The position numbers and the translations under genes were made by a program. Positions 1 through 64,000 of a DNA stretch of 64,000 nucleotides are shown here, one piece after another. The notes below the pieces were generated by a model. That model did no database searches, was not told the origin of the DNA, and saw only the letters and a program-made list of their open reading frames with translations. Source of the stretch: an uncultured Gammaproteobacteria bacterium (GTDB lineage Bacteria; Patescibacteriota; Microgenomatia; Levybacterales; UBA12049); NCBI GenBank assembly GCA_964553245.1, contig CAZKJM010000001.1, positions 209,806-273,805 on the forward strand. Reading direction: 5' to 3'. How positions within the stretch are numbered: the stretch's first letter is position 1; the number at the start of each line of letters is the position of its first letter.

Positions 1-847
<847 letters not shown>

Positions 848-1813
848 TTAAATTATATTTCTCCAATAGTCTAGAGTTTGTCTTAAAGTATCCTCAATTG
901 AAATCGTTGGTTCCCATCCTGTAAGCTTATTTAATTTTGAATAATCACAATATAAATTATGTTCATCAACAGGACGAAGTAATTTTTCATCAATTTCTAC
1001 TTTTATTTTTTCTTTAGAAAAAGAAAGAAGCATATCTAATATGTCTCCTATTTTATACGATTTTCCTGATCCTATATTATAAACCTCTCCTTCTTGTCCT
1101 TTGTCGATTAATAAATCATATGCTCTTACAATGTCTTTAACGTTGGTAAAATCTCTTCTTGAATTTAAATTTCCAACTGGTAAAACCGGGTCGCGTTTGC
1201 CCTTTTCTATTTCTGCAATTTTTTTAGAGAATGCGGAAACAACAAAATTCGGACTTTGACCGGGACCGATATGATTAAAAGGTCTTGCTCTTATAATTTT
1301 TAGACCGTAAGTAATAAAATATTGAAGACCTAAATAATCCTGGGTTATTTTTGAAACCGAATATGGGTTAGCAGGATTTAGCTTGGTATCTTCGTTAACC
1401 GGCAAATCTTTTTCTAAAACCTTGCCATAAATGTCACCCGAAGAAACTACCAATATTTTCGTGTCAAAAAGCTTACTCTTTCTTACTGCCTCCAATAAGC
1501 TAACCTGAACTGATACGTTGTTCATTATCACTTCTATTGGCAAATTAAAGCTTTTAGATGTGGCTGCAAATGCGGCAAGATGATAAACTGTATCGGGTTT
1601 AATCCTTGAAACAATATCTTTTACAATATTATTGTCTGTCAAATCGCCTTTTAGAAAATTTACCTTATCTTTATATCCAATAAAAGAGTTTAATGAACTT
1701 TCATCAAGATATGTCCCATAAATTTCACAATCTTTTTTTTTACTAAGTAAATATTCAATTAAATGATAACCAACAAACCCGGTCGAACCAGTTATGAGGA
1801 TTTTACGTTGCAT
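848..1813 (-). CDS. NAD-dependent sugar epimerase/reductase, likely GDP-4-keto-6-deoxy-D-mannose reductase (Rmd-like) or GDP-fucose synthase
   Basis: GSTGFVGYHL Rossmann motif, YxxxK region, RRDFTNVKD motif; directly downstream of gmd. Confidence 0.6.
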   Translation of the reverse strand: MQRKILITGSTGFVGYHLIEYLLSKKKDCEIYGTYLDESSLNSFIGYKDKVNFLKGDLTDNNIVKDIVSRIKPDTVYHLAAFAATSKSFNLPIEVIMNNVSVQVSLLEAVRKSKLFDTKILVVSSGDIYGKVLEKDLPVNEDTKLNPANPYSVSKITQDYLGLQYFITYGLKIIRARPFNHIGPGQSPNFVVSAFSKKIAEIEKGKRDPVLPVGNLNSRRDFTNVKDIVRAYDLLIDKGQEGEVYNIGSGKSYKIGDILDMLLSFSKEKIKVEIDEKLLRPVDEHNLYCDYSKLNKLTGWEPTISIEDTLRQTLDYWRNII

Positions 1814-1816
1814 AAG

Positions 1817-3106
1817 CTATCTACCAACTCCAATATAAGTAAATCCTAATTTCTTCATTTTTTCACTGTTATAAATGTTTCTTCCGTCAATAATTATTGG
1901 ATTTTTCATAAGTCGCTTTATCTTCTTAAAATCAATCTTCTTAAAATCATCCCACTCCGTTAAAATAATTAAAAGATCTACTCCGTCTACCACAGAATAT
2001 GCATTATTTTTATATTCAATATTCTTAAGTACTTTTTCTGCACTTTCTTTTGACTTTGGATCATATGCTAAAATTTTTGCCCCATCGTTTTGCAGTAAAT
2101 TTATAATATCAATAGCAGGCGCATCCCTCATATCATCCGTATTGGCCTTATAAGCAAGACCTAAAATACCGATCTTCTTACCCCTCAAATCACCCAAGGC
2201 TTTTCTGGTTTTTTTTACGATGTCTCTTTTTGCCTGTTGATTAATATTTTCAACATCTTCAAGAAGAGAAAATTGATAATCATTATCTTTAGCAATGGAA
2301 ATTAAAGCTTTAACATCTTTTGGAAAACAACTTCCACCATATCCCGGACCAGGAGACAAAAACATACTGCCTATTCTTTTGTCCATACCTATTCCTTCTA
2401 ATACTTTTAAAGCGTCTGCGTGCAGTAATTCCGACAATTTTGCAATTGCATTTGCATAAGATATTTTAAGAGCGAGAAAAGAATTTGCAGCATATTTTAT
2501 TAGTTCTGCTGTATCAAAATTTGTCAAAATAACCGGAGCCTTTATGCTTTTGTGCACTTTTACAAGTAAATCTTGTGCCTTTTTGCTTTCCGCACCAATT
2601 ACTATTCTGTCTGGATTAACCGTGTCAGAGATTGCACTTCCTTCTCTTAGAAATTCAGGAACCGATGCATAATCAACCTTAGCGTCTTTTGGCTTGTATT
2701 CTTCTAAAATTCTTCTTACTTTTTTATTAGTTCCTGTCGGAACAGTACTTTTAGTAGCAACTACTGTGTATCCTTTTAAATTCTTGGCAATTTCTTCTGC
2801 AACCTGCAAAACAGATGACAAGTCCGCATCTCCTGTTTTTGTAGTTGGTGTACCCACCGCTATAAAAACAATGTCCGAATCAGGAATTACTTTGTTGTAA
2901 TCTAGGGTAAAAAATAAACGCTTGGCTTTGATATTTTTCTTAACCAGTTCGGAAAGTCTCGGTTCATAAATAGGAATTATTCCTTTTTTTAAATTCTCTA
3001 TTTTCTCTTTTGTGTGACCTATTACATAAACCTTGTTTCCAAAATCAGCGAAAACTGATGCCGTAACTAAGCCCACATAACCATGCCCTACAAATGTAAT
3101 TGTCAT
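1817..3106 (-). CDS. ugd: UDP-glucose 6-dehydrogenase (nucleotide-sugar dehydrogenase family)
   Basis: N-terminal GHGYVGL NAD-binding motif; catalytic GGSCFPKDV motif; 429 aa. Confidence 0.85.
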   Translation of the reverse strand: MTITFVGHGYVGLVTASVFADFGNKVYVIGHTKEKIENLKKGIIPIYEPRLSELVKKNIKAKRLFFTLDYNKVIPDSDIVFIAVGTPTTKTGDADLSSVLQVAEEIAKNLKGYTVVATKSTVPTGTNKKVRRILEEYKPKDAKVDYASVPEFLREGSAISDTVNPDRIVIGAESKKAQDLLVKVHKSIKAPVILTNFDTAELIKYAANSFLALKISYANAIAKLSELLHADALKVLEGIGMDKRIGSMFLSPGPGYGGSCFPKDVKALISIAKDNDYQFSLLEDVENINQQAKRDIVKKTRKALGDLRGKKIGILGLAYKANTDDMRDAPAIDIINLLQNDGAKILAYDPKSKESAEKVLKNIEYKNNAYSVVDGVDLLIILTEWDDFKKIDFKKIKRLMKNPIIIDGRNIYNSEKMKKLGFTYIGVGR

Positions 3107-3107
3107 A

Positions 3108-3980
3108 TTAAATAATTAATTGTTTTTTTATTTTATTTAAGCCTTCTTCAAAAGTGCTTAATTTAATCCCGAGTTTTTCTATTTTATCATTATTTAACGC
3201 TAAATTGTATGCCCTCGGCGCTTTATCCTTAAAAAAAATCTCTCTTGTTGTTTTTTCTATTAAGTCTTTGTTTAAATTAAATACTTTTGAAATCTTTATT
3301 GCAGCCTCATAAGGACTAACTATCTCATTCCCTCCCGCGTGAAATTTTCCAGTTAAATCATTTTTAATAATTAATTTAATTACATCCGAAAGATCGTCAA
3401 TAAATGTCGGAGTAAAATAATGATCACACACTGCGGTTAATTTTTTACCTTCTTCAAGTAATCTTTTAAAAAACCTCACGTATTCTTCTTTTTCAAATTT
3501 TGCTCTATACGGATAGGCTATTCTTAAAATTACCCAAGGACAAGCTGCTTTCTCCACAAACTTTTCCGCTTCTTCTTTTGTTTTTGCATAAAAATTAGCT
3601 GCACCCGTTTGATCATTTTCCGAGTATTTATCAGGTAATTCCTTGTCGCCGGAAAAAACCATATCTGTTGATAAATAGATTATTTTTTTGTTAAATTTTT
3701 CACATGCCTCTAAAACGTTTTTTGTTCCCAAAACATTTACTTGCCATACTGTGCTTTTTTCTTGTAAGCTTTTTTCTTTTTCTGCATCATCTACGCCTGT
3801 AAATGCTGCTAGATGGAGAATTGTTCTTGCCGAAGAATTACTTATTGCTTCAAAAATCTGTTCTTTTATAGAAACGTCAACTCCGTATTTTCTGCTTAAA
3901 TCCCTAAATTCAAAATCGGGTAATAACTCAACTATTCTTGAACCAACAAGTCCCGATAAACCTGTTCCTAATATCTTCAT
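3108..3980 (-). CDS. rfbD: dTDP-4-dehydrorhamnose reductase
   Basis: 290 aa short-chain reductase with GxxGxxG start; adjacent to rfbB; RmlD-like length and motifs. Confidence 0.7.
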   Translation of the reverse strand: MKILGTGLSGLVGSRIVELLPDFEFRDLSRKYGVDVSIKEQIFEAISNSSARTILHLAAFTGVDDAEKEKSLQEKSTVWQVNVLGTKNVLEACEKFNKKIIYLSTDMVFSGDKELPDKYSENDQTGAANFYAKTKEEAEKFVEKAACPWVILRIAYPYRAKFEKEEYVRFFKRLLEEGKKLTAVCDHYFTPTFIDDLSDVIKLIIKNDLTGKFHAGGNEIVSPYEAAIKISKVFNLNKDLIEKTTREIFFKDKAPRAYNLALNNDKIEKLGIKLSTFEEGLNKIKKQLII

Positions 3981-4990
3981 ATTTTTCTGTATTGCTTCTC
4001 ATAGTATTTTTGATATTCTCCGTTTTTTACATTTTTCCACCAACTTTCGTTTTCTTTATACCATTCAATTGTCTTCTCAAGCCATTCATCGAAACTATGA
4101 AGAGGCTCCCATCCTAATTCATTTTTTATTTTTGACCAATCGACTGCATATCTTCTGTCATGGCCAAGTCTATCCTTAACAAATTCTATAGAATCTTCAT
4201 TCTTTCCTAAAATGTTTAAAATCTTTTTTATAACCGTTAAGTTATTAACGTCTTCCGTTAAACCACCTATGCAGTAAGTTTCTCCAACTTTTCCTTTTTG
4301 CAAAATTAAATCAATAGCTCTGCAATGATCCTCAACATAAAGCCAATCTCTTACGTAAAGTCCATCTCCATATACGGGAACTTTCTTATCCTCTAATAAA
4401 TTCGTAATTGCTAATGGAATTACTTTTTCCGGAAATTGTAGCGGTCCAAAATTATTTGAGCAGTTAGAAATTGTCACTGGTAAACCGTAGGTATGATAAT
4501 ATGCCATTACCAAATGATCTGACGCTGCTTTACTTGCTGAATACGGACTTCTGGGATCATAATTTGTTCGTTCATTAAATTTACTCATTTCATTAAGTTT
4601 TAAGCTCCCATAAACCTCATCTGTAGAAATATGATGAAATCTTTTAACATTGTTTTTAAGCACTGCATCTAGCAATACTTGTGTTCCTATAACATTTGTT
4701 GTCACAAAAGACGACGGCTCAAGTATTGATCTGTCAACGTGGCTTTCTGCTGCAAAATGAACTATTACATCAATTTCTCTAACTACCTCGTTAACAAACT
4801 TTGGATCACAAATATCACCATGGGTAAATTTATAATTTTTGTTATTTTCTACAGACTTAAGGTTTTCTAAATTACCAGCGTATGTTAATTTATCCAGATT
4901 AACAATTTGGTCATTGGGATGATTCTTAAGCCAATAAAGTATAAAATTTGAACCAATAAATCCCGCTCCGCCTGTTATTAACATCTTCAT
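3977..4990 (-). CDS. rfbB: dTDP-glucose 4,6-dehydratase
   Basis: MKMLITGGAGFIGSNF..., HFAAESHVDRS, YSASKAASDH motifs typical of RmlB; 337 aa. Confidence 0.85.
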   Translation of the reverse strand: MKMLITGGAGFIGSNFILYWLKNHPNDQIVNLDKLTYAGNLENLKSVENNKNYKFTHGDICDPKFVNEVVREIDVIVHFAAESHVDRSILEPSSFVTTNVIGTQVLLDAVLKNNVKRFHHISTDEVYGSLKLNEMSKFNERTNYDPRSPYSASKAASDHLVMAYYHTYGLPVTISNCSNNFGPLQFPEKVIPLAITNLLEDKKVPVYGDGLYVRDWLYVEDHCRAIDLILQKGKVGETYCIGGLTEDVNNLTVIKKILNILGKNEDSIEFVKDRLGHDRRYAVDWSKIKNELGWEPLHSFDEWLEKTIEWYKENESWWKNVKNGEYQKYYEKQYRKI

Positions 4991-5529
4991 AATCTTTTTT
5001 CCTTAACTAATTTTTCTATTAAGAGAATAGCATACATTGTCGGTAGATTGTTAACTTTTCCCTCTAAAACCATTTCTACTGTCTTTTTTAAGGGGATTTT
5101 TATTAGCTCAATTGTTTCTCCTTCTTCCGGTTTTGGCTCTTTCTCCTCCAATTCTTTTGCCAAAAAATAATGAAGCCTTGATTGAACAACACTTGCGGAT
5201 CCTTCAACCCTTCCTATTTCTTCCCAATGTCTTGCTATTAATCCTGTTTCTTCTCTTAATTCTCTTTTTGCTGCAAAAAGCGCTTTTTCTCCATCATCAA
5301 TATGTCCTGCTGTGAATTCAATTACATAATCATTGAACATATGTCTGTATTGCCTTATTAAGTATAGCTCGTAATCATTGGTTAATGGAATAATCATAAC
5401 GGAGGGCTTTCTTATTACGGTTTCGTATGTATGCTTATTCCCATTTGGTAATAAAATTTTTTCTTTTTCTACTTCAAAAAATTTTGTTTTTAAAAGCTTT
5501 TTTCGGGAAATTATTTTCCAGTTACTCAT
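4987..5529 (-). CDS. NUDIX hydrolase (nucleoside-diphosphate-sugar or ADP-ribose pyrophosphatase-like)
   Basis: Complete Nudix box GHIDDGEKALFAAKRELREETGL; 180 aa; sits between rfbB and rfbA. Confidence 0.75.
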   Translation of the reverse strand: MSNWKIISRKKLLKTKFFEVEKEKILLPNGNKHTYETVIRKPSVMIIPLTNDYELYLIRQYRHMFNDYVIEFTAGHIDDGEKALFAAKRELREETGLIARHWEEIGRVEGSASVVQSRLHYFLAKELEEKEPKPEEGETIELIKIPLKKTVEMVLEGKVNNLPTMYAILLIEKLVKEKRL

Positions 5530-6267
5530 TTAAAGCTCCCCATTTTTTACTTTTTCAGATACGAGGTTATTTGCTCTTAACAATTCATCGTGCGATGTCC
5601 CAGCGTCTATCCACCAATTAATTAGTTCGCAAGTTAAAGAACCTTCTTTAAGATAAAAATTATTTAAATCCGTAACTTCTAATTCACCACGTCCTGACGG
5701 CTTTAATTTTTTAATAAAGTCGCATACTCTCTTGTCGTAAATATATATACCCGATTGAGCAATGTCCGACTTTGGAAATTCCGGTTTTTCTTCTATTGAT
5801 AATACTTTGCCGCTTTTATCTACTTCTATTACTCCATATTGTCCTGATTCTGTTGGCATTTTTACTCCAAAAACCATTGCTCCCTTGCTTTTTTCTTCAA
5901 ATTTTTTTACATAATTACTAAGATCAAAGCTAAAAATATTGTCACCTAAAATAACAAGCAAGTTATCGTCTTCGGCAAATTCTTTAGTTAACATAATTGC
6001 GTCGGCAATTCCACCTTTTGCATTTTTTTGAACAGCATAATAAAGTTTTATACCAAAGTCCTCTCCAGCTCCTAAAAGGCTGGCAAAATGCCCTGCATGG
6101 TCAGGAGAACTAGTGATCAAAACCTCTTTTACTCCTGCTTTTACCATTGACTCTATTGGATAATAAATCATTGGTTTATTGTAAATAGGTAAAAGATGTT
6201 TGTTAGTAACTAACGTAAGCGGTCTTAGTCTGGTTGCCATTCCACCTGCCAATATTACCCCTTTCAT
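5530..6267 (-). CDS. rfbA: glucose-1-phosphate thymidylyltransferase / sugar-phosphate nucleotidyltransferase (short form)
   Basis: MKGVILAGGMATRLRPLT... G-x-G-T-R-L signature; 245 aa. Confidence 0.8.
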   Translation of the reverse strand: MKGVILAGGMATRLRPLTLVTNKHLLPIYNKPMIYYPIESMVKAGVKEVLITSSPDHAGHFASLLGAGEDFGIKLYYAVQKNAKGGIADAIMLTKEFAEDDNLLVILGDNIFSFDLSNYVKKFEEKSKGAMVFGVKMPTESGQYGVIEVDKSGKVLSIEEKPEFPKSDIAQSGIYIYDKRVCDFIKKLKPSGRGELEVTDLNNFYLKEGSLTCELINWWIDAGTSHDELLRANNLVSEKVKNGEL

Positions 6268-6310
6268 ATTTCGATCTCCTCACTATGATATTGAGTATTA
6301 GTCGGATGCA

Positions 6311-6583
6311 TCATAATCCCATTCCTCCTTTGAGTAAAAATAGCATAATTGTTATCCCAAGACTTCCAATAAGTACATATTCTATCATAATTCTTACCGT
6401 TAAATCATGATTTATTTTGTGATGTAATAATCCCCAACCGATATAAAAAATCGTTGTTATTATAAATACAAGCATCTGAAGCTGTCTATTTGGTGAAGCA
6501 AAAAGAAAAAGTAAAAAACCCAATATTAAAAGGCTAACCAAAGAAAAATAATAACCTATATGCCTATCTGTTTTTTTCATCAT
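6311..6583 (-). CDS. small integral membrane protein (3 predicted TM helices), unknown function
   Basis: 90 aa, strongly hydrophobic; start overlaps the upstream CAP-protein stop. Confidence 0.5.
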   Translation of the reverse strand: MMKKTDRHIGYYFSLVSLLILGFLLFLFASPNRQLQMLVFIITTIFYIGWGLLHHKINHDLTVRIMIEYVLIGSLGITIMLFLLKGGMGL

Positions 6584-7497
6584 TAAATTACTATTCCGTT
6601 AGTTAATATTCCAATCATTATTAATAATAATCCCAAGAATAAAATATGGTCAATATTGTGCCCCACAAATCTAACTAATTTCCTTCGTTCAATTACAATC
6701 ATATCTAAAAGTAGTACTAAAATTAAAAGAATAATTATTGTTTTTGCTATATTGGAAGAAAGATTAATACTATCAATTAATGGTTCCTCTGAATTAATTT
6801 GCGCGGAACTTCTTTTAATTTCCGCGCCAAGCTTACTACCCGCAACTTGAGCCACATTTTGCACACTCGGCTGCTCTTCTGCTTTTACCAAGGATGATTC
6901 AATTTCTTTTTTTGTTTCCTGAGGCACTTGAGCCAATTCCCTGCTTCCAAACATTTCAACTACTAAAACAGTTTCTTCACCGTTTAATACTCCAGTATTA
7001 ACGGCAAAACCTATTTCTTTATAATTTGGGGATAAAATATTTTTTTTATGCGTCGGGCTTGCCATCCATGCATTTATTACATCCGTTGTATTAGTAAAAC
7101 CTCTCGCTAAATTTTCTCCTGCATAAACATAGTTATATCCGGCATTTTTAATAAATATCCATGGGGTTTTACCACTAGGTGATTCGTGAGCCCAGTAATT
7201 TTCGGAAAACATATCTATTGCTTTACCGGCAGCTGCATTCGACAATTCTTGATTAAGACTTAAAGGCGCTAATCCATTTGCTTGCCTTTGACTATTTGTA
7301 AGCAATAATAATTCATCGTAAGTAATATTGCTAGAAATTCCCAAAACAGAAGAAAAATTATTCCTTAAAAAGGAAAGCGCAAATCCTCCAATAAACAAGA
7401 ATATAATCAAGAATAAAATACTCTTGTGGTGAAGCAATCTCGCCCTGTAATTATTTGATTCATGAGGATAAAAATAATGAATCAAAAACTTCATCAT
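6583..7497 (-). CDS. membrane-anchored CAP/SCP/PR-1 domain protein
   Basis: N-terminal TM helix; CAP signature GENLARG...NAWMASPTHKKNILSPNYKEIGFAV; C-terminal hydrophobic segments. Confidence 0.65.
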   Translation of the reverse strand: MMKFLIHYFYPHESNNYRARLLHHKSILFLIIFLFIGGFALSFLRNNFSSVLGISSNITYDELLLLTNSQRQANGLAPLSLNQELSNAAAGKAIDMFSENYWAHESPSGKTPWIFIKNAGYNYVYAGENLARGFTNTTDVINAWMASPTHKKNILSPNYKEIGFAVNTGVLNGEETVLVVEMFGSRELAQVPQETKKEIESSLVKAEEQPSVQNVAQVAGSKLGAEIKRSSAQINSEEPLIDSINLSSNIAKTIIILLILVLLLDMIVIERRKLVRFVGHNIDHILFLGLLLIMIGILTNGIVI

Positions 7498-7540
7498 AAG
7501 ATTATTATTCCATTTTTATTTTAAAATACAAGAAGATACT

Positions 7541-8470
7541 TCATTTGTAAGCTGGTTCTACTGATCTTAGGTTGCCGTTAATCGGGATCTTTAAAAAATG
7601 ACTTAAAGAATTTGCTATTGATAAACCAACTCTTAAACCGGTATACGAACCCGGTCCGGTATTAACTTTTATTTCTGATAGGTTATTTAAATTCATTCTG
7701 TGTTTTTTTAAGATTTTTTCAATCATAGGCAAAACCGCTTGCGCTTTTTGATAATTAATTTTTTGCTTATTAACATACTGCTTTTTCCTGATTTTTATTC
7801 CTACAGATATATATTCATTACTGGAAGTATCTATTTGCAAAATAACATTTTTTTCTTTTGACATTTCTTCGTCGGTTGGGGGATTAATATCTGATATTTC
7901 TATTGCTCCTTGTCTTAATATTTTCCAAGGAATTTTTGAACAATCGATAACCGTCGAAGGTGTTTTTAATTTACACTTTCCTTCCAATGTAAAATCTACT
8001 TTCTCTATTATTTTTAGGTCAATATCAGTTAACTCATAGGGAGTAGCTAAGCCCACAAAGTTTGCAGACGAACCGATTATTGGAACCCCAACTTTGTTTA
8101 TTAAATCTAAAATTTTTTTATTATTTGGCATTCTGACTCCTAAAGTATTTCCATTGCCTCTTATAAGCGGATTTATTTTTTCTTTTTCGCAAGCAAGGAC
8201 AATGGTTAATGCACCCGGCCAATATTTACTTATTAATTTTTCAAAAACTTCCTTAGGAATTTTTTTTAGATACTTACTTGCCATTTCTACGCTTCCCACC
8301 AAAACGGGAAAGGGTTGATTCTTTTTTCTACCTCTTATTTTTATTAATTTTTTAATTGCCCTGTCGCTATCTATCCTACAACCTATTCCAAACGCCGTGT
8401 CAGTTGGAAAAATTATTATTCCTTCGTTGCGAAGAACATCACTTGCTTTTTTTAAATCAAAATCTTTCAT
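7541..8470 (-). CDS. fusion protein: L-threonylcarbamoyladenylate synthase TsaC/YrdC domain plus TsaB (YeaZ) N-terminal-like domain
   Basis: N-terminal IIIFPTDTAFGIGC (YrdC/Sua5 motif). C-terminal ILQIDTSSNEYISVGI ... VNTGPGSYTGLRVGLSIANSL matches the TsaB/YeaZ N-terminal signature (GPGSFTGLRIG). Confidence 0.7.
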   Translation of the reverse strand: MKDFDLKKASDVLRNEGIIIFPTDTAFGIGCRIDSDRAIKKLIKIRGRKKNQPFPVLVGSVEMASKYLKKIPKEVFEKLISKYWPGALTIVLACEKEKINPLIRGNGNTLGVRMPNNKKILDLINKVGVPIIGSSANFVGLATPYELTDIDLKIIEKVDFTLEGKCKLKTPSTVIDCSKIPWKILRQGAIEISDINPPTDEEMSKEKNVILQIDTSSNEYISVGIKIRKKQYVNKQKINYQKAQAVLPMIEKILKKHRMNLNNLSEIKVNTGPGSYTGLRVGLSIANSLSHFLKIPINGNLRSVEPAYK

Positions 8471-8901
8471 TTAAATTCAATCTCTCTTTCGTTATCTTTT
8501 AAATATTTAAATTTTATTTCTGTTCTGTTTTTCGGCAATAATTTTCTTATTTTTTCTGACCATTCTATAGCGACTATATTATTTTTATCGTTGATAATTT
8601 CGTCTAATTCCATTCCTACAACATCGTTTTCGCTATCAATTCTATATAAATCAATGTGGTAAAAATATTTTGCTTTTATTTTTTTATTGTTAAGCTTATA
8701 GCTTCTTACAATTATAAACGTTGGGGAGATTATTCTATTCTTTATACCAAGTCCACTAACTAAACCTTGGACAAAAGTAGTTTTTCCTCCACCCAATTCT
8801 CCTGAAAGCGCAATAACTTCTCCTCCTTTAAGGGTACTAGAAAACTTTTCCCCTAATAATTGAGTTTCTTTGAAATTTTTTGTTATGACCATTTGACTCA
8901 T
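8467..8901 (-). CDS. tsaE: tRNA threonylcarbamoyladenosine biosynthesis ATPase TsaE
   Basis: LSGELGGGKTTFVQGL P-loop typical of YjeE/TsaE; 144 aa; overlaps the fusion gene by 4 nt. Confidence 0.8.
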   Translation of the reverse strand: MSQMVITKNFKETQLLGEKFSSTLKGGEVIALSGELGGGKTTFVQGLVSGLGIKNRIISPTFIIVRSYKLNNKKIKAKYFYHIDLYRIDSENDVVGMELDEIINDKNNIVAIEWSEKIRKLLPKNRTEIKFKYLKDNEREIEFK

Positions 8902-9761
8902 AAATTATTCTTTTTCTTTTTGTAAAAAAGATATCCAAGTATACCACAGATAACCATAAAGACTCCTCCAATTATGGTAAAAATAGGAAATAGATTATTT
9001 TTTCCTTTCACAATAACTTTTTCTATTTTTTTAGTTGGGGTCAGAGTTGCGCTTGAAGTTCCTATATTAATTATATTCTTACCCAAAACCAAAGTTTTCT
9101 TTGTAGTAACGGTTTTATAGATGTTATTAGATTTTACTGTAGTAGTGGTTGTAGCGAAAGTAAGTGTTGTAACTAATTTTGTTGTGTTACTACTCCTCGT
9201 CGGAGTTGGTGTTTTAGTAGGAGACTTTGTGTTGGTTGCGGTTGGTGTTTTAGTAGGAGACGGAGTAACTGTGAAAGTAGGTGTTAACGTAGGAGTTAAA
9301 GTCGGAGGCAAGCTATTCTCACAACCTTTCGTTGAATTAGACAAAACAGTAATCTCACCTACTCCGTCGGGCGATCTTCCAATTGAGACTTCAGATCCGT
9401 AATCGTTTTCATATTTATATTGATCAATAATCTCACCAGTTGGCGAAAACAAAACTACATAATCTCCATCATTATTTAAAAAAGAAGAGCATTCAAAGTA
9501 AGGATAAAGGAGATTTGAGTTATTTATTTCCGAAAGCGATTTTTTTGAACTACTTCCGGAATCGCTTGTAAAATCCGGGTCATCATCTAAGTAATAATTT
9601 AATAGATCTAGATTGTCAGGATTGTAAAATTCAACCCACTCTTTATTTCCTGTTAACGGATGAGGAAAAAATTCGTTAATTTTTAAGCTTGAAGCAAAGG
9701 AAATATCCGTAAAATAAATATTTAGAAAAAATAGTATTAAAATAAATAAAATTTTTTTCAC
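8898..9761 (-). CDS. secreted/anchored lamin-tail-domain (LTD) protein with Pro/Thr-rich linker and C-terminal TM anchor
   Basis: Signal peptide; LKINEFFPHP...EWVEFYN LTD start motif; PTLTPTLTPTFTVTPSPTKTPTATNTKSPTKTPTPT linker; C-terminal hydrophobic helix plus KKKKNNL. Confidence 0.6.
   Translation of the reverse strand: MKKILFILILFFLNIYFTDISFASSLKINEFFPHPLTGNKEWVEFYNPDNLDLLNYYLDDDPDFTSDSGSSSKKSLSEINNSNLLYPYFECSSFLNNDGDYVVLFSPTGEIIDQYKYENDYGSEVSIGRSPDGVGEITVLSNSTKGCENSLPPTLTPTLTPTFTVTPSPTKTPTATNTKSPTKTPTPTRSSNTTKLVTTLTFATTTTTVKSNNIYKTVTTKKTLVLGKNIINIGTSSATLTPTKKIEKVIVKGKNNLFPIFTIIGGVFMVICGILGYLFYKKKKNNL
9199..9262. repeat. 36-bp tandem repeat (2 copies, gttggtgttttagtaggagac core) encoding the PT-rich linker
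   Basis: Identical 21-mer at 9205-9225 and 9241-9261. Confidence 0.7.
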
Positions 9762-9830
9762 TTAATTAGTTACTAATAAGAGTATTAAATAAATAACTGA
9801 TGAATATCAAGGAATAAAACTAAGAAGAAA

Positions 9831-11057
9831 TTAAAAAGTGTAATTTATGTGTAAATAAAAAGTTTCGAATCCTTCGTCACTTATAACCCTTACATATCTA
9901 AGTCTACATCCTCCTGAGCCAGAATAACTTCCCTGATATAGCTTTCCGCTTTTTACCGCTTTAACGTCCAAAGAGGACCCTTCTATGTCTATACCATTAT
10001 GAAAATTATATATTTGACTAACCCAAGTATATTTAGTTGCCCAAGTCGATCCGTAACCCTGATTAAGCCGTATCCTAGGATCCATCGGCCAATTCCAACT
10101 ACCAGAAGGGTTAAAAGGATCTGCGTCTGCGCTTCCACAAGATGACCCAGAACAGTTTTCATAATCTACCGATTTTAAATAATTAAACGGGTTTTGCACC
10201 GAACCGTCTTTACTAATCATAAAATGGAGATGCGTCCCGCCTGAGTTACATGAAGTCCCTGATATCACTGTTGCAATTTTTTGTCCCTCGCTAACCATTC
10301 CCACTTCTTCTTCCTGTCCCTTACCGGCAACAATTCCTTGAATTGCTTCATATTCCGCTCTTGCCTGAGCTAAAAGATTCTGATAAGTTTGTTCATCATT
10401 TCTGGTAACTGTTAGTAATTGATCTTTAACTGCCTTTTCCGTAGCTAACTGCTGTGTGTATGTTTCTAATTCTTTTTTTAAAGCTTCTATCTTTGCTTTT
10501 TTTTCTTCAAAAATATCTTTTTGATTTGCGTAATCGACTTTTGCCTGTTCGGTTTCGTAAATAAGCCTTTTATCGTGAGTTTGAGCGATTTTTAAGTAAT
10601 TAAGTTTTGTAAAAAAGTTGGATGCATTATTCGAAGACAACAAAACATAAAATGGCTGGACTGTTCCAACCTCATAAGTTGCAACAATCCTATTTAATAA
10701 AACCTTTGTTAAATCATCTAACGATTGCTCTAGGGTGCCAATTTTTTTTGTAGTAGTATCTATGTCTACCTCTAGATTTAATATTTGTTCTTTATTTGCT
10801 TCTATTCTGTATTCTGTTAATTTTATCTGATTATCCATTACCGCGATTTGAGATGAAAGAGTTTTTTCCTGACTTTGAAGCTCGTTTACTTTATTCTGTA
10901 GCTCATTTATTCTTTTTTCTAATTCAGATGCATTAGAAGATACCTTTGTTGTTGTGGTAGTGGATTCCTCTGCGAAACTAAAATATTTTCCCGTTGTAAA
11001 TACAATTATTAGTAAAACTAATGTAAATAAAAAAGTCTTTTTTATCCTTAAAATCAT
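9831..11057 (-). CDS. coiled-coil M23 (LytM-type) peptidoglycan metallopeptidase, EnvC-like FtsEX partner, with apparently circularly permuted M23 domain
   Basis: Signal/TM; long coiled coil; then GQKIATVISGTSCNSGGTHLHFMISKDGSVQNPFNYL (M23 C-terminal half with HxH); Gly/Ser linker; then WNWP...FHNGIDIEG...AVKSGKL...ETFYLHINY (M23 N-terminal half with HxxxD). Follows ftsE-ftsX. Confidence 0.75.
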   Translation of the reverse strand: MILRIKKTFLFTLVLLIIVFTTGKYFSFAEESTTTTTKVSSNASELEKRINELQNKVNELQSQEKTLSSQIAVMDNQIKLTEYRIEANKEQILNLEVDIDTTTKKIGTLEQSLDDLTKVLLNRIVATYEVGTVQPFYVLLSSNNASNFFTKLNYLKIAQTHDKRLIYETEQAKVDYANQKDIFEEKKAKIEALKKELETYTQQLATEKAVKDQLLTVTRNDEQTYQNLLAQARAEYEAIQGIVAGKGQEEEVGMVSEGQKIATVISGTSCNSGGTHLHFMISKDGSVQNPFNYLKSVDYENCSGSSCGSADADPFNPSGSWNWPMDPRIRLNQGYGSTWATKYTWVSQIYNFHNGIDIEGSSLDVKAVKSGKLYQGSYSGSGGCRLRYVRVISDEGFETFYLHINYTF

Positions 11058-11067
11058 AAACCATAAA

Positions 11068-11934
11068 TTATTTTAAATATCTCAAGACTGCTAGAAAACT
11101 TGATACAGCACCAAAGATTAATGCCATTATTATCTCCATAAATAAAAGAATAAATACAGGAAGTGGTGTTACTGGAAACACTTCTATCCCTTTAAAAAAT
11201 TCTGTTAAAACCGGCATAGATGAAAATACTGCTAATGATGCAATTCCCCAACCAATAAATGCCCCAATTATCCCATAGAACATCCCTTCAAGAATAAAAG
11301 GCCAGCGGATATGCCAGTTAGTTGCACCTATTAGCTTCATTATTTCTATGTCTTCTTTTTTTTGAGAAATTTTTATACCTATTATTGTTACCATAATAAA
11401 TATCGACACTAAAGACAAAATCACGATTAAGCCAATTCCAATTCCTCTTATTGCGTTTGTCCAAGATGTTAAAGTCGAAATTACATCTTTTTGATATACA
11501 ACTTCTTGGACAATAGATGATGATTTAAGTGTATCCGAAATTACCTGCAAGTCCTCTATATTGTATGTTGATATCTCAAGAGACGCAGGCAGTACATCAG
11601 CTGTTACTAAATCCAAAAGCAACGGATCATTTTTGTTTTGTTCACGATATATTGCCAATGCATCTTCCTTAGAAACGAACTTTATAGACGCTACTTTTTC
11701 GTTTGCGCGCACTTGATTTTCCAGATTATTCACATCTTCTTGCTTCGCTTCGTTTTTAAAAAAAGCGGTAACTTGTGGTTTTGATTCAAGAAAATTTATT
11801 ATTTTGTGCGAGCCAAATAAAATAAAGGTGAAAAAAGAAATCACCAAAAAAGTTAAAGCCATTATCAGGACTGCAGCCATTGCCTGATACGGTGATCTTC
11901 TTATATTTTTCCAGGTTGTCTTAGTGTGTTTCAT
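11068..11934 (-). CDS. ftsX: cell division permease-like protein FtsX
   Basis: 288 aa; 4 TM helices with large extracellular loop between TM1 and TM2; immediately downstream of ftsE with a 14-nt overlap. Confidence 0.8.
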   Translation of the reverse strand: MKHTKTTWKNIRRSPYQAMAAVLIMALTFLVISFFTFILFGSHKIINFLESKPQVTAFFKNEAKQEDVNNLENQVRANEKVASIKFVSKEDALAIYREQNKNDPLLLDLVTADVLPASLEISTYNIEDLQVISDTLKSSSIVQEVVYQKDVISTLTSWTNAIRGIGIGLIVILSLVSIFIMVTIIGIKISQKKEDIEIMKLIGATNWHIRWPFILEGMFYGIIGAFIGWGIASLAVFSSMPVLTEFFKGIEVFPVTPLPVFILLFMEIIMALIFGAVSSFLAVLRYLK

Positions 11935-12658
11935 GTTTGTGTTTTTCTACACTAGCCGGTGAACTCACCGAATGCTCCTTTTTTATTTTATCGTGATTCT
12001 TATTGTCGTGCACTATTTTTCCTTTTTCAAGTTTAATTACCCGTTTTGATAAATTTTTAACAATATCCAAATTGTGCGTTGCCATCACAACCGTTGTACC
12101 CTTTTTATTAATTTCGGATAATAAATTTACAATTTCCCAAGAAGTAGCCATATCCAAATTCCCTGTTGGTTCATCGGCTAATAAAATATCTGGGGACAGA
12201 ACCAATGCTCTTGCAATTGCTGCCCTTTGAAGCTCGCCACCGGATAGTTGTACAGGAAATTTTTCTTTATGCGCAGTCAATCCAACTTGAGCCAATACAT
12301 CTTCAACAATCTTTTTTGCTTCTACAGAATCCATATCGGAAACCTCCAAGGGAAGCATTATGTTTTCAAAAATTGTCCTATCTTGCAAAAGTTTTAAATC
12401 CTGAAAAACAACCCCGACTTTTTTTCTAAGATGTGGGATTTTTGCGTTCGGTAGTTTTACAACATCCCAATCGTCAACGATAATTACCCCCTCTGTCGGA
12501 AGCATTTCTCTTATTAATAAACGAAAAATCGTAGTTTTTCCAGCCCCTGTTGTTCCAACAAGAAAAACAAATTCGCCTTTCTCTACAGATAAATCCACCT
12601 CTAGTAAGGCATATTCACCTGTTCTGAATTTTTTGGAAACCTTATTAAGCTTAATCAT
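11921..12658 (-). CDS. ftsE: cell division ABC ATPase FtsE
   Basis: Walker A GTTGAGKTT, ABC signature LSGGELQR, Walker B ILLADEPTGNLD. Confidence 0.85.
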   Translation of the reverse strand: MIKLNKVSKKFRTGEYALLEVDLSVEKGEFVFLVGTTGAGKTTIFRLLIREMLPTEGVIIVDDWDVVKLPNAKIPHLRKKVGVVFQDLKLLQDRTIFENIMLPLEVSDMDSVEAKKIVEDVLAQVGLTAHKEKFPVQLSGGELQRAAIARALVLSPDILLADEPTGNLDMATSWEIVNLLSEINKKGTTVVMATHNLDIVKNLSKRVIKLEKGKIVHDNKNHDKIKKEHSVSSPASVEKHKHETH

Positions 12659-13107
12659 TAAAGGACTTCAATTTTGCCGACATCCATTAGCCAACCAGCT
12701 TTTTGTGCTTTTTGTGTTTGTCCCCAAACTTTTGTTTTTTTACCAACATACTTCGACAAATCAACGATTGATGAGGTTAAATAAACATTTTGACTTTCTC
12801 CACCAGGTCTTTCTAAGTGAAAAGCCCCTTCTCCGTCTATTCCTCCTTCTTTAAGCGTACCTTCTGCAATATCTTTAAAAGAACTCATGTCCGAAGCTCC
12901 TTCCGTTGTTCCTTTTTTAATTGAACCTGATTCTATTGCCTGTTTTATATTTATTCCGCTAACGTTTGATCCTTTTGATCCTAATAAATATCCTGTACCA
13001 ATGCCAATTAAAATAACTACTAAAAATATTATTGTTAATTTGCGTGTAAAAAGCGGTTTGTTTTCTTCGAAATTTTTAATCACAGGTTCATTCTTTTTTT
13101 CCTCCAT
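12658..13107 (-). CDS. membrane-anchored hypothetical protein (single N-terminal TM), first gene of the ftsEX module
   Basis: Start revised to the ATG at 13107, which is preceded by AAGGAGGTGA (SD). The GTG at 13116 in the ORF track lies inside the SD. Stop overlaps the ftsE start. Confidence 0.5.
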   Translation of the reverse strand: MEEKKNEPVIKNFEENKPLFTRKLTIIFLVVILIGIGTGYLLGSKGSNVSGINIKQAIESGSIKKGTTEGASDMSSFKDIAEGTLKEGGIDGEGAFHLERPGGESQNVYLTSSIVDLSKYVGKKTKVWGQTQKAQKAGWLMDVGKIEVL

Positions 13108-13161
13108 TAAAATCACCTCCTTTGTCTAGTTAACCATATTTTGCCGTTTTTATCAACAGAT

Positions 13162-14193
13162 CTAAAAATATCGAAGCTCTTCTTCAATAAGCAAATCCAA
13201 ATCTCCATCCAGAACTGCTTCTGTATTTGAGGTCTCATAATTTGTCCTAAGATCCTTCACCATATGATAAGGATGTAAGACATATGATCTAATTTGATTT
13301 CCCCATCCAGGAGTTTTATAACCGCCTTTTAATTCTTCTTCTTTTTTCTTTTTTTCCTCTTCTTGTAAAATCCACAATTTTGCTTTTAACATCTTTAAAG
13401 CATACTCTCTGTTTTTTCCTTGATAACGTTCGCTTTGTGCTGTTACAATAATTCCTGATGGTTTATGTTTTAACCTAACAGCTGTTGATACCTTATTAAC
13501 ATTTTGACCACCATGTCCTCCTGCTCTAAAAAAATCCCATTCTAAATCATCTTCTTTAATCTCCAAGTCAAAATCTTCATTTACTTCAGGCAATACCTCT
13601 ACTAAGGCAAATGATGTTTGTCTTAAATTATCGGCATTAAAGGGGGATTGTCTAACCAATCTATGAACTCCTGCTTCTTTTTTTAAATATCCATAAGCAT
13701 ATTGTCCACATACCTCAATAACAACACTTTTAATACCAGCTTCTTCCCCAAATGACTGTTCAATTATTTCATATTCCCAGCCTTTTCTTTCAAAAAAACG
13801 CGTGTACATTCTAAAAAGCATCTTCGCCCAATCCATTGCCTCAACCCCTCCCTGTCCTGAATGAATTGATAAAATTGCATTACCTTTGTCAAATGGTCCT
13901 GAAAAATATAGTAATGTTTCCAGCTCTTTTAAAATTATATCTGCCTCTTTTTGATTACCCAAGATTGATAATTCCTTCAACTTTTCGCATTTTTCAATCT
14001 CTTCCTGAAGAATAGATAATTCCTTCATTTTATCTGCTGCTCTTTTGTGATCTTGCCAAAATTCAGGATGGGAACTTTCCGCTTCTATATCACGGATTAA
14101 TTTTCTTTTTTGATCGATATTAAGATTTTTTAGTAATTTGTCTATGCGCTCTTTTAGATTTTCCATATTATTTTCCAGCGAGTATTGTAGCAA
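13162..14193 (-). CDS. prfB: peptide chain release factor 2
   Basis: SPF tripeptide (RQSPFNADN) and GGQ motif ([11 protein letters not shown]); continuous ORF. Start may be the internal MENLKERID at about 14166, which would avoid overlap with the upstream gene. Confidence 0.85.
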
Positions 14194-15475
14194 ACATTAC
14201 AATAGAAGAAAAAATCATTACAATAAAAGTTAACCAAACAAGCGCTTTTGATAATTTTCCCGATTTATATTCACCCATTATTTTTTCGCTTGACGAAATT
14301 TTTGCAATTAAGAATATTAACGGAACCGCAGTAACTCCGTTAAATACTGCAGTAAAAATCAAAGCGTCCATAGGATTAAAATTAAGAAAATTAATCAATA
14401 AACCGATTATTGTAGCAATAATTATTACTCCATAAAATCCGTGTGCTTTTTTAAACTTTTGACTAAAACCCTCTTTCCATTTAAAAGCTTCGGAAATTGC
14501 GTAAGAAGCAGAACCTGCTAAAACAGGGATTGCTAAAAGTCCTATTCCGACAATCCCGGAGGCAAAAATAGTTTTTGCCAAAAAACCGGAATTAGGAAAT
14601 GTTGATACTAGCGGTTCTAAAGCGCTAGCTGCATCTGCTGCGCTTTTTATCTCCGTTATACCGTTTTTATTAAGCACAGATGCTGTTGTAATAATAATAA
14701 ACCAGGTGATTATGTTTGAAAAAAGCATTCCGAAAGCATTATCTATTCTTAAATTTTTAATGAAATATCTACTAATCTTAGGTTTTCCACCGGTTTGAGG
14801 TAGCCTATCCTGCTCTATTTCTTCTTCTACCTCTTCTGAAGCTTGCCAAAAAAACATATATGGAGAAATTGTTGTTCCAAGCAAACCTGTTAATAAAAAG
14901 AAAAATCCGGAATTAAATTCTATATTTGGAACAAAAGTAGCTCTTAACACTTCCGACCAATTTTGTCCTACTATAATAGCGGTAGTTGGATAAACAAGAA
15001 GGGTTAATGATAAATATTTTAAAATTTTTGCATATATTTTATAAGATGCAAATACCTCCAAAAAAAGCATAAAAAGAATAAAAAACAATGCGATAACTAT
15101 TCCTGGAGTAGGAAACATTAATTCAATCGATGCTATCATTGCACCAATGTCTGCACCGATATTAATTGTATTTGCTAAGACAACTAAAAAAACAACGGCA
15201 AATAAAATTGTTTTACTATAATTTTTTCTCGCTACTGCGGCAATTCCCTTTCCTGTTACGGCTCCTATTCTTGCACAAGCCTCCTGAACCGCTACCATGA
15301 GCGGGTACATTAAGATTATCGTCCAAAGCTGACCATATCCAAATTTAGCACCTGCTTGAGAATAAGTTGCAATTCCCGATGGATCATCATCTGCTGCTCC
15401 TGTTATAAGCCCAGGACCGATAATTCTTAAAAAACGATTAAACTTATGTTTTATTTTTTTTTGTATTTCTTCCAT
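14168..15475 (-). CDS. mntH: NRAMP-family divalent metal (Mn2+/Fe2+) transporter
   Basis: [23 protein letters not shown] (NRAMP DPGN-type motif); about 11 TM helices; 435 aa. Confidence 0.8.
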
Positions 15476-15889
15476 TTATAAGCTATCACAAATTTCTTGA
15501 CAGATTCCCTTGGCTTGATCGCTTGGATATTTTTCCAATTCCTTAATATCATTTATTACTTTTTGTACCTGAGGCGAAGAAGAAGCAATTTCTGCAATAT
15601 TTATAGAACTTGCTTCTTTTGTAATTTCTTCAATTTTTTCACCCAAAACTTCTTTTATATTTTGTATCTCTTTTTCGGCTTCCATCCCTTTTACAGATTG
15701 CTTTATAGAAAGCCCAGTTTCCTTTTTGGTGGTATCTTTTGTATTCAACATTCCCGTAAAAACAACTAAGCCTATTAACAAAAGCACTATTGCAACAATT
15801 GTAATTGCGATCTTTTTTTTATCCCAAACCTCTTCTACCTTTGCTTCTTTCATTAAATTAATTGTAGGTAAATAAAAAGCCTTTTGCAA
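15476..15889 (-). CDS. membrane-anchored hypothetical protein
   Basis: 137 aa; one TM helix; stop directly abuts mntH start. Confidence 0.45.
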   Translation of the reverse strand: MQKAFYLPTINLMKEAKVEEVWDKKKIAITIVAIVLLLIGLVVFTGMLNTKDTTKKETGLSIKQSVKGMEAEKEIQNIKEVLGEKIEEITKEASSINIAEIASSSPQVQKVINDIKELEKYPSDQAKGICQEICDSL

Positions 15890-15944
15890 ACTAGTTCCTA
15901 TTTGCTGCTTTATACTTTATGTTTTATATTTTATACTAAAATAC

Positions 15945-16721
15945 ATGAGTTATCTTCAAGCTCTAATCCTATCTATTGTTGAAGGAATTACAGAATTTCT
16001 TCCGATATCATCAACGGGTCACTTAATTCTTGCCTCAGAATTTTTAAAAATAAAGCAGACTGATTTTGTTAAAGGCTTTGAAATAATTACCCAGCTTGGG
16101 GCAATATTGGCTATTGTTTTTTTATATTGGAAAACTTTAATTGCAAATAAAGAAATTTGGAAAAAAATATTGGTCTCTTTTATCCCAACCGGAATTCTAG
16201 GCTTTATTTTTTACAAAATTGTAAAAACTTTTTTACTTGGGAATACTTACGTAACCTTATCTTCACTTTTTATAGGAGGAATAATTTTAATTATTCTTGA
16301 GTTAATACATAAAGAAAAAGATTGCCATATAGAAAAGATTGAATCTATGAGCTTTAAAAATGCCTTTTTAATCGGGATTTTTCAATCAACCGCTATGATT
16401 CCGGGTGTTTCTAGATCAGCAGCTACAATAATCGGGGCACTTTTTTTAGGAACCAAAAGAAAAACAGCAGTTGAATTTTCTTTTATACTAGCTGTCCCAA
16501 CAATGCTTGCAGCTACAATTTTAGATATTTACAAAAGTGATTTTTTTTCATTTGCTAATTATGAATATATTTCATTAACAATAGGCTTTATTGGATCATT
16601 TATTGTGGCGATTTTTGCTGTCAAATTTCTTTTAAAGTTCATAAAAACAAATACTTTTATTCCTTTTGGTGTTTATAGAATCATTCTTGCGTTTCTTTTT
16701 TGGCTCTTTATTATTAAATGA
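15945..16721 (+). CDS. uppP: undecaprenyl-diphosphate phosphatase
   Basis: LQALILSIVEGITEFLPISSTGHLIL and PGVSRSAATI motifs of BacA/UppP; 258 aa. Confidence 0.85.
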   Translation: MSYLQALILSIVEGITEFLPISSTGHLILASEFLKIKQTDFVKGFEIITQLGAILAIVFLYWKTLIANKEIWKKILVSFIPTGILGFIFYKIVKTFLLGNTYVTLSSLFIGGIILIILELIHKEKDCHIEKIESMSFKNAFLIGIFQSTAMIPGVSRSAATIIGALFLGTKRKTAVEFSFILAVPTMLAATILDIYKSDFFSFANYEYISLTIGFIGSFIVAIFAVKFLLKFIKTNTFIPFGVYRIILAFLFWLFIIK

Positions 16722-17020
16722 AGATTTTTGAAAAAGTTTACAACATTGTCTCCAATATTCCAAAAGGTAAAGTTGCAACTTACGGACTAATTGCAAAAAA
16801 AATAAATATAAATAATCCAAAAGTAGTCGGATTTGCTCTTCACCGGAATATGAACCCCAATAAAATTCCCTGCCATAGAGTAGTTTATTCAACCGGAAAA
16901 TTGTCATCGGGTTATGCTTTTGGAGGAGTAAAAAAACAGAAAGAAAAATTAAAACAAGAAGGAGTTTTTTTTATAGGAAAGGGCCTTGTAAATTTAAAAA
17001 GATCATTAATTGATTTTTAA
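16718..17020 (+). CDS. MGMT-family protein (methylated-DNA-protein-cysteine methyltransferase DNA-binding/active-site domain only)
   Basis: 100 aa; PCHRVV active-site motif; ATYGLIA start; overlaps uppP stop (ATGA). Confidence 0.7.
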   Translation: MKIFEKVYNIVSNIPKGKVATYGLIAKKININNPKVVGFALHRNMNPNKIPCHRVVYSTGKLSSGYAFGGVKKQKEKLKQEGVFFIGKGLVNLKRSLIDF

Positions 17021-17055
17021 TGTTTTAACTGCTATATTAAAAATCTGCCATAGCT

Positions 17056-17928
17056 ATGCCACCAGAAAGACAACCCGCCGTAATATTAACAGACACGGCA
17101 AGTGATCTTCCCCAAGAAGTTGCACTAAGAGAAAATGTAAATTTAATAACAGTTCCTACTTTATTTAAAGGAGAACTTGTACCATCGACTAAGAAATTAC
17201 TTGAAATTATGCTTACTCAAAAAGATGAAATAAAAAATGACGGAAATGGTATTTTAACCACTTCTGCTCCCAGTCCTGGCGACTTCATTAAAACATACAA
17301 GGCATTACCCGGGAAAAGAATAATCTCAATTCATATAGGTAGCGAGTATAGTGGAACATATGACAGTTCGCTCGTTGCTACTCGCGAATTAAGTGAAAAA
17401 GAGGATGGTTATGAAATAGCAAACTTTGATACAGGAACTGTTTCTATGGCAGTTGGGTTTTTGGCGATAGAAGCTGTAAAAAACTCTCATAAAACAAACG
17501 ATGAAATTGTCAATCTTTTGGTAAGTATGAAAGACAGAATTATAACTGTATGTACGTTGAATACCTTACAATTCGCACAATCTGGCGGAAGAGTCGTTCG
17601 ATTCGCAGGGGACATATTAGGTGTCAAACCCATTCTTAATATAAGCCGCAATAGACCAAGGGAATCTTTGGTAACCGAAAAGACAAGGGGTAGAAAAAAA
17701 TCTGTCGAAAAATTAATCGATATCGTTAAGAAACAAACGCCTCTTGAAAAAGTAGCTATAATTCATGTTGATGCAGAAAAAGAGGCAGAACAATTAGCTA
17801 ATGAAATTACCGCTTTCTATGAAGGGGATATTGTATTAACAGAGGCAGGTGCGGCAATAGCAAGACATGGTGGTCCGGGGGTTCTGGGAATTTGTGCAAT
17901 TAAAGAAAAGCCGGATAAATTAACTTAG
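17056..17928 (+). CDS. DegV family fatty-acid-binding protein
   Basis: 290 aa; AVILTDTASDLP N-terminus and overall DegV/EDD-fold layout. Confidence 0.7.
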   Translation: MPPERQPAVILTDTASDLPQEVALRENVNLITVPTLFKGELVPSTKKLLEIMLTQKDEIKNDGNGILTTSAPSPGDFIKTYKALPGKRIISIHIGSEYSGTYDSSLVATRELSEKEDGYEIANFDTGTVSMAVGFLAIEAVKNSHKTNDEIVNLLVSMKDRIITVCTLNTLQFAQSGGRVVRFAGDILGVKPILNISRNRPRESLVTEKTRGRKKSVEKLIDIVKKQTPLEKVAIIHVDAEKEAEQLANEITAFYEGDIVLTEAGAAIARHGGPGVLGICAIKEKPDKLT

Positions 17929-18249
17929 TTTTTTTGCCTTTTGTATATCCTTAAAAAATTCCTTTATTAAAGATTGTGTTGAGTTTTTAATTTTTTCTTC
18001 TATATTCTCAATCCTATCTTTAAGGTGATTCCATGTTTTTCGATGATCATTTTTATGAAAATTTTGTAAAAACTCTTTTTTGTCTTCTTCTTTTAACTCT
18101 GATAAAACTTTATCTAAAATACTATGGTGGATGTTTGATTCTATTAATGAAATTAGCTCCCTTCTTTCTTCTTTTGAAAGATTCATATTTCCAAGCTCTA
18201 AGCTTATGCTTGATGTTTCTACAAATTTTGAATAAAAATGTTTTGTCAT
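17920..18249 (-). CDS. hypothetical protein
   Basis: 109 aa, charged/helical, no recognisable motif. Confidence 0.35.
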   Translation of the reverse strand: MTKHFYSKFVETSSISLELGNMNLSKEERRELISLIESNIHHSILDKVLSELKEEDKKEFLQNFHKNDHRKTWNHLKDRIENIEEKIKNSTQSLIKEFFKDIQKAKKLS

Positions 18250-18252
18250 GAT

Positions 18253-19146
18253 TTAATTATAATTAATTGGTCCTAATTTTATCTTATCATCCGGGTCGTC
18301 AATAAAATAATATAAAACTGTACCCACCTGTCTTCCATCAACTCTTTCGAGATATTTCATTACTTCGGGAGATCCACCCAAGTGTTTTCCTGTCCATTTT
18401 GCAGGACCCGCATCTCCGATTACAACCACCATTGCTTTACCATTTTGAGGATTAACGACAAGCATTTTTCTAAATTTAAAAAAATCAACGTATTCTTTTG
18501 GGTTATTGCTAAAGCCTGGAGCTAAAAATGTCTGAGTGGCAATATAATACTTTTCTCTTAAAGTATCTTTTTCCGTTAAGTCCGCATTTGGTTCTTTAAA
18601 ATACCCCCATGCTCCAAGTCCTGGCGCCATACCATAAGACCAGTATTTTTGGGCATCTTCCTCGTTTTGAAAATGAGTTGCCATAGTGTCTCCTGGAAAT
18701 CTTGCTAAATGTTGTTCCTGTCCTATTTTCCCGTAAACTGTATTTAATCTTATTCCCCTTAATTCCGGCGATAATTTCATCTTAAAATTGCGGGATAAAA
18801 TTTCTTCTATTTGTTTTTCTTCATTAGAAGTTAAGAATCTAAATTCTTTTGGTAAAAGTTGATAAAGATCGGAAACTAAAAAAACACTTTTATCTACTTC
18901 TTTTATTTTTTCCGTCGCAGCTGCATTTGGGATATGCCTTAAAAGTATTGGTGTTGTAAAAAGAAAAAAACCAACCAAAGATGATAACGCAACTTGTTTG
19001 GAGTTATTAAAAAACCATTCAAACGTACTTTTATGCTCGTTAAGAATCTTTTCCTGAAGATCTCTGCTTTGTTTTGACCATTTATTTCTTAAATGCTCAA
19101 AATGCGGTTTCTTAGGTGTACTTTTCCAAAGCTTTGTTAAATCCAT
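18253..19146 (-). CDS. membrane-anchored protein with C-terminal RlpA-like double-psi beta-barrel domain (putative lytic transglycosylase-like)
   Basis: One TM helix; C-terminal RKMLVVNPQNGKAMVVVIGDAGPA resembles the RlpA DPBB core (TKVRVTNLNNGRSVVVRINDRGPF). Confidence 0.4.
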   Translation of the reverse strand: MDLTKLWKSTPKKPHFEHLRNKWSKQSRDLQEKILNEHKSTFEWFFNNSKQVALSSLVGFFLFTTPILLRHIPNAAATEKIKEVDKSVFLVSDLYQLLPKEFRFLTSNEEKQIEEILSRNFKMKLSPELRGIRLNTVYGKIGQEQHLARFPGDTMATHFQNEEDAQKYWSYGMAPGLGAWGYFKEPNADLTEKDTLREKYYIATQTFLAPGFSNNPKEYVDFFKFRKMLVVNPQNGKAMVVVIGDAGPAKWTGKHLGGSPEVMKYLERVDGRQVGTVLYYFIDDPDDKIKLGPINYN

Positions 19147-19177
19147 TGATATCTAAATCTTAACATATTTTAAGTGT

Positions 19178-21865
19178 CTAATTAGGGTAATGGCATTTTT
19201 TATATTTTTTGCCTGATCCACACCAGCAAGGATCATTTCTACCTAATTTCTTCTTCTCCTGTTCTTCTTTAATAGGTTTTTGTTTTCCTGTTCCACTTAC
19301 TTCAGAAGAAGGAGTATTAGTTTGCATATGTCTTGTTTGTTGAGGAAGATCAGGTTGCTGTTGTACTTGAACCCTGAATATTCTGTGAACAATTTCATCG
19401 TCAATTGCTGTAATTAGTTTTTCAAACATTGTGTATGCTTCATTCTTATATTCAACCAAAGGATCTTTTTGCCCATAGCCTCTTAATCCAATTCCCTGTC
19501 GTAAATTATCTACAGCGTCTAAATGATCCATCCATAAATTGTCTATAACCGAAAGAGTCACAAATCTTTCTATCTGACGCATTAAATCTTCCCCTAATTG
19601 ATTTATACGCATTTTATAAATATCAGCAGCAATGTTTTTTAGAAAATCAATTTTTGCATTTTGGTTTTCAAGTTGTTCAAGTTGCTTTACTATTTGATTT
19701 TTGGAATTATCATCAAAAGGAAGAATCGTGGAGAAACTATCAACTATTTTTTCGCTTATGCTTTTTTCCGGATTAAATTCTTCTACCAATGTAAGCATTA
19801 CTAAACTTGTTATACTTTCGTCTATTTTTTCTTTTATTTCTTTTCTCAGTTCTTCTGAATCACCTTGACCTGCCTCAAGTATTTTTTTTCTCCTTTGGTA
19901 AATAATTTCTCTTTGTTTATTTAAAACATCATCGTAATCAACCAAATGCTTCCTTATATCAAAGTTGTATCCCTCTACTTTTGTCTGTGCCTGCTCTATT
20001 GCCCTCGAAACAATCGGATGCTGCAGAGGAATATTTTCCGGCATATTAAATCTTGTCATAAGACCGGAAATTGTATCCCCTCCAAAAAGACGCATTATGT
20101 CATCATCTAAACCAACGTAAAATCTTGATGCACCAGGATCTCCCTGCCTTCCAGATCTTCCCCTTAACTGATTATCTATTCTTCTTGATTCATGACGTTC
20201 TGTTCCAATAACTAATAATCCCCCCAAGCTAAGTATTTCCTTGTGTCGTTTTTCCCAATTTTCCCATTCTTTTGATTCTTTTTTGCTACTTCCATCTTCA
20301 GTTTTAGGAGGCTCTCCTCCTAAAACAATATCTACCCCTCTTCCTGCCATATTTGTAGCAACAGTTACCGCTCCCTTTTCTCCAGCTTTAGCAATAATTT
20401 CTGCCTCTCTTTCGTGATTTTTTGCATTTAAGACTTCGTGATTTATTCCTCTTCTTTTTAATAGCTCTGATATTATTTCATTTTTTTCAATTGATGTAGT
20501 ACCAACTAAAACCGGTTGTCCTTTTTTGTATGCTTTTTCTATCTCATCTGCAACTGCTGTAAATTTTGCCCTGGATGTTTTGTAAATTGCATCGGGATAA
20601 TCTTTTCTAATCATTGGATTATTGGTTGGAATAACTACAACATCAAGTTTGTAAATCTTATTAAATTCTTCTGCTTCTGTAACTGCAGTTCCTGTCATTC
20701 CAGCTAGTTTTTCATACATTCTAAAATAATTCTGCAGAGAAACCGTAGCCATTGTTTTTGACTCTCTTTGAATAGTAACTCCTTCTTTTGCTTCTATTGC
20801 CTGATGCAACCCTTCGGATAATCTTCTTCCTGTCATTAAGCGACCAGTAAATTCATCGACCAGAATTACTTCGTTATCTTTAATAATGTAATCTTTTTCT
20901 TTATGAAATAATGTCCTAGCTTTTAAAGCAGCCTCTAGGTGATAAACTGTGTCAAAATCTTTTTCGTAAATTTCTGCTATTCCATATAATTTTTCAATTT
21001 TACTTATTCCATGCTCTGTTAAATGAGCTGTTCTTAGTTTCTCATCTATTTTATAATCAATTTCCGGGACTAATTTTTCTACTAATTTTGCGTATTCATA
21101 ATATTTTTGTGTTGGCGCCTCATCCGGAGCAGAAATTATATGAGGAGTTCTCGCTTCATCGATTAAAACAGAATCTACTTCATCAACAATTGCATAATAA
21201 TGTCCTCTTTGAACCATTGATTCCAAATCGGAAGCCATGTTATCTCTTAAATAATCAAAACCGAATTCTGAATTTATTCCATAAACTATATCTGCATTAT
21301 AAGCCTCTTTTCTTTCTACAGACTTGAGGTGTAAAAGCCTAGTATCACGCACGTCTTTATTGAGAAATTCCGGGTCATAAATAAATGATTCATCACTGAT
21401 TATTGATGCTACTTTTAAACCCAAGAAATTAAACACTGCTCCCATCCAACCCGCGTCTCTTCTTGCAAGATAATCATTAACGGTGACTAAATGTACGCTT
21501 TTTCCTGTAAGACTATTAAGATACAACGCCGGTACTGCTGACAATGTTTTTCCTTCCCCAGTTTTCTGTTCTGCTATTTTTCCATTAGCTAATGAAATTG
21601 CTGCCATTAGCTGAACGTCAAAATGTCTCTGGCCAATCGATCTTCTCGCTGCTTCCCTTACTAGAGCAAAAGCTTCCGGAAGTATTGAATCTAAAGTCTC
21701 TCCGCTTAATACTCTTTTTTTTAACTCTTCTGTTTTTTTGGGGAAAGCATCGTCTTTTAGTTTTTTAATTTTTTCCTCGAATGAATTAATCTCGTTAATG
21801 ATTGGTCTTAATTTATTTATTTCTTTTTCGTTGGAATCAAAGAATTTTCCAATAATTTTAAACAT
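19178..21865 (-). CDS. secA: preprotein translocase ATPase SecA
   Basis: 895 aa; N-terminal MFKIIGKFFDSNEKEINKL; DEAD-like motor motifs; C-terminal zinc-finger CWCGSGKKYKKCH. Confidence 0.95.
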   Translation of the reverse strand: MFKIIGKFFDSNEKEINKLRPIINEINSFEEKIKKLKDDAFPKKTEELKKRVLSGETLDSILPEAFALVREAARRSIGQRHFDVQLMAAISLANGKIAEQKTGEGKTLSAVPALYLNSLTGKSVHLVTVNDYLARRDAGWMGAVFNFLGLKVASIISDESFIYDPEFLNKDVRDTRLLHLKSVERKEAYNADIVYGINSEFGFDYLRDNMASDLESMVQRGHYYAIVDEVDSVLIDEARTPHIISAPDEAPTQKYYEYAKLVEKLVPEIDYKIDEKLRTAHLTEHGISKIEKLYGIAEIYEKDFDTVYHLEAALKARTLFHKEKDYIIKDNEVILVDEFTGRLMTGRRLSEGLHQAIEAKEGVTIQRESKTMATVSLQNYFRMYEKLAGMTGTAVTEAEEFNKIYKLDVVVIPTNNPMIRKDYPDAIYKTSRAKFTAVADEIEKAYKKGQPVLVGTTSIEKNEIISELLKRRGINHEVLNAKNHEREAEIIAKAGEKGAVTVATNMAGRGVDIVLGGEPPKTEDGSSKKESKEWENWEKRHKEILSLGGLLVIGTERHESRRIDNQLRGRSGRQGDPGASRFYVGLDDDIMRLFGGDTISGLMTRFNMPENIPLQHPIVSRAIEQAQTKVEGYNFDIRKHLVDYDDVLNKQREIIYQRRKKILEAGQGDSEELRKEIKEKIDESITSLVMLTLVEEFNPEKSISEKIVDSFSTILPFDDNSKNQIVKQLEQLENQNAKIDFLKNIAADIYKMRINQLGEDLMRQIERFVTLSVIDNLWMDHLDAVDNLRQGIGLRGYGQKDPLVEYKNEAYTMFEKLITAIDDEIVHRIFRVQVQQQPDLPQQTRHMQTNTPSSEVSGTGKQKPIKEEQEKKKLGRNDPCWCGSGKKYKKCHYPN

Positions 21866-21878
21866 AGGCTTATTTTAC

Positions 21879-21906
21879 CATAAAAATCCCGCCCATAACG
21901 GGCGGG
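21879..21906 (-). terminator. GC-rich hairpin (CCCGCCC-5-GGGCGGG) plus U-run, 12 nt upstream of secA ATG; terminator/attenuator-like
   Basis: Perfect 7-bp GC stem at 21888-21906 followed on the minus strand by UUUUUAU; unusual in AT-rich DNA. Confidence 0.5.
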
Positions 21907-21953
21907 ATTATTACCAACTGATCAATTGGTAAAGCTCCAAATTGCTTACCAAT

Positions 21954-21983
21954 TTACTTCTTCTTCTTCTTTTTCTTTGCCAT
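21954..21983 (-). other. candidate leader mini-ORF MAKKKKKKK upstream of secA
   Basis: GAGGAGGTGA SD 6 nt before ATG; codons ATG GCA AAG AAA AAG AAG AAG AAG AAG TAA; followed by the hairpin at 21925-21953 (ATTGGTAA...TTACCAAT). Confidence 0.4.
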
Positions 21984-22135
21984 GAAGAATCACCTCCTCA
22001 CTTTCTTGCCAAATTTTCAAAAAGAAAACGGGCAGTGATTGTTTTTATCGTGTATTAATTTTATTAGTTTGTCAAGATTTTTTCTTTGCTTCAAAGTTAT
22101 TAATTTGGATTGAAATAACAATAAAAATCAAAAAG

Positions 22136-23368
22136 CTATTTTTGAGGTTTTATTACTGTTTTATTAAGATATTTTTGTAAAACTTTTGGTATTAAAACAC
22201 TACCGTCTTCTTGTTGATTATTTTCCAAAATTGCAACTATTGGTCTTGTAGAGAAGGCTGTTCCGTTTAAGATATTTGCGTATTCTGTTTTATTATTTTC
22301 TCTGTATTTAATATTTAATCTTCTTGCCTGAAAATCAGTAGTTGTTGACGTAGAAGTTACTTCTCTGTATTTTTCTTCCGATGGAATCCATGCTTCCAAA
22401 TCATATTTTCTGGCTGCGGGAAAACCTAAATCACCTGTACACATTTTAACAACCTGATAAGGAATTTCTAGGCTTTGCAAAAGTTTTTCTTCCAAGGATA
22501 AAAGAAATTCGTGTTCCTTGTCATCCTCTCCCTGTTTTACAAATGAAACCATTTCAATTTTATCGAATTGGTGAGCTCTTAAAATCCCTCTTGTGTCCTT
22601 GCCATAACTTCCAGCTTCTCTTCTAAAGCAGGATGAAAAACCAACGTACCTCTTGGGTAATTCATCCAAATTTAAAACTTCATTTTTGTGCATTGGAACA
22701 ATTGATTGTTCCGAAGTACCAACCAAAACTAATCCGTCTTTTTCAAAAATGTACATATCCTCATCTCCGCCATCTTCCATATAGCCAAGTCCCCTCATTA
22801 CTTCTTCTTTTACTAAAACGGGGGGTAAAACAGGAACGAAGCCTTCTTTAATTAAAGTTTCAAATGCCAGTTGTTTTAATGCAAATTCCAAAAGAACCCC
22901 ATCTCCTTTTAAATAATAAAATCTAGATCCGGAAATCTTCGACGCCCTTTCAACGTCTATAATCCCTAACTTTTCCCCTATTGTTAAATGGTCCTCCGGG
23001 ATGAAATTAAACTTCTTGGGGGAACCTTCTTTTCTTAAAACTTCATTTTCCTTATCGTTTTTTCCAACTTTTACATCTTTTTTGGGAGGATTAGGAAGCT
23101 GAATGATTATTTTTTTAATATCCTCATTAAGCTCTGTTAATCTTTTCTCTTTTTTGTCCAGTTCTTCTTTTATCTTTTTTCCTTTTTCTACATCTCTTGC
23201 TTTTGCCGCAATGTTCCTTTCTTCTCTCAATCTTTGAACGTTGACATTCAAAGCCTTTTGCTCCTCATCAAGTTTTAAAAGGTTCTGAATACTAACGTTT
23301 ACTCCTTTATTTCTTGCGCCCTCTTCGACAATTTTTAAATTTTCCTTAATAAATTTAATGTCTAACAT
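22136..23368 (-). CDS. serS: seryl-tRNA synthetase
   Basis: N-terminal coiled-coil tRNA-binding arm; class II core with SSCFRREAGSYGKDTRG and FDKIEM motifs. Confidence 0.9.
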   Translation of the reverse strand: MLDIKFIKENLKIVEEGARNKGVNVSIQNLLKLDEEQKALNVNVQRLREERNIAAKARDVEKGKKIKEELDKKEKRLTELNEDIKKIIIQLPNPPKKDVKVGKNDKENEVLRKEGSPKKFNFIPEDHLTIGEKLGIIDVERASKISGSRFYYLKGDGVLLEFALKQLAFETLIKEGFVPVLPPVLVKEEVMRGLGYMEDGGDEDMYIFEKDGLVLVGTSEQSIVPMHKNEVLNLDELPKRYVGFSSCFRREAGSYGKDTRGILRAHQFDKIEMVSFVKQGEDDKEHEFLLSLEEKLLQSLEIPYQVVKMCTGDLGFPAARKYDLEAWIPSEEKYREVTSTSTTTDFQARRLNIKYRENNKTEYANILNGTAFSTRPIVAILENNQQEDGSVLIPKVLQKYLNKTVIKPQK

Positions 23369-23419
23369 ATTTAAATACTTCTGTATTATTTGTGATTATA
23401 ATCCCTAAGTAAAAACTAA

Positions 23420-24916
23420 TCAAACTAAATCGTTCAAAAACCTTTTTTTAATAAAATCTTTTTTTAAAGCAAGGATTAGCCAACCGGCCTTTGGTCCATG
23501 ATCTTTACCGATTAACGATAAATAAATTGCAGAGAATGCATCTTTTGAGGAGATTTCAGATTCTTTAGCCCATTCATAAAGTTCTCTTTGAAAACTTTCC
23601 GCGTCCCATTTCTTATCTAGCTCTACTGTAATTTTTTTTAGAAAACTTTTTTGCTCTGGACTTAAATCGCCAGCTTCTTTTGGAAGAGTTTTTTGAACAA
23701 GAAACTTTTCTGATTCTGAAGCGTATTTTTTAACCCAAACACGTGCGTAATCTGCCCAAGTCTCGAGCTTTTCTAATTTTATTTTTTCTTCCATATTAGG
23801 CATTTGTACCCATTGTGAAAGAATCGAAAATCTTATAAATGGTGGTTTTTCTACTTTTTCTATTTGGGACATTTCAAAAATCCTTGCGTTATCGTCTGCT
23901 TTTTTAGAAAAATATGCATCTGCCATTTTTTGATATTCATCATAAAGTTTTGGGAATAAATCAGGCTTTTTAATTGAAAATTCAACCGCCTGATTGGGTT
24001 TTGTTTTAATCATCAAAAATCTTGCAACTTGCGGGGGAATGACTTTTAATAATTCTTCTGAAGTTAATCCTATACCTTTTGAAGAAGCCATTTTTTTACC
24101 TTCTGAAATAAAAAATTCATAAGGAAGCTTAAGTGGTGGTTTCGCCTTAAACACATCGCTTAAAATTTTCATAGCAACATCGTAAGTTCCCCCCGCTGAT
24201 GCATGGTCTTTACCGGCTCCCTCTATTGTTACCCCGAATGTCCACCACTTAGCAGCCCATTCAACCTTAAATGGCATTTTTGCATTACCATTAAAAGGGG
24301 CAATTTTCCCTTTGTTTCCGCAGCCCTCTGCCCATTTGACCAAATCTTTTTTACACTCGTAGGAAACTTCTTTTCCGTCCCAATTAGTAACTTTTGTTGT
24401 ACCCAATTTACCGCATTTTGAACAAACAACCTGTAAAGGATACCAATTATCAGTAATTTTTTTGCTATAAATTTCCTCATATACCTTTCTTATTTTTTCC
24501 GCGTTGTCTAAAACAAATTTTATTGCTTTATTAAACGTTCCGTTTTTATATAAATTGCTTGTTTTATAAATTTCTGCCTGTATATTGAGTCTCTTAAATA
24601 AATCCTCCATTTTTCTTGAATAAAAATCACCAAATGATCCGTTACCATCAGGAGAAGGCGCAACCGAAATAGGAACTCCCATATATTTTTGATAAGATTC
24701 TTTTAATTCCGGCGGTAACCCATCTATGCAATCAAAATCATCAAATCCAAAAGTATATTTAACATCAGATCCTTTTTCTTTTAAAATTCTAAATAAAACA
24801 TCGTGGATTATCGGACCCTTAATCCCACCCATATGAATATTTCCGGATGGTGTCCATGAATCATTTATCCATTCTTTTTCTTTTCTGTCCTGAAGTAATT
24901 TGTCAGCCCAAAACAT
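23420..24916 (-). CDS. lysK: class I lysyl-tRNA synthetase (archaeal-type LysRS)
   Basis: MFWAD...TPSGNIHMGG (HIGH-region equivalent) and KMASSKG (KMSKS) motifs; 498 aa; matches the class I LysRS N-terminus (HWAD...PSGxIHIGN). Confidence 0.75.
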   Translation of the reverse strand: MFWADKLLQDRKEKEWINDSWTPSGNIHMGGIKGPIIHDVLFRILKEKGSDVKYTFGFDDFDCIDGLPPELKESYQKYMGVPISVAPSPDGNGSFGDFYSRKMEDLFKRLNIQAEIYKTSNLYKNGTFNKAIKFVLDNAEKIRKVYEEIYSKKITDNWYPLQVVCSKCGKLGTTKVTNWDGKEVSYECKKDLVKWAEGCGNKGKIAPFNGNAKMPFKVEWAAKWWTFGVTIEGAGKDHASAGGTYDVAMKILSDVFKAKPPLKLPYEFFISEGKKMASSKGIGLTSEELLKVIPPQVARFLMIKTKPNQAVEFSIKKPDLFPKLYDEYQKMADAYFSKKADDNARIFEMSQIEKVEKPPFIRFSILSQWVQMPNMEEKIKLEKLETWADYARVWVKKYASESEKFLVQKTLPKEAGDLSPEQKSFLKKITVELDKKWDAESFQRELYEWAKESEISSKDAFSAIYLSLIGKDHGPKAGWLILALKKDFIKKRFLNDLV

Positions 24917-24956
24917 AAGCTCATTATACTAGATTTGTAAACAAAAATGCAGTAAA

Positions 24957-26717
24957 TCAATAGTCTTCCAATGTGGAAAGATCACCTAGTGGCAAGCCGA
25001 GCTCTTTTGCTTTTAAAACTCGCCTCATAATTTTTCCTGATCTTGTTTTTGGAAGCTTATCGATAAATTCAATTTCTCTTGGATATAAATGCCCTGCAAG
25101 GTTATTTTTTACAAACATTTTTATTTTTTCCTTTGTCTTATCGTTTTTTTCTACTCCCTGTTTTAAAACAACGAATGCTTTTATTATTTCTCCTCTTGTC
25201 ATATCTGGCTTTCCGATTACCCCTGCTTCTATAATGTCCGGATACTCCACTAAAGCGCTTTCCACTTCAAACGGACCAACTCTTTCCCCTGCAGTTTTTA
25301 TTACATCATCTGTTCTTCCAAAAAACCAAAAATATCCATCGTCATCTTTATAAGCTCTATCTCCTGAAACATACCAATCCTTAATAAAATATGACTTATA
25401 CTTCTCATCGTTTTTCCAAATTTGCTTCATTAAAGAAGACACCGTATCTTTTTTAATTGCTAGGTTTCCTTCTTTATTTGCAGGAAGTTCGTTCCCTTTC
25501 TCGTCAATTATTGCAGCAATAACTCCGGGAAAAGGTTTTCCCATAGAGCCTGGTTTTATATCTAAAGAGGCATAATTTGATACGGAAATTGCACCAAGCT
25601 CTGTCTGCCACCATGTATCGTGAAAGGGTAAATTAAATGCCTCTAGCCCCCACCATATTGCCTCAGGATTAAGCGGTTCACCAACGCTTACCAAATGCCT
25701 TAAAGACGATAAGTTAAAATCTTTTGCTTTGACTTTTGATCCCATTAACATTCTTATTGCAGTTGGAGCCGTATACCAAACATTAACCTTATATTCCTCG
25801 ATTATTTTGTACCAATTTTCGGGCGAAAATCTCCCCTCGTAAAGAATTAATGTTCCACCAAGACCAAGAATTCCCAAGACATTGTAAACTACCCCTGTAA
25901 CCCAACCAAGATCTGCCGTACACCAATATCTCTCATCTTCATGAATGTCTAATACATATTTTGTTGTTAATATTGCTTGAAGAATATCGTAATGTGAATG
26001 AGCTACGCCCTTTGGTTTTCCGGTAGTTCCTGAAGTATATAAAATATACGAAAGGTCATTTTTATCCGTGTGGACAGGCAAAAAATTGTCCGAAGCATTA
26101 TCCATTTCTTTTTGGTAATAAACAATTCTTTTTTCTTTTGGTTGATCGACCGATCCCCTTTCTACAATTATTATTTTTTCAAGACTCGGTAAATCTTTCC
26201 AAATTTTTTTAATTCTTGGGAAAAGAACAGAATTGGTAACTAAAACCTTGGCTTCACAATCTTTTAGCCTATCGAAAAGTGCAATTTCCTGAAACGCAGG
26301 AAACAATGGGCCTGCTACAGCTCCAATTTTTAGAATTCCGATAAAAGAAATATGCCGCTCGGGAATATTTGGCAAGAAAATAAAAACACGATCTCCTTTT
26401 TTTACTTTATTTTTGATTAATACGCTGGCAAATTTGTTTGTAAGTTTTTTAAGCTTTTCGTAGGTATATTCTTCTTTATTTCCTTTTTCTCCTTCAAAAT
26501 ATATGGCTATTTTGTTCCTTCCTTTACCAAGAGTATGCCTATCAACAAGATTATAGGAGATGTTTAACGAACCATCTTTAAAATAATCAATTTCTTTTTC
26601 AAAATCTTCTAGTAAAAATTTTTTAGAAAACTCAGCGTAGTCTATAAAATTAGGTTTTTTTAAAAAGCTCTTAACGTCTTTGTGGATTATATTTTGATTA
26701 CTATTCACTGGATGCAC
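24957..26717 (-). CDS. AMP-forming acyl-CoA synthetase, likely acetyl-CoA synthetase
   Basis: YTSGTTGKPKG AMP-binding motif; DWYVSGDRAY...GRTDDVIKTAGERV C-terminal motifs. Confidence 0.75.
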   Translation of the reverse strand: MHPVNSNQNIIHKDVKSFLKKPNFIDYAEFSKKFLLEDFEKEIDYFKDGSLNISYNLVDRHTLGKGRNKIAIYFEGEKGNKEEYTYEKLKKLTNKFASVLIKNKVKKGDRVFIFLPNIPERHISFIGILKIGAVAGPLFPAFQEIALFDRLKDCEAKVLVTNSVLFPRIKKIWKDLPSLEKIIIVERGSVDQPKEKRIVYYQKEMDNASDNFLPVHTDKNDLSYILYTSGTTGKPKGVAHSHYDILQAILTTKYVLDIHEDERYWCTADLGWVTGVVYNVLGILGLGGTLILYEGRFSPENWYKIIEEYKVNVWYTAPTAIRMLMGSKVKAKDFNLSSLRHLVSVGEPLNPEAIWWGLEAFNLPFHDTWWQTELGAISVSNYASLDIKPGSMGKPFPGVIAAIIDEKGNELPANKEGNLAIKKDTVSSLMKQIWKNDEKYKSYFIKDWYVSGDRAYKDDDGYFWFFGRTDDVIKTAGERVGPFEVESALVEYPDIIEAGVIGKPDMTRGEIIKAFVVLKQGVEKNDKTKEKIKMFVKNNLAGHLYPREIEFIDKLPKTRSGKIMRRVLKAKELGLPLGDLSTLEDY

Positions 26718-26743
26718 TAATTATACAATATTTTATTGTTAAA

Positions 26744-27214
26744 TTAGTCTACTGATACCACTGTGTATAAAATTTTTCCTGCTGGAGCCTCTACTTCGAT
26801 TTTTTCTCCCACTTTTTTGCCAATTAACGCTTTTCCCAATGGTGATTCGTGGGATATTTTCTTTTCTTTTGGATCAGCTTCCCATTCGCCAACTACCATA
26901 AAAGTTTCTTTTTTACCTTTTACATTAAGGATTACTTTCGATCCAAGTTTAACAATATGATTTGTATTCTTTGAGTTTTCTTCTATAAGAACTACCTGTT
27001 TTAACAATTCTTCCAACTCCTCTATTCTTCCATCAATAAACGAAAGCTCTTCTTTGGCTGCTGTATACTCTGCGTTTTCCGAAAGATCTCCCATGCTTCT
27101 TGCTTGAGAAACTCTTTCTAAAACATCCGGTCTTTTAACCTTAACTAATTCTTCTAGTTCTTTTCTTAACTCTCCTAGCCCTTCTTTTGTTAAATATATT
27201 TTTTTTATATCCAT
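26744..27214 (-). CDS. greA: transcription elongation factor GreA
   Basis: 156 aa; N-terminal coiled coil with SMGDLSENAEY; C-terminal FKBP-like domain. Confidence 0.9.
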   Translation of the reverse strand: MDIKKIYLTKEGLGELRKELEELVKVKRPDVLERVSQARSMGDLSENAEYTAAKEELSFIDGRIEELEELLKQVVLIEENSKNTNHIVKLGSKVILNVKGKKETFMVVGEWEADPKEKKISHESPLGKALIGKKVGEKIEVEAPAGKILYTVVSVD

Positions 27215-27225
27215 AAACTCTCCTA

Positions 27226-27257
27226 TTTAAAATAAAATCCCTCCAATTTTTGAGGGA
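27226..27257 (-). terminator. hairpin (TCCCTC-8-GAGGGA) plus U-run, acts as terminator of upstream gene and/or greA leader structure
   Basis: Inverted repeat at 27238-27257 followed on the minus strand by UUUUAUUUU; lies between the promoter and the greA SD AGGAGAG. Confidence 0.5.
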
Positions 27258-27283
27258 GATGGGAGGGCAGTTTTACCTTAGGG

Positions 27284-27312
27284 ATGATATCTGAAATTCA
27301 ATTTTTTGTCAA
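27284..27312 (-). promoter_or_regulatory. sigma70-type promoter TTGACA-17-TATCAT for greA
   Basis: Minus-strand -35 at 27307-27312 and -10 at 27284-27289 with exact 17-nt spacer. Confidence 0.55.
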
Positions 27313-27355
27313 TGACCTCTAGTATTTTTTGGCTCATTTTAGCCTTATTTTTACA

Positions 27356-28195
27356 TTATAGGTCTTTTTTTAAACTCTTTTTGTATTCTCTTAAAATGCG
27401 TTTTTGATGATCAAAAGGATGGAAAAAAAGGGATTCATTAGATATTTTTTCCGATGTAATATGTCTCTTCATATAAAAAAGTTGAGGTACCATAAATAAG
27501 TAATCTAAGTACCTAAATAAGCTTTTTTTTGTATCAATATTTGGATAATTACGCTCAATAATTTTCATACTGTTTGGCATATAATTAAAAACCCATATAT
27601 TTTTATTTAAAAACTTCTGGTAAGTATTATCTTTATTTAATATCGGTAATAATTGAATAATTTCGTGAGCAAGATAAATATTTTTTTTAAATTTTATATG
27701 TCCTTCGTCTAAAAACATATTCAAACAAATTTTGTTTTTAACGTTTTTATCTTTTCTTTTTCTATGTTTTCCTAAGAGTTTAAGAATTAATATTGTAAAA
27801 AACCTCGTAATCCAAACTGTATTTTTTTTAGCAATAATAAAAAAATCGATATCGTCTTCTTCGTCGGCATTTTTTAAAGACAAATTACCACTTATGCCTA
27901 TTAATTTTATTGTTGGAATTAATGAAAGTTTTCTTGCAATATTTTTAGCAATTTTTATTTTTTCCAAACTTTGTTTCTCACGTTTTCTTCTTAATTCAAC
28001 TATATAATCTCTTCCTTTTAAAAAATAAAAGCCGTTTTTAAAAGATATTTTTTTTATTTTTTTTAATGATTGAAAAACTTCTTCTTTTGTAAATGTCTCA
28101 TTGGTAATCAATGATTGAAAAACTTCTTCTTTTGTAAGAGGATAATTAAATATATTGCTATAGAGCAGTGTTTTTAATATCGCTTTACTGCCCAT
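27356..28195 (-). CDS. minimal nucleotidyltransferase (Pol-beta superfamily) domain protein, unknown function
   Basis: GISGNLSLKNADEEDDIDFFI fits the GS-x(9-13)-DxD NTase motif; 279 aa. Confidence 0.5.
   Translation of the reverse strand: MGSKAILKTLLYSNIFNYPLTKEEVFQSLITNETFTKEEVFQSLKKIKKISFKNGFYFLKGRDYIVELRRKREKQSLEKIKIAKNIARKLSLIPTIKLIGISGNLSLKNADEEDDIDFFIIAKKNTVWITRFFTILILKLLGKHRKRKDKNVKNKICLNMFLDEGHIKFKKNIYLAHEIIQLLPILNKDNTYQKFLNKNIWVFNYMPNSMKIIERNYPNIDTKKSLFRYLDYLFMVPQLFYMKRHITSEKISNESLFFHPFDHQKRILREYKKSLKKDL
28065..28139. repeat. 45-bp in-frame tandem duplication (2 copies) inside the nucleotidyltransferase gene
   Basis: aatgattgaaaaacttcttcttttgtaa at 28065 and 28110; encodes TKEEVFQSL twice in the protein N-terminus. 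Confidence 0.75.
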
Positions 28196-29639
28196 ACTGA
28201 TTTATAATTTGATCAAGTCCCTTTACTAAGGTTTCCACTGCAGTTTCGGGAGAAACTTCATTCAATATTGAATTAACTGCTGTTTCTAAATATTTTGACG
28301 CTTTATCATTTAATCCATTATCGTATGTGCTATCTACAAGAAGCGAAGAATTTGCGGTTTTAGCTTGTTCTACGAAAGGATAAACCTGTTCGTTGGTCTT
28401 TAGAGAATCTGCAAGGTCTATTCTTGCATAAGGCTCCCCAAATTGTCTCGTTTTTGACTGTTCCGTAAATAATTTCTGTGTTGTTTCTTTTTTTGCCAAA
28501 AACTTCATGAATAAAAGTGCTTCTCTATGGTACTTGCTTTTAGAAGAAATTCCTTCAACCCAATAACTTGCCATATTAATGGTTTCTCCCGGAAGCTGTG
28601 GAACAAGATATGTTTTAAAGTTTAAATTTGGATTTAGCGCCTTAATCGTAAAAGCATCCCATGAATACCCAAAGCACATTGCTAAATTTTCTTTAGCAAA
28701 AGCCAGTATTGAATTATCTAAAGTATTATCCCAAACGCTTCCCTCTCCCTTTGCAAAAGCAGTATAAAACTGTAGCGCATCAGCCGCTGCTGTTTTTGTC
28801 GAAGTTATATTGTTAATGTTTACGCCATTTTGCAAAAAGAGTAAAGATATGATATCGGGAGCATGGCTTATATTAGAATAGGATCCCATTGCAGCTCCCG
28901 CAGTTTTAATTTTTCCTGACTCATCTTTTACTGTTAGCCTCCTGGCAAGCGCTGCAAATTCTTCCCAATCGCCCGGCGGATTATTTACACCCAAAGCGCT
29001 TAACAAATCGCTATTTACATATAAAGCAAGTGTATCTATACCCAAAGGAATACCGTAAATTGCTCCGTTTTTAATTAAGTCTTTTTGCAAAACAAAATAA
29101 TAATTTTTCTTAAAATCTTCAGCTGAAATTACGTCACTGGGTAAAGGAAGCAATAGTTTTGAAAACATCGGATACCAGGTATTGTGATATCTAAATATAT
29201 CCGGTCCCGTATTATTGTTAATCCTAGTTGTTAATCTTTCCCTATATTGCTTAATATCTTGCTTTACGTAATCAATTTTTATTGTTGGATTTTCTTTTTC
29301 AAATTCAGAAATAATTGACTGCATTGTCGACTTATCTTCCCAAAGCCCCCAATAAACCAAAGTTACGTTTTCGGTTTTTTTACCGGCAAATAAAGGAATT
29401 ATAAATCTAATAATCAAAAAAACGACTAAAGCCAATACTATTATTCCAACAAAAAATTTTAAAATATTTTTTAGCGAAAAATTTTGTTTTTTTCCTGAGG
29501 AAATATCTACCACGCCTATATCTTGAGGTGCGTATGCTGAGCCTGCAGAATTTTGAACATCGGCTGAAGCCGAAAGTTGATTACTATTAGTTGGTTGATT
29601 TTCCACTGGTTGGTTTTGAAAAATAGTGTTTTCTGCCAT
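28185..29639 (-). CDS. membrane-anchored extracellular solute-binding protein (ABC-type sugar SBP family 1)
   Basis: N-terminal low-complexity tail plus TM; TLVYWGLWEDK...ENPTIKIDYVKQD typical of SBP_bac_1; no permease adjacent. Confidence 0.6.
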   Translation of the reverse strand: MAENTIFQNQPVENQPTNSNQLSASADVQNSAGSAYAPQDIGVVDISSGKKQNFSLKNILKFFVGIIVLALVVFLIIRFIIPLFAGKKTENVTLVYWGLWEDKSTMQSIISEFEKENPTIKIDYVKQDIKQYRERLTTRINNNTGPDIFRYHNTWYPMFSKLLLPLPSDVISAEDFKKNYYFVLQKDLIKNGAIYGIPLGIDTLALYVNSDLLSALGVNNPPGDWEEFAALARRLTVKDESGKIKTAGAAMGSYSNISHAPDIISLLFLQNGVNINNITSTKTAAADALQFYTAFAKGEGSVWDNTLDNSILAFAKENLAMCFGYSWDAFTIKALNPNLNFKTYLVPQLPGETINMASYWVEGISSKSKYHREALLFMKFLAKKETTQKLFTEQSKTRQFGEPYARIDLADSLKTNEQVYPFVEQAKTANSSLLVDSTYDNGLNDKASKYLETAVNSILNEVSPETAVETLVKGLDQIINQYGQ

Positions 29640-31149
29640 AAATATACTTAAATATAGTATAATACCAAATGCGCATTGTTATCAAATGAAAACTTCTTCC
29701 AAGAAAACAAAAAATAAAGTCATTAAAAAATCTAAAGGTAAAAAAAGGGGAAAAATATATTTTTTTAAAATACTATCCTCGTTTTTTTGGTTTTTAACCG
29801 GGGTTGTATTAGCCACTTTTTTTCTAAGCAGTTTTGTTTACGCTTTTTTTAGAATTGCGTACAGAAATGTCGTTTATCCGGGAATAATTATTAATAATAT
29901 TGATTTCGGAGGAAAAACATCAAAGCAGGTAATCGATTATTTTGAAAAAAAGAATAATTTTGCAGATAATACTTTTTTCTCTTTAAAATACGAGGATAAA
30001 GCTGCCACGGTTTCCGCAAAAGAGGTTAATCTTGGCTATGATTCAAAACTATTGGCTATTCAGGCAATGAGTATAGGAAGATCAAAAAATTATTTTTCCG
30101 ATATTAGCATTATCCTCCAAGCCTACACAAACGGCGTTTACCTAAAGCCATCATTTACTTATTCTGAAGAAAAACTGAAAGAAAAAATTGATTCAATAGT
30201 AAAAGATATCGAAAAAAAACCAGTAGATGCTCAATTTAAATTTGAAAATAATCGCGTAACCACTTTTAAGCCATCCGAAGACGGACTTTTAGTAGATATA
30301 CCGGAACTGATTGAACAAATTTTTTCAAAAAGCAAAATTGTGGTTTCCTCAAATAAACAAAAAACAATAATAATAAATATTCCGACAAAAATTGTAAAAC
30401 CTTCTGTAACCACAGATGAAGTAAACGATCTTGGAGTAAAAGAATTAATAGGAACAGGTACTTCTCTTTTTCAACACTCTATTCAAAATAGAATTTATAA
30501 TGTTACACTTGCTTCAACAAGACTAAATGGAATATTAATAAAACCAAACGAGGTCTTTTCTTTTAACAATGCGTTGGGTGATGTCTCATCTTTTACAGGG
30601 TATCAACAAGCATATATTATCCAAAATGGAAGAACCGTTCTTGGTGATGGAGGCGGAGTATGTCAGGTTTCCACAACGCTTTTCAGAGCAGCTTTGGATG
30701 CAGGTTTACCAATCATTGAAAGATGGGCTCATGCATATAGAGTAGGCTATTACGAACAAGATTCAGGACCCGGATTAGACGCAACTGTATATTCACCCAT
30801 AAATGATTTGAAGTTTAAAAACGACACGGGAAAACACATTTTGATGCAAGCAGAAATTGATCCAACAATCTTAAAATTAACCTTCTATTTATATGGAACC
30901 AAAGATGGTAGAATTTCTATTGTTAATAAACCAGTAACACTAAGCCAATCTCCCCCACCTCCACCGCTTTACCAAGACGACCCGAATCTTCCCAAGGGAA
31001 CAATTAAGCAAGTAGATTTTGCTGCTTATGGTGCAAATGTTTATTTTACAAGACAAGTAACAAAAAATGGTAAAATAATTATCTCCGATAAATTTGTCTC
31101 CAATTACAAACCTTGGCAAGAGGTTTATTTAAGAGGAACTAAGGAATAA
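29626..31149 (+). CDS. VanW-family protein
   Basis: Lys-rich N-terminus plus TM; VanW core GDGGGVCQVSTTLFRAAL. True start may be the MKTSSKK at about 29686, since the track start overlaps the divergent gene. Confidence 0.7.
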   Translation: MFSAINILKYSIIPNAHCYQMKTSSKKTKNKVIKKSKGKKRGKIYFFKILSSFFWFLTGVVLATFFLSSFVYAFFRIAYRNVVYPGIIINNIDFGGKTSKQVIDYFEKKNNFADNTFFSLKYEDKAATVSAKEVNLGYDSKLLAIQAMSIGRSKNYFSDISIILQAYTNGVYLKPSFTYSEEKLKEKIDSIVKDIEKKPVDAQFKFENNRVTTFKPSEDGLLVDIPELIEQIFSKSKIVVSSNKQKTIIINIPTKIVKPSVTTDEVNDLGVKELIGTGTSLFQHSIQNRIYNVTLASTRLNGILIKPNEVFSFNNALGDVSSFTGYQQAYIIQNGRTVLGDGGGVCQVSTTLFRAALDAGLPIIERWAHAYRVGYYEQDSGPGLDATVYSPINDLKFKNDTGKHILMQAEIDPTILKLTFYLYGTKDGRISIVNKPVTLSQSPPPPPLYQDDPNLPKGTIKQVDFAAYGANVYFTRQVTKNGKIIISDKFVSNYKPWQEVYLRGTKE

Positions 31150-31156
31150 ATCCGCA

Positions 31157-31633
31157 ATGAATAAAATTCTAAGTATAAAAAAAGCGCTAGACTTTTCCAA
31201 TGAATTTAACTTATTAAATAAAAAAATTGTGATCGTAGGTGGGTGTTTTGATATTGTTCACAAGGGTCATCTTGCTTTTTTAAAAGCTGCAAAAAAAAGA
31301 GGGGATAAGCTATTTATATTGCTAGAGGAAGATGAAAAAGTAAAAAAAATGAAAGGTAAAAATAGACCTATTCATAATCAGAAATCAAGAGCTAAAGTTC
31401 TTTCTCTTGTTAAAAACGTTGACTTTGTTGTTTTATTAAAAAATATGAAAAAAGATGAAGATTATGCTAAACTACTACTTCAAATAAAACCATATGCTGT
31501 TGCGATTACAGATGGAGACAGAAATAAAGATCGAAAAAAAATACAAGCAGAAAGCGCAGGAGCAAAATTAGTTACGGTTATAAGAAGGATGAAAAATATA
31601 TCAACTAGTGAAATATTAAAAAAAGTTATATGA
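31157..31633 (+). CDS. cytidylyltransferase-like nucleotidyltransferase (RfaE-II / TagD / RibL family)
   Basis: VGGCFDIVHKGHLAFL (HxGH) and KMKGKNRPIHNQKSRAKVL motifs; 158 aa. Confidence 0.65.
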   Translation: MNKILSIKKALDFSNEFNLLNKKIVIVGGCFDIVHKGHLAFLKAAKKRGDKLFILLEEDEKVKKMKGKNRPIHNQKSRAKVLSLVKNVDFVVLLKNMKKDEDYAKLLLQIKPYAVAITDGDRNKDRKKIQAESAGAKLVTVIRRMKNISTSEILKKVI

Positions 31634-32106
31634 AAAAAATAATAATTTCTTTTCTAATCCTTTTTATAGTTATACTTTTAATAACACTCAGCGGAAATAT
31701 TTTTGTAAAAAATCCATCATTTTTAAAACCTTCTGCGAGAATAACCATAAATAAACAAGTTTTTAATCTTTTACTTGCAAAAACCGCAAAAGAAAAACAA
31801 GTAGGTCTATCGCAAAAAAAATCCTTACCAAGCGATTACGGGATGGTTTTCGCTTTTGAAAAACAGGGTTATTATTCTTTTTGGATGAAAGATATGAAAT
31901 TTCCAATTGATATTATTTTTATTAAAAATAAAAAAATCGTAACTATTTACGATAGCGCTAAGCCCCCTTCTTCGAAAAACGAAAGCTTAATAATTTATCA
32001 ACCAACCGAAACAGCGGATACTGTCTTAGAAATAAACGCGGGACTTTCAAAAAAATATGGGTTTAAAAGAGGAATGGAAGTAAAATATGAAAATTTTGGG
32101 AGTTGA
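31630..32106 (+). CDS. DUF192-family protein (secreted/membrane-anchored)
   Basis: YGMVFAF...WMKDMKFPIDIIFI matches the DUF192 signature; N-terminal TM. Confidence 0.6.
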   Translation: MKKIIISFLILFIVILLITLSGNIFVKNPSFLKPSARITINKQVFNLLLAKTAKEKQVGLSQKKSLPSDYGMVFAFEKQGYYSFWMKDMKFPIDIIFIKNKKIVTIYDSAKPPSSKNESLIIYQPTETADTVLEINAGLSKKYGFKRGMEVKYENFGS

Positions 32107-33112
32107 AACAAGCTGCGACGAAACCTCGGCATCTGTAATCTTTGCAAAAAAAAATGATAAAAACGTTAAAATTTTATCTAACGTAATATCGTCTTCTTTG
32201 TCTTTACATAGCAAAACAGGAGGAATAATCCCAGAAGTCGCCGCAAGAGAACAGTTAAAATACATCTTACCTGTTATTAAAGAATCATTAGATAAAGCAA
32301 AAACAAAAATTGAGGAAATTAATGCAATAGCTGTAACAATCGGACCAGGATTAGTCGGGTCGCTTTTAGTAGGAATCGAAACGGCAAAAACAATTTCTAT
32401 GCTTTATAAAAAACCGATAATACCCGTCAATCATTTACATGGGCATATGTATGCAAATTTTATTAATAACGATCAAAATACTAATGTTAAATTTCCTGCA
32501 ATTATACTCATTGTATCAGGAGGTCATACTGATTTACTTTTAATGAAAGGGCACGGAAATTTTAAATGGCTTGGCGGAACCAGAGATGACGCAGCAGGAG
32601 AAGCATTTGATAAAATCGGAAGACTATTAAACCTACCCTATCCCGGAGGACCGTCTATAGAAAAAGCCGCTGAAAACGGAAATCCCGAATCCTTTGATTT
32701 ACCCCGCCCGATGATTGGATCAAAAGATTTTGATTTTAGTTTTAGCGGATTAAAAACAGCAGTTTTAAAAGAAACTAAAACAATAAAACAATATAATAAT
32801 AAAATAATCAGTGACTTAGCTGCATCAACTCAAAAAGCAATTATTGAAGTCCTAATTAAAAAAACAATAAAGGCGGCAACAAAATACAATGCTAAATCCA
32901 TTCTTTTATCCGGCGGTGTTGCCGCAAACCAGAGATTGAGAGATGAACTTGAATTATTTGCTATTCGCCATATGCCAAAAGCCAAAATTTTTTTTCCACA
33001 AAAATTTTTGTGTACAGATAATGCTGCAATGATTGCTACAGCCGCTTTTTTTAACCAAAATAAAGTTGAATGGAAAAAAATTACTGTTAATCCCGAGCTA
33101 TATTTCTACTAA
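32087..33112 (+). CDS. tsaD: tRNA N6-adenosine threonylcarbamoyltransferase TsaD (Kae1/Gcp)
   Basis: MKILGVETSCDETSASV, metal-binding HxxxH (NHLHGHMYA), LIVSGGHTDL, SGGVAAN motifs. Confidence 0.9.
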   Translation: MKILGVETSCDETSASVIFAKKNDKNVKILSNVISSSLSLHSKTGGIIPEVAAREQLKYILPVIKESLDKAKTKIEEINAIAVTIGPGLVGSLLVGIETAKTISMLYKKPIIPVNHLHGHMYANFINNDQNTNVKFPAIILIVSGGHTDLLLMKGHGNFKWLGGTRDDAAGEAFDKIGRLLNLPYPGGPSIEKAAENGNPESFDLPRPMIGSKDFDFSFSGLKTAVLKETKTIKQYNNKIISDLAASTQKAIIEVLIKKTIKAATKYNAKSILLSGGVAANQRLRDELELFAIRHMPKAKIFFPQKFLCTDNAAMIATAAFFNQNKVEWKKITVNPELYFY

Positions 33113-33139
33113 GCTAATTACGTGTTAAAATAATACTGT

Positions 33140-34138
33140 ATGTTAGATATTTTAGTGCTTGGATCAATTATTATTTCGGGTTTTATTTTTATATTTATTT
33201 TTATAAATAAGAAGCTTAAAAATCTAAACGAGCCAAAAGAAAATCAAGCTCTTCTTGAATGGCTAAAAACAATGCAATCAACCCTGGATAGATCCTCTAT
33301 AAATATGGTTCAAACGCTTCAAGAAAATACAAAACAGTTAAATGAACGTTTAGACAAAGCAGCTGGAGTAATAAAAGATGTAGGAAAAGAAGTAGGACAG
33401 ATGAGCGAAATCGGAAGAAATATGCGCGAACTTCAAGAATTTTTAAAAAGCCCGAAGCTTAGAGGAAATATCGGCGAACAGGTCCTAAAAGACTTAATTT
33501 CCCAAATGTTTCCTAAAAATAATTTCTTTTTACAATACGAATTTAAATCAGGAGATAAAGTTGACGCAGCAATAAAAACAGATGCAGGAATTTTACCGAT
33601 AGATTCAAAATTTCCAATGGAAAATTTTCAAAAAATGGTAAAATCGGAAACAAAAACAGAAAAAGATGCTTATCTAAAAGAATTTTTACGTGATGTAAAA
33701 AAACACATTGATGCTATTTCTAAAAAATATATATTACCAAGTGAAGGAACAATGGATTTTGCCTTAATGTATGTTCCAAGCGAATCAGTTTATTATGAAT
33801 TAGCTAATCAAGCGGATGTATTAGACTATGCAAGAAAAGGAAGAGTCTACATTGTTTCCCCATCCACTCTTTACGCGCATCTTCAAACAATACTCTTGGC
33901 TTTTGAAGGCAAAAAATTAGAAATAAAATCAAAAGAAGTTTTTGCACTATTAAGAAGCATGCAAATAGATTACGAAAAGGTTAACGATAATATAGGAATT
34001 TTGGGAAAACACATTAACAATGCTTCTTCTCAATTTAACAATGTTACTACTGGATTTATTAACTTGGGACAAAAATTAAGCTCTATGAGAAATATCGAAA
34101 TCGAAGAAACAAGTAAAATTGAACAGAAAAATAATTAA
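33140..34138 (+). CDS. rmuC: DNA recombination protein RmuC
   Basis: N-terminal TM/coiled coil; RGNIGEQVLKDLI...LPIDSKFPMENF RmuC core. Confidence 0.75.
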   Translation: MLDILVLGSIIISGFIFIFIFINKKLKNLNEPKENQALLEWLKTMQSTLDRSSINMVQTLQENTKQLNERLDKAAGVIKDVGKEVGQMSEIGRNMRELQEFLKSPKLRGNIGEQVLKDLISQMFPKNNFFLQYEFKSGDKVDAAIKTDAGILPIDSKFPMENFQKMVKSETKTEKDAYLKEFLRDVKKHIDAISKKYILPSEGTMDFALMYVPSESVYYELANQADVLDYARKGRVYIVSPSTLYAHLQTILLAFEGKKLEIKSKEVFALLRSMQIDYEKVNDNIGILGKHINNASSQFNNVTTGFINLGQKLSSMRNIEIEETSKIEQKNN

Positions 34139-34161
34139 CTCCCCTATGATACAATACCCTC

Positions 34162-37053
34162 ATGAAAGCTGATTTTAAACTTGACAAAAATCAATTAGCT
34201 GCAGTAAATCATGAAAAAGGACCACTTCTAATTATTGCAGGGGCAGGAACAGGAAAAACAACTGTTATAACAGAAAGAATAAAACATTTAATTTTAGAAA
34301 AAAATATACATCCATCGGAAATACTAGCATTAACATTTACAGAAAAGGCTGCGGCAGAAATGGAAGAAAGAATAGATCTGGCAATGCCATATGGATATAG
34401 TCAAATGTGGATTTCCACTTTTCACGCATTTTGCGACAGAATTTTAAAACAGGAAGCAATCCACATAGGACTTAACTCTTCATACAAGCTACTTACCGAA
34501 GCAGAGGAATTAATGCTTTTAAAGCAAAATATTTTTAAATTTAATTTAAATTATTTTAGACCGCATGGAAATCCGAATAAATTCCTAAGCGGGCTATTAA
34601 GCCATTTTAGTAGACTTAAAGACGAAGATGTATCGCCAAAAGAATACCTTAATTGGGTAAAAAAACAAAAGAATGAAGATGAAAAAGAAACTGAAAAAAA
34701 CCTGGAATTGGCAAATGCTTTTAAAACTTATGAGGAAATAAAAATAAAAGAAAATGTAATGAATTTTTCCGATCTAATTAGTAACACTTTACTTCTTTTT
34801 AGAACAAGAAAAAATATCTTAAAACAATATCAAAACCAATTTAAGTTTATTCTTGTAGATGAATTTCAGGACACTAATTTTGCGCAAAATGAACTAGCAA
34901 TACTTCTTTCCGGGGATACAAAAAATATAACCGTTGTAGGAGACGACGATCAATCAATCTATAGATTTAGAGGTAGCTCTGTTTCAAATATTATTCAATT
35001 TAGAAAACAATTTAGGAATGCAAAAATTATTACCCTAATAAATAACTACCGATCGACAGAAGAAATACTTAACAAGTCTTATCAGTTAATACAATTTAAC
35101 AACCCTGATCGTCTGGAAATAAAAGAAAAAGTAAATAAAAAATTATTTTCCGTAAGAAAAATAAAGGGAGAAAAAGTTCAGTTTATTTTTGAATCAAGAT
35201 CAGAAGACGAAGCAGATTCTGTTGCAAGAAAAATAAAACAATTATGTGAAGACGAAAAAAAATATGAATATAAAGACGTTGCTATTCTTGTAAGGGCAAA
35301 TGACCATTCGCAAGTCTTTGTAAGGGCACTTGAGCGGAAAAAAATTCCCTATCAGTTCTTAGGACCCGGAAGACTTTTCCATCAAGAAGAAATAAAAGAT
35401 TTAATTTCTTACCTTAAGGTTTTATATAATTTTGAAGATTCTGTTTCTCTCTACAGAATTTTAAATATGTCTCAATTTAAAATGGAAAGCATAGAAATTG
35501 CGTCACTTTTAAATTATTCAAAACGAAAAAATTATTCACTTTTTGAAACTCTTGAAAAAGTTGAAGAAACTTTTTTAAAGCCCGAAACCAAAGATAAAAT
35601 AAGAAATTTTACCAGAATGGTAAAAAAACATTTATCTCTTATCCCTAAAAATACCGCCGGAGAAATTTTGTATTTTTTCCTGAATGACTCTGGATTGTTA
35701 AAAAAAATTATTGAATATAAAACTGAAAAAGAAGAAAAAAAGGCAAAAAATATTGCCAAATTTTTTGATAAATTAAAAACTTACGAAACAGAACATAGTA
35801 GTGCAACAGTATTTGACGTTGTTGATTGGATTGATTTATCAATGCAAATGGGAGAAAGTCCGCTTGTTGCAGATATTGATTGGTCTCAGAATAATGCTGT
35901 AAATATCTTATCTGTTCACTCAAGTAAAGGACTAGAATTTCCTGTAGTTTTTTTGGTCAATTTAGTTTCTGATAGATTTCCAACAAGAAATAGAAGCGAA
36001 GCCATTCCGATTCCACAAGATTTAATAAAAGAAATTCTTCCATTAGGCGATTATCATACAGAGGAAGAAAGACGACTATTTTATGTTGGGGCAACCAGAG
36101 CAAGGGATGAATTGTTTTTATCGGCTGCTTTATTTTATGGTGAGGGGAAAAGGAAGAAAAAAATATCTCCTTTTGTTTATGAAATGTTGGGACAAGAAAA
36201 TGTTGAAAAAATAATTACAAAAAAATCTGAACCAGCAGGACAACTAACATTACTTGAATGGATCGAGCCGAAAGAAGAATTATTTACCAATAAAACCTCG
36301 TTAAAAACTCCTGTAAAATATTTATCTTATTCTCAAATACAAACATTCGAAATTTGTCCCCTTCATTACAAATTAAGGTACATCCTTAAAATTCCAACTC
36401 CTCCAACATCTGCTCAAAGTTTTGGAACAAGTGTACACGCAGTACTCAGGGATTTTTATCAAAATTGGATAAGAGGCGAAAAAACAAAAATATCGGAAAT
36501 AAAAAAACTTCTGGACAAAAACTGGATTAACGAAGGATATTCAAATAAAACCCATGAAAAAGAAGCTTGGGAAAAAGCAAAAAAAATTATTACTAATTAT
36601 CTGGAAAAAGATTTTGATGCTAAGAATATTCCTTTAGCAACCGAGTATGGATTTAATTTTTTCATAAACGATTTAAAAATTGGTGGAGTAATAGACAGAG
36701 TAAATAATTTAGGAAATGGAAAAATAGAAATACTGGATTACAAAACGGGAAATAACGTTTTAGAAGAAAAAGAATTGATTAATAATTTACAACTTACTAT
36801 TTATGCATTGGCTGCGAGTTTAGTACAGGAAAAGTTTTTAAATAAACCGCCCGACCAAGTTGATTTAAGTTTATGCTTTTTAGAAAAGGGTGAAAAAATA
36901 ACGACAACAAGAACCAAAGAACAGCTTGAGGAAGCTAAAAAACAAATTTTGGAAATTGCCGATAGGATATCAAAAAGCGACTTCTCCTGCAGTAAGTCTA
37001 GTTTATGCTTAAATTGCGAGTATAAAATGCTTTGCAATACATCTAATGGTTAA
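34162..37053 (+). CDS. UvrD/PcrA-family helicase fused to C-terminal Cas4/AddB-like PD-(D/E)xK nuclease with 4-Cys cluster
   Basis: Walker A AGAGTGKTT, helicase motifs (DEFQDTN, VVGDDDQSIY, VHSSKGLEF). C-terminal ILDYKTG, QLTIYALA and C-x5-C-x2-C-x5-C (CSKSSLCLNCEYKMLC) plus upstream CPLHY. Confidence 0.75.
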   Translation: MKADFKLDKNQLAAVNHEKGPLLIIAGAGTGKTTVITERIKHLILEKNIHPSEILALTFTEKAAAEMEERIDLAMPYGYSQMWISTFHAFCDRILKQEAIHIGLNSSYKLLTEAEELMLLKQNIFKFNLNYFRPHGNPNKFLSGLLSHFSRLKDEDVSPKEYLNWVKKQKNEDEKETEKNLELANAFKTYEEIKIKENVMNFSDLISNTLLLFRTRKNILKQYQNQFKFILVDEFQDTNFAQNELAILLSGDTKNITVVGDDDQSIYRFRGSSVSNIIQFRKQFRNAKIITLINNYRSTEEILNKSYQLIQFNNPDRLEIKEKVNKKLFSVRKIKGEKVQFIFESRSEDEADSVARKIKQLCEDEKKYEYKDVAILVRANDHSQVFVRALERKKIPYQFLGPGRLFHQEEIKDLISYLKVLYNFEDSVSLYRILNMSQFKMESIEIASLLNYSKRKNYSLFETLEKVEETFLKPETKDKIRNFTRMVKKHLSLIPKNTAGEILYFFLNDSGLLKKIIEYKTEKEEKKAKNIAKFFDKLKTYETEHSSATVFDVVDWIDLSMQMGESPLVADIDWSQNNAVNILSVHSSKGLEFPVVFLVNLVSDRFPTRNRSEAIPIPQDLIKEILPLGDYHTEEERRLFYVGATRARDELFLSAALFYGEGKRKKKISPFVYEMLGQENVEKIITKKSEPAGQLTLLEWIEPKEELFTNKTSLKTPVKYLSYSQIQTFEICPLHYKLRYILKIPTPPTSAQSFGTSVHAVLRDFYQNWIRGEKTKISEIKKLLDKNWINEGYSNKTHEKEAWEKAKKIITNYLEKDFDAKNIPLATEYGFNFFINDLKIGGVIDRVNNLGNGKIEILDYKTGNNVLEEKELINNLQLTIYALAASLVQEKFLNKPPDQVDLSLCFLEKGEKITTTRTKEQLEEAKKQILEIADRISKSDFSCSKSSLCLNCEYKMLCNTSNG

Positions 37054-37056
37054 TAT

Positions 37057-37085
37057 TAGAAAAAATGCCTCTTTTTTGCTATAAT
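37057..37085 (+). promoter_or_regulatory. promoter for RNase P RNA with extended -10 (TGcTATAAT)
   Basis: TATAAT at 37080-37085 preceded by TG at 37077-37078; 6-8 nt upstream of the P1 helix start. Confidence 0.5.
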
Positions 37086-37090
37086 ACGGT

Positions 37091-37513
37091 CGTTCTGGGA
37101 AGACAAGTTGCTACTCCGGTGTTACATCGGAGAGGAAAGTCCAGACAGGTGTAAAATCAGGGACGGAGCATAAGCTCTGACTAGTAATAGCTGGTGGCTA
37201 AATTTTTTACCTACATATAAGATTTAGCACAAATCTTGAATAGACAAGATTTGAGAGCAACAGAGACGAGTAGGAGTGAAACGGGCAATCCCACCTGCTG
37301 CAACCTTAGAAATGAAGCGTTATCCCGATTAAATCGGGATTGTTACATATTTTACGGAAGCTTCTAAGTTAAGGGCATCCCGATTATATCGGGACTATGT
37401 GACCAATCATCACAATTGAGATAGATTGCAACTAATCCGCAGACAATGTCCAGGATTATCCTGAGCGGAGTCGAAGGATAATACAGAATCTGGCTTATTA
37501 TCTTCCCAGAATT
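37091..37513 (+). ncRNA. rnpB: RNase P RNA (bacterial type), about 420 nt with twin hairpin insertions
   Basis: 5' P4 strand GAGGAAAGTCCAGACAG and 3' P4 strand ACAGAATCTGGCTTA (covarying with the E. coli CCGGG/CCCGG). P1 pairing TTCTGGGAAGA / TCTTCCCAGAA at the two ends. Confidence 0.8.
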
Positions 37514-37528
37514 TTTAAATTTAAAAAA

Positions 37529-37567
37529 AGACCTATTACTGTGTCCAAATACCACAATAATAGGTCT
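37529..37567. terminator. bidirectional intrinsic terminator (10-bp stem AGACCTATTA / TAATAGGTCT) between rnpB (+) and hup (-)
   Basis: Stem flanked by A-run upstream and T-run downstream on the plus strand. Confidence 0.6.
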
Positions 37568-37586
37568 TTATTCTTTGATGTTGTTT

Positions 37587-37859
37587 TTATCTTACTGCTT
37601 TTTTCAAGGTTTTTCCCGGCGTAAACCCAGGAGCCTTTCTTGCAGCAATTGTAATTTTTTCTCCAGTTTTTGGATTTCTTCCCGGTCTTTGGGATCTTTT
37701 TCTGATACTAAATGTTCCGAATCCTGTTATTACAACTTTCTCTCCTCTCTTTAATGAATCTTTAATCCCTGCTATAAATGAACCAACTGCTTCTCTTGCT
37801 GCTTTATTTGTAAGATTTGCTTTTTTTGCGACTAATTCTATAAGGTCTTTTTTTGTCAT
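37587..37859 (-). CDS. hup: DNA-binding protein HU
   Basis: 90 aa; GFGTFSIRKRSQRPGRNPKTGE arm motif; SD GGAGGTGA 6 nt upstream. Confidence 0.9.
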   Translation of the reverse strand: MTKKDLIELVAKKANLTNKAAREAVGSFIAGIKDSLKRGEKVVITGFGTFSIRKRSQRPGRNPKTGEKITIAARKAPGFTPGKTLKKAVR

Positions 37860-37958
37860 TTAAATCACCTCCTCTCCTAATTCTAATTGAACAACTTCAA
37901 TTAGATTAACAATACAATTAAAACAATGTTATGTCAATAGTTTATGCCGATTTAATAA

Positions 37959-39230
37959 CTAAAACGAAGATGCTGCCGAAGAAACAAACCTAAACTCTCT
38001 GATGGCTGTTACTTTTACTTCTCCCGGAACCGCTAAGGCTCTTGATATCTCATCTCTTATTTTGTCCGCAGCAATAACTGTTTGATTATCATCTAAGACT
38101 CCGGGGTTTATTATTACTCTTATTTCTCTCCCTGCTTCAAATGCATAAGCATCTTCAACGCCTTCATTCCTTTTGGCAATTTCTTCCATTTCCCTTAATC
38201 TCTTTGCATATTCTTCAAAATCTTCGTATCTTGCACCTGGTCTTGCTCCAGAAATTGAATCTGCAGTGTAAACCAAAACCGATTCAACAGAAGAAAACGG
38301 TTTATCTTCATGATGTTCAGCAACGCAATTTATGATTTTTTCCGGTAAGCTATGTTTCTTTAAAAATTCTACTCCAAGCTTTACATGACTTCCGTCTCCC
38401 TCTAATACTTTTCCAATATCATGGAGAAGACAGGCAAGTCTTACTGTGTTTGCATCTGCGCCAATCTCATTTGCTAGATGAATTCCGATTTTTGTTTCCT
38501 CCAAAGTATGTACTGCCAAATTTTGCCCGTAAGAAGTTCTAAACTTAAATCTTCCGATTACCGACAATATTGCGGTTGGCAAATTAAAAACCCCTGCTTC
38601 GTGAGAAATTTTTTCTCCCTCTTCCAAAAGGACTTTTTCCAATTCTTTTTTTGTTTGTTCTACAATTTCTTCTATTCTAAAAGGTTGAACTCTCGTATCT
38701 TTTATCAATTTTTCCAAGGACCTTTTAGCAATCTCTCTTCTTATTGGATCAAATGATGATAGTCTTATTATTCCTTCTTCGTCTAAATCGACGTCTACTC
38801 CTGTTGCCTGTTCAAAAGCTCTTATATTTCTTCCTTCTTTTCCAATAATCCTTCCTTTTAGTTCTTCATCCGGGATTTTTACAGTAGAAAGAGTAAATTC
38901 TGCAACGTAATTTAACGCTCCATGACGCATTCCTTCTGCTAAAATCTCTTGCGCCTTTTTATCCGCTGTTTTTTTTGCAGAATCCTCTCTTTCCCTAATT
39001 AACTTAGCAACTGTTTCTGCATTTTTTTCTTCTATTCTTTTTAAGAGCTCTTTTTTTGCTTCCTCCTCGGAAAGTCCGGTTGTTTTTTGAAGTTTTTCCC
39101 TATATTCGTCTTTTAATTTAAATAACTCTTGCCTTTCTTTTTCGAGTTTTTCTTTTTCGCGATCTAATTTCTCTTCTTTTTCAAAAAGTTTTTTTTCTAA
39201 GATTACTAAATCTTGATTATTTTGTGTCAT
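37959..39230 (-). CDS. rny: ribonuclease Y-like (coiled coil + KH + HD domains), no N-terminal TM
   Basis: GKEGRNIRAFEQATGVDV (KH) and LLHDIGK (HD) motifs; 423 aa. Confidence 0.75.
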   Translation of the reverse strand: MTQNNQDLVILEKKLFEKEEKLDREKEKLEKERQELFKLKDEYREKLQKTTGLSEEEAKKELLKRIEEKNAETVAKLIREREDSAKKTADKKAQEILAEGMRHGALNYVAEFTLSTVKIPDEELKGRIIGKEGRNIRAFEQATGVDVDLDEEGIIRLSSFDPIRREIAKRSLEKLIKDTRVQPFRIEEIVEQTKKELEKVLLEEGEKISHEAGVFNLPTAILSVIGRFKFRTSYGQNLAVHTLEETKIGIHLANEIGADANTVRLACLLHDIGKVLEGDGSHVKLGVEFLKKHSLPEKIINCVAEHHEDKPFSSVESVLVYTADSISGARPGARYEDFEEYAKRLREMEEIAKRNEGVEDAYAFEAGREIRVIINPGVLDDNQTVIAADKIRDEISRALAVPGEVKVTAIREFRFVSSAASSF

Positions 39231-39358
39231 ATTAAAATATTTTTGAAGACAAAAAAATCACTTGGCTTTTTAAGCCTTGAGGGAAAGTTTGATCGAAAAG
39301 TTAAAATCTATTCTTTTCATATATACTTTCTCCAACAATTTCTGTTGTCTTTTGCTAA

Positions 39359-39835
39359 TTATACCTTTTTGCTTAACATCTCGTCAATGCTCTTCTTAAT
39401 CGTATTCCAATCAAAACCCTTAGAAGCAAGAAACATGCCCAATTTTTGATAAATTTTTTCTTTTGATAAGTTCTTATTTTCCAATCTATGTATTCTTTTT
39501 TTTAACAATATTTTCGCCATTTTCTCGTCAGGTGTTTGATTTTTAAAATTTGCTATTTGCTTTTGAGCGATCTCATCATTAATTCCCTTTTTCTTTAACT
39601 CAAACAATATAGTTTTCCAAGACCTAGGTCCTGATCTAACCCGCGACTGAATCCAAGCTCTTGCAAACTCACTGTCATCCAAAAACTTATACTCCTTAAG
39701 TTTTTTAATTATTTTATCTACGATTTCCTCTGGTGCTTTTTTAGTTTTTAATTTATCTACAATTTCTTTTTCGGAGCGCGGACGATATGACAGAAATTTT
39801 AAAGCTTTATTGTAAAATTTATCAAAATCTTCCAT
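39359..39835 (-). CDS. recX: RecA regulator RecX
   Basis: 158 aa; repeated three-helix motifs; ALKFLSYRPRSEKEI start typical of RecX. Confidence 0.7.
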   Translation of the reverse strand: MEDFDKFYNKALKFLSYRPRSEKEIVDKLKTKKAPEEIVDKIIKKLKEYKFLDDSEFARAWIQSRVRSGPRSWKTILFELKKKGINDEIAQKQIANFKNQTPDEKMAKILLKKRIHRLENKNLSKEKIYQKLGMFLASKGFDWNTIKKSIDEMLSKKV

Positions 39836-39864
39836 CTGGGGAAATTATACACTAATTATTTTTA

Positions 39865-40239
39865 TTATCGAAAGTTTCCATCAGGCCCAAAAGCAGCCAT
39901 AAGGTCTTCGCTAATTTCTTTAGCGATACGTTCTTCTCTTTTAACTTCTTCTTCTAAAACCCTACCAACAATCTTTGGACCAAAATAATCCCACAATCCT
40001 TCTCCTAAAGAAATTTCTTTATCAAAAGAGTCTAACTCTGCAAAAAGTGCATGCCTGCCATGATCATAAAAAACTGATCCATCCGGCGTATCCCATATTA
40101 TTATTTTCCCGAGTGGTCTTATTCCCATTGTCATTGTTGAAATTGTTTGTTTTGCCAAATTTGCCCTTTCTCGTCTTTCTGAAGTATCTTTCAGATTTAG
40201 AAACTCTAGCATTGTGGAATATGGTTGTTTTTCTTTCAC
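39865..40239 (-). CDS. hypothetical protein encoded between recA and recX
   Basis: 124 aa, no recognisable motif; tightly packed (4-nt gap to recA, 29-nt gap to recX). Confidence 0.45.
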   Translation of the reverse strand: MKEKQPYSTMLEFLNLKDTSERRERANLAKQTISTMTMGIRPLGKIIIWDTPDGSVFYDHGRHALFAELDSFDKEISLGEGLWDYFGPKIVGRVLEEEVKREERIAKEISEDLMAAFGPDGNFR

Positions 40240-40242
40240 AAT

Positions 40243-41319
40243 TTATTTTTCTGCTTCTGTTCCTAACTCAACTGGGGCAGGAGTAATTTTACTTTTTTGA
40301 GTTATTTCATCAATTATCTTTTTTGCCACCTCAGGTTTTTCTCTTAAAAACATAATCGCTGCCTGCTTTCCCTGTCCAAGCATTAATTCTCCATATCTAA
40401 AAAATGCACCTGATTTTTGAATAATATTCATTTCTACTCCGACATCCATAATTCCACCTTCCCTTGATATTCCTACGTCTTCCATAACATCAAACTCTGC
40501 AATCCTAAAAGGAGCCGAAACTTTATTTTTTACTATTTTCACTCTATGCCTTGAACCGATTACCTTATCTCCCTGTTTTAATGTTTCGATTTTTCTAATA
40601 TCCATTCTTACCGATGAGTAAAACTTAAGAGCTAATCCTCCTGTTGTGGTTTCTGGATTTCCAAACATTACGCCAATTTTTTGCCTTAGTTGATTAGTAA
40701 AAATTACTACTGTTTTGGATTTGGAAATAACTGCTGTTAATTTTCTTAAAGCCTGCGACATTAATCTTGCCTGAAGCCCAATCATTGCGTCTCCCATTTC
40801 TCCCTCTATTTCTGCTCTTGGCACTAGCGCCGCAACAGAATCAATAACTAAAACGTCAATTCCACCTGATCTTATTAAGCTTTCTGCAATCTCCAAAGCC
40901 TGTTCACCGGTATCCGGCTGGGATATTAAAAGCTCATCGAGTTTTACACCGATTCTTTCTGCCCAAATTGGATCAAGTGCATGCTCTGCATCTATAAATG
41001 CTGCAACTCCTCCGTGTTTTTGTGCTTGAGCAATAACAGAAAGACAAACTGTTGTTTTTCCAGAAGCTTCCGGACCATAAATTTCAATAATTCTTCCCCT
41101 TGGCAATCCACCTACTCCGAGTGCTAAATCAACGGGTAAACACCCTGTGGAAATAACGGAAATATCTAATTTTTGACCTATTTCCCCAAAGCGCATAATA
41201 GAACCTCTGCCGTATTGCTTTTCTATTTGTTCCATCGCTAACTTTACTGCTTCAAGTTTTTGAGATGATGTGTTATCGCTATTTGGTACTGTTTTTTGAG
41301 AATTAGAAGTCCTGCCCAT
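40243..41319 (-). CDS. recA: recombinase RecA
   Basis: GPEASGKTT Walker A; IDAEHALDP; L1/L2 loop regions; 358 aa. Confidence 0.95.
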
Positions 41320-41386
41320 GCAAATTATTCTAGTAATTTTTTATGATGAATGCAATAGGTCAAAATATTGTATAATTCTACTACTT

Positions 41387-41457
41387 CGGGGAGTAGTTTA
41401 ACGGTAGAATGCGCGCATGGGGTGCGTGTGACCGGAGTTCAATTCTCCGCTCCCCGA
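41387..41457 (+). tRNA. tRNA-Pro (anticodon GGG), no encoded CCA
   Basis: 7-bp acceptor stem CGGGGAG/CTCCCCG; T-arm CGGAG-TTCAATT-CTCCG; anticodon loop AT-GGG-GT with G37; TATAAT at 41371-41376 just upstream. Confidence 0.7.
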
Positions 41458-41482
41458 CTAAAAGATAGCTACGGAATTAAGC

Positions 41483-41511
41483 TTGCAATATACTTTCTTT
41501 TCCTTTAAAAT
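41483..41511 (+). promoter_or_regulatory. sigma70-type promoter TTGCAA-17-TAAAAT for uppS; predicted TSS at or within about 3 nt of the ATG (leaderless mRNA)
   Basis: -35 at 41483-41488, -10 at 41506-41511; only 9 nt to the uppS ATG at 41521; no SD. Confidence 0.45.
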
Positions 41512-41520
41512 ATCCTTTTT

Positions 41521-42318
41521 ATGCTTGAACAGTTAAGAATATTTAAAGACAGAATTCCTCATCCGCTTAAAGAAAAAAGAATTTTAAAAGAATTCGATGC
41601 GATCCCAAGGGAACAACTCTATGGCTTAACTATCGAAATGACAATGGACGGCAATGGACGGTTTGCTGAAAAAACAGGTATTCCATTAGAGAAAGGCCAT
41701 GCCGCAGGAGCCAAAAAGGGAGCTGAGCTAACAAGATTTATTTTAAACAATGGAATGAATTTAATTCTGTGGGGATTTTCTACGGATAATTGGAAAAGGC
41801 CAGAAGAAGAAAAAGAAAATATTTTTAGATTGATTGATAAAACAACTAAAGAATCATTGGAAGAGCTTATAAAAAGCGGGGTAAGAATATTTCATTTAGG
41901 AAGAAAAGACAGAATTCCTGAATATCTTCGAGAAACACTTATAGAAGCAGAGGAAAAAACAAAGGAAAATAAGGGTCCAATCCTAGCACTAGCTGTTGAT
42001 TACTCAGGTAGAGATGAATTAGAAAGAGCGGCTGAGAAAGCAAAAGAGGAAAAAACTTCAGACACATGGTGGAAATCAGTAAGAGAACACTGCGATGACA
42101 AAGGACTAATTCCGGACGGACTTCACGATAAAACTATTGCTATTAGAACTGGGGGTGACATGCGAACGTCCGGCTTTGGGTTTAGAATAGACTTTGCTGA
42201 GCTTTATTTCACACCTAAAAAGTTTCCTGAACTAACTATTGCAGATATTAAATCTATTATTGTGGATTATTTCAAAAGAAATAAAAGATTTGGAGGCCGC
42301 CCTAATAATAAGAATTAA
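41521..42318 (+). CDS. uppS: isoprenyl transferase (undecaprenyl-diphosphate synthase family)
   Basis: MDGNGRFA and FSTDNWKRP motifs of cis-prenyltransferases; 265 aa. Confidence 0.8.
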   Translation: MLEQLRIFKDRIPHPLKEKRILKEFDAIPREQLYGLTIEMTMDGNGRFAEKTGIPLEKGHAAGAKKGAELTRFILNNGMNLILWGFSTDNWKRPEEEKENIFRLIDKTTKESLEELIKSGVRIFHLGRKDRIPEYLRETLIEAEEKTKENKGPILALAVDYSGRDELERAAEKAKEEKTSDTWWKSVREHCDDKGLIPDGLHDKTIAIRTGGDMRTSGFGFRIDFAELYFTPKKFPELTIADIKSIIVDYFKRNKRFGGRPNNKN

Positions 42319-42321
42319 TTT

Positions 42322-42795
42322 TTATCTCTTTGGAGATTGTTTTCTTCTTCTTGATTTTCCACCCATTCCAACTTTTCTTCTTTCTCTAACTCTTGCATCT
42401 CTTGTTAAAAAACCTTTTTTCTTTAAAATTTGTCTGTTTTTAAGATCTATCTTAGATAAAGCCCTTGAAATCCCATGAATTAAAGCTTCTAATTGCCCAT
42501 TTAATCCTCCTCCAGAAATAACCGCTGTTATTAAATATTTATCTAGCGTATTAGTTATTTTAAAAGGCTCTAAATAACTTACCATTGAAATTTTTCCGCT
42601 GAAATACTGATCTGCTTTTTTATTATTTACAAAAATATCTCCCTTTTTAACATCTTGTCCCACAACTTTAAAATCCGGTTTTACGGATTGATAAAGCCTT
42701 ATTCTAGCAATTGCTTCCCTTCTTCTTCCAACTGCAAAAACGAAATCTTTCTTTACTTCTTTTTTTACTGGTTTTTCTAAAACCGTTTTTGTCAT
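42322..42795 (-). CDS. rpsI: 30S ribosomal protein S9
   Basis: GGGLNGQLEALIHGISRAL...TRDARVRERRKVG...RRKQSPKR C-terminus. Confidence 0.9.
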   Translation of the reverse strand: MTKTVLEKPVKKEVKKDFVFAVGRRREAIARIRLYQSVKPDFKVVGQDVKKGDIFVNNKKADQYFSGKISMVSYLEPFKITNTLDKYLITAVISGGGLNGQLEALIHGISRALSKIDLKNRQILKKKGFLTRDARVRERRKVGMGGKSRRRKQSPKR

Positions 42796-42797
42796 AA

Positions 42798-43223
42798 TTA
42801 ACCTTTCTTAAACTTATCTTGATATTTATGCTCTTCCCCCGCAAAAACAAATAATCTTTTTAGCATTTTATCCCTTAATCTGTTTTGAGGCAACATTCCT
42901 TTTACGGCGTGAATTATTATTTCCTCAGGTTTTCTTTCTCTTAATTTACTAAGTGTTTCTGTCTTAAGACCACCGGGATACCCTGAATGTCTATAATATT
43001 TTTTTTGCTCTTCTTTTTTACCAGTAACTTTAATATCCTTAGCGTTTAAAACAACGACATAATCTCCACAATCCAGGTTTCTAACAAAATTTGTTTTTGA
43101 TTTCCCTGCTAATAAAAGTGCTATTTCGTTTGCCACTCTTCCCAAAATTTTATTTTTAACATTTACTAAATGCCATTCTCTTTTTATTTCTGTTATTTTT
43201 GTTGCTTGTGTTGTTTTTTTCAT
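42798..43223 (-). CDS. rplM: 50S ribosomal protein L13
   Basis: REWHLVNVKNKILGRVANEIALLLAGK signature. Confidence 0.9.
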   Translation of the reverse strand: MKKTTQATKITEIKREWHLVNVKNKILGRVANEIALLLAGKSKTNFVRNLDCGDYVVVLNAKDIKVTGKKEEQKKYYRHSGYPGGLKTETLSKLRERKPEEIIIHAVKGMLPQNRLRDKMLKRLFVFAGEEHKYQDKFKKG

Positions 43224-43224
43224 T

Positions 43225-43701
43225 TTATTTCTTTATTTTTTTTACTGGTTTTTTATCCACTTTTCTTTTTTCAGACTTCATTATTTTTTGGTTTTTTTGT
43301 TTTTGATCTTTATTATCCGGTTTATGGATTGATATTTTATTTTCAATCGGTTTTTCTACCCATTCCATTAAAACCATCTGAGCATCATCGCCCAATCTTT
43401 TACCCAAGCGAATTATTCTTGTGTAACCACCATTTCTACCTTTAAATCTTGGTGCAATTTCTTTTATTAATTTATCTATTGCTTTTGAAGAAATTTTCTT
43501 CCCTAGAAGACTTTTTGCAAGATTGGTCTCTTTTCTTGCTTTGGTTATTAATTTATCCACTTCGCCTCTTATTGCCTTTGCTTTCATTTCCGTTGTCTTA
43601 ATTTGTTCTTCTAAAACCAATGAAGTCATCAAACTTTTTATCAACGCTTTTCTCTGATTCTTGTCTCTATTTAATTGTTTTCCAAAAATATTTTTTCTCA
43701 T
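43225..43701 (-). CDS. rplQ: 50S ribosomal protein L17 with Lys-rich C-terminal extension
   Basis: L17 core; about 35-aa KK-rich tail. Confidence 0.85.
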   Translation of the reverse strand: MRKNIFGKQLNRDKNQRKALIKSLMTSLVLEEQIKTTEMKAKAIRGEVDKLITKARKETNLAKSLLGKKISSKAIDKLIKEIAPRFKGRNGGYTRIIRLGKRLGDDAQMVLMEWVEKPIENKISIHKPDNKDQKQKNQKIMKSEKRKVDKKPVKKIKK

Positions 43702-43834
43702 AATTCTAAAAAATCCGAATACAAAAATCCGAAAAACGAAACAATCTTCAAATGTTCAAAATCCGAATATCAAAATTTTGAATTTTAGATTTTGGATTTG
43801 TTTCGAATTTCGAAATTAGAATTTCGGATTTAAT
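43702..43834. repeat. intergenic repeat cluster (AATCCGAA direct x3, inverted TTCGGATT, TTCGAA palindromes) between rpoA and rplQ
   Basis: aaaatccgaata / aaaatccgaaaa / aaaatccgaata at 43710-43770 and tttcggattt at 43822-43831. Confidence 0.6.
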
Positions 43835-44776
43835 CTATGCGTTTAACTCAACGCCTTTTTCTTTTAATTTTTCTTCTATTACTGCAATTGATTTTCCACC
43901 CATATTTCTCATAGATACTAATTCTTTTCTTGGTTTTTCTAAAATCTGTCCTATTGTTTCTATTCCGCCATTTCTTAAACTGTTATAAATTCTTGTTGGC
44001 AAATCTAATTCATCAACCGTCATTCTTAAAACTGATTCCGGAATTGCCGATGTGGCAGGTGCACTTTCGGATACCATACTCGTTTTTGGTTCAAAAACTT
44101 GGAAGAAATATGATGCCAAAATTCTTGCTGCCTGATCTAGTGCATCTTTTGGATTAACAACTCCATTTGTCCAAATTTTTAAGGTAAGCTTGTCTAAATT
44201 TGTTTGTCTTCCAACACGGGTTGCGGAAATATCATAGCTAACCCTTCTAACGGGAGTAAAAATTGCATCCGTTGGAATTACGCCTAGCGTATTAATTTTT
44301 CTTTCTTCTGCTAATGAGTATCCCATTCCTTTTTCTATTGTTAATTCCAAATCTAATTTTGCCTTTTTATCACTTAAAAAACCCAAGTAATGATCTTTAT
44401 TTACTATCTCAACATCTTCTGATAATTCTAGGTCTTTAGCAGTAATTTCCTTTGGACCCTTAACCGAAAGCTTTACCGTACTTACGTTTTTGGAATTTAA
44501 AAGCCTAAAATTTAATCCTTTTATATTAAGTAAAAAGTCTATAATATTTTCTTTAAGCCCCGGAATTGTAGAAAATTTATGTTTTACTCCAGAAATTTTA
44601 ACGGATGTTACGGCTGCTCCCGGAATTGATACCATCAAAACTCTTCTTAAAGCGTTTCCGAGAGTATGTCCATAACCAGGCTCGAGGGGTTCTATAATAA
44701 ACTCACCGTAATCACCGGTTGCCTTTTCTTGTTTAACTTTAAACATTGGTTCAGTCATAAATTGATATTTTACCAC
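43835..44776 (-). CDS. rpoA: DNA-directed RNA polymerase subunit alpha
   Basis: 313 aa; NTD dimerisation and CTD; matches RpoA layout. Confidence 0.9.
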   Translation of the reverse strand: MVKYQFMTEPMFKVKQEKATGDYGEFIIEPLEPGYGHTLGNALRRVLMVSIPGAAVTSVKISGVKHKFSTIPGLKENIIDFLLNIKGLNFRLLNSKNVSTVKLSVKGPKEITAKDLELSEDVEIVNKDHYLGFLSDKKAKLDLELTIEKGMGYSLAEERKINTLGVIPTDAIFTPVRRVSYDISATRVGRQTNLDKLTLKIWTNGVVNPKDALDQAARILASYFFQVFEPKTSMVSESAPATSAIPESVLRMTVDELDLPTRIYNSLRNGGIETIGQILEKPRKELVSMRNMGGKSIAVIEEKLKEKGVELNA

Positions 44777-45384
44777 TATCTTGAATAATATTCAATGATT
44801 AATTGCAAATCAAAGGGAACTTCAAAATCTCCTTTTTTTGGCATTCTTACCAACTTGCCGGAAAATCCTTTTCTTTGAACGAAAGATAATGTTTTTTGTT
44901 CTTCCTGATCTTTTAAAAGTTCCAAAACTTTTGGATTTTTTTGAGTTTTAACAGATAACGTAATTACATCATTAACTTTTGCTTGATAAGACGGTATATT
45001 TATTTTTTTATCGTTTACTAAAACATGACCATGTGAAACAAATTGCCTTGCCATTGCTCTTGTTTTAGCAAATCCTATTCTATAAACAAGATTGTCTAGT
45101 CTTGTTTCAAGCATTGCTACTATTAATTCTTTTGTGTCTCCTTTTTTCTTTCTTACATCCTCAACAATTTTTTTAAATTGTTTTTCTAAAAGACCATATA
45201 CTACTTTTGCTTTTTGTTTTTCTCTTAGCTGAAGTCCATATTCCGAAAGTCTTCTTTTTCTTGTTTTTCCATGGACTCCCGGCGGGATATTTATTCTCCT
45301 CTGAAGGCTTTTTGAAGACTTATCCAAAAGATTAACTCCCTCTCTTCTGGCCAATCTATGTTTTGGTCCTGTATACCTAGCCAT
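44776..45384 (-). CDS. rpsD: 30S ribosomal protein S4
   Basis: MARYTGPKHRLARREG start. Confidence 0.95.
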   Translation of the reverse strand: MARYTGPKHRLARREGVNLLDKSSKSLQRRINIPPGVHGKTRKRRLSEYGLQLREKQKAKVVYGLLEKQFKKIVEDVRKKKGDTKELIVAMLETRLDNLVYRIGFAKTRAMARQFVSHGHVLVNDKKINIPSYQAKVNDVITLSVKTQKNPKVLELLKDQEEQKTLSFVQRKGFSGKLVRMPKKGDFEVPFDLQLIIEYYSR

Positions 45385-45432
45385 AGATTATCCTCCAATC
45401 TATGAAATTTCCAATTTTTATTGAACTCTTTA

Positions 45433-45459
45433 ATATTTGATATTTGATATTTGATATTT
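45433..45459. repeat. heptanucleotide microsatellite (ATATTTG) about 3.9 copies in the rpsD-rpsK spacer
   Basis: Direct reading of tandem copies. Confidence 0.7.
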
Positions 45460-45462
45460 CCA

Positions 45463-45867
45463 CTAGATTCTTCTCCTTTTTTCTGCTCTTGGTCCGTTAT
45501 GAGGAATTGGTGTTAAATCTGCAATCAGCGATATAGATAATCCTGCAGATTTTACTGCTCTTAACGCAGCATCTCTTCCAGAGCCAGGTCCTTTAACGTA
45601 AACCTCTACTGTTTTTATTCCCTTTTCTATCGCTTTTTTTGCAGCTTGCTCCATTGCTGTTGTTGCAGCAAACGGTGTCGATTTTCTGGTTCCCTTAAAT
45701 CCGCTTGCACCCGCTGATCCCCACGCAACTGTATCACCTTTGTCATTAGTAATAGTAATTAAAGTGTTATTAAAAGTTGCCATAACATAAACTTTTCCAA
45801 GCTCAGAGATTTTAAGATTTGATTTCTTCTTTGTAGTTTTTGTTGTTTTAACTGTTTTTTTTGCCAT
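45463..45867 (-). CDS. rpsK: 30S ribosomal protein S11
   Basis: S11 core [19 protein letters not shown]. Confidence 0.95.
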
Positions 45868-45870
45868 ATA

Positions 45871-46287
45871 TTATTTTCCCCCTGCTGTTTTTGCTTTTAC
45901 AGCCTGCTCCATTTTTGCTGCCACTTCTTTCTTTATAGCTCCAATAGTAACTCTCTTTCCTCTTTTTGTTCTTGCGTTAGATCTTGTCCTTTGCCCCCTT
46001 GCCGGCAATCCTTTGCTATGCCTTGTTCCTCTATAGGCACCAATTTCCTTTAACCTTCTAATGTTTTCCTGAATTTCTACTTTTAAATCTCCTTCAAGTT
46101 TATAAGTTTCCAAAGCTTTTTGAATCTTTTTTTGCTCTTCCTCATTTAATTTATTTACTCTTTTAGATCCATCTATCTCTGCTTTTTTTAATATATCTAT
46201 AACATTTCCTCTTCCTATCCCATAAAGATAAGTAAGCGATATGTCTAGTCTCTTGTTGTCCGGTATTGTTACTCCTAAAATACGCAT
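45871..46287 (-). CDS. rpsM: 30S ribosomal protein S13
   Basis: MRILGVTIPDNKRLDISLTYLYGIGR start. Confidence 0.95.
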   Translation of the reverse strand: MRILGVTIPDNKRLDISLTYLYGIGRGNVIDILKKAEIDGSKRVNKLNEEEQKKIQKALETYKLEGDLKVEIQENIRRLKEIGAYRGTRHSKGLPARGQRTRSNARTKRGKRVTIGAIKKEVAAKMEQAVKAKTAGGK

Positions 46288-46293
46288 ATTAAA

Positions 46294-46407
46294 TTAACCC
46301 TGTCTTTGCTTGTGTCTTGGATTCTCACAAACAACCCTTAAAACTCCTTTTCTTTTTATTACTTTGCATTTTGTGCATCTTGGCTTAACGCTTGCTTGAA
46401 CTTTCAT
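46294..46407 (-). CDS. rpmJ: 50S ribosomal protein L36 (zinc-binding C+ form); not in ORF track because only 37 aa
   Basis: Reverse translation [37 protein letters not shown]. Confidence 0.9.
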
Positions 46408-46412
46408 AATAA

Positions 46413-46631
46413 TTATTTAATTCTATATGTTATCCTACCTTTTGTTCGATCGTAAGGTGTGACCTCAACCCTTACCTTATCTCCCGGCAGTATTTTTATA
46501 AAATGCATCCGCATTTTTCCTGACAAATGACAAAGAATTACTTCACCGTTTTCGAGCTCAACCCTAAAAAGAGTATTTGGTAAAGACTCTTTTACTATGC
46601 CTTCAAATTCAAATGATCCCTGATGAGTCAT
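46413..46631 (-). CDS. infA: translation initiation factor IF-1
   Basis: 72 aa S1-like OB fold; [19 protein letters not shown]. Confidence 0.95.
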
Positions 46632-46650
46632 AAATAAAAACTTCTAATAC

Positions 46651-46684
46651 AACAAAAAACCTAATCAGTTTTTAAGCTGATTAG
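46651..46684 (-). terminator. hairpin (CTAATCAG-8-CTGATTAG) plus U-run in the infA leader, 20 nt upstream of the start codon
   Basis: 8-bp inverted repeat at 46661-46684 followed on the minus strand by GUUUUUUGUUG. Confidence 0.45.
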
Positions 46685-46717
46685 AAAATAGCTATATTTC
46701 GAAATTTTCTTAAAAGT

Positions 46718-46746
46718 ATTATATCAGAACAGCCTTAAAACAGCAA
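46718..46746 (-). promoter_or_regulatory. promoter TTGCTG-17-(TGa)TATAAT for infA (extended -10)
   Basis: Minus-strand -35 at 46741-46746; TGaTATAAT at 46718-46726. Confidence 0.55.
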
Positions 46747-46751
46747 TACTA

Positions 46752-47525
46752 TTACGTTAATACTAAAGGATCGTTTTTTGTTATGGCAATTGTTTTCTCA
46801 AAAGTTGCCGAAAGACTCTTGTCTTTTGTTACTATTGTCCAGTTATCGTTTTTTGATCTTAAAACTTCATGTCTACCCATATTATAAATAACCTCAATTG
46901 CCAAAGTCATTCCATTCTTTAAGATAGGCGAAGAATCTATTTTTCCATATAAAAATCCTGGGATTTCCGGTTCCTCATGTAATTTTCTACCTACTCCGTG
47001 ACCAACAAGGTTTCTTACAACAGAATATCCTGCGCCCTCAACAATATTTTGAATTGTTTTTGAAATATGCCCAATCCTATTTCCCTCTTTTGAGACTTTG
47101 ATAGCTTCTCTTAGAGCTCTTTTTCCTGTATCTAAGAATTTTTGAATTTCGCTTCTGTTAGTAATTAATTGTTGTTTGTTGTTTGTTGAAACACAAAGCG
47201 TTTCCGACATATCTGTAAAAAAACCTTTATAAAAAACTCCACAATCTATGCCAACCACGTCGTTTTCTTTAAAAACGTAATCTGTTGGTAAACCATGAAC
47301 AACCTGATCGTTTGTAGAGACACATAATGTATAATTATATGAATCAACTTTTTTAAAACCGGGTTCTCCACCTTTTTTAACGATAAGCGCTTCTGCTAAT
47401 TTATCTAATTCTTTTTCTGAAACTCCCGGCTTTAAGTAATCAATTAATTCACTCATTGTTTCAGCGAGAATTTTTCCACCGAAGCGCATTATTTCTATTT
47501 CTTGATCGTTTTTAATCTTAATCAT
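46752..47525 (-). CDS. map: methionine aminopeptidase type I
   Basis: 257 aa; metal-ligand D/D/H/E/E pattern (GIDCGV..., HGVGR...). Confidence 0.9.
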   Translation of the reverse strand: MIKIKNDQEIEIMRFGGKILAETMSELIDYLKPGVSEKELDKLAEALIVKKGGEPGFKKVDSYNYTLCVSTNDQVVHGLPTDYVFKENDVVGIDCGVFYKGFFTDMSETLCVSTNNKQQLITNRSEIQKFLDTGKRALREAIKVSKEGNRIGHISKTIQNIVEGAGYSVVRNLVGHGVGRKLHEEPEIPGFLYGKIDSSPILKNGMTLAIEVIYNMGRHEVLRSKNDNWTIVTKDKSLSATFEKTIAITKNDPLVLT

Positions 47526-47531
47526 GAAGAA

Positions 47532-48668
47532 TTAAATATGAATACCTAAACGTGTCAATAATATATCTATTTTTTTATGAAGATCGTCTAAGTCATTACT
47601 GTTATTTTCAATTAAGTAATCTGCAATACTTATTGGTCCTCCCTTGTTTAATTTTTCCAATTCCGTAATATCTCTTGTTCTTGAGTCATTCAAAGAAACA
47701 GGTCTTACTATTCTTCTACTTAACCTTTCGTAACGCTTTTGAGGCTCAGCATAAATATGAACCAAGATTAAATTGGGAAATTTCTTTTTAAGAAATGTAT
47801 ATTCTTCCCATGAATATAAACCATCAATAACTATAATGCTGTTGTTTTTTATTAGCTTATTAAGTTCCGGCTCCGCCTTAATTGCATAAGCTCCCATTCC
47901 TAATTCCTGTCTTATTTTTTCCCTAAACATTCTTTCGTTATCAGGATTTATAGAAAGACCCATTTCTTTTAAGCCCTTGTCCGTAATTTCGCCAAATCTT
48001 ACAAACGGTATGCCTTTTTCTTCGAGATAACCTCTTGCCTCACTTTTTCCTGCTCCAGGCATACCAACTAAAGCCAATATGTAATTATCATATTCTCCTT
48101 CCTTAATTACCGAATCTTTTGGCATTATCCTCTTCAATTCTTCCAACATTTCTTTGTTGATGGTACCTATAGAAGTTTCTCCGTTAACCTCTGTTAATAT
48201 TCCTTTTTCTTTATAATGATCAATTACAGGCTGGGTTGTTTTGTGAAATAGCTGAATCCTTTTTCTGATTGCTTTTAAAGTATCGTCTTCTCTTCCATCA
48301 TTTCCATTCCTGTAAGATAATCTCCATAAAGCATCTTTATCCGATACTCTAAGATAAAAAACTTTATCTATATTTTCCTTAAGCTCTTTTGCCTGTTTTA
48401 ACGTTCTTGGAAAACCATCCAGTATGTAACCATTTTTATATTCCGGTCTTGATAAATATTCACTGACTATTTTAAGAGTTTTTTCATCCGGTACAAGATA
48501 TCCTGTATTAATTATTTCTTTTATATATCTTCCAATATTTGTTTTTTCTCTTGCTAAGATACGAAATATGTGCCCCGTGGATAAATAAGGAATTCCTAAT
48601 TTTTTAGAAAGTAAATTACCTTGAGTTGATTTACCAGCTCCTTGAATTCCTATTAAAATTATTTTCAT
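47532..48668 (-). CDS. adk: adenylate kinase (short-LID form) fused to a second P-loop nucleotide/nucleoside kinase-like domain
   Basis: N-terminal [10 protein letters not shown]...DGFPRT (Adk). Second Walker [11 protein letters not shown] at about residue 200, then [19 protein letters not shown], resembling archaeal-type cytidylate/dNMP kinase folds. Confidence 0.75.
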
Positions 48669-49951
48669 TTCTTAAATCCTTCGTAGTTTCGCATTACAAG
48701 TTGCGCCTCTATGGTTTTAATTGTTTCTAAAACTACTGAAACAACGATTAATACTCCTGTTCCTCCAAGTGCGATATTTTGAACATTTGTAAAGTATTTT
48801 GCGATTGTTGGAAAAATCGCAATAAAACCAAGAAACAAAGCGCCCGCTAAGGTAATTCTGGTCAAAATATAATTTAAGTAGCCTGCTGTTGGACTACCCG
48901 GTCTTATCCCGGGAATAAATCCTCCGTATTTCTGAATTTCTTCAGCAATTTTTTTAGGATTAAATACAACAGCTGTGTAAAAATAAGTAAATCCTACGAC
49001 TAAAATAAAATAGATTAAATTATAAAATATTCCATCGGGATTAAACCAGACCGTAATAAAAGTTGCCAGTCCGCTTAAAAAAGCATTCTTAGAAACAGAC
49101 AAATAATTACCTATTAATGAAGGGAGTAAAACCAAGGAAACAGCAAAAATAATTGGTATTACACCTGCTTGATTTAACCTTAAAGGAAGATGTGTTGATT
49201 GACCACCATACATTTTGTTACCTCTTACTCTCTTTGCATAATAAACAGTAATTTGTCTTGTTGCCTCGTTTATTGTAACTATAGATGCTATAACAAAAAT
49301 TCCCATTGCTATAAAAACAAATAAATTGGTAATGTTTTGAGCATTTGCGGTAGACATTGTTTGCCCAAACATAACAGGAACCCGGCTAACAATTCCTGCA
49401 AAAATTAAAAGAGAAATTCCATTACCGACACCTTTTTCCGAAATTAATTCACCAAGCCAAACCAAAAGCATTGTTCCCGCAGTCATTGTTAAAACAAAAG
49501 CTACTACGCTAACCGGAGCTACTGTGGTAATGATTCCCTGATTTTTCAAAAGCGCATACATTCCTATTGCCTGAAGAACTGCAAGTGGAACAGAAAGGAT
49601 TCTCGTGTATTGATTAATTTTCTGCCGTCCAGCTTCTCCCTCTTTTTGTAATTGTTCAATTTTGGGAAATACAATACCTAATAATTGGAAAATTATTGAG
49701 GCGTTAATATATGGATTAAGACCAAGTGCCATTATGGAAAAGTTAGCCAGTGTTCCACCCGAAAAAATATCCAGCAATCCTAAAAATTGATTTTGGGAAA
49801 AAAGTACTTTAAGTTGCCCAAGATTTACTCCCGAAACCGGGATATGGGCAAATAATCTGAAGACTACAAAAATAATAGCTGTAAACAGAAGCTTTCTCTT
49901 AACTTCCGGTGACTTAATACTGTTTTTAAAAACAGCTAAGATATTATTCAT
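48665..49951 (-). CDS. secY: preprotein translocase SecY
   Basis: 428 aa, 10 TM helices, conserved SecY motifs. Confidence 0.95.
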
Positions 49952-49953
49952 TA

Positions 49954-50391
49954 TTAAACTTCTATTGTTCCACCTGCTTTTTCAATTTTTTCTTTTGCCG
50001 ATTTAGAAACCGGTAACTTTATTTTTAGCGATACTTTTAAATCTCCATTTGCCAGAACTTTTACCCCTCTTTTTAAAGCATCTTTCTGGACAATTTTATT
50101 ATCTATCAATGCTTTTAAATCAACAATGCTATCTTTTTTAAGACTATTTAACTTGTCGAGATTTACAGGAACTGCTTTATTCCTAAATGAAACGTTTTTT
50201 CCTTTTCCCCTTAAAAAAGGCATTCTTTTAATAAGAGGCAAAGCTCCTCCTTCAAATCTGATTGGAATATCATACCTTGCTTTTTGACCTTTTGTTCCTC
50301 TTCCGGATGTCTTAACGCGACCAGAACCATGTCCCTGTCCAAGTCTTTTTTGTGTTCTTTTTGTAGTTTTTATTAATTTATTTAGTTTCAT
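49954..50391 (-). CDS. rplO: 50S ribosomal protein L15
   Basis: L15 core [18 protein letters not shown]. Confidence 0.95.
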
Positions 50392-50893
50392 TTTTACCTT
50401 TCTTAATTAATTTTTCGCGATTGAATCTTTGAGAAAGCCTACTAAGAGCTTCCATGGTTGCATAAACATTACTTGCTTGATTTTTTGTTCCTAAAACTTT
50501 AGATGAAATATTTTCTATTCCCGCTAAAGAAACTACACTTCTTACTGCTCCTCCTGCGATTACTCCACTTCCCTGAGGGGCTGGTTTTAACAATAACTTT
50601 GCTGCTCCAAGTTTTATATAAACCTCAAACGGAATTGTCCCATTTATAATTGGTATTTCTACTGCATGTTTTTTTGCTATCGAAACTCCTTTTTTAATAG
50701 CTGCGGAAACATCCGGAGCTTTACCAAGCCCTACTCCTACTTTTCCATTTTTATTACCAACTACGATTAAAACCGAAAATCCAATTTTATTTCCACCCTT
50801 AGTTTTTTTAGAAACCCTGTTAACCTGAACTATTTCTTCTTTAAATTCATCTCTTGCCTGATTTTTTTCCATAGTTTCCAAACTTTTATCCAT
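50378..50893 (-). CDS. rpsE: 30S ribosomal protein S5 (directly followed by L15; no L30 gene)
   Basis: S5 dsRBD and C-terminal domain; 14-nt overlap with rplO. Confidence 0.95.
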   Translation of the reverse strand: MDKSLETMEKNQARDEFKEEIVQVNRVSKKTKGGNKIGFSVLIVVGNKNGKVGVGLGKAPDVSAAIKKGVSIAKKHAVEIPIINGTIPFEVYIKLGAAKLLLKPAPQGSGVIAGGAVRSVVSLAGIENISSKVLGTKNQASNVYATMEALSRLSQRFNREKLIKKGKNETK

Positions 50894-51216
50894 TAAAATT
50901 CTAGACCTCCTTCTCTTGCGCCTTTTGCAAATGACATAACTCTTCCATGATAAGCATAATTACCTCTATCAAAGGTCACTTTTTTAATTTTTTTAGCTAT
51001 AGCTTTTTTTGCTAATAATTCTCCTGTTTTTTTTGCTCTCTCTGTTTTATTTAGCTTTTCGTTTTGTTTTTCTTCCGAAACAGAAACCAATGTTTTACCT
51101 TTTACATCATCAATTATTTGCGCACAAATATATTTATTTGATCTAAACACCGATAATCTTGGTCTTTCTGAATTTTTCTTAAGCCTTGATCTTGTCCTTA
51201 ATTGTTTTTTATTCAT
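50893..51216 (-). CDS. rplR: 50S ribosomal protein L18
   Basis: L18 core. Confidence 0.9.
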
Positions 51217-51218
51217 TT

Positions 51219-51770
51219 TTATTTTCCTCCAACTGCCTTTGCTGCTTTTCCGGCTTTTCTTCTAATTTTTTCTCCCTGATATTTTATCCCTTTTCCCTTG
51301 TACGGCTCCGGCGGTCTAATGGATCTTATCTTAGACGCCATATCCCCAACTAAAACTTTATTAATACCAGAAACCGTTATTACATTATCCGAAACACTAA
51401 AAATAATTTCCTCCGGTCCTTTTATAACAACTGGATGAGAAAATCCCAAAGACAATGTTAAAGAATTTCCTGATGCTTGAGCTCTGTATCCAACTCCCGA
51501 TAGTTCCAGTTTTTTTTCAAACCCTACCGTTACTCCTTTTATCATATTTGCAATATTTGCCCTTACTAAACCTGATAAAGCTCTTTCTTTTCTGTCTTTT
51601 TCGTTTTTCTGTGAAATTAAAACTTTATTTTCTTCCATCTTAACAAGAATACCTTCCGGGATAGAATATGACATATTTCCTTTTGGTCCGTTTATTTCTA
51701 CGTCTTTACTATTTACAACAACTGTTGCGCCCTCTTTTATTTCAACCGGAATTTTAGCTATTTTTGACAT
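51219..51770 (-). CDS. rplF: 50S ribosomal protein L6
   Basis: Two-domain L6 fold. Confidence 0.95.
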
Positions 51771-51782
51771 ATTTTATACTTT

Positions 51783-52175
51783 TTACCAAATGGCAAATAG
51801 TATTTCCCCTCCAATCTTTTTTTTAATTGCATCTTTACCAGTTGTTACCCCTTGGCTTGTTGAAACAACTACTGTTCTTTTTCCTCTTTTTTCTATTTCT
51901 AGAATTTCTTTAGCTGATCCATAAACTCTTAAAGATGGTTTCGATATTACTTCCACGTCAATTAAAACAGGTAATCTTTTTTCGTATTTCACAATCGCCT
52001 TTAATTCTTTTTTCCCTTCTGCTTCTGTTTCTTTTATACTTTCCAAATATCCTTGCTTTACCAAGACTTTTCCAATTTCCTTGTTGATTTTTGAATAGGG
52101 AAGTATAACCTCTTTTCTCCTTGCTAAGGTTGCATTTTTAATTCTAATAATAAAATCTGATACTTTATGATTCAT
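51783..52175 (-). CDS. rpsH: 30S ribosomal protein S8
   Basis: S8 core. Confidence 0.95.
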   Translation of the reverse strand: MNHKVSDFIIRIKNATLARRKEVILPYSKINKEIGKVLVKQGYLESIKETEAEGKKELKAIVKYEKRLPVLIDVEVISKPSLRVYGSAKEILEIEKRGKRTVVVSTSQGVTTGKDAIKKKIGGEILFAIW

Positions 52176-52179
52176 ACTT

Positions 52180-52365
52180 TTACCAACTTGCCTTTACTAC
52201 TCCAGGCAATTGACCCTTGGATGCTAATTCCCTAAAGCAAATTCTACAAATTCCAAATTTTCTCATATATGCTCTTGATCTACCACAAATATTACACCTG
52301 TTTTTTTGTCTTACAGTATATTTTTGTTTTTTATTAAATTTTACTACGTCAGATGTTTTAGCCAT
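52180..52365 (-). CDS. rpsZ: 30S ribosomal protein S14 type Z (zinc-binding)
   Basis: 61 aa; [10 protein letters not shown]...CRICFREL. Confidence 0.95.
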
Positions 52366-52907
52366 TATTTCTTTCTAAAAGGCATTCCTAACAATGCCAA
52401 TAGTTCTTCTCCTTCTGAATTATTTTTTGCTGTCGTAACAATAGTTATTTCCAGACCCTGAACTTTTTCTATTTTTGCCGGGTCGATTTCCGGAAAAACA
52501 GTGCTCTCAGAAAAACCTAAATTGTAATTTCCGTGTCCGTCAAAATTATCTTTTTTTAATCCGTGAAAATCTCTAATTCTTGGTAAAACAATTTTAATTA
52601 ATTTTTCGTAAAAATCATACATTCTTTTTCCTCTTAATGTCACCATTGCACCTATTTCTTCTCCCTCTCTTAGTTTAAAAGAGGAAATTGATTTCTTTGC
52701 CTTATTTATTCTCGGTTTTTGCCCTGCGATTTGGGTTAAAACCACTATTGCCCGTTCTGTGTTTTTTTTATCTAAAACCGCATCTCTTATTCCCATATTT
52801 AAAACAATTTTTGCTAACTTTGGTACTGCATTAACATTTTTAATACCAAGTTTTTGTTTTAATTCTTTTATAATCTCTTTTTTAAATTTTTCTTCTAAAT
52901 TACTCAT
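52365..52907 (-). CDS. rplE: 50S ribosomal protein L5
   Basis: Start revised to MSNLEE at 52907, giving the canonical ATGA overlap with the rplX stop; the track start 52931 would overlap rplX by 27 nt. Confidence 0.9.
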
Positions 52908-53227
52908 ATTTCTGCATTGCATTTTTTGCAAACTCTTGTCTTACTGTTTTTTTCGATTTTAAAACCAACTCTTGTTGTCTTTTTGCATTTTGGACAAACT
53001 ATTATAACATTTGTTATCGGCAAGGGTTTGGTTATTGTTATTATTTCCGATGGCTGACTTTGCGACCTTGCCTTTAAATGCCTTTTGTAAAGATTGACAC
53101 CGGAGACAAGAACTTTATTTTTCCTAGAAAACACTTTTTCTACTTTTCCTTTTTTACCATTATCTTTTCCAGAAACAACCATTACCTCGTCACCTTTTTT
53201 TATCTTTTTAATTTTTAAGTTATTCAT
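52904..53227 (-). CDS. rplX: 50S ribosomal protein L24 with C-terminal CxxC...CxxC zinc-ribbon
   Basis: KOW motif MVVSGKDNGKKGKV; C-terminal [30 protein letters not shown]. Confidence 0.9.
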   Translation of the reverse strand: MNNLKIKKIKKGDEVMVVSGKDNGKKGKVEKVFSRKNKVLVSGVNLYKRHLKARSQSQPSEIITITKPLPITNVIIVCPKCKKTTRVGFKIEKNSKTRVCKKCNAEI

Positions 53228-53228
53228 A

Positions 53229-53603
53229 TTAAACTACCTCAATTGCCATACTGGCTATTTTTATAAAACCCTTATCTCTTATTTCTCTTGCCACAGGACC
53301 AAAAATTCTTGTTCCTTTAGGATTTTTATCTTTTACATTATCTATTAATACTCCTGCATTATCCGAAAACTTTATATACGAACCGTCTTTTCTTTTGTGT
53401 TCTTTTCTTGCTCTTACTAAAACAACTTTTACCATTTCGCTCTCTTTTACCTGACCATTTGGAGTTGCTGATTTTACAACACAATTTAAAAGATCACCAA
53501 GGTGTCCAAATTTCCTTTTTGAACCACCGTATATATGAATAACCATTAATGATTTTGCGCCTGAATTATCTGCAACGTTTAAAATAGATCTGTGTTGAAT
53601 CAT
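53229..53603 (-). CDS. rplN: 50S ribosomal protein L14
   Basis: [17 protein letters not shown] start. Confidence 0.95.
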
Positions 53604-53833
53604 TTAATAACCTCCATAACTTTAAAATGCTTTGTTTTAGAAATCGGTTTTACTTCTACTATCTTTACCTTATCTCCAAGTTTTAACCCCAGACCATTAA
53701 TATCCGCTTTTAATTTTTTACTTCGCTTAAGTAATTTTTTATAAAGCTTGTGCGGAACGCGTCTCACAATTTCTACAACTACTGTATTATTCATTTTTAA
53801 AGAGACTACTGTTCCTTCAAATGTTTTTTGCAT
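53600..53833 (-). CDS. rpsQ: 30S ribosomal protein S17
   Basis: S17 OB-fold. Confidence 0.9.
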
Positions 53834-54032
53834 CTTTAGCTCTCCTTTCTTGCATTGCTGTTAAAATCTTTGCAACTTCCTTTCTTTTTAAAAATATTGA
53901 TCTTAAATTTTTAAGCTTATTCTGAGCTTTTTCAAGCTTTAAATTAAACAAAGCTTCTTTTGCTTCATTCAACAAAGCTTCTAGCTCTTTTTCTGTTTTT
54001 TTTACTAATTCTTTTTTATCTTTTGTTTTCAT
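53817..54032 (-). CDS. rpmC: 50S ribosomal protein L29
   Basis: 71 aa helical protein in the canonical position. Confidence 0.85.
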   Translation of the reverse strand: MKTKDKKELVKKTEKELEALLNEAKEALFNLKLEKAQNKLKNLRSIFLKRKEVAKILTAMQERRAKDAKNI

Positions 54033-54033
54033 A

Positions 54034-54447
54034 CTATTTTATTTCTTTTTCCACTATTCTTGTTTTTATTGGCAGTTTATGAGATGCGAGCCTTAACGCC
54101 TGAAAAGCAACATCTTTTGTTACTCCTCCCATTTCAAAAAGCATTCTTCCTGTCCTTACCGGCGCTACAAATTCATTAACATCACCTTTTCCACTTCCCA
54201 TTCTGGTCTCTGCAGGTTTTTTTGTAACCGGCTTGTCTGGAAAAATTCTAATCCAAATTCTCCCTCCCCTTTGGGTATAATGAGTTATGGCTCTTCTTGC
54301 AGATTCTATTTGGCGCGCAGATATCCACCCTGAACCTTCCGCAATTATACCGTATTCACCAAAAGAAAGCCTAGTGCCTCTAAAAGCTATCCCTTTTAAT
54401 CTTCCTCTTTGCTGTTTTCTGTATTTTGCTCTTCTTGGTACTAACAT
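54034..54447 (-). CDS. rplP: 50S ribosomal protein L16
   Basis: [16 protein letters not shown] start. Confidence 0.95.
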
Positions 54448-54449
54448 AA

Positions 54450-55130
54450 TTATTTTTTAGGTTTGTTTATCCAAACTTTAATTCCAATATAACCTTTTTT
54501 TGTTAATGAAGGAACAGATGCAAAGTCTATATTTTCCCTAATTGTAGACAACGGTACTGTTCCTTTCTGTAATTTTTCCCTTCTTCCTATTTCTGCACCT
54601 GCAATTCTTCCCGAAAGAAGAATTCTTACTCCTTTTGCGCCTGCTCCCATTACTCTTTCTACCGACTGAACCATTACTCTTCTATGGGGAAGTCTTCTGG
54701 CAAGTTGATCAGATATGTTTTTTGCAACTAAATATGCATCTAAATTTGGTTCTTTAATCGGCTCTACGTCAATTCTTATATCAAGTTTCTGTGTTTTTTT
54801 TACTTTTTTTCCGGCTATAAGCATTTTATGAAGAAATGTTTTAATTTCCTCTAACCCAGATCCCGATCTCCCAATAACCATACCTGGTTTCGAAACATAT
54901 ATTATTAGCCTAATACTGTTTATTGAGCGTTCAATTTCTATATCGGAAACACCTGCATTTTTTAATTTTTCTAATAATGCTTTTCTAATATTAAAGTCCT
55001 CAAGCAAGGTTTCTTTATAGTTTTTATCACTATACCATCTACTACTCCAAGTCAAAACCGGTCCGATTCTTAATAACTTTGGATTAATTTTTTGTCCCAT
55101 ATTTTTATTTAGCCTCCTTAACTTTAGCAA
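54450..55130 (-). CDS. rpsC: 30S ribosomal protein S3
   Basis: KH domain and S3 C-terminal domain; GQKINP start. Confidence 0.95.
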
Positions 55131-55467
55131 TAGAAAGTTTATCCTCCAATACTACTTTAATATTGCTTGTTCTTTTTTTATAGGGATGAACCCTTCCTCT
55201 TGTTGAAGGCCTAAATCTTTTATAGGCAGGACCCTCCGAAATCTCAATCCCTTTTATTACTAGTTTTTCCTCGTCTAATTTTGCGTTGTTTTTAGCGTTT
55301 GCTAAAGCGCTTTTTAAAGTTTTACTTAAAACAACCGCTCCTCTTTTTTTAATAACAGAAAGAGCATTTAAAGCATCTTTTAAAGACAGCTTCCTAACCG
55401 CATCCGCAACTAATCTTACTTTCCTTGGGCTTACTTTTACTGATTTACTAAATGCTATTACTTCCAT
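55105..55467 (-). CDS. rplV: 50S ribosomal protein L22
   Basis: L22 core. Confidence 0.9.
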   Translation of the reverse strand: MEVIAFSKSVKVSPRKVRLVADAVRKLSLKDALNALSVIKKRGAVVLSKTLKSALANAKNNAKLDEEKLVIKGIEISEGPAYKRFRPSTRGRVHPYKKRTSNIKVVLEDKLSIAKVKEAK

Positions 55468-55471
55468 ATTT

Positions 55472-55756
55472 TTATGTCTTAGAAATTTCTCTTGCTACTA
55501 TTCTTCCATGACTTCTAAACGTTCTAGTTGGAGAAAATTCTCCAAGTCTATAACCAACCATACCTTCTTGTATAAAAACATTAATAAAAACTCTTCCGTT
55601 ATGAACAGCAAGTGTATGACCAACAAATTCAGGCGGTATTTGACTTGCCCTTGCCCATGTTTTTATAGGAGACTTATCTCCAGATTGCTTTTGTTTTAAA
55701 ACTTTTTTTAAAAGTTTTTGATCTATGTATGGTCCTTTTTTTGAACTTCTTGACAT
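55472..55756 (-). CDS. rpsS: 30S ribosomal protein S19
   Basis: [10 protein letters not shown]...[10 protein letters not shown]. Confidence 0.95.
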
Positions 55757-55759
55757 ATT

Positions 55760-56500
55760 TTATTTCTTTCTCCTTTGTAAAATATACTTATTCGAATATT
55801 TCTTTGGTCTTCTTGTTTTTCCAACAGCTTTTCTTCCAGCATAGGTTTTCGGCGATTTTAAACCTATTCCACTTCTTCCTTCTCCTCCTCCGTGTGGATG
55901 AGATCTTGGATTTTGAGCAATACCTCTAACAGTTGGTCTTATTCCCATATGAATTTTTCTTCCTGCTTTTCCTATTACTCTGTTTTTCCAATCAACGTTT
56001 CCTAAGTTTCCAACTGTTGCAAAACAGTTTTTTCTTATTTTTCTAACTTCTCCCGAAGGAAGTTTAATGTGAACATATTCTCCTTCTTTTGCCTGAATTG
56101 TTCCTCCCGTTCCACTTCCCCTGGCAATTTGCCCTCCCTTTCCTGGCGTGAGCTCAATATTATGAACTACTGTTCCTACCGGCAAAGAAAAAAGCGGACC
56201 CGAATTTCCAACTTTTGGATCTACATCTTCTCCTGAAATAACTTTACCCTTAAGCTTTAATCCTTCTGGGCAAAGAATATATCTCTTTTCGCCGTCTGCA
56301 TATTGTATCAAAGCTATGTCACAAGATCTATTAGGATCATATTCTATAGCAATAACTTTTCCGACAACATTTCTTTTATCTCTTTTAAAATCAATAACTC
56401 TAATATAGCGCTTATGCTCTTTCCCTTGATGCCTAACAACAACCTTTCCAGATGAATTCCTGCCTGATCTTTTCTTTTTAATAAATTTTAACTTAGCCAT
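55760..56500 (-). CDS. rplB: 50S ribosomal protein L2
   Basis: Start revised to MAKLKF at 56500, adjacent to the rplW stop at 56502-56504; C-terminal GGGEGRSGIG. Confidence 0.9.
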   Translation of the reverse strand: MAKLKFIKKKRSGRNSSGKVVVRHQGKEHKRYIRVIDFKRDKRNVVGKVIAIEYDPNRSCDIALIQYADGEKRYILCPEGLKLKGKVISGEDVDPKVGNSGPLFSLPVGTVVHNIELTPGKGGQIARGSGTGGTIQAKEGEYVHIKLPSGEVRKIRKNCFATVGNLGNVDWKNRVIGKAGRKIHMGIRPTVRGIAQNPRSHPHGGGEGRSGIGLKSPKTYAGRKAVGKTRRPKKYSNKYILQRRKK

Positions 56501-56501
56501 A

Positions 56502-56795
56502 TTATTGCCCTGCTTCAAACAAATCAATTTTTTGTCCCTTTTTTAACTCAACTGTTGCCTTTTTCCAGTTTGCCATTTTTACTTCTGTTCTTCTTTTTCC
56601 GAATCTTTTTGATTTTCCTTTTACATTGGAAATCATTATTCTTATTACATTAACTTTGAATTTCTTTTCTACTGTTTTTTTTATCTGGTTTTTACTCGCA
56701 TTTTTATTTACTTTAAAAGTAAATTTACTTTTAGCAACGTTATCCATTGATTTTTCTGTAATCATCGGCGAGATTATTGTATTTGTATAATCCAT
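56502..56795 (-). CDS. rplW: 50S ribosomal protein L23
   Basis: L23 core. Confidence 0.9.
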   Translation of the reverse strand: MDYTNTIISPMITEKSMDNVAKSKFTFKVNKNASKNQIKKTVEKKFKVNVIRIMISNVKGKSKRFGKRRTEVKMANWKKATVELKKGQKIDLFEAGQ

Positions 56796-56796
56796 A

Positions 56797-57594
56797 TTAT
56801 TTTCCTTCTTTCTTTAAAAATGTTTTTTCTAAAGTCTCTATTGCGTTTTTTTCGAAAAGTAATATCTTGTTGTTTAAAGTATCGTATGTATTTAACATAT
56901 TAGCGCTTAAAATATTTACGCCTTTTATATTTCTTGCTGCTTTATAAACATTTTCAAATTTATTTTTAAATTCCGGAATTATTAATAAGATCTTTTTATT
57001 TTTGTTTTCCAGATCTAAATTCTTTATTATTTTTGTCATTTCTTTCGTTTTTGGCTCAACCTTTGACAAGCCTTCTATAAATTTTATTTCCGCATCTTTT
57101 AACTTCATCGTTAATGCGGAAAACAAAGCTGCTTTTTTCATTTTTTTAGTTATTTTTAAAGAAAAATCTCTTGGTTTTGGACCAAAAGCAACTCCTCCAC
57201 CAACCCATATTGGAGCTGATTTCGCTCCATGCCTTGCTCTTCCGGTTCCTTTTTGCTTCCATGCTTTTTTAGTTGTTAAATCCACTTCTCCCCTGGTTTT
57301 TGTTGACGCAGTTCCTTTTCTTTTATTGGCTAAATAAACCCTTACTGCCTGCGCCATTAATCTATCGTTGACTTTTGCCCCAAAGATTTCTTTTGGCAAA
57401 TTTACTTTATTTAAAACTTTTCCAGAAATTCCATAGCAATCAACATTTAAACCGCCCACTGTTTTTACATGTGCTTTTACAACCGGTTTTACTTTTTTTA
57501 TTTCCTTTTTAACTACCTTATTTTTATTTACAGTAGCTTTTACTTTTAACTTTTGTTCGCCAACTGGCGAATTAACTTTTGTATTAACTGGCAT
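56797..57594 (-). CDS. rplD: 50S ribosomal protein L4 with about 50-aa Lys-rich N-terminal extension
   Basis: WKQKGTGRARHG motif. Confidence 0.9.
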   Translation of the reverse strand: MPVNTKVNSPVGEQKLKVKATVNKNKVVKKEIKKVKPVVKAHVKTVGGLNVDCYGISGKVLNKVNLPKEIFGAKVNDRLMAQAVRVYLANKRKGTASTKTRGEVDLTTKKAWKQKGTGRARHGAKSAPIWVGGGVAFGPKPRDFSLKITKKMKKAALFSALTMKLKDAEIKFIEGLSKVEPKTKEMTKIIKNLDLENKNKKILLIIPEFKNKFENVYKAARNIKGVNILSANMLNTYDTLNNKILLFEKNAIETLEKTFLKKEGK

Positions 57595-58468
57595 CTTCTT
57601 GCTTGTCCGCCATAGCTTTAGCGTCGGCGGATACCTCCTCTTTTGTTTCTTCTTTTTCGCTTAATACACTTTTTTCTGCCTCGCTCGAAACCTCTATCTT
57701 TTCCTCTTTCTTATTTTCTTCTTGAACTAATTCTTCCTTAATTTCTTCCTGTCCTTTTTCATCTTTACCTTCTATCTCTTGTTCCTGAACCTCTTCTGTT
57801 TTTATCTCTTCTTTTACTTCTTTATACAAAGGGACAAATTTTTTATTTACTCCTTTTTTTTCTATTTTTACAATGCTATTTATGTGCCCTGGAATTAAAC
57901 CATTAATTAAAACTAATCCATCATCTGTTATTTCTATAATTTCTAAATTCTTAACCGTAACGTTCTCATGACCCATTCTTCCTGCCATTCTTTTTCCTTT
58001 GTAAACTCTTCCAGGGGTTGTTGTTTGACCGATTGATCCGGGCGCTCTTTCTCTATCTGATTGACCGTGCGTTCTTGGTCCTCCTTTAAAATGATGTCTT
58101 TTTACTCCTCCTGCAAAACCTTTTCCTTTGGAAACTCCGGAAACGTCAATTATATCTCCTGCTTCAAAAACATCTTTTGCCAAAACTTCTTTTCCCAATA
58201 TTCCTTCTGAAATATCGCTTACTTTAATCTCACGTAAAAAACGGGGAGCTTTTTCTATCCCCGCTTTTTTTGCATGTTCTTTTTGTGACTTGGATGGTTT
58301 TTTTCTGCTATCAAATCCAAGCTGCAAAGCATTATAACCTTCTTTTTCTGTTGTTTTAACTTGAACTACAATATTTCCTTTTGTTGCAACAGCAGTTAAA
58401 GGAACTCTTGTTCCGTCTTTTAAAAAACCGCTTGACTGATATAATTTTTTTCCAATAATTCCCTGCAT
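57584..58468 (-). CDS. rplC: 50S ribosomal protein L3 with about 90-aa acidic (E/K-rich) C-terminal tail
   Basis: L3 core through about residue 205, then EEIKTEEVQEQEIEGKDEKGQEEIKEEL... low-complexity tail. Confidence 0.9.
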   Translation of the reverse strand: MQGIIGKKLYQSSGFLKDGTRVPLTAVATKGNIVVQVKTTEKEGYNALQLGFDSRKKPSKSQKEHAKKAGIEKAPRFLREIKVSDISEGILGKEVLAKDVFEAGDIIDVSGVSKGKGFAGGVKRHHFKGGPRTHGQSDRERAPGSIGQTTTPGRVYKGKRMAGRMGHENVTVKNLEIIEITDDGLVLINGLIPGHINSIVKIEKKGVNKKFVPLYKEVKEEIKTEEVQEQEIEGKDEKGQEEIKEELVQEENKKEEKIEVSSEAEKSVLSEKEETKEEVSADAKAMADKQEDAS

Positions 58469-58480
58469 ATTTATAACCTC

Positions 58481-58517
58481 TTAAAACAACAAAAAAGCGA
58501 CTACATTCAAGTCGCTT
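58481..58517 (-). terminator. intrinsic terminator/attenuator-like hairpin (AAGCGAC-9-GTCGCTT) plus U-run, 12 nt upstream of the rplC SD
   Basis: Minus strand: GGAAGCGACUUGAAUGUAGUCGCUUUUUUGUUGUUUU, then AAGAGG SD and ATG. Confidence 0.55.
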
Positions 58518-58599
58518 CCAACAAAGTTTTTTTCTTAGCGCTCGATTATGTAGCCAAAATCACCTCCATGTGCATTTTTTAGCTTCTTTGATAGTCCTA

Positions 58600-58628
58600 A
58601 TTATATAATGTAACGAGCCTGAATGCAA
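58600..58628 (-). promoter_or_regulatory. sigma70-type promoter TTGCAT-17-TATAAT inside the rpsJ-rplC spacer
   Basis: Minus-strand -35 at 58623-58628, -10 at 58600-58605, exact 17-nt spacer. Confidence 0.55.
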
Positions 58629-58703
58629 TAGGAATAAGAAAGAGTTTTGTGATTAGAAAACTTAGGAAAAAATTATTAACCCTTGATCATTAATAATTAG
58701 AAG

Positions 58704-59012
58704 CTACATCTTTATTTCGATGTTAATACCTGCGGGGAGTTCCAGATGAGTTAAGCTATCTATTGTTTTATCTGTTGGAGACATAATGTCAATTAATCTT
58801 TTGTGAACTTTCATTTCAAAATGATCTCTTGCATTTTTATCTATGAACGGAGATTGATTTACTGCGTACACTGTTCTTTTTGTAGGTAGGGGAATCGGAC
58901 CAACAACTTTAGCTCCGGTCCTTATGGCCGTATCTAATATCTGTTGGCAACAAAGGTCAATTACCCTTGCGTCATAACTTTTTAAACGTACTCTAATTCT
59001 TCCTTTTGGCAT
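58704..59012 (-). CDS. rpsJ: 30S ribosomal protein S10
   Basis: MPKGRIRVRLKSYDARVID start. Confidence 0.95.
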   Translation of the reverse strand: MPKGRIRVRLKSYDARVIDLCCQQILDTAIRTGAKVVGPIPLPTKRTVYAVNQSPFIDKNARDHFEMKVHKRLIDIMSPTDKTIDSLTHLELPAGINIEIKM

Positions 59013-59072
59013 TTTATTACAATAATAAATTCAAATTATACAATATTGAGACTTTTTACGCAAACAAGAGGT

Positions 59073-60254
59073 TTAAGCAATTATTTTACTGATTACTCCT
59101 GCTCCAACGGTTTTTCCGCCCTCTCTGACTGCAAACCTGAGTCCTTCCTCAAGAGCGATTGGGGCAATTAACTTTGCAGTAACTTTTGTGCTGTCACCAG
59201 GCATTACCATTTCTACTCCTTGTGGAAGCGTTACCTCTCCTGTTACATCTGTTGTTTGGATGTAAAACTGTGGCCTGTAACCTGTAAAGAATGGTGTATG
59301 TCGTCCGCCCTCTTCTTTGCTTAAAATGTATATTTCTGCTTCAAATTCTTTATGAGGTGTTATGCTACCCGGTTTTGCAATAACTTGTCCTCTTTCTATA
59401 TCTGCTTTTTCTACTCCTCTTAATAATAATCCAACATTATCTCCTGCTTGACCTTCATCAAGAGATTTCCTAAACATTTCCACTCCTGTTACTACTGTTG
59501 ATTTCGTTGCTTTTAATCCTACTATTTCCACTGTTTCATTTACTTTAACTTTTCCTCTCGAAACTCTTCCTGTTGCAACTGTTCCTCTTCCTTTTATTGA
59601 AAATACGTCTTCTACCGGCATTAAGAATGGTTTTTCCGTGTCTCTTGTTGGAGTTGGAATATAACTATCAACCGCATCCATTAATGCCAATATTTGTTTT
59701 TCCTGTTCCGGATCTCCTTCTATTGCTTTAAGAGCTGATCCCTTAATAATTGGTATTTCATTACCCGGATACTTGTATTTTGTTAATAGTTCTCTTACTT
59801 CCATTTCTACCAAATCCAAAAGCTCTGGATCGGATACCATGTCTGTTTTGTTTAAGAAAACAACCATTGCAGGAACTCCTACCTGACTTGCTAATAAAAT
59901 ATGTTCTCTTGTTTGTGGCATTGGACCATCTGCTGCAGAAACTACCAATATTGATCCGTCCATTTGAGCCGCACCTGTAATCATATTTTTTATATAATCT
60001 GCGTGACCCGGAGCATCAATATGAGCATAATGTCTTTTATCTGTTTCGTATTCTATGTGAGCAATATTAATGGTTACCCCTCTTGCTTTTTCTTCTGGAG
60101 CATTATCAATATCTTCGTATTTTTGGGCTTTTGCCTTTCCGGACTTTGCCAACACTGTTGTAATAGCTGATGTTAACGTTGTTTTACCATGGTCTACGTG
60201 ACCAATGGTTCCAATATTAACGTGTGGTTTTGTTCTTTCAAATTTATCTGCCAT
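59073..60254 (-). CDS. tuf: elongation factor Tu
   Basis: [23 protein letters not shown] GTPase motifs; 393 aa. Confidence 0.97.
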
Positions 60255-60336
60255 ATATCAATTTATTCAAAAAAAATAACCCGTTTAAGGTTAAATACAA
60301 TATACAATACTTTTAAAGAATCGTCAATACCCTTTT

Positions 60337-60717
60337 TTAAGTTCTTTGTTTTTTTCTGAAATCGTCTAATCTAAGCACATTTCTTTTTAATACATCCGGA
60401 TTTTGTGCAATTAACTTTGCTTGCGTATTCCAAACACCTTCTTCGTTTGGATCAATTCCTAAATCAAAAACGCTCATTGATGTTTTAATTTCTTCCCCGT
60501 TTACCACTGCTTCTATGTCTATAAACCAACCATACTCACCCTGCTTTTTATAAGGAGCTTTTGTAAGCCTAAAAGGATTACGACTAAATTCACCGACTTT
60601 AAACAAATAATTTTCTCCTTCAACCAATTGAGTTTTATCTATTACTTGATTTTCTATCGGTTTTGGTTTTTGAAAAGAAAAAATATCCATTCCCTCTTTT
60701 CCTGTTTTTTCTTCCAT
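60337..60717 (-). CDS. hypothetical protein
   Basis: 126 aa; no recognisable motif. Confidence 0.4.
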   Translation of the reverse strand: MEEKTGKEGMDIFSFQKPKPIENQVIDKTQLVEGENYLFKVGEFSRNPFRLTKAPYKKQGEYGWFIDIEAVVNGEEIKTSMSVFDLGIDPNEEGVWNTQAKLIAQNPDVLKRNVLRLDDFRKKQRT

Positions 60718-60732
60718 CTTTTAAGTTATGCT

Positions 60733-61899
60733 TTAAATTTTCCTGAATGTTTTACCATAGTAAAGAATTATTAATGCTAAAACAGCCATTATTGAACCGA
60801 AATAAAAGGTCGCTGACGGCGAAATCTTTGTCCAAAGCAGTCCTCCTATAAATGAAGCAAAAAACTGGCAAATTGCGATTCCGGATTGATAAATTCCAAA
60901 ATAAGTTCCTGAATTTTTCTCGGTAATAAACCTTGCTATATATGCTTTAGAAACTCCATCTGTAAAAGCAATATAAAGTCCGTAAACAGGAAAAATTATC
61001 CATATAAGCTTTGATGTCGTTATGAAACCTAAAAGAAAATAAACAATTGCAAATACCAAGATTCCCATCCCGAAAACTTTTCTTGCACCAATTTTATCTG
61101 CCAATTGCCCTGCGGGCGTAGCAAATAAAGTTTGCACTGTATTGTAAAGAACATAGGTAAGCGTTACAAAAATTGTTGTTAAGCCAAGGTCTTTTGCTCT
61201 TAATAAAATAAATGCGTCAGAGCTGTTTCCTAAAGCAAAAACGAAACTTATAATTAGAAAAAGTTTTAACCTTGGACTTAAATTTCTCCACTTAAAATTT
61301 ATTTTTACTTTTTTATTTTTTGAAGCCGGTCTTTTTTCCTTAACAAAAAGAATTAATAAAACTACGCCTATAACAGAAGGTATTAATGCCAAGAAAAATA
61401 CAATCCTAATATTATCTTTAAAAAATAACAATAAAACCATTGCCAAAAGTGGTCCGATTACTGCTCCGAATGAATCCATTGCTCTATGGAACCCAAAAAT
61501 ATATCCTTTATTTTTTTTGGTGGTGCTTTGAAGTAAAATCGAATCGCGGGCAGAAGTTCTAATTCCCTTACCAAGTCTGTCTATAAATTTGGCGAATAAA
61601 ACAAAAACCCAGGAGCTGGCGAGTCCGATTAAAAGCTTTGATAAAGCTCCAAAGCCATAACCCCATACAACAAAAATCTTTCTTTTTTTCTTTTTATCGG
61701 AAACATAGCCAGAAACAAACTTCATAATACTAGCCGTTCCCTCTGCAATTCCTTCTATTAAACCGACTAAGCTAACAGGAGCTCCTAATATTGTTGTTAA
61801 AAAAATAGGAACAATGGGGTAAATCATTTCCGAGGCAATATCATTAAAAAAACTTATCAATCCAAGAAGATATACATTACCCGGAATTTTTTTAAACAT
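60733..61899 (-). CDS. MFS-family transporter
   Basis: 388 aa; about 12 TM helices. Confidence 0.7.
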   Translation of the reverse strand: MFKKIPGNVYLLGLISFFNDIASEMIYPIVPIFLTTILGAPVSLVGLIEGIAEGTASIMKFVSGYVSDKKKKRKIFVVWGYGFGALSKLLIGLASSWVFVLFAKFIDRLGKGIRTSARDSILLQSTTKKNKGYIFGFHRAMDSFGAVIGPLLAMVLLLFFKDNIRIVFFLALIPSVIGVVLLILFVKEKRPASKNKKVKINFKWRNLSPRLKLFLIISFVFALGNSSDAFILLRAKDLGLTTIFVTLTYVLYNTVQTLFATPAGQLADKIGARKVFGMGILVFAIVYFLLGFITTSKLIWIIFPVYGLYIAFTDGVSKAYIARFITEKNSGTYFGIYQSGIAICQFFASFIGGLLWTKISPSATFYFGSIMAVLALIILYYGKTFRKI

Positions 61900-61902
61900 A
61901 AA

Positions 61903-62529
61903 TTACCAATTTTCCGTAATATTTATATCAAATTTTTTTAGTTCTTGATATAGGGAAAATATTGGAAGACCAACAATGTTAAAATAATCCCCTTTTACTT
62001 CTTTTATAAACATCCCCGCTTTATCCTGTATAGCATAAGCTCCGGCTTTATCTAAAACTTTACTTGAATAAACATAAGCCTTTATTTCCTGATCTGATAA
62101 ATCTTTAAAAGTAACTTTGGTTGTAACTGCTTTTGTAATTTGTTTTTTTGTTTTTGAATCAATAATTGTAAAACCGGTAATAACAAGGTGTGTTTTTCCG
62201 CTTAATTTTTTTAAGATTTCTATAGCATTCTCCAATGAATCTGGTTTTCCTATAATTTCATTTTTTAAAACAACTATCGTATCTGCGCCAATAACTATTG
62301 CATTTTTATTGTTTATTGCAACTGCTTTTGCTTTTTTTCTTGATAGAATTTTTACAAAATCCACAGGGGAAGTACTAGCGTTTTTTTCTTCAACATTGCT
62401 GACAATTATTTTAAATCTTAGACCGATCTGTTTTAATAATTCTTTTCTTCTCGGAGAATTCGAAGCTAATATAATCTTTTTTTTTAAAGCCACCGTCAAG
62501 ATTTTATAATTAAGTTTTTTATAAATCAA
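61903..62529 (-). CDS. maf: Maf-like nucleoside triphosphate pyrophosphatase (septum-formation protein Maf)
   Basis: IILASNSPRRKELL N-terminal motif; 208 aa including a possible about 17-aa N-terminal over-extension. Confidence 0.8.
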   Translation of the reverse strand: MIYKKLNYKILTVALKKKIILASNSPRRKELLKQIGLRFKIIVSNVEEKNASTSPVDFVKILSRKKAKAVAINNKNAIVIGADTIVVLKNEIIGKPDSLENAIEILKKLSGKTHLVITGFTIIDSKTKKQITKAVTTKVTFKDLSDQEIKAYVYSSKVLDKAGAYAIQDKAGMFIKEVKGDYFNIVGLPIFSLYQELKKFDINITENW

Positions 62530-62533
62530 TAAG

Positions 62534-63064
62534 TTATTTTATTTGATGTTTTATAACTGTTTCGAATTTGTCAAAAATTTTTTCTTTGGAAAGCTTACCT
62601 AGCTCTCTTACAGCAACCTGATCTGTCCCCAAATCATAATCTATAAATTCCCTGTCTCCAAAAAGAGCACCTATTAATTCTCTTGTTACAACACGTGCTC
62701 CTAAATTATCCCTACCCTTGCTTGTTGCCGGTGTATACCAAAATCCAAATCTGTTTTCTGAACCAAGGCTTCTTATGGAAATAGCAAACCTATTGTCTCT
62801 ATCAAAGCTTAACTGCCAATTTTTTTGATCCGGGACAAAACGGGCAAATTTAGTAATTTTTACCAAATCGGATATTAATGCGAAATTTCCCAAAGCTCCA
62901 TCGTAAGTATTTTTGGAAACAACCGATAAATCTTCACCAGAATCAATAATTTGCTGTTTTTTTCTTTGCAACTCCAATAAGCTTGTTAATGCAAGTTCCG
63001 ATTGTGAAAGCGAAATTTTTTCCTGCTTTTCCCAATCAAATATTTCTTTACTCATATTGCGCAA
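62534..63064 (-). CDS. hypothetical protein
   Basis: 176 aa; no recognisable motif. Confidence 0.4.
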   Translation of the reverse strand: MRNMSKEIFDWEKQEKISLSQSELALTSLLELQRKKQQIIDSGEDLSVVSKNTYDGALGNFALISDLVKITKFARFVPDQKNWQLSFDRDNRFAISIRSLGSENRFGFWYTPATSKGRDNLGARVVTRELIGALFGDREFIDYDLGTDQVAVRELGKLSKEKIFDKFETVIKHQIK

Positions 63065-63118
63065 AAAATTATAGCGGGATTCCGATGATTTATCAACTAT
63101 AGGGTTATTGTGTCTTAT

Positions 63119-64000
63119 TTACCCTCTTTCAACTCTACCTGTAAACGTAGACTTGGCAAGCATTTGCTCAACGATATTTTTTGGAACTTCCTCGTAATGA
63201 GACGGCTCCATATAGTAAGATGCTCTTCCTTGAGACATTGATCTTAATGCAGTTGCGTATCCGGAAAGTTCTGCCAAGGGAACCATTCCTAAAACAATTG
63301 TTGCTCTTCCTCTTTCTTCTGTTCCCATAATCTGTGCTCTCTTTGAAGAAAGATCACCAATTACATCTCCCATAAACTCAGATGGGGTTGTAACTTCAAC
63401 TTTCATAATTGGCTCTAATAAAGCCAACTCTGCTTTTTTACAGGCTGCCTGCAAAGCTTGAGAAGCTGCAATCTTAAATGCAACATCAGATGAATCAACT
63501 TCGTGATAAGAACCATCGTAACAGGTAACCTTCATATCAACAACCGGATATCCAAGTAATATTCCGTTTTCCATCGTTTCCTTAACTCCTTTTTGAATAG
63601 AAGTAACAAACTCTGTCGGAATTGCTCCACCCTTAATTGCATCAATGAATTCATATCCTTCCCCTCGTGGAGCAGGCTCAACCCTAAGCCAACAATGACC
63701 GTACTGACCTCTTCCTCCTGATTGTCTGATATATTTTCCTTCTCCTTCTGCTTGAAGTTTAATTGTTTCTTTATAAGCAACTTGAGGCGCTCCAATGTTT
63801 GCTTCTACATTAAATTCTCTTTTCATTCTGTCTACCATAACCTCAAGCTGGAGCTCTCCCATCCCAGCAATAATTGTCTGGCTTGTTTCGTGATTAACTT
63901 TAATTGTGAAAGTCGGATCTTCTTCGGATAGCCTCTTTAATGCATAACCAAGTTTTTCCTGATCAGCTTTTGTTTTTGGTTCGATTGCCAAAGAAATAAC
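63119..64000 (-). CDS. fusA: elongation factor G, C-terminal part (domains III-V); N-terminus lies beyond window end
   Basis: [27 protein letters not shown]...GMGELQLEV; reading frame stays open to position 64000. Confidence 0.9.

Follow-up and report, generated by a model that had tools for sequence, protein, structure and literature searches.

The tRNA modification t6A37 belongs to the few that are universal. The bacterial proteins that make it, TsaC, TsaB, TsaD and TsaE, are an antibacterial target. TsaB, or YeaZ (TIGR03725; 231 aa in E. coli and 206 aa for TM0874 of T. maritima), usually lies with rimI or tsaD and is genomically linked to tsaE. In solved TsaBD complexes, α1 and α2 of TsaB form a four-helix bundle with TsaD (PMC6009658), which is the interface between the two proteins and is needed for activity (PMC6009658, PMC9654439). 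In the T. maritima TsaBDE complex, TsaE touches both lobes of TsaB (PMC6009658). The GPGxxTGxR sequence is known as the YeaZ motif (PMC2954210, PMC9654439); in T. maritima YeaZ, Pro188 and Tyr190 are part of domain 1 and lie clustered with this motif, while Arg112-Arg114 and Tyr119 are conserved residues of the second lobe (PMC2954210).

E. coli YrdC is a type-1 TsaC of 190 aa with no SUA5 domain, and Sua5/TsaC2 (~320–350 aa) carries SUA5 as its second domain. Pcc1, a small subunit of the archaeal and eukaryotic KEOPS complex, is ~80–90 aa long and serves as the helical-bundle partner on the N-lobe of Kae1. Although unrelated to TsaB, it fills the bundle role of TsaB for Kae1 (PMC6009658).

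A native gel shift in E. coli detected no complex of YrdC with YgjD, YeaZ or YjeE. No direct interaction of TsaC with other t6A proteins had been reported as of the SyntTax survey, in which clusters including rimN were rare (PMC3571937). The gene fusions catalogued there, namely, yeaZ::rimI::ygjD, yeaZ-hydrolase and alr-yjeE, mark subunits of one complex, and none includes tsaC/yrdC (rimN) (PMC3571937). TobZ, HypF and pandoravirus TsaN (TsaD-TsaC-SUA5-TcdA) covalently join a YrdC module to ASKHA transferase machinery; all three fuse the catalytic Kae1/TsaD itself, and TobZ and HypF link the sites by an internal channel. Here, we describe a locus in a stretch of 64 kb (the window) in which a type-1 TsaC is joined to a truncated TsaB of ~100 aa (mini-TsaB).

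A fused tsaC and mini-tsaB gene next to tsaE

The translated ORF includes IIIFPTDTAFGIGC, ILQIDTSS and GPGSYTGLRVG, and it runs from a type-1 TsaC/YrdC domain through a linker into a TsaB/YeaZ N-lobe (Table 1). A domain scan of the 309-aa protein matched both PF01300 and PF00814. The sequence-only reading had placed a full TsaC and the N-terminal lobe of TsaB in a single ORF, and this was borne out by the HMM matches, by an AlphaFold model and by superposition on YeaZ.

Table 1. Features of the tsaE/tsaC–mini-tsaB locus and of tsaD, with coordinates in the window
Feature	Coordinates	Strand	Length or residues	Description	Basis
CAP-domain protein gene	6583-7497			gene after the fusion stop	
Fusion ORF, tsaC + mini-tsaB	7541..8470	-	309 aa plus stop	ATG start	HMM matches, AlphaFold model
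TsaC/YrdC domain	7901..8470	-	1-190	type 1, no SUA5 domain	PF01300, TIGR00057, Foldseek 1hru
Linker	7847..7900	-	191-208	lowest model confidence	length and sequence vary among homologues
Mini-TsaB domain	7544..7846	-	209-309	β1-β2-β3-α1-β4-α2-(β5) of the ASKHA first lobe	TIGR03725, DSSP, Foldseek
GPGSYTGLR	7631..7657	-	272-280	TsaB signature GPGxxTGxR at the N terminus of α2	conservation in 119 homologues
EPAYK	7544..7558	-	305-309	C-terminal (V/E)-E-P-x-Y-(K/E) tail	motif match to full-length TsaB
tsaE	8467..8901	-	144 aa	P-loop ATPase subunit of the t6A transferase complex	PF02367, TIGR00150
tsaD	32087..33112	+	341 aa	catalytic transferase, in a separate plus-strand gene cluster	PF00814

As read from the sequence earlier, the stop of tsaE overlaps the start of the fusion by 4 nt, with ATGA at the junction, and tsaD lies apart from the fusion operon, at a distance of 23.6 kb. 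Both neighbors are well-matched members of their families. TsaE matched PF02367 with an E-value of 1.7e-36 (125 bits) and TIGR00150 with 117 bits against a cut-off of 60, and it carries the Walker A sequence GELGGGKTT and SPTF. TsaD matched PF00814 over profile positions 1-263 of 264 (E 6.1e-91, 305 bits) and carries the metal motif HLHGH together with GPG, SGGHT, SGGVAAN and CTDNAAM. Scans for tRNAs and Rfam families across the window returned nothing bearing on the fusion.

We considered whether two genes have only seemingly been joined here, through an error of assembly or sequencing or through frameshifting in a pseudogene. A 1-nt error could fuse the two genes of split relatives, which often overlap by ATGA, and a triple fusion found among the homologues (see below) comes from a single contig. 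Against this, an identical 309-aa protein is present on four contigs of differing origin (NCBI/JGI, ENA and Logan). The closest fused homologues are 80% and 78% identical, at least 117 others are fused too, and their linkers differ in length. In total, the protein search yielded at least 120 clusters of fused homologues, some of them annotated by NCBI under code 11. We therefore give an artefact hardly any credence. The stop of the fusion lies 43 nt from the CAP-domain gene, which leaves no frameshift-hidden TsaB C-lobe downstream. Thus, the ORF is a genuine in-frame tsaC/mini-tsaB fusion gene.

The TsaC domain, the linker and the mini-TsaB domain

PF01300 (Sua5/YciO/YrdC) aligned to residues 12-188 over its full length (profile 2-178; E 1.5e-48, 165 bits against a cut-off of 25), and TIGR00057 (threonylcarbamoyl-AMP, or TC-AMP, synthase) scored 159 bits against a cut-off of 123. 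The AlphaFold2 model of the fusion has a mean pLDDT of 93.1 and a pTM of 0.69, with pLDDT values of 95–98 for residues 10-190. In Foldseek, the TsaC domain superposed on E. coli YrdC at 2.2–2.3 Å over 178 residues (1hru) and 2.3 Å over 188 residues (1k7j). Across 119 homologues reaching down to 46% identity, T23-D24-T25 and S135-A136-N137 are invariant and R46 and R48 are conserved to ≥90%; all are present in the TsaC of the window, as are the family-invariant R186 and G188. From YrdC/Sua5 structures, we take the PTDT loop (T23-D24-T25), the K/R-x-R pair (R46/R48) and the S-x-N element (S135-A136-N137) to form the active site. The domain thus shares with E. coli YrdC the full fold, the family-invariant residues and the lack of SUA5, and it differs by the additional C-terminal domain derived from TsaB. 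Together, these features predict that it is a catalytically intact type-1 threonylcarbamoyl-AMP synthase.

The linker blocks (residues 191-210) have pLDDT values of only 70–73. Given this and the pTM of the model, no fixed contact between the two domains is predicted. Met203 lies in the linker, six residues ahead of strand β1, and a junction alignment places a methionine in the linker region of 19 of the 119 fused homologues. Because split mini-TsaBs begin with M-x(2-6)-(I/L)-x-I-D-T, Met203 may mark the start of what was once a mini-tsaB gene of its own.

With its overall length, two domains and flexible linker, the fusion resembles Sua5/TsaC2, and this layout explains why databases name it plainly L-threonylcarbamoyladenylate synthase, with TsaB unmentioned. 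The C-terminal domain could accordingly be imagined to act in cis on TsaC in the manner of SUA5, regulating TC-AMP synthesis rather than serving TsaD; domain order and size agree with this, and the top Foldseek matches of the whole model are Sua5/TsaC2. These matches, however, are confined to the TsaC half (201 columns, rmsd 3.4 Å), and full-length alignments give ~20 Å. No SUA5 domain was matched in the fusion; its second domain corresponds instead to PF00814/TIGR03725 and is an ASKHA lobe of TsaB. In addition, this domain is a separate protein in most relatives, and the model predicts no fixed contact through which it would act. A SUA5-like role in cis is thus very improbable.

The assignment to TsaB rests on several comparisons. 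TIGR03725 aligned to residues 210-297 over profile positions 1-88 of 212, with 69.2 bits against a trusted cut-off of 69.3; at an E-value of 4.6e-19, the homology is not in doubt. PF00814 matched residues 243-297 (E 2.6e-12). The domain scored 69 bits with the TsaB profile versus 28 bits with the TsaD profile TIGR03723, and a search of the PDB with the C-terminal 105 aa gave 3.5e-10 for YeaZ/TsaB 3r6m (chain residues 4-92) versus 2.8e-3 for TsaD. It is without the His-x-x-x-His metal site of TsaD, which falls past the end of the domain. Foldseek superposed it on the N-lobes of YeaZ/TsaB at 1.2 Å over 89–90 residues (4y0w, 3r6m, 1okj, 4ydu_C and 6n9a_B), and these include chains from solved TsaBD and TsaBDE complexes. 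The profile matches and the fit to the YeaZ N-lobe thus fall within residues ~195-309, where a TsaB fold had been anticipated. DSSP assigned to the model the order β1, β2, β3, α1 (246-256), β4 and α2 (276-293). Within the GPG motif, S275, G278 and R280 are invariant in the 119 homologues, and conservation of G272, G274 and T277 is ≥90%. The mini domain therefore has in common with TsaB/YeaZ the first-lobe fold, the α1/α2 pair, the IDT(S/A) motif of strand 1, GPGxxTGxR and a C-terminal EPxY.

The second ASKHA lobe, which takes up ~60–115 aa in TsaB, is absent, as the fusion protein ends 12 residues past profile position 88. It is likewise absent from 133 stand-alone homologues of ~106 aa. In contrast to TsaB, which spans 200–230 aa, the mini domain has no helices α5/α6 and no conserved Arg/Tyr cluster of β6/β7; counterparts of T. 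maritima Arg112-Arg114 and Tyr119 are missing. Because TsaE contacts both TsaB lobes, the loss also removes part of the known TsaE interface.

The earlier reading that only the N-terminal half of TsaB is present holds for the missing second lobe but not for the C terminus, where a motif of full-length TsaB is retained. The EPAYK tail corresponds to AEPVYLR and LEPLYL near the C terminus of full-length TsaB, for which the E. coli sequence was checked against 4wq4_C. A P-x-[YF] motif lies within the last 12 aa of 92 of 119 fused proteins and 76 of 124 stand-alone minis, and within the last 35 aa of all 116 full-length TsaBs. When the minis were aligned to an HMM of full-length TsaB with hmmalign, which works locally, the tail stayed unaligned; its homology is therefore argued from the identity of the motif and from the published account of the structure. 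Judged by this retained tail, mini-TsaB looks like the first-lobe core of TsaB plus the EPxY tail, produced by internal deletion of the second lobe.

Fused and split forms among relatives

In 39 GTDB species genomes of Levy-, Gottesman- and Curtissbacteria, tsaC and the truncated tsaB are split in 36 and fused in three. The split mini-tsaB encodes ~100–110 aa, directly follows tsaC and has its own start codon at the expected N terminus (ATG, with one TTG); in 13 of the 36 split loci this start overlaps the tsaC stop (12 ATGA, 1 TTGA). The tsaE gene lies upstream in 34 of the 39 loci, which gives a tsaE-tsaC-miniTsaB operon. Like tsaB, mini-tsaB is thus linked to tsaE, but it is placed after tsaC rather than with rimI or tsaD. 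We also considered stop-codon read-through or an alternative genetic code as a reason for the contrast between fused database proteins and split-looking GTDB loci, and rejected it. Of the 36 split loci, just six have the two genes in one frame, against 12 expected by chance; all three stop codons are used, and the minis have their own starts.

An exhaustive search with mini-TsaB returned 250 clusters at E≤1e-10. Its best 150 representatives comprised 133 stand-alone minis (median 106 aa) and four with a TsaC domain, and even a distant mini at 32% identity directly follows a tsaC (199 aa). Mini-TsaB is therefore a family of ~106-aa proteins spread through Microgenomates (CPR/Patescibacteria). 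Three separate genes in the order tsaE, tsaC and mini-tsaB are the commonest arrangement. Besides the form seen in the window, there are TsaE-TsaC fusions followed by a separate mini-tsaB (L009 and L031) and one TsaE-TsaC-miniTsaB triple fusion, known from one contig only (P0042).

On a quick neighbor-joining tree of ~300 columns, built from a biased sample (fused forms from the protein search, split forms from GTDB), the two forms are intermixed and require at least 16 state changes. A split and a fused member (L024 and P0082) are separated by a distance of 0.19; their linker and spacer DNA is too diverged to name a single fusing or splitting mutation. Because the genes of this operon abut or overlap at ATGA, it takes only small mutations to fuse or split them, and this has happened repeatedly.

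The proposal that the fusion defines a compacted t6A machinery is not borne out by this distribution. The fusion is not lineage-wide; it is a recurrent, optional variant, and it is the truncation of TsaB, together with the tsaE-tsaC-miniTsaB operon, that forms the conserved innovation. Of the suggestion that TC-AMP synthesis is tethered to the transferase complex, the physical fusion stands, but with most relatives split and most minis stand-alone, the lineage cannot depend on tethering of TsaC.

The same distribution bears on whether mini-TsaB is a functionless remnant in decay, with TsaD acting as a Qri7-like homodimer and the fusion a neutral result of reading through into a gene that is no longer functional. 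Mitochondrial Qri7 needs no partner and is active as a homodimer held by the same helical bundle (PMC6009658), and more than half of TsaB is gone. Yet the invariant motif residues are kept among mini domains that are only 32–50% identical, and hundreds of clusters share a stable length, a conserved C-terminal motif and, in split copies, a start of their own. Moreover, tsaE is always kept, and its product binds to the TsaB-TsaD heterodimer only, not to homodimers (PMC6009658, PMC9654439). We consider decay improbable.

No second TsaB-like ORF was found in the window, and no other was found in 39 related loci of 2–21 kb (~0.6 Mb). The loci searched include both usual sites of tsaB, beside tsaE and beside tsaD. 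A full-length TsaB might nevertheless be encoded elsewhere in the genome, with the mini being a duplicate-derived adaptor between TsaC and TsaD, or a competitor or decoy of TsaB. The window covers 11% of a 562-kb contig, which leaves room for another tsaB; according to a review, TsaB is found along with TsaD in every bacterial genome (PMC9654439), and TsaE normally contacts the second lobe that mini-TsaB has lost (PMC6009658). On the other hand, neither the window nor the related loci, usual sites included, hold such a gene. In the search with the mini domain, the first full-length TsaB appears only near rank 147 (E 1.7e-12); a search with this nearest one (P0268) returned generic TsaBs at <40% identity, which weighs neither way. 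CPR genomes are strongly reduced, and two TsaB paralogs would be unexpected in them. Judging from the window and the ~0.6 Mb of related loci, an additional full-length TsaB is thus unlikely.

Proposed function and significance

We conclude that the ORF is a fusion of an intact type-1 TsaC with a mini-TsaB that is normally a separate Microgenomates gene and that probably serves TsaD. The TsaC domain would convert threonine, bicarbonate and ATP into TC-AMP. Helices α1 and α2 of mini-TsaB would pack on the two N-terminal helices of TsaD, making it the helical-bundle partner on which TsaD/Kae1/Qri7 enzymes depend for activity and for docking of tRNA and TsaE; the truncated form would remain compatible with TsaE, which would reset the complex. 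In the fused form, the ~18-residue linker would keep the source of TC-AMP beside its user. Such a tether may be useful for a labile intermediate and yet dispensable, since most relatives manage unfused. As TsaC is joined here to a non-catalytic partner, and not to Kae1/TsaD as in TobZ, HypF and TsaN, its coupling to TsaD would be indirect.

More tentatively, the t6A pathway of Microgenomates may be a minimal transferase core with the ~100-aa mini-TsaB as its only TsaB. If so, the second lobe of TsaB would be dispensable, and its essential part would be the helical-bundle surface together with the GPG/PxY patch. Mini-TsaB would then be a bacterial counterpart of Pcc1 by functional convergence: the two are unrelated in fold and ancestry, mini-TsaB being a cut-down TsaD paralog. 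The TsaC-miniTsaB and TsaE-TsaC(-miniTsaB) fusions would provide Rosetta-stone evidence for TsaC docked to TsaBDE, which would answer how labile TC-AMP gets to TsaD.

In the literature on t6A, TsaB and their gene fusions, we found no description of the TsaC-miniTsaB architecture; reviews and the t6A fusion catalogue name other fusions only. In NCBI, the stand-alone mini is called "hypothetical protein" and the fused form TC-AMP synthase. With these names and a score just under the cut-off of TIGR03725, a bac120 marker, TsaB will be counted as missing from these genomes in pathway reconstructions and in completeness estimates that rely on TIGR03725.

The finding bears on what TsaB contributes beyond dimerizing with TsaD and on how TC-AMP passes from TsaC to TsaD. 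A whole superphylum whose TsaB is reduced to the core of the first lobe would be a natural deletion experiment for the minimal functional TsaB, and the repeated fusions of TsaC to mini-TsaB and TsaE offer naturally tethered constructs for structural and kinetic studies.

Domain composition and neighbourhood of the fusion gene

The sequence-only reading had proposed that one ORF joins TsaC to the N-terminal half of TsaB, and Pfam, NCBIfam and PDB matches, an AlphaFold2 model and Foldseek all bore this out. Its translation contains the strings quoted in that reading. A full-length Sua5/YciO/YrdC match (PF01300, E = 1.5e-48) covers residues 12-188, and a short PF00814 match covers residues 243-297. 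The N-terminal part scored 159 bits against TIGR00057, the model for L-threonylcarbamoyladenylate synthase (cut-off 123), and residues 210-297 aligned to positions 1-88 of the 212-position TsaB model TIGR03725 (E = 4.6e-19). Because only 40% of TIGR03725 is matchable, the C-terminal domain scored marginally below the trusted cut-off (69.2 versus 69.3 bits). TIGR03725 is presumably one of the GTDB bac120 marker genes and, with such a score, would be recorded as absent in genomes carrying this short TsaB, hereafter mini-TsaB. In PDB searches, the C-terminal 105 residues matched YeaZ/TsaB chains best (3.5e-10, chain residues 4-92), with TsaD reaching only 2.8e-3.

The AlphaFold2 model, built with 119 homologs as input (mean pLDDT 93.1), consists of a YrdC fold, a low-confidence linker (residues 191-208, pLDDT about 70) and a β1-β2-β3-α1-β4-α2 domain. 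In Foldseek, the first domain superposed on E. coli YrdC at 2.2-2.3 Å over 178 residues, and the last on YeaZ/TsaB N-lobes from five species, including chains from TsaBD and TsaB2D2E2 complexes, at 1.2 Å over 89-90 residues. The TsaC half shows every testable hallmark of its family. The TsaB half is homologous to its family and has the fold of the first lobe as well as the signature and C-terminal motifs; it lacks the two-lobe architecture and scores at the equivalog cut-off.

As the same reading had noted, tsaE overlaps the fusion gene and tsaD lies far away in another cluster; intact TsaC, TsaD and TsaE are all encoded in the window. The plus-strand tsaD cluster comprises VanW-like, cytidylyltransferase-like, DUF192, tsaD, RmuC and AddA-like helicase-nuclease genes, and the usual tsaB/rimI partners are absent beside tsaD there. 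The GTG-start gene overlapping tsaE encodes a protein with a signal/anchor-like N terminus, a C-terminal hydrophobic segment and a long Pro/Thr-rich low-complexity stretch (PTLTPTLTPTFTVTPSPTKTPTATNTKSPTKTPTPT); it matched the lamin-tail domain PF00932 weakly (31.6 bits, under the 34.3 cut-off). The product is probably located at the cell surface, and the gene is probably transcribed together with those for t6A. A tRNA-Pro(GGG) was the sole RNA gene detected in the 64 kb, with no other Rfam family at gathering score.

The fusion is not an artefact. The identical 309-aa protein occurs on four contigs of 6 kb to 562 kb from NCBI/JGI, ENA and Logan sources. The best 120 database relatives (46-80% identity) all carry both Pfam domains in about 285-340 aa, except for a 446-aa form with TsaE added; their linkers span 0 to about 50 residues. 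Several are NCBI-annotated, from Levybacteria, Woesebacteria, Microgenomates and Patescibacteria MAGs. Moreover, the next gene follows so closely that no frameshifted TsaB C-lobe lies behind the fusion. An artefact or a pseudogene is thus hardly conceivable.

Features of the window and of related loci
Feature	Location	Strand	Length	Remarks
TsaC-mini-TsaB fusion ORF	window 7541-8470	-	309 aa	ATG start
C-terminal domain scored with TIGR03725	window 7544-7846			
Met203 codon	window 7862-7864			in linker
CAP-domain protein gene	43 nt beyond fusion stop			next gene downstream
tsaE	window 8467-8901	-		PF02367, E 1.7e-36; ATGA overlap with fusion gene
GTG-start gene	window 8898-9761	-		4-nt overlap with tsaE
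DUF192 gene	window 31630-32106	+		20-nt overlap with tsaD
tsaD	window 32087-33112	+		full length; metal-binding motif present
tRNA-Pro(GGG)	window 41387-41458	+		
TsaE-TsaC ORF	L009:9374-10579		402 aa	Curtissbacteria locus
TsaE-TsaC ORF	L031:6500-7600		367 aa	Curtissbacteria locus
TsaE-TsaC-mini-TsaB fusion P0042	L085:342-1682		446 aa	three Pfam domains; Logan SRR29054609

What mini-TsaB retains

In mini-TsaB, strand 1 and its IDT(S) motif are preserved, as are α1, the GPGSYTGLR signature that opens α2 (S275, G278 and R280 invariant), α2 itself and a short β5. The claim that only the N-terminal half of TsaB is present proved right about the missing second lobe and incomplete about the C terminus, as a conserved (V/E)-E-P-x-Y-(K/E) tail, EPAYK in the window protein, is kept too. 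Of the fused proteins, 92/119 have P-x-[Y/F] among their last 12 residues, as do 76/124 of the stand-alone ones. Near the C terminus, E. coli TsaB reads AEPVYLR (checked against PDB 4wq4_C), and 116 full-length TsaBs have the consensus LEPLYL, all with P-x-[Y/F]. In T. maritima YeaZ, the first RNase-H-like domain comprises residues 1-100 and 160-193 and the second residues 101-159; Pro188 and Tyr190 form a surface cluster together with Asp7/Thr8, the GPGxxTGxR motif and the beginning of α1 (PMC2954210). The tail of mini-TsaB is therefore probably homologous to the C-terminal motif of full-length TsaB, to judge from the motif and this literature. Given the shared EPxY tail and the YeaZ domain layout, mini-TsaB looks like an internal deletion that removed the second lobe with helices α5 and α6 and preserved all first-lobe contributors to the conserved surface patch; the second-lobe contributors (T. 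maritima Arg112-114 and Tyr119) are lost.

Split and fused genes among relatives

A scan of GTDB species genomes yielded 39 full-length relatives together with their flanks; they belong to Levy-, Gottesman- and Curtissbacteria and to unnamed Patescibacteria. HMMs built for each half were run on their stop-free ORFs. The two halves were separate ORFs in 36 of the 39 loci; only L001, L004 and L006 are fused as in the window. At split loci, a TsaC of about 195-210 aa is closed by a stop codon and followed by a mini gene of about 100-110 aa, which starts (35 ATG, one TTG) 2-6 residues ahead of the (I/L)xIDT strand and overlaps the tsaC stop in 13 cases (12 ATGA, 1 TTGA). Read-through or recoding was rejected there, as the halves share a frame in only 6/36 and each of the three stop codons is represented.

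Residues 205-309 were used as the HMMER query in an exhaustive search of 1.84 billion representatives, which yielded 8333 matches at E ≤ 1e-3, of which 250 had E ≤ 1e-10. Among the best 150, 133 stand alone, at 84-125 aa (median 106), four have a TsaC domain and one carries an AAA_33/KTI12-like P-loop domain in place of TsaC; an ordinary full-length TsaB (207 aa) does not turn up until about rank 147. A distant stand-alone mini (32% identity) lies directly after a 199-aa tsaC. tsaE is found shortly upstream on the same strand in 34/39 loci; in four of the remaining five, the upstream sequence is shorter than 600 nt. The fusion is thus not the lineage-wide form, and although the proposed domain composition stands, the main point shifts: what the lineage shares is a tsaE-tsaC-mini-TsaB operon with a half-size TsaB. 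That the C-terminal domain is instead a SUA5-like cis-regulatory domain of TsaC is very improbable, since it has the wrong fold and is mostly a separate protein.

Several related records deserve mention. In P0248 (284 aa), mini-TsaB stands behind an AAA_33/KTI12-like P-loop kinase/ATPase domain, which could take the place of TsaE or have no relation to it. The TsaB-like proteins P0244 (159 aa), P0267 (156 aa) and P0266 (139 aa) fall between the two sizes and may represent steps by which full-length TsaB shrank to mini-TsaB; in P0244, a KPFYLH motif is retained behind a strongly shortened second lobe. Loci L001, L005-L007, L012, L018, L020, L021, L023, L025, L028, L030, L033, L034, L036, L039 and L067 have GTDB records titled 'MAG TPA_asm: uncultured Gammaproteobacteria bacterium'. 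They have the Microgenomates-type operon (40-55% identity to the window) and are almost certainly Patescibacteria, the title seemingly being a placeholder or error.

Fusion is a labile state. On a neighbor-joining tree of concatenated domains (122 fused and 36 split sequences; crude, from a biased sample), the two states interleave, with at least 16 parsimony changes (an indicative figure only) from a split root. Close pairs in opposite states include L024 (split, 90-nt spacer) and P0082 (fused), at distance 0.19. The tsaE-tsaC boundary is just as changeable: two Curtissbacteria loci each have TsaE-TsaC in one stop-free ORF, followed by a separate mini-TsaB. The triple fusion P0042, from a locus in synteny with the window (a CAP-domain and an NTP-transferase gene follow it), is known from a single contig and could reflect a sequencing error. 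In the window protein, Met203 lies six residues ahead of β1, where split relatives have their start codon, which suggests that the fusion arose through loss of the tsaC stop. The codon, with no clear Shine-Dalgarno sequence upstream, may be a vestigial start or may permit internal initiation of free mini-TsaB; a linker Met is present in 19/119 fused homologs.

Proposed role and significance

In the t6A pathway, TsaC makes TC-AMP. TsaD transfers the threonylcarbamoyl group to A37 only with its two N-terminal helices packed on a partner. Bacteria use TsaB α1/α2 for this, mitochondrial Qri7 pairs with a second copy of itself, and KEOPS has Pcc1, a small unrelated protein. The enzyme is reset by TsaE, which attaches to the TsaB-TsaD heterodimer in competition with tRNA. 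Exactly the helix pair and motif patch that serve at the TsaB-TsaD interface are preserved in mini-TsaB. We consider it probable that mini-TsaB partners TsaD in this lineage. The window organism would supply it as the C-terminal domain of TsaC, whose own domain would make TC-AMP, so that the TC-AMP source would be incidentally tethered to the transferase. TC-AMP is labile. The need for proximity has been discussed by Jin et al. Because the majority of relatives are unfused, any advantage of the tether is modest at most. In the complex from T. maritima, TsaE contacts the two lobes of TsaB (PMC6009658), which argues for caution about this partnership.

It is unlikely that a full-length TsaB is encoded elsewhere and mini-TsaB is an adaptor for TsaC: no full-length tsaB was found in the 64-kb window (11% of the contig), nor in related loci totalling about 0.6 Mb, which include its usual places, the tsaE and tsaD neighbourhoods. 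Less likely still, mini-TsaB would be a functionless remnant and TsaD a Qri7-like homodimer; the strong conservation of mini-TsaB and the universal retention of tsaE speak against this.

Each half of the fusion belongs to a well-known family, yet none of the known t6A-system fusions (Kae1-Bud32, YrdC-Kae1 in TobZ, HypF and TsaN, yeaZ::rimI::ygjD, yeaZ-hydrolase, alr-yjeE and TsaC-HemK) joins TsaC to TsaB or TsaE. Gene clusters with tsaC have been described as rare (PMC3571937). Searching 8 million full texts turned up no paper linking t6A or TsaB to CPR or Microgenomates and none on a truncated TsaB. As far as this search shows, the TsaC-mini-TsaB architecture is undescribed, although its parts are familiar and the sequences are already in databases: stand-alone minis are named 'TsaB' in IMG and 'hypothetical protein' in NCBI, and the fused form just 'L-threonylcarbamoyladenylate synthase'. 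The finding does not overturn the known mechanism; it is noteworthy to a t6A specialist and immediately testable. Its point of interest moves to a half-size TsaB found across a superphylum, with a gene boundary towards tsaC and tsaE that has been repeatedly erased.

Follow-up and report, generated by a model that had tools for sequence, protein, structure and literature searches.

The M23/LytM peptidases are much-studied peptidoglycan hydrolases, among them lysostaphin-type antibacterials, division factors, and phage lysins, and a fixed order of motifs is what defines the family. In monoderm bacteria, PcsB, CwlO, and RipC are direct hydrolases that are activated by FtsEX. Structures of EnvC (E. 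coli, V. cholerae, and P. aeruginosa) are deposited as PDB 6TPI, 8TZL, and 4BH5. In EnvC the zinc ligands have been lost; the protein acts by switching on AmiA/AmiB, and a restraining-arm helix keeps it autoinhibited (PMC11627006); the same source provides the framework for FtsEX-controlled hydrolases that is adopted here. In M23 enzymes, (i) zinc is bound by the His and Asp of the HxxxD motif together with the second His of HxH; and (ii) water is activated by the first His of HxH and a His about 30 residues upstream of it (PMC9662197). Circular permutants are on record for NlpC/P60, including YaeF/poxvirus G6R and LRAT-like proteins (Anantharaman and Aravind 2003, as cited in PMC6403190), the one permuted cell-wall peptidase group that the literature searched brought up. 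A circularly permuted M23/LytM domain was found neither in the full-text literature searched, which covers few subscription-journal papers, nor in the M23 family review (PMC9662197), in agreement with the first-pass annotation, which had considered such a domain undescribed. Likewise, the literature searched on FtsEX/FtsX in the candidate phyla radiation (CPR) yielded no description of a permuted peptidase.

Here we describe an M23 peptidase gene located in a 64-kb window (the whole stretch of DNA that was analysed), where it follows, in order, prfB, an ORF of ~150 aa, ftsE, and ftsX. The features of this locus are as follows.

11921..12658, minus strand: ftsE, ABC ATPase of 245 aa (Pfam ABC_tran, E 3e-33)
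11068..11934, minus strand: ftsX, permease with extracellular domain, 288 aa (Pfam FtsX_ECD, E 3.6e-17; FtsX, E 9.8e-15)
9831..11057, minus strand: whole gene for the coiled coil plus permuted M23 peptidase, 408 aa plus stop
10971..11057, minus strand: N-terminal hydrophobic signal/anchor, aa 1-29 (...FSFA/EE), from model helix 2-21 and the sequence
10329..10940, minus strand: coiled coil, aa 40-243, from DSSP of the model
10164..10316, minus strand: segment A, aa 248-298 (Pfam M23 positions 62-96; canonical template 99-140)
10101..10163, minus strand: connector predicted to be ordered, aa 299-319 (YENCSGSSCGSADADPFNPSG), from pLDDT of 97-98 and conservation
9834..10100, minus strand: segment B, aa 320-408 (Pfam M23 positions 2-53; canonical template 5-93)

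The ftsX and ftsE genes overlap by 14 nt, the peptidase gene starts 10 nt beyond the end of ftsX, and its stop codon occupies positions 9831-9833. The region singled out by the first-pass annotation, 9834-10325, corresponds to aa 245-408 of the 408-aa ORF. A programmed frameshift in the upstream RF2 gene was ruled out, with the CTTTGA site absent and the gene starting at an ATG (MENLKERI...). The peptidase carries an export signal and a long, antiparallel PcsB/EnvC-type coiled coil, and cleavage of the signal/anchor would occur at FSFA/EE. The motifs of the 408-aa protein were found in the order HxH (H276/H278), WxWP, HxxxD (H353/D357), and catalytic His (H403), such that the peptides and the reversed motif order claimed earlier were all recovered, in the order given, from the ORF at 9831..11057 (minus strand). 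Codons read directly from the DNA place H276-L-H278 at 10224-10232 and H353-N-G-I-D357 at 9987-10001, and the codon of the third catalytic His, H403, lies at 9849-9851. Segment A, which follows the coiled coil as ...VGMVSEGQKIATVISGTSCNSGGTH276LH278F...NPFNYL, corresponds to the last third of the canonical M23 domain and holds H276, H278, and C270. Between segments A and B the peptide reads KSVDYENCSGSSCGSADADPFNPSGS. Segment B (W321NWP...FH353NGID357I...FYLH403INYTF, then stop) is the counterpart of the N-terminal two thirds and holds WxWP (W321-P324), H353, D357, C384, and H403. In this order, H403 lies 125 residues downstream of the HxH motif and only 5 residues from the C-terminus of the protein, and the connector links the two positions at which a canonical M23 domain ends and starts.

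The swapped order of the two segments was examined by four types of sequence comparison. First, Pfam PF01551 was found to match the native protein twice, with aa 254-290 aligned to profile positions 62-96 and the later segment to positions 2-53; the half-matches had E-values of 4.1e-5 and 3.1e-4 singly and 2.6e-10 jointly, and the score of 37.7 bits, above the gathering score of 28.7, was reached as two fragments only. When a synthetic sequence was assembled from aa 320-408 followed by aa 245-302, a single stretch spanning profile positions 2-96 was matched, at 46.9 bits compared with 40.8 bits for the native order. The Pfam M23 model was matched by 70 of the 71 family members. Second, when the family profile was compared with PDB sequences, its later part (positions 121-175) fell on residues 40-91 of StM23 (9gy1) and its earlier part (positions 23-65) on residues 100-141, and a swapped alignment was also obtained with phage Gp16 (9m7n) and SpoIIQ (3tuf). 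Third, 213 family sequences were compared by hhalign with 17 canonical M23 domains; the native order gave two swapped local matches (88 columns, E 2.8e-22; and 42 columns, E 4.7e-19) and, after the segments were exchanged in silico, one match of 126 columns (E 2e-40). Fourth, BLASTP against P0195, a homologue of canonical order, aligned window aa 3-403 collinearly with its residues 1-351, a stretch that covers the coiled coil and the HxxxD half, and placed aa 254-294 on its C-terminal residues 362-400; the same two-part pattern was obtained with P0187, P0198, and P0203. The four tests agree, indicating that the HxH segment, which closes the canonical domain, was relocated to the interval that separates the coiled coil from WxWP. 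Judged by these alignment statistics, the swapped-order homology is far beyond chance, and the proposal that the catalytic module is a natural circular permutant of the M23/LytM domain is supported by both the pairwise and the HMM comparisons, in which the halves are exchanged and the un-permuted version gives the single 126-column match. By sequence criteria, the protein is thus a permuted variant of M23 and not a standard member. No NCBIfam model reaches its cutoff for the window protein, and a curated family model for permuted M23 was not found, with Pfam detecting fragments only. Since the permutation causes domain models to see only fragments, automatic annotation under-calls these proteins.

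Conservation was examined in a set of 230 sequences chosen by homology only, with no motif filter applied. Among these relatives, H276 was retained in 222 of 222 sequences, H278 in 222 of 223, H353 and D357 each in 220 of 220, and H403 in 217 of 217, so that the ligands which the first-pass annotation had listed as present are also conserved. The H403 residue, within FYLH, was found to align to the canonical YxHL strand and is the equivalent of LytM His260. Upon folding, segments A and B would restore the usual site, with H353, D357, and H278 as zinc ligands and H276 and H403 as catalytic residues. On the strength of these motifs, the protein is most likely an active zinc endopeptidase. With every catalytic residue retained, it is expected to cleave peptidoglycan cross-links directly, in contrast to EnvC, which activates an amidase. 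That the protein is instead a catalytically silent LytM factor of the EnvC/DipM kind, serving to activate a separate amidase or other hydrolase, seems improbable. Such a role is the one played by EnvC, the best-studied FtsEX-bound M23 protein (PMC11627006), the name 'septal ring factor EnvC' has been given by JGI to family member P0055, and the best full-length structural match is an EnvC. However, EnvC is without zinc ligands (PMC11627006), whereas here H353, D357, H278, H276, and H403 are invariant across ~220 sequences. In addition, the NCBIfam EnvC model was matched at only 31 bits (E 1.2e-7), where its cutoff is 270, the match was confined to the coiled coil (aa 44-241), and no second M23 protein was found elsewhere in the 64-kb window.

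The fold of the permuted domain was predicted by AlphaFold2 from aa 240-408 with a 54-sequence alignment. The resulting model (pLDDT 92.9, pTM 0.89) has 12 strands and two short helices in a single, confident, and compact arrangement; the old termini are predicted to be joined and the whole to form one domain. The link between the segments had been described as a flexible Gly/Ser linker, and this part of the earlier interpretation was not borne out. The connector was instead found to be conserved (DPFNPSGSW, of which D, F, P, and G are nearly invariant across relatives), to carry an optional Cys-pair loop (C302/C307), and to be modeled at a pLDDT of 97-98 (domain residues 60-90 of the domain model), such that the connector of the family is, by prediction, ordered and ~21-27 residues long. 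A search of the model against the PDB by Foldseek gave no significant match, which we read as the limit of sequential alignment on a permutant and not as counter-evidence to the fold. Contacts between the two segments are suggested by their cysteines. C270 (segment A) and C384 (segment B) occur together in 160 sequences and a shifted pair, C271 and C~381, in 48, with 3 mixed sequences and none in which a lone Cys was found; the shift may be one event that divides two subfamilies. Within the connector, the Cys count is 2 or 0 in 209 of 211 sequences. The C270-C384 pair was also the top-scoring pair by MI-APC. Of the 20 highest-ranked pairs, roughly half join one segment to the other; among them is M280-N354, whose members flank H278 and H353. 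As phylogenetic structure inflates such scores, the covariation is taken as supportive only.

These predictions bear on the possibility that the segments are decayed remnants of a tandem duplication with no active domain in a single chain, leaving either a dead site or one formed by a segment-swapped dimer. This arrangement is distinctly improbable, although natural tandem arrays match the permuted profile across the domain junction and PcsB is known to form an autoinhibited dimer between chains (PMC11627006). Against it, (i) the AlphaFold2 monomer is compact and confident, with the connector included; (ii) five invariant catalytic residues speak against decay; and (iii) the tandem arrays match weakly (24-32 bits) and do not have the DPFNPSGSW connector. 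The Cys pair and the cross-segment covariation fit an intimate interface between segments A and B, whether intra- or inter-chain alike.

The association of the peptidase with FtsEX was examined by gene order and by the architecture of its N-terminal region. The ftsE-ftsX pair was found upstream of the peptidase gene in all 74 loci with enough upstream DNA (of 80). In the divergent members P0061 and P0199, the genes were arranged as in the window (prfB, the ~150-aa ORF, ftsE, ftsX, peptidase), and the canonical-order homologue P0195 was found in a cluster of ftsE, ftsX, M23, and ctpB (S41 protease). Pfam CC_PcsB was matched by 36 of the 71 full-length members (best E 5e-9). In the full-length model (pLDDT 89.9), an N-terminal hydrophobic helix is followed by long helices over aa 40-243 (40-61, 67-130, 135-141, 145-218, and 222-243), with the coiled coil best conserved in 222-243. 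This last helix passes into a strand at 248-255 through a junction of ~4 residues; canonical homologues have an Ala/Ser-rich tether of 30-60 residues from the coiled coil to WxWP that the permuted family does without. An active permuted M23 hydrolase whose place next to ftsEX is mere conserved gene order, with no control by FtsEX, is very unlikely. It would be compatible with a linkage that is inferred from synteny alone and with the presence of the permuted domain in the large, unrelated proteins P0150, P0151, and P0173, which have no ftsEX nearby. Opposed to this are the ftsE-ftsX-gene order in 74 of 74 loci as well as in the divergent members, with a gap of only 10 nt here, a CC_PcsB-type coiled coil as in known FtsX partners, and the occurrence of a canonical-order homologue in the same gene context.

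The permuted arrangement is widespread. When one genome per species was scanned, it was detected in at least 206 species genomes, a lower bound as the scan patterns target one subfamily only. Of the 206 encoding stretches, 80 were retrieved, including three on closed chromosomes (CP066693, CP055307, and CP066688). The informatively named hosts were nearly all Microgenomates of the Patescibacteria, namely Woese-, Levy-, Davies-, Roizman-, Blackburn-, Beckwith-, Chisholm-, Shapiro-, and Collierbacteria. About 30 third-party assemblies were tagged 'uncultured Gammaproteobacteria' or 'Pseudomonadales' and three had other labels; as these loci have the same synteny and 57-70% identity, the third-party labels are probably unreliable. 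The same order, connector, and stop position were found in 61 independent metagenome proteins at 45-70% identity. A search of 1.84 billion cluster representatives (clusters of 50% identity) gave 116 matches at E<=1e-10, of which ~100 were of permuted order, mostly 380-430 aa in length and with the entire permuted domain at the C-terminus. The domain was also identified in P0150 (1256 aa), P0151 (894 aa, with Exo_endo_phos), and P0173 (2174 aa, with TSP3 repeats), all of which retain GsWxWP and the Cys pair. The gene neighbours of P0150 and P0151 were uninformative. The IMG/VR and INPHARED phages yielded no permuted copy; a phage origin was rejected, as the IMG/VR loci which at first looked as if they covered both segments proved to be canonical-order M23 tail/lysin proteins and INPHARED had no match. 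There is next to no chance that a chimeric join or local rearrangement at ~10,150-10,230 has reordered a normal M23 gene by assembly or sequencing error, although the window is one assembled sequence. There is no positive evidence for such an error, and recurrence of the order in the 61 metagenome proteins, the species genomes, the ~100 cluster representatives, and the three closed chromosomes, at identities (45-71%) that denote long independent divergence, excludes a chimaera with no need for reads.

Overall, it is highly likely that the gene product is a coiled-coil protein, either secreted or tethered to the membrane, with a genuinely permuted M23/LytM module that serves as an FtsEX-linked septal endopeptidase. 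The protein would be the Microgenomates counterpart of the PcsB/CwlO/RipC/EnvC class. By analogy with that class, hydrolysis of ATP by FtsE would be relayed through the extracellular domain of FtsX to deform the coiled coil and relieve autoinhibition of the hydrolase at the septum (PMC11627006). The cut site of the permutation would lie between the YxHL strand and the hairpin that precedes HxH. In the proposed arrangement, the last ~50 residues of the domain (strand-loop-strand with HxH) would now come directly after the coiled coil, followed by the connector, WxWP, HxxxD, the catalytic His of YxH, and the end of the protein. The new N-terminus would correspond to the point that canonically lies just past the strand of the H403 equivalent, and the coiled coil would be attached near the active site. 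Replacement of a low-complexity tether by a junction of ~4 residues suggests that catalysis could be gated more directly by the coiled coil as it moves.

A more speculative extension is that the permutation is adaptive, providing rigid-lever control by FtsEX at the active site, and that the permuted domain is a mobile module (as in P0150, P0151, and P0173); we consider this possible, though doubtful. Under such an adaptive scenario, both new chain ends would lie beside H403 and the last helix would be fused to the strand that leads into HxH, forming a rigid lever distinct from the tether-plus-restraining-helix autoinhibition of EnvC/PcsB. As to origin, circular permutants classically arise when a domain is duplicated and the two outer ends are then lost. 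Tandem arrays of canonical M23 domains were identified in P0157, P0159, P0174, and P0193, in which the spacing from HxH to HxGxD is 66-74, compared with ~58-82 in the permuted family. These four arrays were rejected as direct ancestors in view of the weak match (24-32 bits) and missing connector noted above. The existence of natural tandem arrays makes the duplication route plausible, even if the arrays are neither intermediates nor close relatives, and duplication then truncation is likely to be the origin of the permuted domain rather than its present state.

A lineage-wide permutant indicates that the M23 fold can be re-threaded at one defined site when a short ordered connector is supplied, and offers protein engineers a tested template for building permuted enzymes of the lysostaphin type and fusions. 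For cell division, the arrangement would be another means, with a different geometry, of coupling a hydrolase to the coiled coil under FtsEX, here in the Microgenomates, a poorly understood part of the candidate phyla radiation, such that comparison with the canonical arrangement could reveal which features are essential to mechano-transmission. The finding is of relevance to specialists in protein folds and cell division and implies no change of paradigm.

The window protein compares with known systems as follows. The permuted NlpC/P60 proteins provide precedent for a swapped order of catalytic residues in cell-wall peptidases, but are of another fold and catalytic type. PcsB (CHAP) as well as CwlO and RipC (NlpC/P60) are cysteine peptidases of another fold, whereas the window protein is a zinc M23. 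LytM, lysostaphin, and LasA (MEROPS M23) have the order HxxxD, His, HxH, with the catalytic His ~30 residues before HxH (PMC9662197); the window protein instead has HxH, HxxxD, His, with the catalytic His 125 residues after HxH, and the family adds a cross-segment Cys pair. EnvC has a LytM domain of canonical order that has lost its ligands, in contrast to the permuted order and invariant ligands of the window family. The canonical FtsEX-linked coiled-coil M23 proteins (CC_PcsB plus Peptidase_M23, e.g., P0195) share the signal, the ~200-aa coiled coil, the C-terminal M23 domain with an intact site, and a gene placed directly after ftsX, as in the window. In these proteins, however, (i) the HxxxD half comes first and the HxH segment forms the end of the protein, whereas in the window protein HxH belongs to the segment that begins ~4 residues past the last helix; and (ii) a tether of 30-60 residues leads from the coiled coil to the catalytic domain, whereas in the window protein a connector predicted to be ordered closes the old termini.

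Immediately upstream of ftsE, an additional open reading frame was found next to the ftsEX-peptidase operon, and the RF2 gene was located upstream of the operon:

12658-13116, minus strand: 152-aa ORF with a hydrophobic segment at its N-terminus
13162-14193, minus strand: RF2 gene (prfB)

The stop codon of the 152-aa ORF and the start codon of ftsE overlap by one base (position 12658). No Pfam match was detected for the 152-aa product; the ORF was kept at the same position in 70 of the 80 related loci, with identities of up to 71%, and a counterpart was similarly positioned in L113 and L114, the loci of divergent family members. The 152-aa ORF may represent an uncharacterised fourth component of the operon. 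The prfB gene of the window lacks the CTTTGA programmed-frameshift site; its TTG start as listed overlaps an Nramp gene, and the true start is likely the ATG of MENLKERI...

Downstream of the peptidase gene, three genes were identified:

8898-9761, minus strand: lamin-tail domain (LTD) protein, 287 aa, directly downstream of the peptidase gene
8467-8901, minus strand: tsaE, adjoining and overlapping the next gene
7541-8470, minus strand: Sua5/YrdC (TsaC) and TsaD/TsaB-family protein, 309 aa

The LTD match was below the Pfam cutoff; a long tract rich in Thr and Pro is also present in the 287-aa protein, which has a membrane anchor at its C-terminus. In L113, an LTD protein is likewise encoded a few genes downstream. 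In the 309-aa protein, the TsaD/TsaB-family segment is short and C-terminal (aa 243-297), and together with tsaE this gene has the appearance of a t6A-synthesis gene set reduced to a minimum by fusion and shortening.

In L113, both ftsX and the peptidase gene were found to be split:

L113 2772-4801, low-coverage contig: ftsX as two ORFs (134 and 153 aa) and the peptidase gene as two ORFs (125 and 266 aa)

These splits are probably sequencing frameshifts and not real pseudogenes. Among the third-party MAG assemblies in which the Microgenomates-type ftsEX-peptidase cluster was also detected, about 30 bear the title 'uncultured Gammaproteobacteria' or 'Pseudomonadales' and one is titled Spirochaetia (examples are loci L006, L009, L017, L020-L023, L026 and others); these titles are probably taxonomic mislabels in public records.

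The permuted M23 domain was further identified in three very large proteins, none of whose genes has ftsEX nearby:

L084 5001-8771: P0150, 1256 aa
L086 796-3480: P0151, 894 aa
P0173, 2174 aa

Apart from an Exo_endo_phos domain in P0151 and TSP3 repeats in P0173, the remainder of these proteins is of unknown function; the permuted domain is at or near the C-terminal end of all three and keeps the GsWxWP motif and the paired cysteines.

Follow-up and report, generated by a model that had tools for sequence, protein, structure and literature searches.

A candidate polylysine micro-gene between serS and secA in a clade of Levybacteria

The gap between serS and secA studied here is read, with moderate confidence, as the site of a self-contained, unannotated micro-gene of a Levybacteria clade rather than as a leader of secA. 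This reading comes from the sequence of the window (the whole stretch of DNA that was analysed, 64 kb in length), from comparison with related loci and from modelling of the encoded RNA. In the proposed model, a sigma70-type promoter (TTGACA-17-CAnnAT) would give rise to an RNA of about 160 nt, and a near-perfect Shine-Dalgarno sequence (SD) would direct the translation of a 9-codon open reading frame (the mini-ORF) into the polycationic peptide MAK7, whose mature form would probably be AKKKKKKK after removal of the methionine. The stop codon of the mini-ORF would abut a first hairpin (hairpin A), which is followed by an invariant second hairpin (hairpin B), with one arm, S2, common to both. 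A ribosome reaching the stop codon would unzip the other arm of hairpin A, S1, leaving S2 free to pair with a further segment, S3, and the 3' UTR would toggle from A to B. A strong intrinsic terminator, predicted to form in either state, would end both the mini-ORF RNA and read-through from serS, while secA would be transcribed separately from an extended -10 element lying just after the terminator and 6-9 nt before the AUG. The peptide would be the functional product of the micro-gene.

Locus and conservation of the module

On the minus strand, the gene order is the class I lysyl-tRNA synthetase gene (lysK; 24916-23420), serS (23368-22136, with its stop codon at 22138-22136), a gap of 270 nt and secA (19178..21865). 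The class I LysRS gene thereby stands two genes upstream of the mini-ORF module. Homologues of SecA assign the window to Levybacteria, in the Patescibacteria/Microgenomates. The secA coding sequence is supported by Pfam, by alignment of the N-terminus with 24 homologues and by promoter geometry; its ATG is located at 21865 and has no SD. Public gene calls for this genome and its relatives contain no gene in the gap between serS and secA. The elements listed in the original prediction, which had read them as an attenuator-like leader of secA, are all present on the minus strand: the SD, the ORF encoding MAKKKKKKK, the hairpin ATTGGTAA-13-TTACCAAT, the GC-rich terminator and a secA start without an SD. 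No terminator belonging to serS was found, the only terminator-like site in 21000-23000 being that at 21909-21882; thus, the terminator of the module would also end serS transcripts. Folding of the module region gave a z-score of -4.1, more stable than all 200 shuffles.

Relatives were gathered in three ways: as genome loci found via SecA, as metagenome loci found via the exact palindrome of hairpin B, and as SecA relatives sampled independently. Among the matches listed for the first of these searches, three of the six closest loci (L002, L003 and L006) carry the module, and their peptides are MAKKKKKKKK, MAKKRKKRK and MAKKKKKKRR, respectively. The module is absent from the related Levybacteria L004, L005 and L007, where serS is followed by a terminator, a promoter and secA. 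The metagenome search returned at least 119 loci with the exact palindrome, and approximately 96 of these have a Lys/Arg-rich mini-ORF just upstream; the other palindrome matches of this set are unrelated coding-region sequence or contig ends. As the exact palindrome was the search key for this set, the invariance of the palindrome within it is partly ascertainment, and the unbiased check consists of 10 loci. Furthermore, the module was identified in all seven SecA relatives (73-82% identity) sampled independently of the palindrome, including one in which a contig end cuts the locus and the palindrome, terminator and secA promoter are visible.

Every locus with flanking sequence has the module between serS and secA, in one copy per locus, and among the module-bearing loci SerS is as little as 39-44% identical to that of the window. 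The loci are phylogenetically related, and so these counts do not represent independent events. On this comparative evidence, the ORF, hairpins and signals form a conserved module in about 100 related Levybacteria loci. Conservation of the mini-ORF in related genomes, a check attached to the original prediction, was borne out by these loci and by the coding signature described below. The relatives without the module count against control of secA by the mini-ORF: the ORF is absent from L004, L005 and L007, and the layout of serS, terminator, promoter and secA is kept.

Expression signals and coding signature of the mini-ORF

The stretch from the serS stop codon to the -35 box is a conserved block (22076..22135, minus strand), which reads ..GATTTTT..CAATCYAAA..TTTTGAAGCAAAG.. 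in an alignment of 71 loci. This block could be an UP-like element or a regulator site, and a terminator-like hairpin was looked for within 22076..22135 and not found. The -35 box of the mini-ORF unit, TTGACA (22070..22075, minus strand), follows directly, its family form CTTGACAA being nearly invariant across the 71 loci, and the -10 box, CACGAT (22047..22052, minus strand; family consensus CAnnAT), comes 17 nt later. The promoter consensus over the 71 aligned loci is ..TTTTGAAGC..N..CTTGACAA-N17-CAnnAT. In the 64-kb window, the full pattern TTGACA-17-CACGAT has a single occurrence, and no further copies of the mini-ORF promoter motif or of the palindrome were found. From the spacing of these boxes, the TSS of the mini-ORF is predicted at about 22040.

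The length of the 5' UTR between the promoter and the SD varies among loci, and it is followed by aaGGAGGTGA, which is conserved in the 71 loci. In the window, the SD GAGGAGGTGA (21990..21999, minus strand) is placed 6 nt before the ATG of the mini-ORF. The sequence GGAGGTGA occurs just four times in the 64-kb window, including at the HU gene, which has a TTGACA-17 promoter and a full-length SD, as does the mini-ORF unit. Expression signals of this HU-gene class suggest that the mini-ORF may be highly expressed.

The mini-ORF itself (21954..21983, minus strand) comprises ATG, GCA, AAG, AAA, five further AAG codons and TAA, and its 9 codons specify the peptide MAKKKKKKK. A second Lys/Arg-rich mini-ORF preceded by an SD was not found in the window. 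Homologous mini-ORFs range from 9 to 34 codons and change length in frame. Their start codons alternate between ATG and GTG, an Ala or Pro codon invariably follows the start, and the stop codon is TAA or TAG (74 distinct ORF DNA sequences). The mini-ORFs of relatives consist of 60-90% Lys/Arg; examples of their peptides include MAKKKKRKK, MAAKKKAKKAKKAKKK and MPVKKKVAAKKPAAKKTVKKAVKKTVKKTAAKKK, with longer forms in more distant lineages. One frameshifted copy was seen (L106). The residues other than Lys are Arg, Ala, Val, Thr, Gly and Pro, and never acidic, and these peptides of 9-34 residues (K, R, A, V, T, G and P) contain no hydrophobic segment.

The codon composition bears on whether the peptide or only its codons are maintained. 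Across the 74 distinct ORFs, the codons other than Lys include 48 for Arg and one for Asn, with none for Glu, Asp, Gln or Ile. The changes from Lys to Glu and from Lys to Arg are both single transitions, yet 48 Arg codons stand against no Glu codons, and this is a sign of selection. In addition, AAG accounts for 66% of the Lys codons of the mini-ORFs, compared with 17-19% in neighbouring genes, and the A-runs, broken up by AAG usage, are mostly no longer than 6 nt. Comparison of the coding sequences thus indicates that selection acts on the polycationic peptide, beyond the mere presence of Lys codons. The locus also has other features of an independent small ORF, namely its own promoter and terminator (as motifs), an SD and start codon that are kept, and selection at the level of amino acids.

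Searches of the longer peptide homologues against Pfam and NCBIfam gave no match. The module region likewise matched no Rfam family, either at the gathering thresholds or at E <= 10, the best scores being at most 27 bits compared with gathering thresholds of 41-100. A published description of a polylysine micro-gene, of a lysine-rich small protein in Patescibacteria or of relevant leaderless genes in CPR bacteria was not found in the literature searched.

Hairpins, terminator and secA promoter

Hairpin A (21925..21953, minus strand) is composed of S1 (ATTGGTAA), an apical part (GCAATTTGGAGCT) and S2 (TTACCAAT), with 13 nt between the arms. Its foot lies 1 nt after the stop codon of the mini-ORF in the window, and in relatives the stop codon is at or beside the foot in most variants. 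Across 57 distinct variants, changes in the inner pairs are compensatory (GC/AU and CG/UA), and the pair at the base of the stem is A-U in 33, G.U in 8 and G-C in 6, but never A.C. About half of the variants pair the final base of the stop codon with S2, and the apical part has been swapped for unrelated GC-rich stems in many lineages. The covariation identifies hairpin A as a genuine RNA structure.

Hairpin B is a 22-nt near-palindrome, TTACCAATTGATCAGTTGGTAA (21911..21932, minus strand), in which S2, held in common with hairpin A, pairs with S3. Its 18-mer core fits ACCAATTGATCARTTGGT in nine of the ten module-bearing loci found via SecA. The palindrome of L207 differs by one loop base (A to G), with the U.G pair kept. 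Because the sequence of hairpin B is invariant, its pairing is beyond covariation testing. In one class of variants, hairpin A keeps G-C while hairpin B contains a C.A mismatch. S2 is duplicated in about 8% of loci, and hairpin A of L006 does not use S2; thus, A and B commonly, but not universally, exclude each other, and their exclusion is not essential.

The balance between the two hairpins was modelled by partition functions for 90 loci. The modelled RNA began at the SD and included the whole terminator stem. It was folded both free and with a mimic of a ribosome at the stop codon, in which single-strandedness was imposed on the segment that starts 15 nt before the stop codon and runs to approximately 11 nt beyond it. 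Hairpin A had a median probability of 0.92 in the free RNA, and the median for hairpin B rose from 0.04 in the free RNA to 0.97 when the ribosome was mimicked. For the copy in the window, the free RNA already favours hairpin B (0.87, compared with 0.12 for hairpin A), and the toggle is thus not uniform. Modelling therefore predicts that a ribosome at the stop codon replaces hairpin A by hairpin B, in keeping with the earlier suggestion that translation of the mini-ORF remodels the adjacent RNA. The mutual exclusion of folds, listed there as a check, holds for hairpins A and B but does not extend to the terminator, which neither of them overlaps. The likeliest role for the palindrome is that of a binding site or a stability element acting in cis on the mini-ORF RNA.

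Several other identities for these elements were considered and discarded. A second ORF within hairpin B (TTG ATC ARU UGG UAA) varies in frame and stop across variants, and a TTG-started ORF running through hairpin A keeps neither frame nor stop. A CsrA motif (GGA in the loop of hairpin A) was rejected because many lineages have a different loop, and an Hfq-type motif (ARN repeats in the ORF) because GCN, GTN and CCN codons interrupt the ARN pattern. A tRNA-like element at the module was not detected by ARAGORN and did not match an Rfam tRNA model. UCAGUUGGUA may share a 10-nt identity with the tRNA D-loop motif, and no tRNA-Lys gene for comparison was found in 60 loci. A dif or terminus site at the palindrome was dismissed since GC skew is monotonic across the locus, and a fixed-distance operator for the secA promoter since the spacing of the palindrome ranges over 42-107 bp.

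The intrinsic terminator, AATCCCGCCC-gttat-GGGCGGGATT with a U run (21882..21909, minus strand), has an equivalent GC-rich hairpin and U run after the palindrome in 100/100 loci for which the downstream sequence is long enough, each with its own sequence. Its stem overlaps neither S3 nor hairpins A and B. In the partition functions of the 90 loci, its median probability was 0.94 when the RNA was free and 0.90 when a ribosome occupied the stop codon, and an antiterminator sought by this modelling was not found. These values run contrary to the proposal that translation of the mini-ORF controls the terminator.

The secA extended -10 element, TGGTAAAAT (21872..21880, minus strand), ends 6 nt before the secA ATG. 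Neither this element nor the palindrome TTACCAATTGATCAGTTGGTAA featured in the original prediction. A TGnTAnnAT motif lies between the terminator and the secA start in 98 of 100 loci, at a distance from the start codon of 6 nt in 40 loci (the mode) and of 7-9 nt in 32. The U tract of the terminator ends 3-20 nt before the extended -10, or overlaps it, and the palindrome is 42-107 bp from the -10 across loci. Insertions of 120-400 nt separate the terminator from secA in L119, L154 and L196. The same extended -10 geometry is found before secA in Microgenomates that do not have the module, and in the window before rmuC, an AddA-like helicase gene, rpoA and the gene after secA; by inspection, lysK, recA and recX in the window also have SD-less starts adjacent to a -10. 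An SD, even a weak one, precedes approximately 19 of the 66 long ORFs in the window. SD-less starts are thus common in this genome, and a secA without an SD is ordinary there.

With no SD and a -10 that ends 6 nt before its start, where about 6-8 nt is expected, secA has the features of a leaderless gene, and its mRNA probably starts at or near A21865. Transcription of a leaderless mRNA from the extended -10 promoter would account for the missing SD. Expression of secA by read-through, as originally proposed, is difficult to reconcile with an extended -10 of its own in 98/100 loci and in relatives without the module. On motif evidence in silico, secA is predicted to start from its own promoter downstream of the hairpin, which is the outcome named beforehand as contradicting the attenuator reading. 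The module does share with attenuators seven consecutive Lys codons and a terminator between the leader ORF and secA; a ribosome-selected antiterminator and, by motif evidence, a promoter-less downstream gene are lacking.

Alternative readings and significance

Against the micro-gene model stand, among others, two observations. The module is always beside secA, which is expected from synteny, yet also from a cis-regulator. Furthermore, the palindrome in the 3' UTR is more conserved than the peptide, and so the RNA could be the main functional entity.

The second of these observations leads to a reading that is possible but doubtful, in which the module is a riboregulator with a sensor ORF. The functional entity would then be the RNA (an sRNA or a protein-binding RNA), with S2, the loop and S3 as the binding or seed site, and the polylysine ORF would report translation capacity or Lys-tRNA charging through the flip from A to B, which would expose or hide the invariant segment. 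Such a role is consistent with the better conservation of the palindrome and S1 than of peptide length or sequence, with a stop codon that most variants keep at or beside the base of hairpin A, and with the modelled rise of hairpin B from 0.04 to 0.97 upon ribosome occupancy. In the free state, approximately 15 nt (UGAUCARUUGGUAA) would be single-stranded between a hairpin and a U-tailed terminator, which is the usual layout of an sRNA seed, and the class I LysRS gene two genes upstream also fits. However, a codon sensor needs no bar on non-basic residues, and 48 Arg codons with no Glu or Gln codons suggest that the charge of the peptide matters. Lineages in which S2 is duplicated or the hairpin lacks S1 would also do without the switch, and no target site was found elsewhere in the window.

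A joint reading, which combines these ideas with an effect on secA, is considered unlikely. The module would be a conserved gene of the shortest class (9 codons), whose abundant polylysine peptide would bind nucleic acid or the ribosome and whose mRNA would serve as a translation-gated switch. A ribosome arriving at the stop codon would flip the invariant palindromic element, and termination would take place on the leaderless secA promoter, which has no -35; together, these two effects would couple translation capacity or Lys-tRNA status to secA initiation by occlusion or by polymerase hand-over.

Regulation of secA in cis by the module is regarded as distinctly unlikely. Translation of the mini-ORF would tune terminator read-through, or termination over the secA -10 would set initiation, either by occlusion or by hand-over of the post-termination RNA polymerase. 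The module adjoins secA in every flanked locus, and a U tract that ends 3-20 nt before the secA -10, or overlaps it, would place a terminating polymerase on the secA promoter. The tolerated insertions of 120-400 nt between terminator and secA (L119, L154 and L196) argue against such regulation. Read-through is opposed by the want of an antiterminator and by a terminator probability that the ribosome leaves unchanged (0.94 compared with 0.90), as well as by the promoter that secA has of its own in 98/100 loci and in module-less relatives; an internal SD-less AUG on a read-through transcript would moreover be poorly translated. Lysine supply and SecA also have no functional link.

The leader ORF, Lys run, alternative hairpins and terminator superficially match amino-acid attenuators. 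The hisL, pheL, trpL and thrL leaders of Enterobacteria are leader-peptide attenuators of amino-acid operons, and the module resembles them in its short ORF with a run of codons for one amino acid (seven Lys), its arm-sharing hairpins (1:2 versus 2:3) and its GC-rich terminator with a U tract. Unlike in these systems, the 2:3 structure is clear of the terminator, and so would give no antitermination; the gene downstream, secA, has a promoter of its own and no relation to lysine; and the charge of the peptide appears to be under selection, which is no feature of sensor peptides. The Rfam models for Trp, Phe and other leaders gave chance-level scores on the module. As in the translational attenuation of ermC and cat, a ribosome on segment 1 would free segment 2 for segment 3, but there is no segment 4, and no SD or AUG of a downstream gene is released; secA is SD-less, and a terminator intervenes.

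A SecM-like monitor, the analogy originally drawn, is a further variant of regulation of secA in cis. The mini-ORF shares with secM-secA, mifM-yidC2 and vemP-secDF2 its position immediately 5' of a gene of the Sec pathway. SecM, MifM and VemP are long enough to hold a signal or TM segment and a C-terminal arrest motif, and they unmask a downstream SD on the same mRNA. By contrast, the mini-ORF is too short and has no signal sequence: its product, a Lys-rich peptide of 9 residues, carries no signal for export, while secA is preceded by a terminator and by a leaderless promoter separate from that of the mini-ORF and has no SD to unmask.

A very improbable alternative is that TTACCAATTGATCARTTGGTAA, the palindrome, works at the DNA level: a dimeric regulator would use it as an operator or roadblock, or a recombinase as a dif-like site, and the hairpins would be incidental. 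A perfect or near-perfect repeat of 18-22 bp that is invariant in sequence and present once per locus would suit such a site, and the asymmetric position, T..G or C..A, would be equivalent on DNA, whereas on RNA it is a U.G pair or a C.A mismatch. On the other hand, its distances to the secA -10 (42-107 bp) and to the mini-ORF promoter both vary, no regulator gene is adjacent, S1 and S2 covary as RNA, and the loop change from A to G in L207 keeps a U.G pair. The last alternative, a chance short ORF next to an ordinary serS terminator, has a negligible probability: the terminator does serve serS too, but the comparative data refute this reading, with the ORF, SD, promoter and hairpins kept in about 100 loci in which SerS identity falls to 39-44%, and with selection at the codon level.

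The micro-gene model, which remains the favoured reading, has partial counterparts among known small genes. Like SgrS/SgrT, RNAIII/delta-haemolysin and SR1/SR1P, the module would be a stand-alone short transcript with a small ORF and a conserved, structured non-coding part. Compared with SgrS/SgrT, RNAIII and SR1, the module has a much shorter ORF (9 codons) of low complexity, and its conserved part is a palindrome located 3' of this ORF. Very small, highly basic proteins bound to the ribosome include eL41, Thx and the mycobacterial bL37 and bS22. The micro-gene resembles these, by analogy only, in encoding a tiny Lys/Arg-rich peptide that starts with MAK or MPK under strong expression signals; its peptides are too short and of too low complexity for homology to be claimed.

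If this reading is correct, Patescibacteria would gain a conserved micro-gene that has remained unannotated, since ORFs of 9-34 codons are missed by gene callers. Given the minimal genomes of Patescibacteria, each conserved element is likely to matter. An encoded oligolysine with a promoter and SD of the HU class would, if true, add a novel type to the small cationic components of cells, and the invariant 3' palindrome is a candidate RNA or DNA recognition element. In addition, genes without an SD that lie right behind terminators in these genomes are best read as leaderless units rather than as attenuated ones, a reading that would affect the annotation of CPR operons and the view of their regulation.

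Surroundings and variants of the polylysine mini-ORF

The nine-codon polylysine mini-ORF (MAKKKKKKK; 21983-21954, minus strand) is preceded, 5' of its -35 box, by a 60-nt block (22135-22076, minus strand) that reads GATTTTT..CAATCYAAA..TTTTGAAGCAAAG and is kept in the 71 loci aligned over the promoter region. The sole frameshifted copy of the mini-ORF is found in a metagenome locus (L106), where an A-run is shorter by 1 nt and the product becomes MAKKRRRRNSW; either an error in sequencing or a genuine slippage variant may account for this. Two genes 5' of the mini-ORF lies a lysyl-tRNA synthetase gene (23420-24916, minus strand), which encodes a class I enzyme (Pfam tRNA-synt_1f).

Within the near-palindrome 3' of the mini-ORF, the element UCAGUUGGUA (21921-21912, minus strand) appears to have the same sequence as the canonical tRNA D-loop motif. 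In related loci (e.g., L002), A replaces G21918 to give AUCAAUUGGU, which presumably matches part of E. coli tRNA-Lys. A tRNA-like fold was looked for at the mini-ORF module and none was detected.

Hairpins upstream of greA and rplC

The region upstream of greA (27312-27215; gene at 27214-26744, both minus strand) carries the promoter TTGACA-17-TATCAT; downstream of it, a terminator-like hairpin (TCCCTC-aaaaatt-GGAGGGA) with a U run lies within the 5' UTR. The motif ACTGCCC is common to the 5' UTRs of greA and the mini-ORF. In E. coli, greA has a premature-termination leader (GraL), which the promoter and 5' UTR hairpin of greA in the window resemble. A further terminator-like hairpin (AGCGACT-tgaatgt-AGTCGCT, with a T run) follows a GGAGGTGA motif in the gap (58600-58470, minus strand) between tuf (60254-59073, minus strand) and the L3 gene rplC (58468-57584, minus strand). 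It stands immediately 5' of rplC, and could be either the end of an rpsJ-region transcript or a leader.

Start signals of window genes

The HU gene (37859-37587, minus strand, considered with its upstream region to 37935; Pfam Bac_DNA_binding) has the promoter TTGACA-17-TATTGT and the Shine-Dalgarno (SD) sequence GAGGAGGTGATTTAAATG. Judged by their sequences, these and the predicted signals of the mini-ORF are strong promoter and SD signals of one class.

At many window genes the SD is absent and a TAnnAT or TGnTAnnAT box lies 6-10 nt 5' of the ATG, with examples at lysK (start at 24916, minus strand), recA (41319), recX (39835), rpoA (44758), rmuC (33140, plus strand) and an AddA-like helicase gene (34162, plus strand). 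The 297-aa ORF adjoining secA on its downstream side (18253-19146, minus strand), for which a Pfam search returned no match, also has a leaderless-type start at 19146, where TGTTAAGAT is followed by 10 nt and then the ATG. Even a weak SD is present in just ~19 of the 66 long ORFs in the window. From these start-site patterns, leaderless initiation appears to be a major mode in this Levybacterium.

Follow-up and report, generated by a model that had tools for sequence, protein, structure and literature searches.

The minus strand of the window, i.e. the whole 64,000-nucleotide stretch that was analysed, carries at 47532..48668 a single open reading frame (ORF) of 378 aa, with its stop codon at 47532-47534 and no internal stop in the ORF list; the plus-strand translation of this interval contains many stops. 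The ORF is an adk-X fusion, in which an adenylate kinase (Adk) is followed by a second P-loop kinase domain, hereafter called X. The upstream gene is secY (48665..49951, minus strand), which ends in a 4-nt overlap with the start of adk, and the downstream gene, in conserved gene order, is map, which encodes methionine aminopeptidase (46752..47525, minus strand). The fused gene lies within a ribosomal-protein operon and occupies the canonical secY-adk-map position; in most bacteria, adk is found in a secY-type ribosomal operon. An earlier note on this DNA had placed an Adk and a second P-loop kinase-like domain in one ORF, inside the ribosomal-protein/secY operon, and both statements are borne out by the 378 uninterrupted residues on the minus strand and by their position between secY and map. 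Besides adk-X, no further NMP kinase was found within the window, and its other P-loop ORFs resemble only TsaE, FtsE, RecA and EF-Tu.

The adenylate kinase domain covers residues 1-181 (48126..48668, minus strand) and was classified as short-lid on the basis of PF00406, NF001381 and its invariant residues. PF00406 (ADK) was matched with an E-value of 1.2e-37 and 129.8 bits (gathering cut-off 26.8), residues 5-156 corresponding to positions 1-150 of the 151 of the profile. The short Adk model NF001381 gave 174.3 bits over residues 1-179 (curated equivalog cut-off 187) and TIGR01351 gave 156 bits for this half (cut-off 168); scores slightly under equivalog cut-offs are typical of divergent CPR sequences. 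The domain scan placed PF00406 in the N-terminal half and PF13238 in the C-terminal half, and the complete short-LID Adk previously proposed up to about residue 186 was recovered with its end at residue 181. The first Walker A motif, GIQGAGKST (residues 7-15; 48624..48650, minus strand), was read from the sequence. In an alignment of 68 fused homologues (alignment A2), this P-loop (G7-T15, including the P-loop Lys K13) is invariant, as are R36, D84-R88 (DGFPR), Q92, R116, R126, D128 and R137. With the catalytic residues of a short-lid adenylate kinase all kept, the N-terminal domain would catalyse AMP + ATP <-> 2 ADP, and this half is very probably active.

Junction, reality and spread of the fusion

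The two domains are joined by a linker of 14 residues (182-195; 48084..48125, minus strand), delimited from the junction sequence and from a lower pLDDT, which begins with an in-frame M182 (48123-48125). A GAGGA motif lies 2 nt upstream of this codon. An internal translation start at M182 is unsupported: the motif is merely 2 nt away, and the relative P0122 has Ile at this position (linker KKIIPKG). In a Shine-Dalgarno survey, loose SD-like motifs were found before only about 22 of 73 genes. The X proteins of split relatives carry N-terminal leaders of varying length. The AF2 model of the full-length protein had a pTM of 0.57, with reduced pLDDT in the linker; fixed inter-domain packing or channelling is thus without support, and the two domains would fold independently on either side of a flexible linker of about 14 residues.

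In most close relatives, adk and X are separate genes whose stop and start codons overlap; an error of 1 nt could fuse such genes, and the single ORF might be a sequencing or assembly artefact uniting two genes. Public databases contain an identical protein (P0121), encoded on a contig of 561,761 bp. Against the artefact, fused 378-aa relatives with 75 % identity occur on several independent contigs, and this 378-aa architecture, homologous linker included, recurs in different samples (P0122, P0123, P0391-P0393 and L008). At the DNA level, the junction could be aligned in frame with that of the fused gene at L008, from a related MAG, with many substitutions and no indels, and there are more than 100 other fused clusters. 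These independent fused relatives and the gap-free junction exclude a frameshift or assembly error; we regard an artefact as extremely improbable and the fusion as virtually certain. The frameshift or stop splitting two genes that the earlier note had asked about was not seen.

Fused homologues of about 375 aa number more than 100 in Microgenomates-type CPR bacteria (at least 120 fused clusters, 371-391 aa in length and 47-75 % in identity). The order secY-adk-X-map was present in 72 of 80 related loci, where adk and X are usually two overlapping genes (mostly 4-nt overlaps). Fused and split forms are interleaved in a neighbor-joining tree, which therefore implies at least four transitions, and P0383 represents an independent fusion in the reverse order, with X in front of a long-lid Adk. 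Microgenomates-type CPR bacteria as a rule have adk and X fused or side by side, and the former description of the linked pair as unusual does not hold within this lineage. The X gene normally follows adk in these bacteria; the adk stop codon would have been lost and the two reading frames joined, the old start codon of X probably surviving as M182. Both heads would then be made stoichiometrically from the secY-adk-map operon.

Family, fold and active-site residues of the X domain

The X domain (residues 196-378; 47535..48083, minus strand) was assigned to the UPF0200/SSO1041 family of P-loop kinases using PF13238, the 3lw7/3h0k profile, AF2 and Foldseek. PF13238 (AAA_18) was matched over residues 199-320, with an E-value of 8.8e-22 for the whole protein (two stretches) and of 2.1e-12 for the X domain alone. 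Comparison of X with SSO1041 by phmmer gave an E-value of 1.2e-13, and the profile comparison with PDB entries 3lw7/3h0k (SSO1041) gave 8e-26, positions 4-180 of 183 being aligned with residues 3-177 of 179; X belongs end to end to this archaeal family. The AF2 model of the domain is a compact 183-aa NMP-kinase-like fold (pLDDT 96.1), whose best Foldseek matches were 3lw7 and 3h0k (TM 0.78-0.88; 3lw7 itself 0.82-0.88), followed by Adk, UMP-CMP kinase, shikimate kinase and CoaE (TM 0.55-0.70). A nucleotide-kinase fold, the lack of which had been named beforehand as speaking against a second kinase domain, is present (AF2 pLDDT 96). When X was aligned with the Adk half by hhalign, the alignment extended only from the P-loop to strand 2; X is therefore no recent duplicate of Adk.

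The second domain had also been likened to cytidylate/dNMP kinases or to dephospho-CoA kinase (DPCK). The distant resemblance to DPCK and dNMP kinases is real, but X is a member of UPF0200/SSO1041 and not of CoaE or of the archaeal/bacterial cytidylate kinase families, and it scored below the threshold of every curated NMP-kinase model. Membership in Cmk (bacterial PF02224/TIGR00017, archaeal TIGR02173) was rejected: the PF02224 and TIGR02173 matches of the full protein cover residues 7-39 and 1-41, respectively, around the P-loop of Adk, and neither of these two models was matched by the X domain alone.

Both elements previously pointed out in the C-terminal half, i.e. the second Walker A motif GMPGAGKS (residues 202-209; 48042..48065, minus strand; G202, G205, G207 and K208 invariant) and a 19-residue segment (residues 301-319), are present. 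The counterpart of the Adk DGFPR motif is DGLYSWEEY (residues 282-290; 47799..47825, minus strand), in which S286 and E289 are invariant in alignment A1. It is followed by an Arg-rich lid-like segment (47661..47735, minus strand) with R312, R315, R319, R322, R332, D333 and E336, all invariant in alignments A1 and A2. X further keeps a Walker-B-like Asp and two Arg on an NMP-binding-type helix, R249 and the invariant R253. The position after strand 2 varies between D, N and T, with no invariant acidic residue (alignment A1), and the CoaE-type DxD site is a nearly invariant F225-G226 (F32-G33 in X numbering). Tyr285 of the window protein stands where most family members, SSO1041 included, have Arg. 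Positions 285 and 341 covary across 508 aligned X-domain rows, with identical rows counted once (Y+K in 291 rows, R+M/L/I in 126 and R+K in 1), and all three counted pairings keep a positive charge at 285 or 341; K341 (47646..47648, minus strand), identified from this count as the positive charge paired with Y285, appears to compensate for the Tyr.

Candidate substrates and gene contexts of X

Because X has the Walker A Lys, the Walker-B-like Asp, the Arg-rich lid and the helix Arg and no invariant base, it is most likely a phosphotransferase with a phosphate-bearing acceptor, and a (deoxy)nucleoside monophosphate would be the likeliest such acceptor. That X acts on nucleotides or nucleosides is probable; the narrower proposal that it is specifically a (d)NMP kinase is tentative, a little short of an even chance. 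The best explanation overall, to which we give about even confidence, is a lineage-specific adk-X fusion with a predicted second (d)NMP kinase head.

The gene contexts of relatives point in the same direction. At L074, L075, L082 and L084, X shows translational coupling to a dCMP deaminase of the ComEB type, and at L086 it adjoins one with a 135-nt gap; at L080, X, dCMP deaminase and Dut form a triple fusion, after which come glyA, thyX and a tmk-like gene. The X domains of these locus-based dCMP-deaminase cases share 47-50 % identity with that of the window. X-deaminase, HD_3-X and HAD_2-X fusions also exist, the fusion proteins matching the X profile with E-values of 1e-45 to 1e-54. As independent support, the associations with dCMP deaminase, Dut, thyX and tmk suggest a (d)NMP activity, possibly on CMP or dCMP, and judging from these fusions and neighbourhoods the acceptor would be a pyrimidine or deoxy nucleotide (dCMP, CMP or dUMP type). 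The phage dNMP kinase family phrog_139 was matched partially by the X domain of the window (1.1e-5, residues 83-178) and by that of L080 over residues 1-200 (9e-11), and the BFVD fold matches of X include several viral 'dNMP kinase' folds. A motif scan of the loci around X for cmk, gmk, tmk, pyrH, ndk and coaE gave nothing informative, and no NMP kinases are listed in the supplementary KO presence/absence tables of Jaffe et al. 2020.

The same contexts could be those of a (deoxy)nucleoside kinase acting on the 5'-OH of deoxycytidine, deoxyuridine or adenosine and feeding the next enzyme in line, i.e. Adk in CPR bacteria and dCMP deaminase in Chloroflexota. By Rosetta-stone logic, fused partners would catalyse consecutive steps, and X-dCMP deaminase, X-deaminase-Dut and Adk-X would be two-step salvage lines, HD_3-X and HAD_2-X being kinase/nucleotidase substrate cycles; the viral fold matches include deoxycytidine and deoxynucleoside kinases, and the AMP in 3lw7 could be a product. 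However, hydroxyl-phosphorylating P-loop kinases (dNK, CoaE, shikimate kinase, Pnk) have a general base after strand 2, where X has D, N or T and no invariant Asp/Glu. Pfam dNK was touched by only 1 of 47 members, and R249, R253 and Arg285/Lys341 better suit a phosphate-bearing acceptor. We consider such a nucleoside kinase unlikely and retain a (d)NMP kinase as the preferred reading.

The archaeal members of the family bring in another reading, i.e. an RNA-directed kinase or ATPase (5'-OH polynucleotide kinase, tRNA-/rRNA-linked factor), for which location in a ribosomal-protein operon would reflect translation or RNA repair. The partner of archaeal UPF0200 genes is a PF01877/UPF0201 gene, near the CCA-adding enzyme and LigT (2',3'-cyclic phosphodiesterase family), and their neighbours also include an RNase Z-like gene, a THUMP methyltransferase and an MJ1316 RNA-end domain; these contexts hint that at least some UPF0200 members have a role linked to RNA. 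The HD-kinase and HAD-kinase architectures recall polynucleotide kinase-phosphatases (PNKP, HD-Pnk), and weak matches were obtained with KTI12 (8 of 47 members), a phage polynucleotide kinase (phrog_505) and viral Pnk folds. X-UPF0201 fusions have been reported, but a structural paper on UPF0201 argues against RNA binding. In CPR bacteria, moreover, the constant partner of X is adk and no ribosomal protein, and in its closest relatives outside CPR bacteria the partners are dCMP deaminase, Dut, thyX and tmk rather than RNA enzymes. The AF2 model of X has no RNA-binding extension, and the ribosome-assembly kinase Fap7/AK6 was rejected as an identity, its match (4cvn, E-value 0.16) covering positions 3-33 only and being confined to the P-loop. 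An RNA-directed role for the X of the window is quite unlikely.

Within the (d)NMP kinase reading, X could be a guanylate kinase substitute or a broad-specificity NMP kinase, replacing a canonical enzyme missing in reduced genomes or archaea; this is a sub-case of the best explanation. Such a role would fit the weak matches to phrog_1815, a phage 'guanylate kinase', and to dNMP kinases of the T4 type, for which dGMP is an acceptor, and pairing with Adk would serve both purine NMPs. In the literature, arCOG01045, to which the UPF0200 family probably corresponds, is present in nearly all archaea and suspected to be essential, and a cultivated Patescibacterium, from which Gmk is reported absent, has been proposed to depend on phosphotransferases of the Adk and Cmk types. 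The gene contexts, however, favour cytosine, uracil and thymine deoxynucleotides over guanine, and a guanylate kinase substitute of this kind is improbable. It is rather unlikely that X is a broad-specificity or guanylate/cytidylate-type (d)NMP kinase which replaces the missing canonical ones across CPR bacteria and archaea. If it were, Adk-X would combine two heads into a 'general NMP kinase' central to a way of life that draws its nucleotides from a host, and an assay of X would de-orphan a family of nearly all archaea.

Relatives are labelled dephospho-CoA kinase in JGI and some NCBI records, and the source annotations read the same. CoaE is the nearest characterised family by sequence (profile 8dv0, 3.8e-6; 2if2, 1e-4), and PF01121 was weakly matched by 10 of 47 members. 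In contrast, the X domain of the window has no PF01121 match at E<=0.01, F-G replaces DxD, the acidic acceptor motif of CoaE after strand 2, and CoA-pathway genes are absent from every context seen. In the literature, TK1334 and TK2192 (arCOG01045), archaeal homologues annotated as DPCK, were experimentally devoid of DPCK activity, and the DPCK of Thermococcus kodakarensis is TK1697, which is unrelated to them. The TK1334 primer encodes a UPF0200-type N-terminus, MIVIVTGM, and both proteins are likely members of the same family as X, TK1334 being placed there from this N-terminus and its size. No demonstrated activity of any UPF0200 member was found in the literature, the sole assay found being this negative one for DPCK. 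Motifs, thresholds and literature together speak against a DPCK identity for X, which we reject as very improbable.

CPR bacteria have very reduced genomes, usually salvage nucleotides and, by current accounts, have no de novo nucleotide synthesis, so that the few phosphotransferases that recharge salvaged nucleotides are central to their life. A 2026 preprint argues such centrality for Adk and Cmk. The two heads of Adk-X together would phosphorylate or re-equilibrate salvaged (d)NMPs. For UPF0200/arCOG01045, fusion or coupling with Adk across a whole group of CPR bacteria provides strong 'guilt by association' evidence, and the contexts (Adk in both orders, dCMP deaminase, Dut, thyX, tmk, HD/HAD nucleotidases and defence dCTP deaminases) shorten the list of candidate substrates. 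They also flag thousands of probable mis-annotations as 'dephospho-CoA kinase' or 'AAA family ATPase'.

Comparison with known systems

With bacterial short-lid Adk (PF00406; NF001381), the window protein shares the catalytic residues and the secY-adk-map locus, and it differs by the added C-terminal second kinase domain. X resembles CoaE (PF01121) in the C-terminal R..Q/AD-x-I-x-N region, but is under the family threshold and lacks the DxD acceptor motif. TK1334 and TK2192, of 20-22 kDa, were long annotated as dephospho-CoA kinase, and the N-terminus of TK1334 fits the UPF0200 family.

The T4 gp1-type dNMP kinases of phages and giant viruses, whose acceptor also carries a phosphate, match X in sequence and fold; the similarity to the phage enzymes, which are stand-alone, is weak and partial and does not amount to orthology. 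Anti-phage dCTP deaminases (NF041025; PADLOC dCTPase) have a homologous N-terminal kinase-like domain (3.4e-10 for the X domain of the window against PDLC02373), and the X relatives fused to ComEB-type deaminases show the same domain order. This kinase-like domain is essential for dCTP depletion (Tal et al.), and nothing on the P-loop domain was found in the AvcD papers searched. Unlike these defence proteins, the window protein lacks a deaminase domain and does not lie in a defence island, and its score is far under the family cut-off.

Two NMP-kinase-fold domains in one polypeptide have a precedent in eukaryotic AK5, AK8 and AK9, AK5 being among the fold matches. The domains of these proteins are duplications of Adk-type domains, whereas the second domain of the window protein comes from a separate orphan family. 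The closest likeness is to SSO1041 of Saccharolobus solfataricus (PDB 3LW7 with AMP, and 3H0K; 'adenylate kinase-related, AdkA-like'), which resembles X from end to end (rmsd 2.4 A, 28 % identity) and has in common with it the motifs TGMPGSGKS, DG-x-RS..E, the R..R lid, RD..E and ADY-I-N. SSO1041 has Arg at the place of Tyr285 and is a stand-alone archaeal protein, whose partner is a UPF0201/PF01877 gene by tRNA-processing genes, whereas X is fused to Adk and has adk as its partner.

An adenylate kinase fused to a second kinase

Translation of both strands revealed a single uninterrupted ORF of 378 amino acids on the minus strand at positions 47532-48668. The earlier note had rightly placed one ORF and its two quoted motifs there, and only the strand needed correction to minus; the plus-strand translation is riddled with stops. 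The stop of secY (48665-49951) overlaps the start of this ORF by 4 nt and map (46752-47525) is the next gene, within a typical bacterial ribosomal-protein operon (S8-L6-L18-S5-L15-secY-adk-map-infA-S13-S11-S4-rpoA). The S5 gene (50378-50893) overlaps that of L15 (49954-50391) and the L30 gene is missing between them (49954-50893), a usual trait of CPR bacteria. Together with a G+C content of 32.9 % in the window and a contig of 562 kb, this fits a Levybacteria-like CPR genome. A tRNA-Pro(GGG) at 41387-41458 is the sole tRNA within the 64 kb, and the Rfam search of the window returned nothing else at gathering score.

The N-terminal half (residues 1-181) is matched by Pfam ADK over residues 5-156 (E 1.2e-37) and by NF001381 (short-lid adenylate kinase) over residues 1-179, with 174 bits, slightly lower than the cut-off of 187. 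Canonical Adk residues, i.e. the P-loop, R36, DGFPR with R88, Q92, R116, R126, D128 and R137, are invariant in 68 aligned fused homologues.

The ORF is a genuine fusion, and a recurrent one, that joins Adk to an orphan kinase domain of the UPF0200 family (about residues 196-378, hereafter X). The exact protein can be found in public databases, where its contig measures 561,761 bp. The earlier note had named reads with a frameshift or stop between two genes as a refuting result; against such an artefact, other samples yielded fused 378-aa relatives of 75 % identity whose linkers are homologous to this one, and the junction DNA aligns gap-free and in frame with that of a related MAG (locus L008) despite many substitutions. 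At least 120 fused clusters (371-391 aa, identity down to 47 %) came up in a full-length search; their sources are Gottesman-, Roizman- and Woesebacteria along with further Microgenomates or Patescibacteria. NCBI and JGI list them as 'nucleoside monophosphate kinase', 'adenylate kinase', 'AAA family ATPase' or 'hypothetical'; such proteins have been deposited before, with labels that are generic or wrong.

The nearest relatives of X alone are stand-alone Levybacteria proteins of 183-202 aa, whose genes lie directly after adk. The order secY-adk-X-map was found in 72 of 80 loci from GTDB representative genomes; most of the 80 hold two genes overlapping by 4 nt, and two are fused. A neighbour-joining tree places fused proteins among split ones, which implies at least four transitions. 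Since the window protein nests within split Levybacteria genes, and since its linker (residues 182-195) starts at an in-frame Met, M182, and has a length within the range of the N-terminal leaders of split X proteins, the simplest reading is that the adk stop codon would have been lost in its sub-lineage, joining adk and X. Separate translation of X from M182 is possible yet unsupported, because GAGGA stands just 2 nt upstream of its ATG (both within 48123-48135) and loose SD-like motifs precede only about 22 of the 73 window genes. In the AlphaFold model of the entire protein the domains are well folded (pLDDT 89.6), but the linker is weaker and the pTM is 0.57; this points to two domains strung together like beads and gives no support for a fixed interface.

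Some Levybacteria-type loci hold an extra divergent Adk-like ORF between adk and X (L009:3155-3769, L027:3017-3688 and L028:2032-2616; 194-223 aa, under every curated cut-off), and another carries two tandem X paralogues (L015:3416-4555). MAGs with the CPR-type order (L008-L011, L013, L023 and others) are often titled 'uncultured Gammaproteobacteria bacterium' in co-assembly/binchicken records; these titles look placeholder or wrong.

Family and active site of X

Pfam matches X to the generic PF13238 and PF13207 only. Among proteins of known structure, only UPF0200 protein SSO1041 of Sulfolobus (PDB 3LW7, 3H0K) is a strong sequence relative; the single sequence detected it at E 1.2e-13, and a profile built from 47 X domains matched it end to end at 8e-26. 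The same profile matched bacterial dephospho-CoA kinases (CoaE) far more weakly (3.8e-6 and 1e-4), and adenylate kinases over the P-loop alone. For X, AlphaFold gave a model of very high confidence (pLDDT 96.1), whose top structural match is AMP-bound 3LW7 (TM 0.82-0.88); shikimate, adenylate, gluconate and UMP-CMP kinases and CoaE come next (TM 0.55-0.70). By these comparisons, X belongs to the archaeal UPF0200 group. The proposed resemblance to cytidylate/dNMP kinases or a CoaE-like fold held in part: the distant CoaE likeness was recovered, but the weak cytidylate kinase matches of the full protein sit on the Adk P-loop. A duplicated Adk was rejected as the origin of X, because hhalign aligned the halves from P-loop to strand 2 only and paired the AMP-phosphate Arg36 of Adk with a variable D/N.

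A 2019 mBio paper described Thermococcus kodakarensis TK1334 and TK2192 as arCOG01045 P-loop homologues of dephospho-CoA kinase, occurring in nearly all archaea, devoid of that activity and of unknown function. As the TK1334 cloning primer encodes MIVIVTGM, a UPF0200-type N-terminus, the common 'dephospho-CoA kinase' label on UPF0200 relatives is probably wrong. Our literature search found no characterisation of UPF0200 kinases after that paper.

Alignments of X revealed conservation of Walker A (K208), D282-G283, S286 and E289, of two arginines in an NMP-binding-region helix (R249 and R253), of lid arginines R312, R315, R319 and R322, and of R332-D333 and E336. P-loop kinases that phosphorylate hydroxyls place a base after strand 2; the alignments hold no invariant acidic residue there, so a phosphate-bearing acceptor fits X. 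Position 285 in the DG-x-R motif (47814-47816) is Tyr in the window protein and Arg in most members including SSO1041, and covaries almost perfectly with position 341 (47646-47648). Among 508 aligned rows, with identical rows taken once, raw counts that ignore kinship were 291 for Y+K, 126 for R+M/L/I and one for R+K. X occurs in two states, Arg285 with a hydrophobic 341 or Tyr/Gln285 with Lys341, both charges occurring together only once; one positive charge is therefore always retained, and the site looks functional.

Partners and candidate substrates

When 1.84 billion representative sequences were searched with the profile, 5,906 relatives emerged (289 at E<=1e-30), of varied architectures. 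Domain scans of long relatives uncovered X-ComEB-type dCMP deaminase, HD_3-X (HD_3 being a 5'-deoxynucleotidase-type HD domain) and HAD_2-X fusions, an independent, reverse-order fusion with X ahead of a long-lid Adk, a protein combining X with a PRK08356-type paralogue, and unexplained X-HEAT, GNAT-X and DUF1858-X forms (database proteins P0277, P0367, P0377, P0340, P0271). In five Chloroflexota/Dehalococcoidales-type loci, a ComEB-type dCMP deaminase gene comes directly after X (47-50 % identical to that of the window), with start/stop overlap (L074:2985-4006, L075:3989-5034, L082:3986-5016, L084:3989-5054) or a 135 nt gap (L086:3992-5164). A Nealsonbacteria contig (PCRM01000022.1, L080:2375-6509) encodes a 519-aa triple fusion X-ComEB-type dCMP deaminase-dUTPase; glyA, thyX and a tmk-like gene come after it and complete a compact dUMP-to-dTDP module.

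In four archaeal loci the UPF0200 gene is paired with a PF01877/UPF0201 gene (L088:4001-4997, L090:4001-5003, L091:4001-5001, L089:4001-6426; overlapping in three), which makes up a conserved module; a 2008 structural paper mentions proteins in which a UPF0201 domain is joined to a 'putative CoaE'. Neighbouring genes encode CCA-adding enzyme, LigT, an RNase Z-like protein, a THUMP methyltransferase, an MJ1316 RNA-end domain and PRPP synthase. Because of these neighbours, and of the HD-X and HAD-X architectures, which recall polynucleotide kinase-phosphatases, X may have an RNA-linked or nucleoside-kinase role, at least in the archaeal branch. The structural paper on UPF0201 argues against RNA binding by this partner. 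The nearer relatives of the CPR protein hold nucleotide-metabolism contexts, for which reason a (d)NMP kinase is ranked first, tentatively, for that protein.

The window, about 11 % of the contig, holds no other NMP kinase, and the flanks of the fetched loci were uninformative on the presence or absence of cmk, gmk, tmk and pyrH, as were published supplementary tables. A 2026 preprint reported a cultivated Patescibacterium lacking Gmk and stressed Adk- and Cmk-type phosphotransferases; given that absence, X might substitute for Gmk, which we consider unlikely.

The deaminase, dUTPase, HD and HAD fusions, the neighbours, and homology to dCTP deaminases and phage kinases tie X to mononucleotide metabolism, especially of cytosine, uracil and thymine deoxynucleotides. 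The AMP plus CMP/dNMP kinase proposed in the earlier note is accordingly the best-supported hypothesis. The Adk-X fusion thereby offers directly testable contextual evidence on a family without known function. As to known systems, the anti-phage dCTP deaminases (NF041025) bear an N-terminal kinase-like domain, essential but of undefined role, that is homologous to X (PADLOC dCTPase, 3.4e-10), and X likewise has matches among phage families and folds labelled 'deoxynucleoside monophosphate kinase'.
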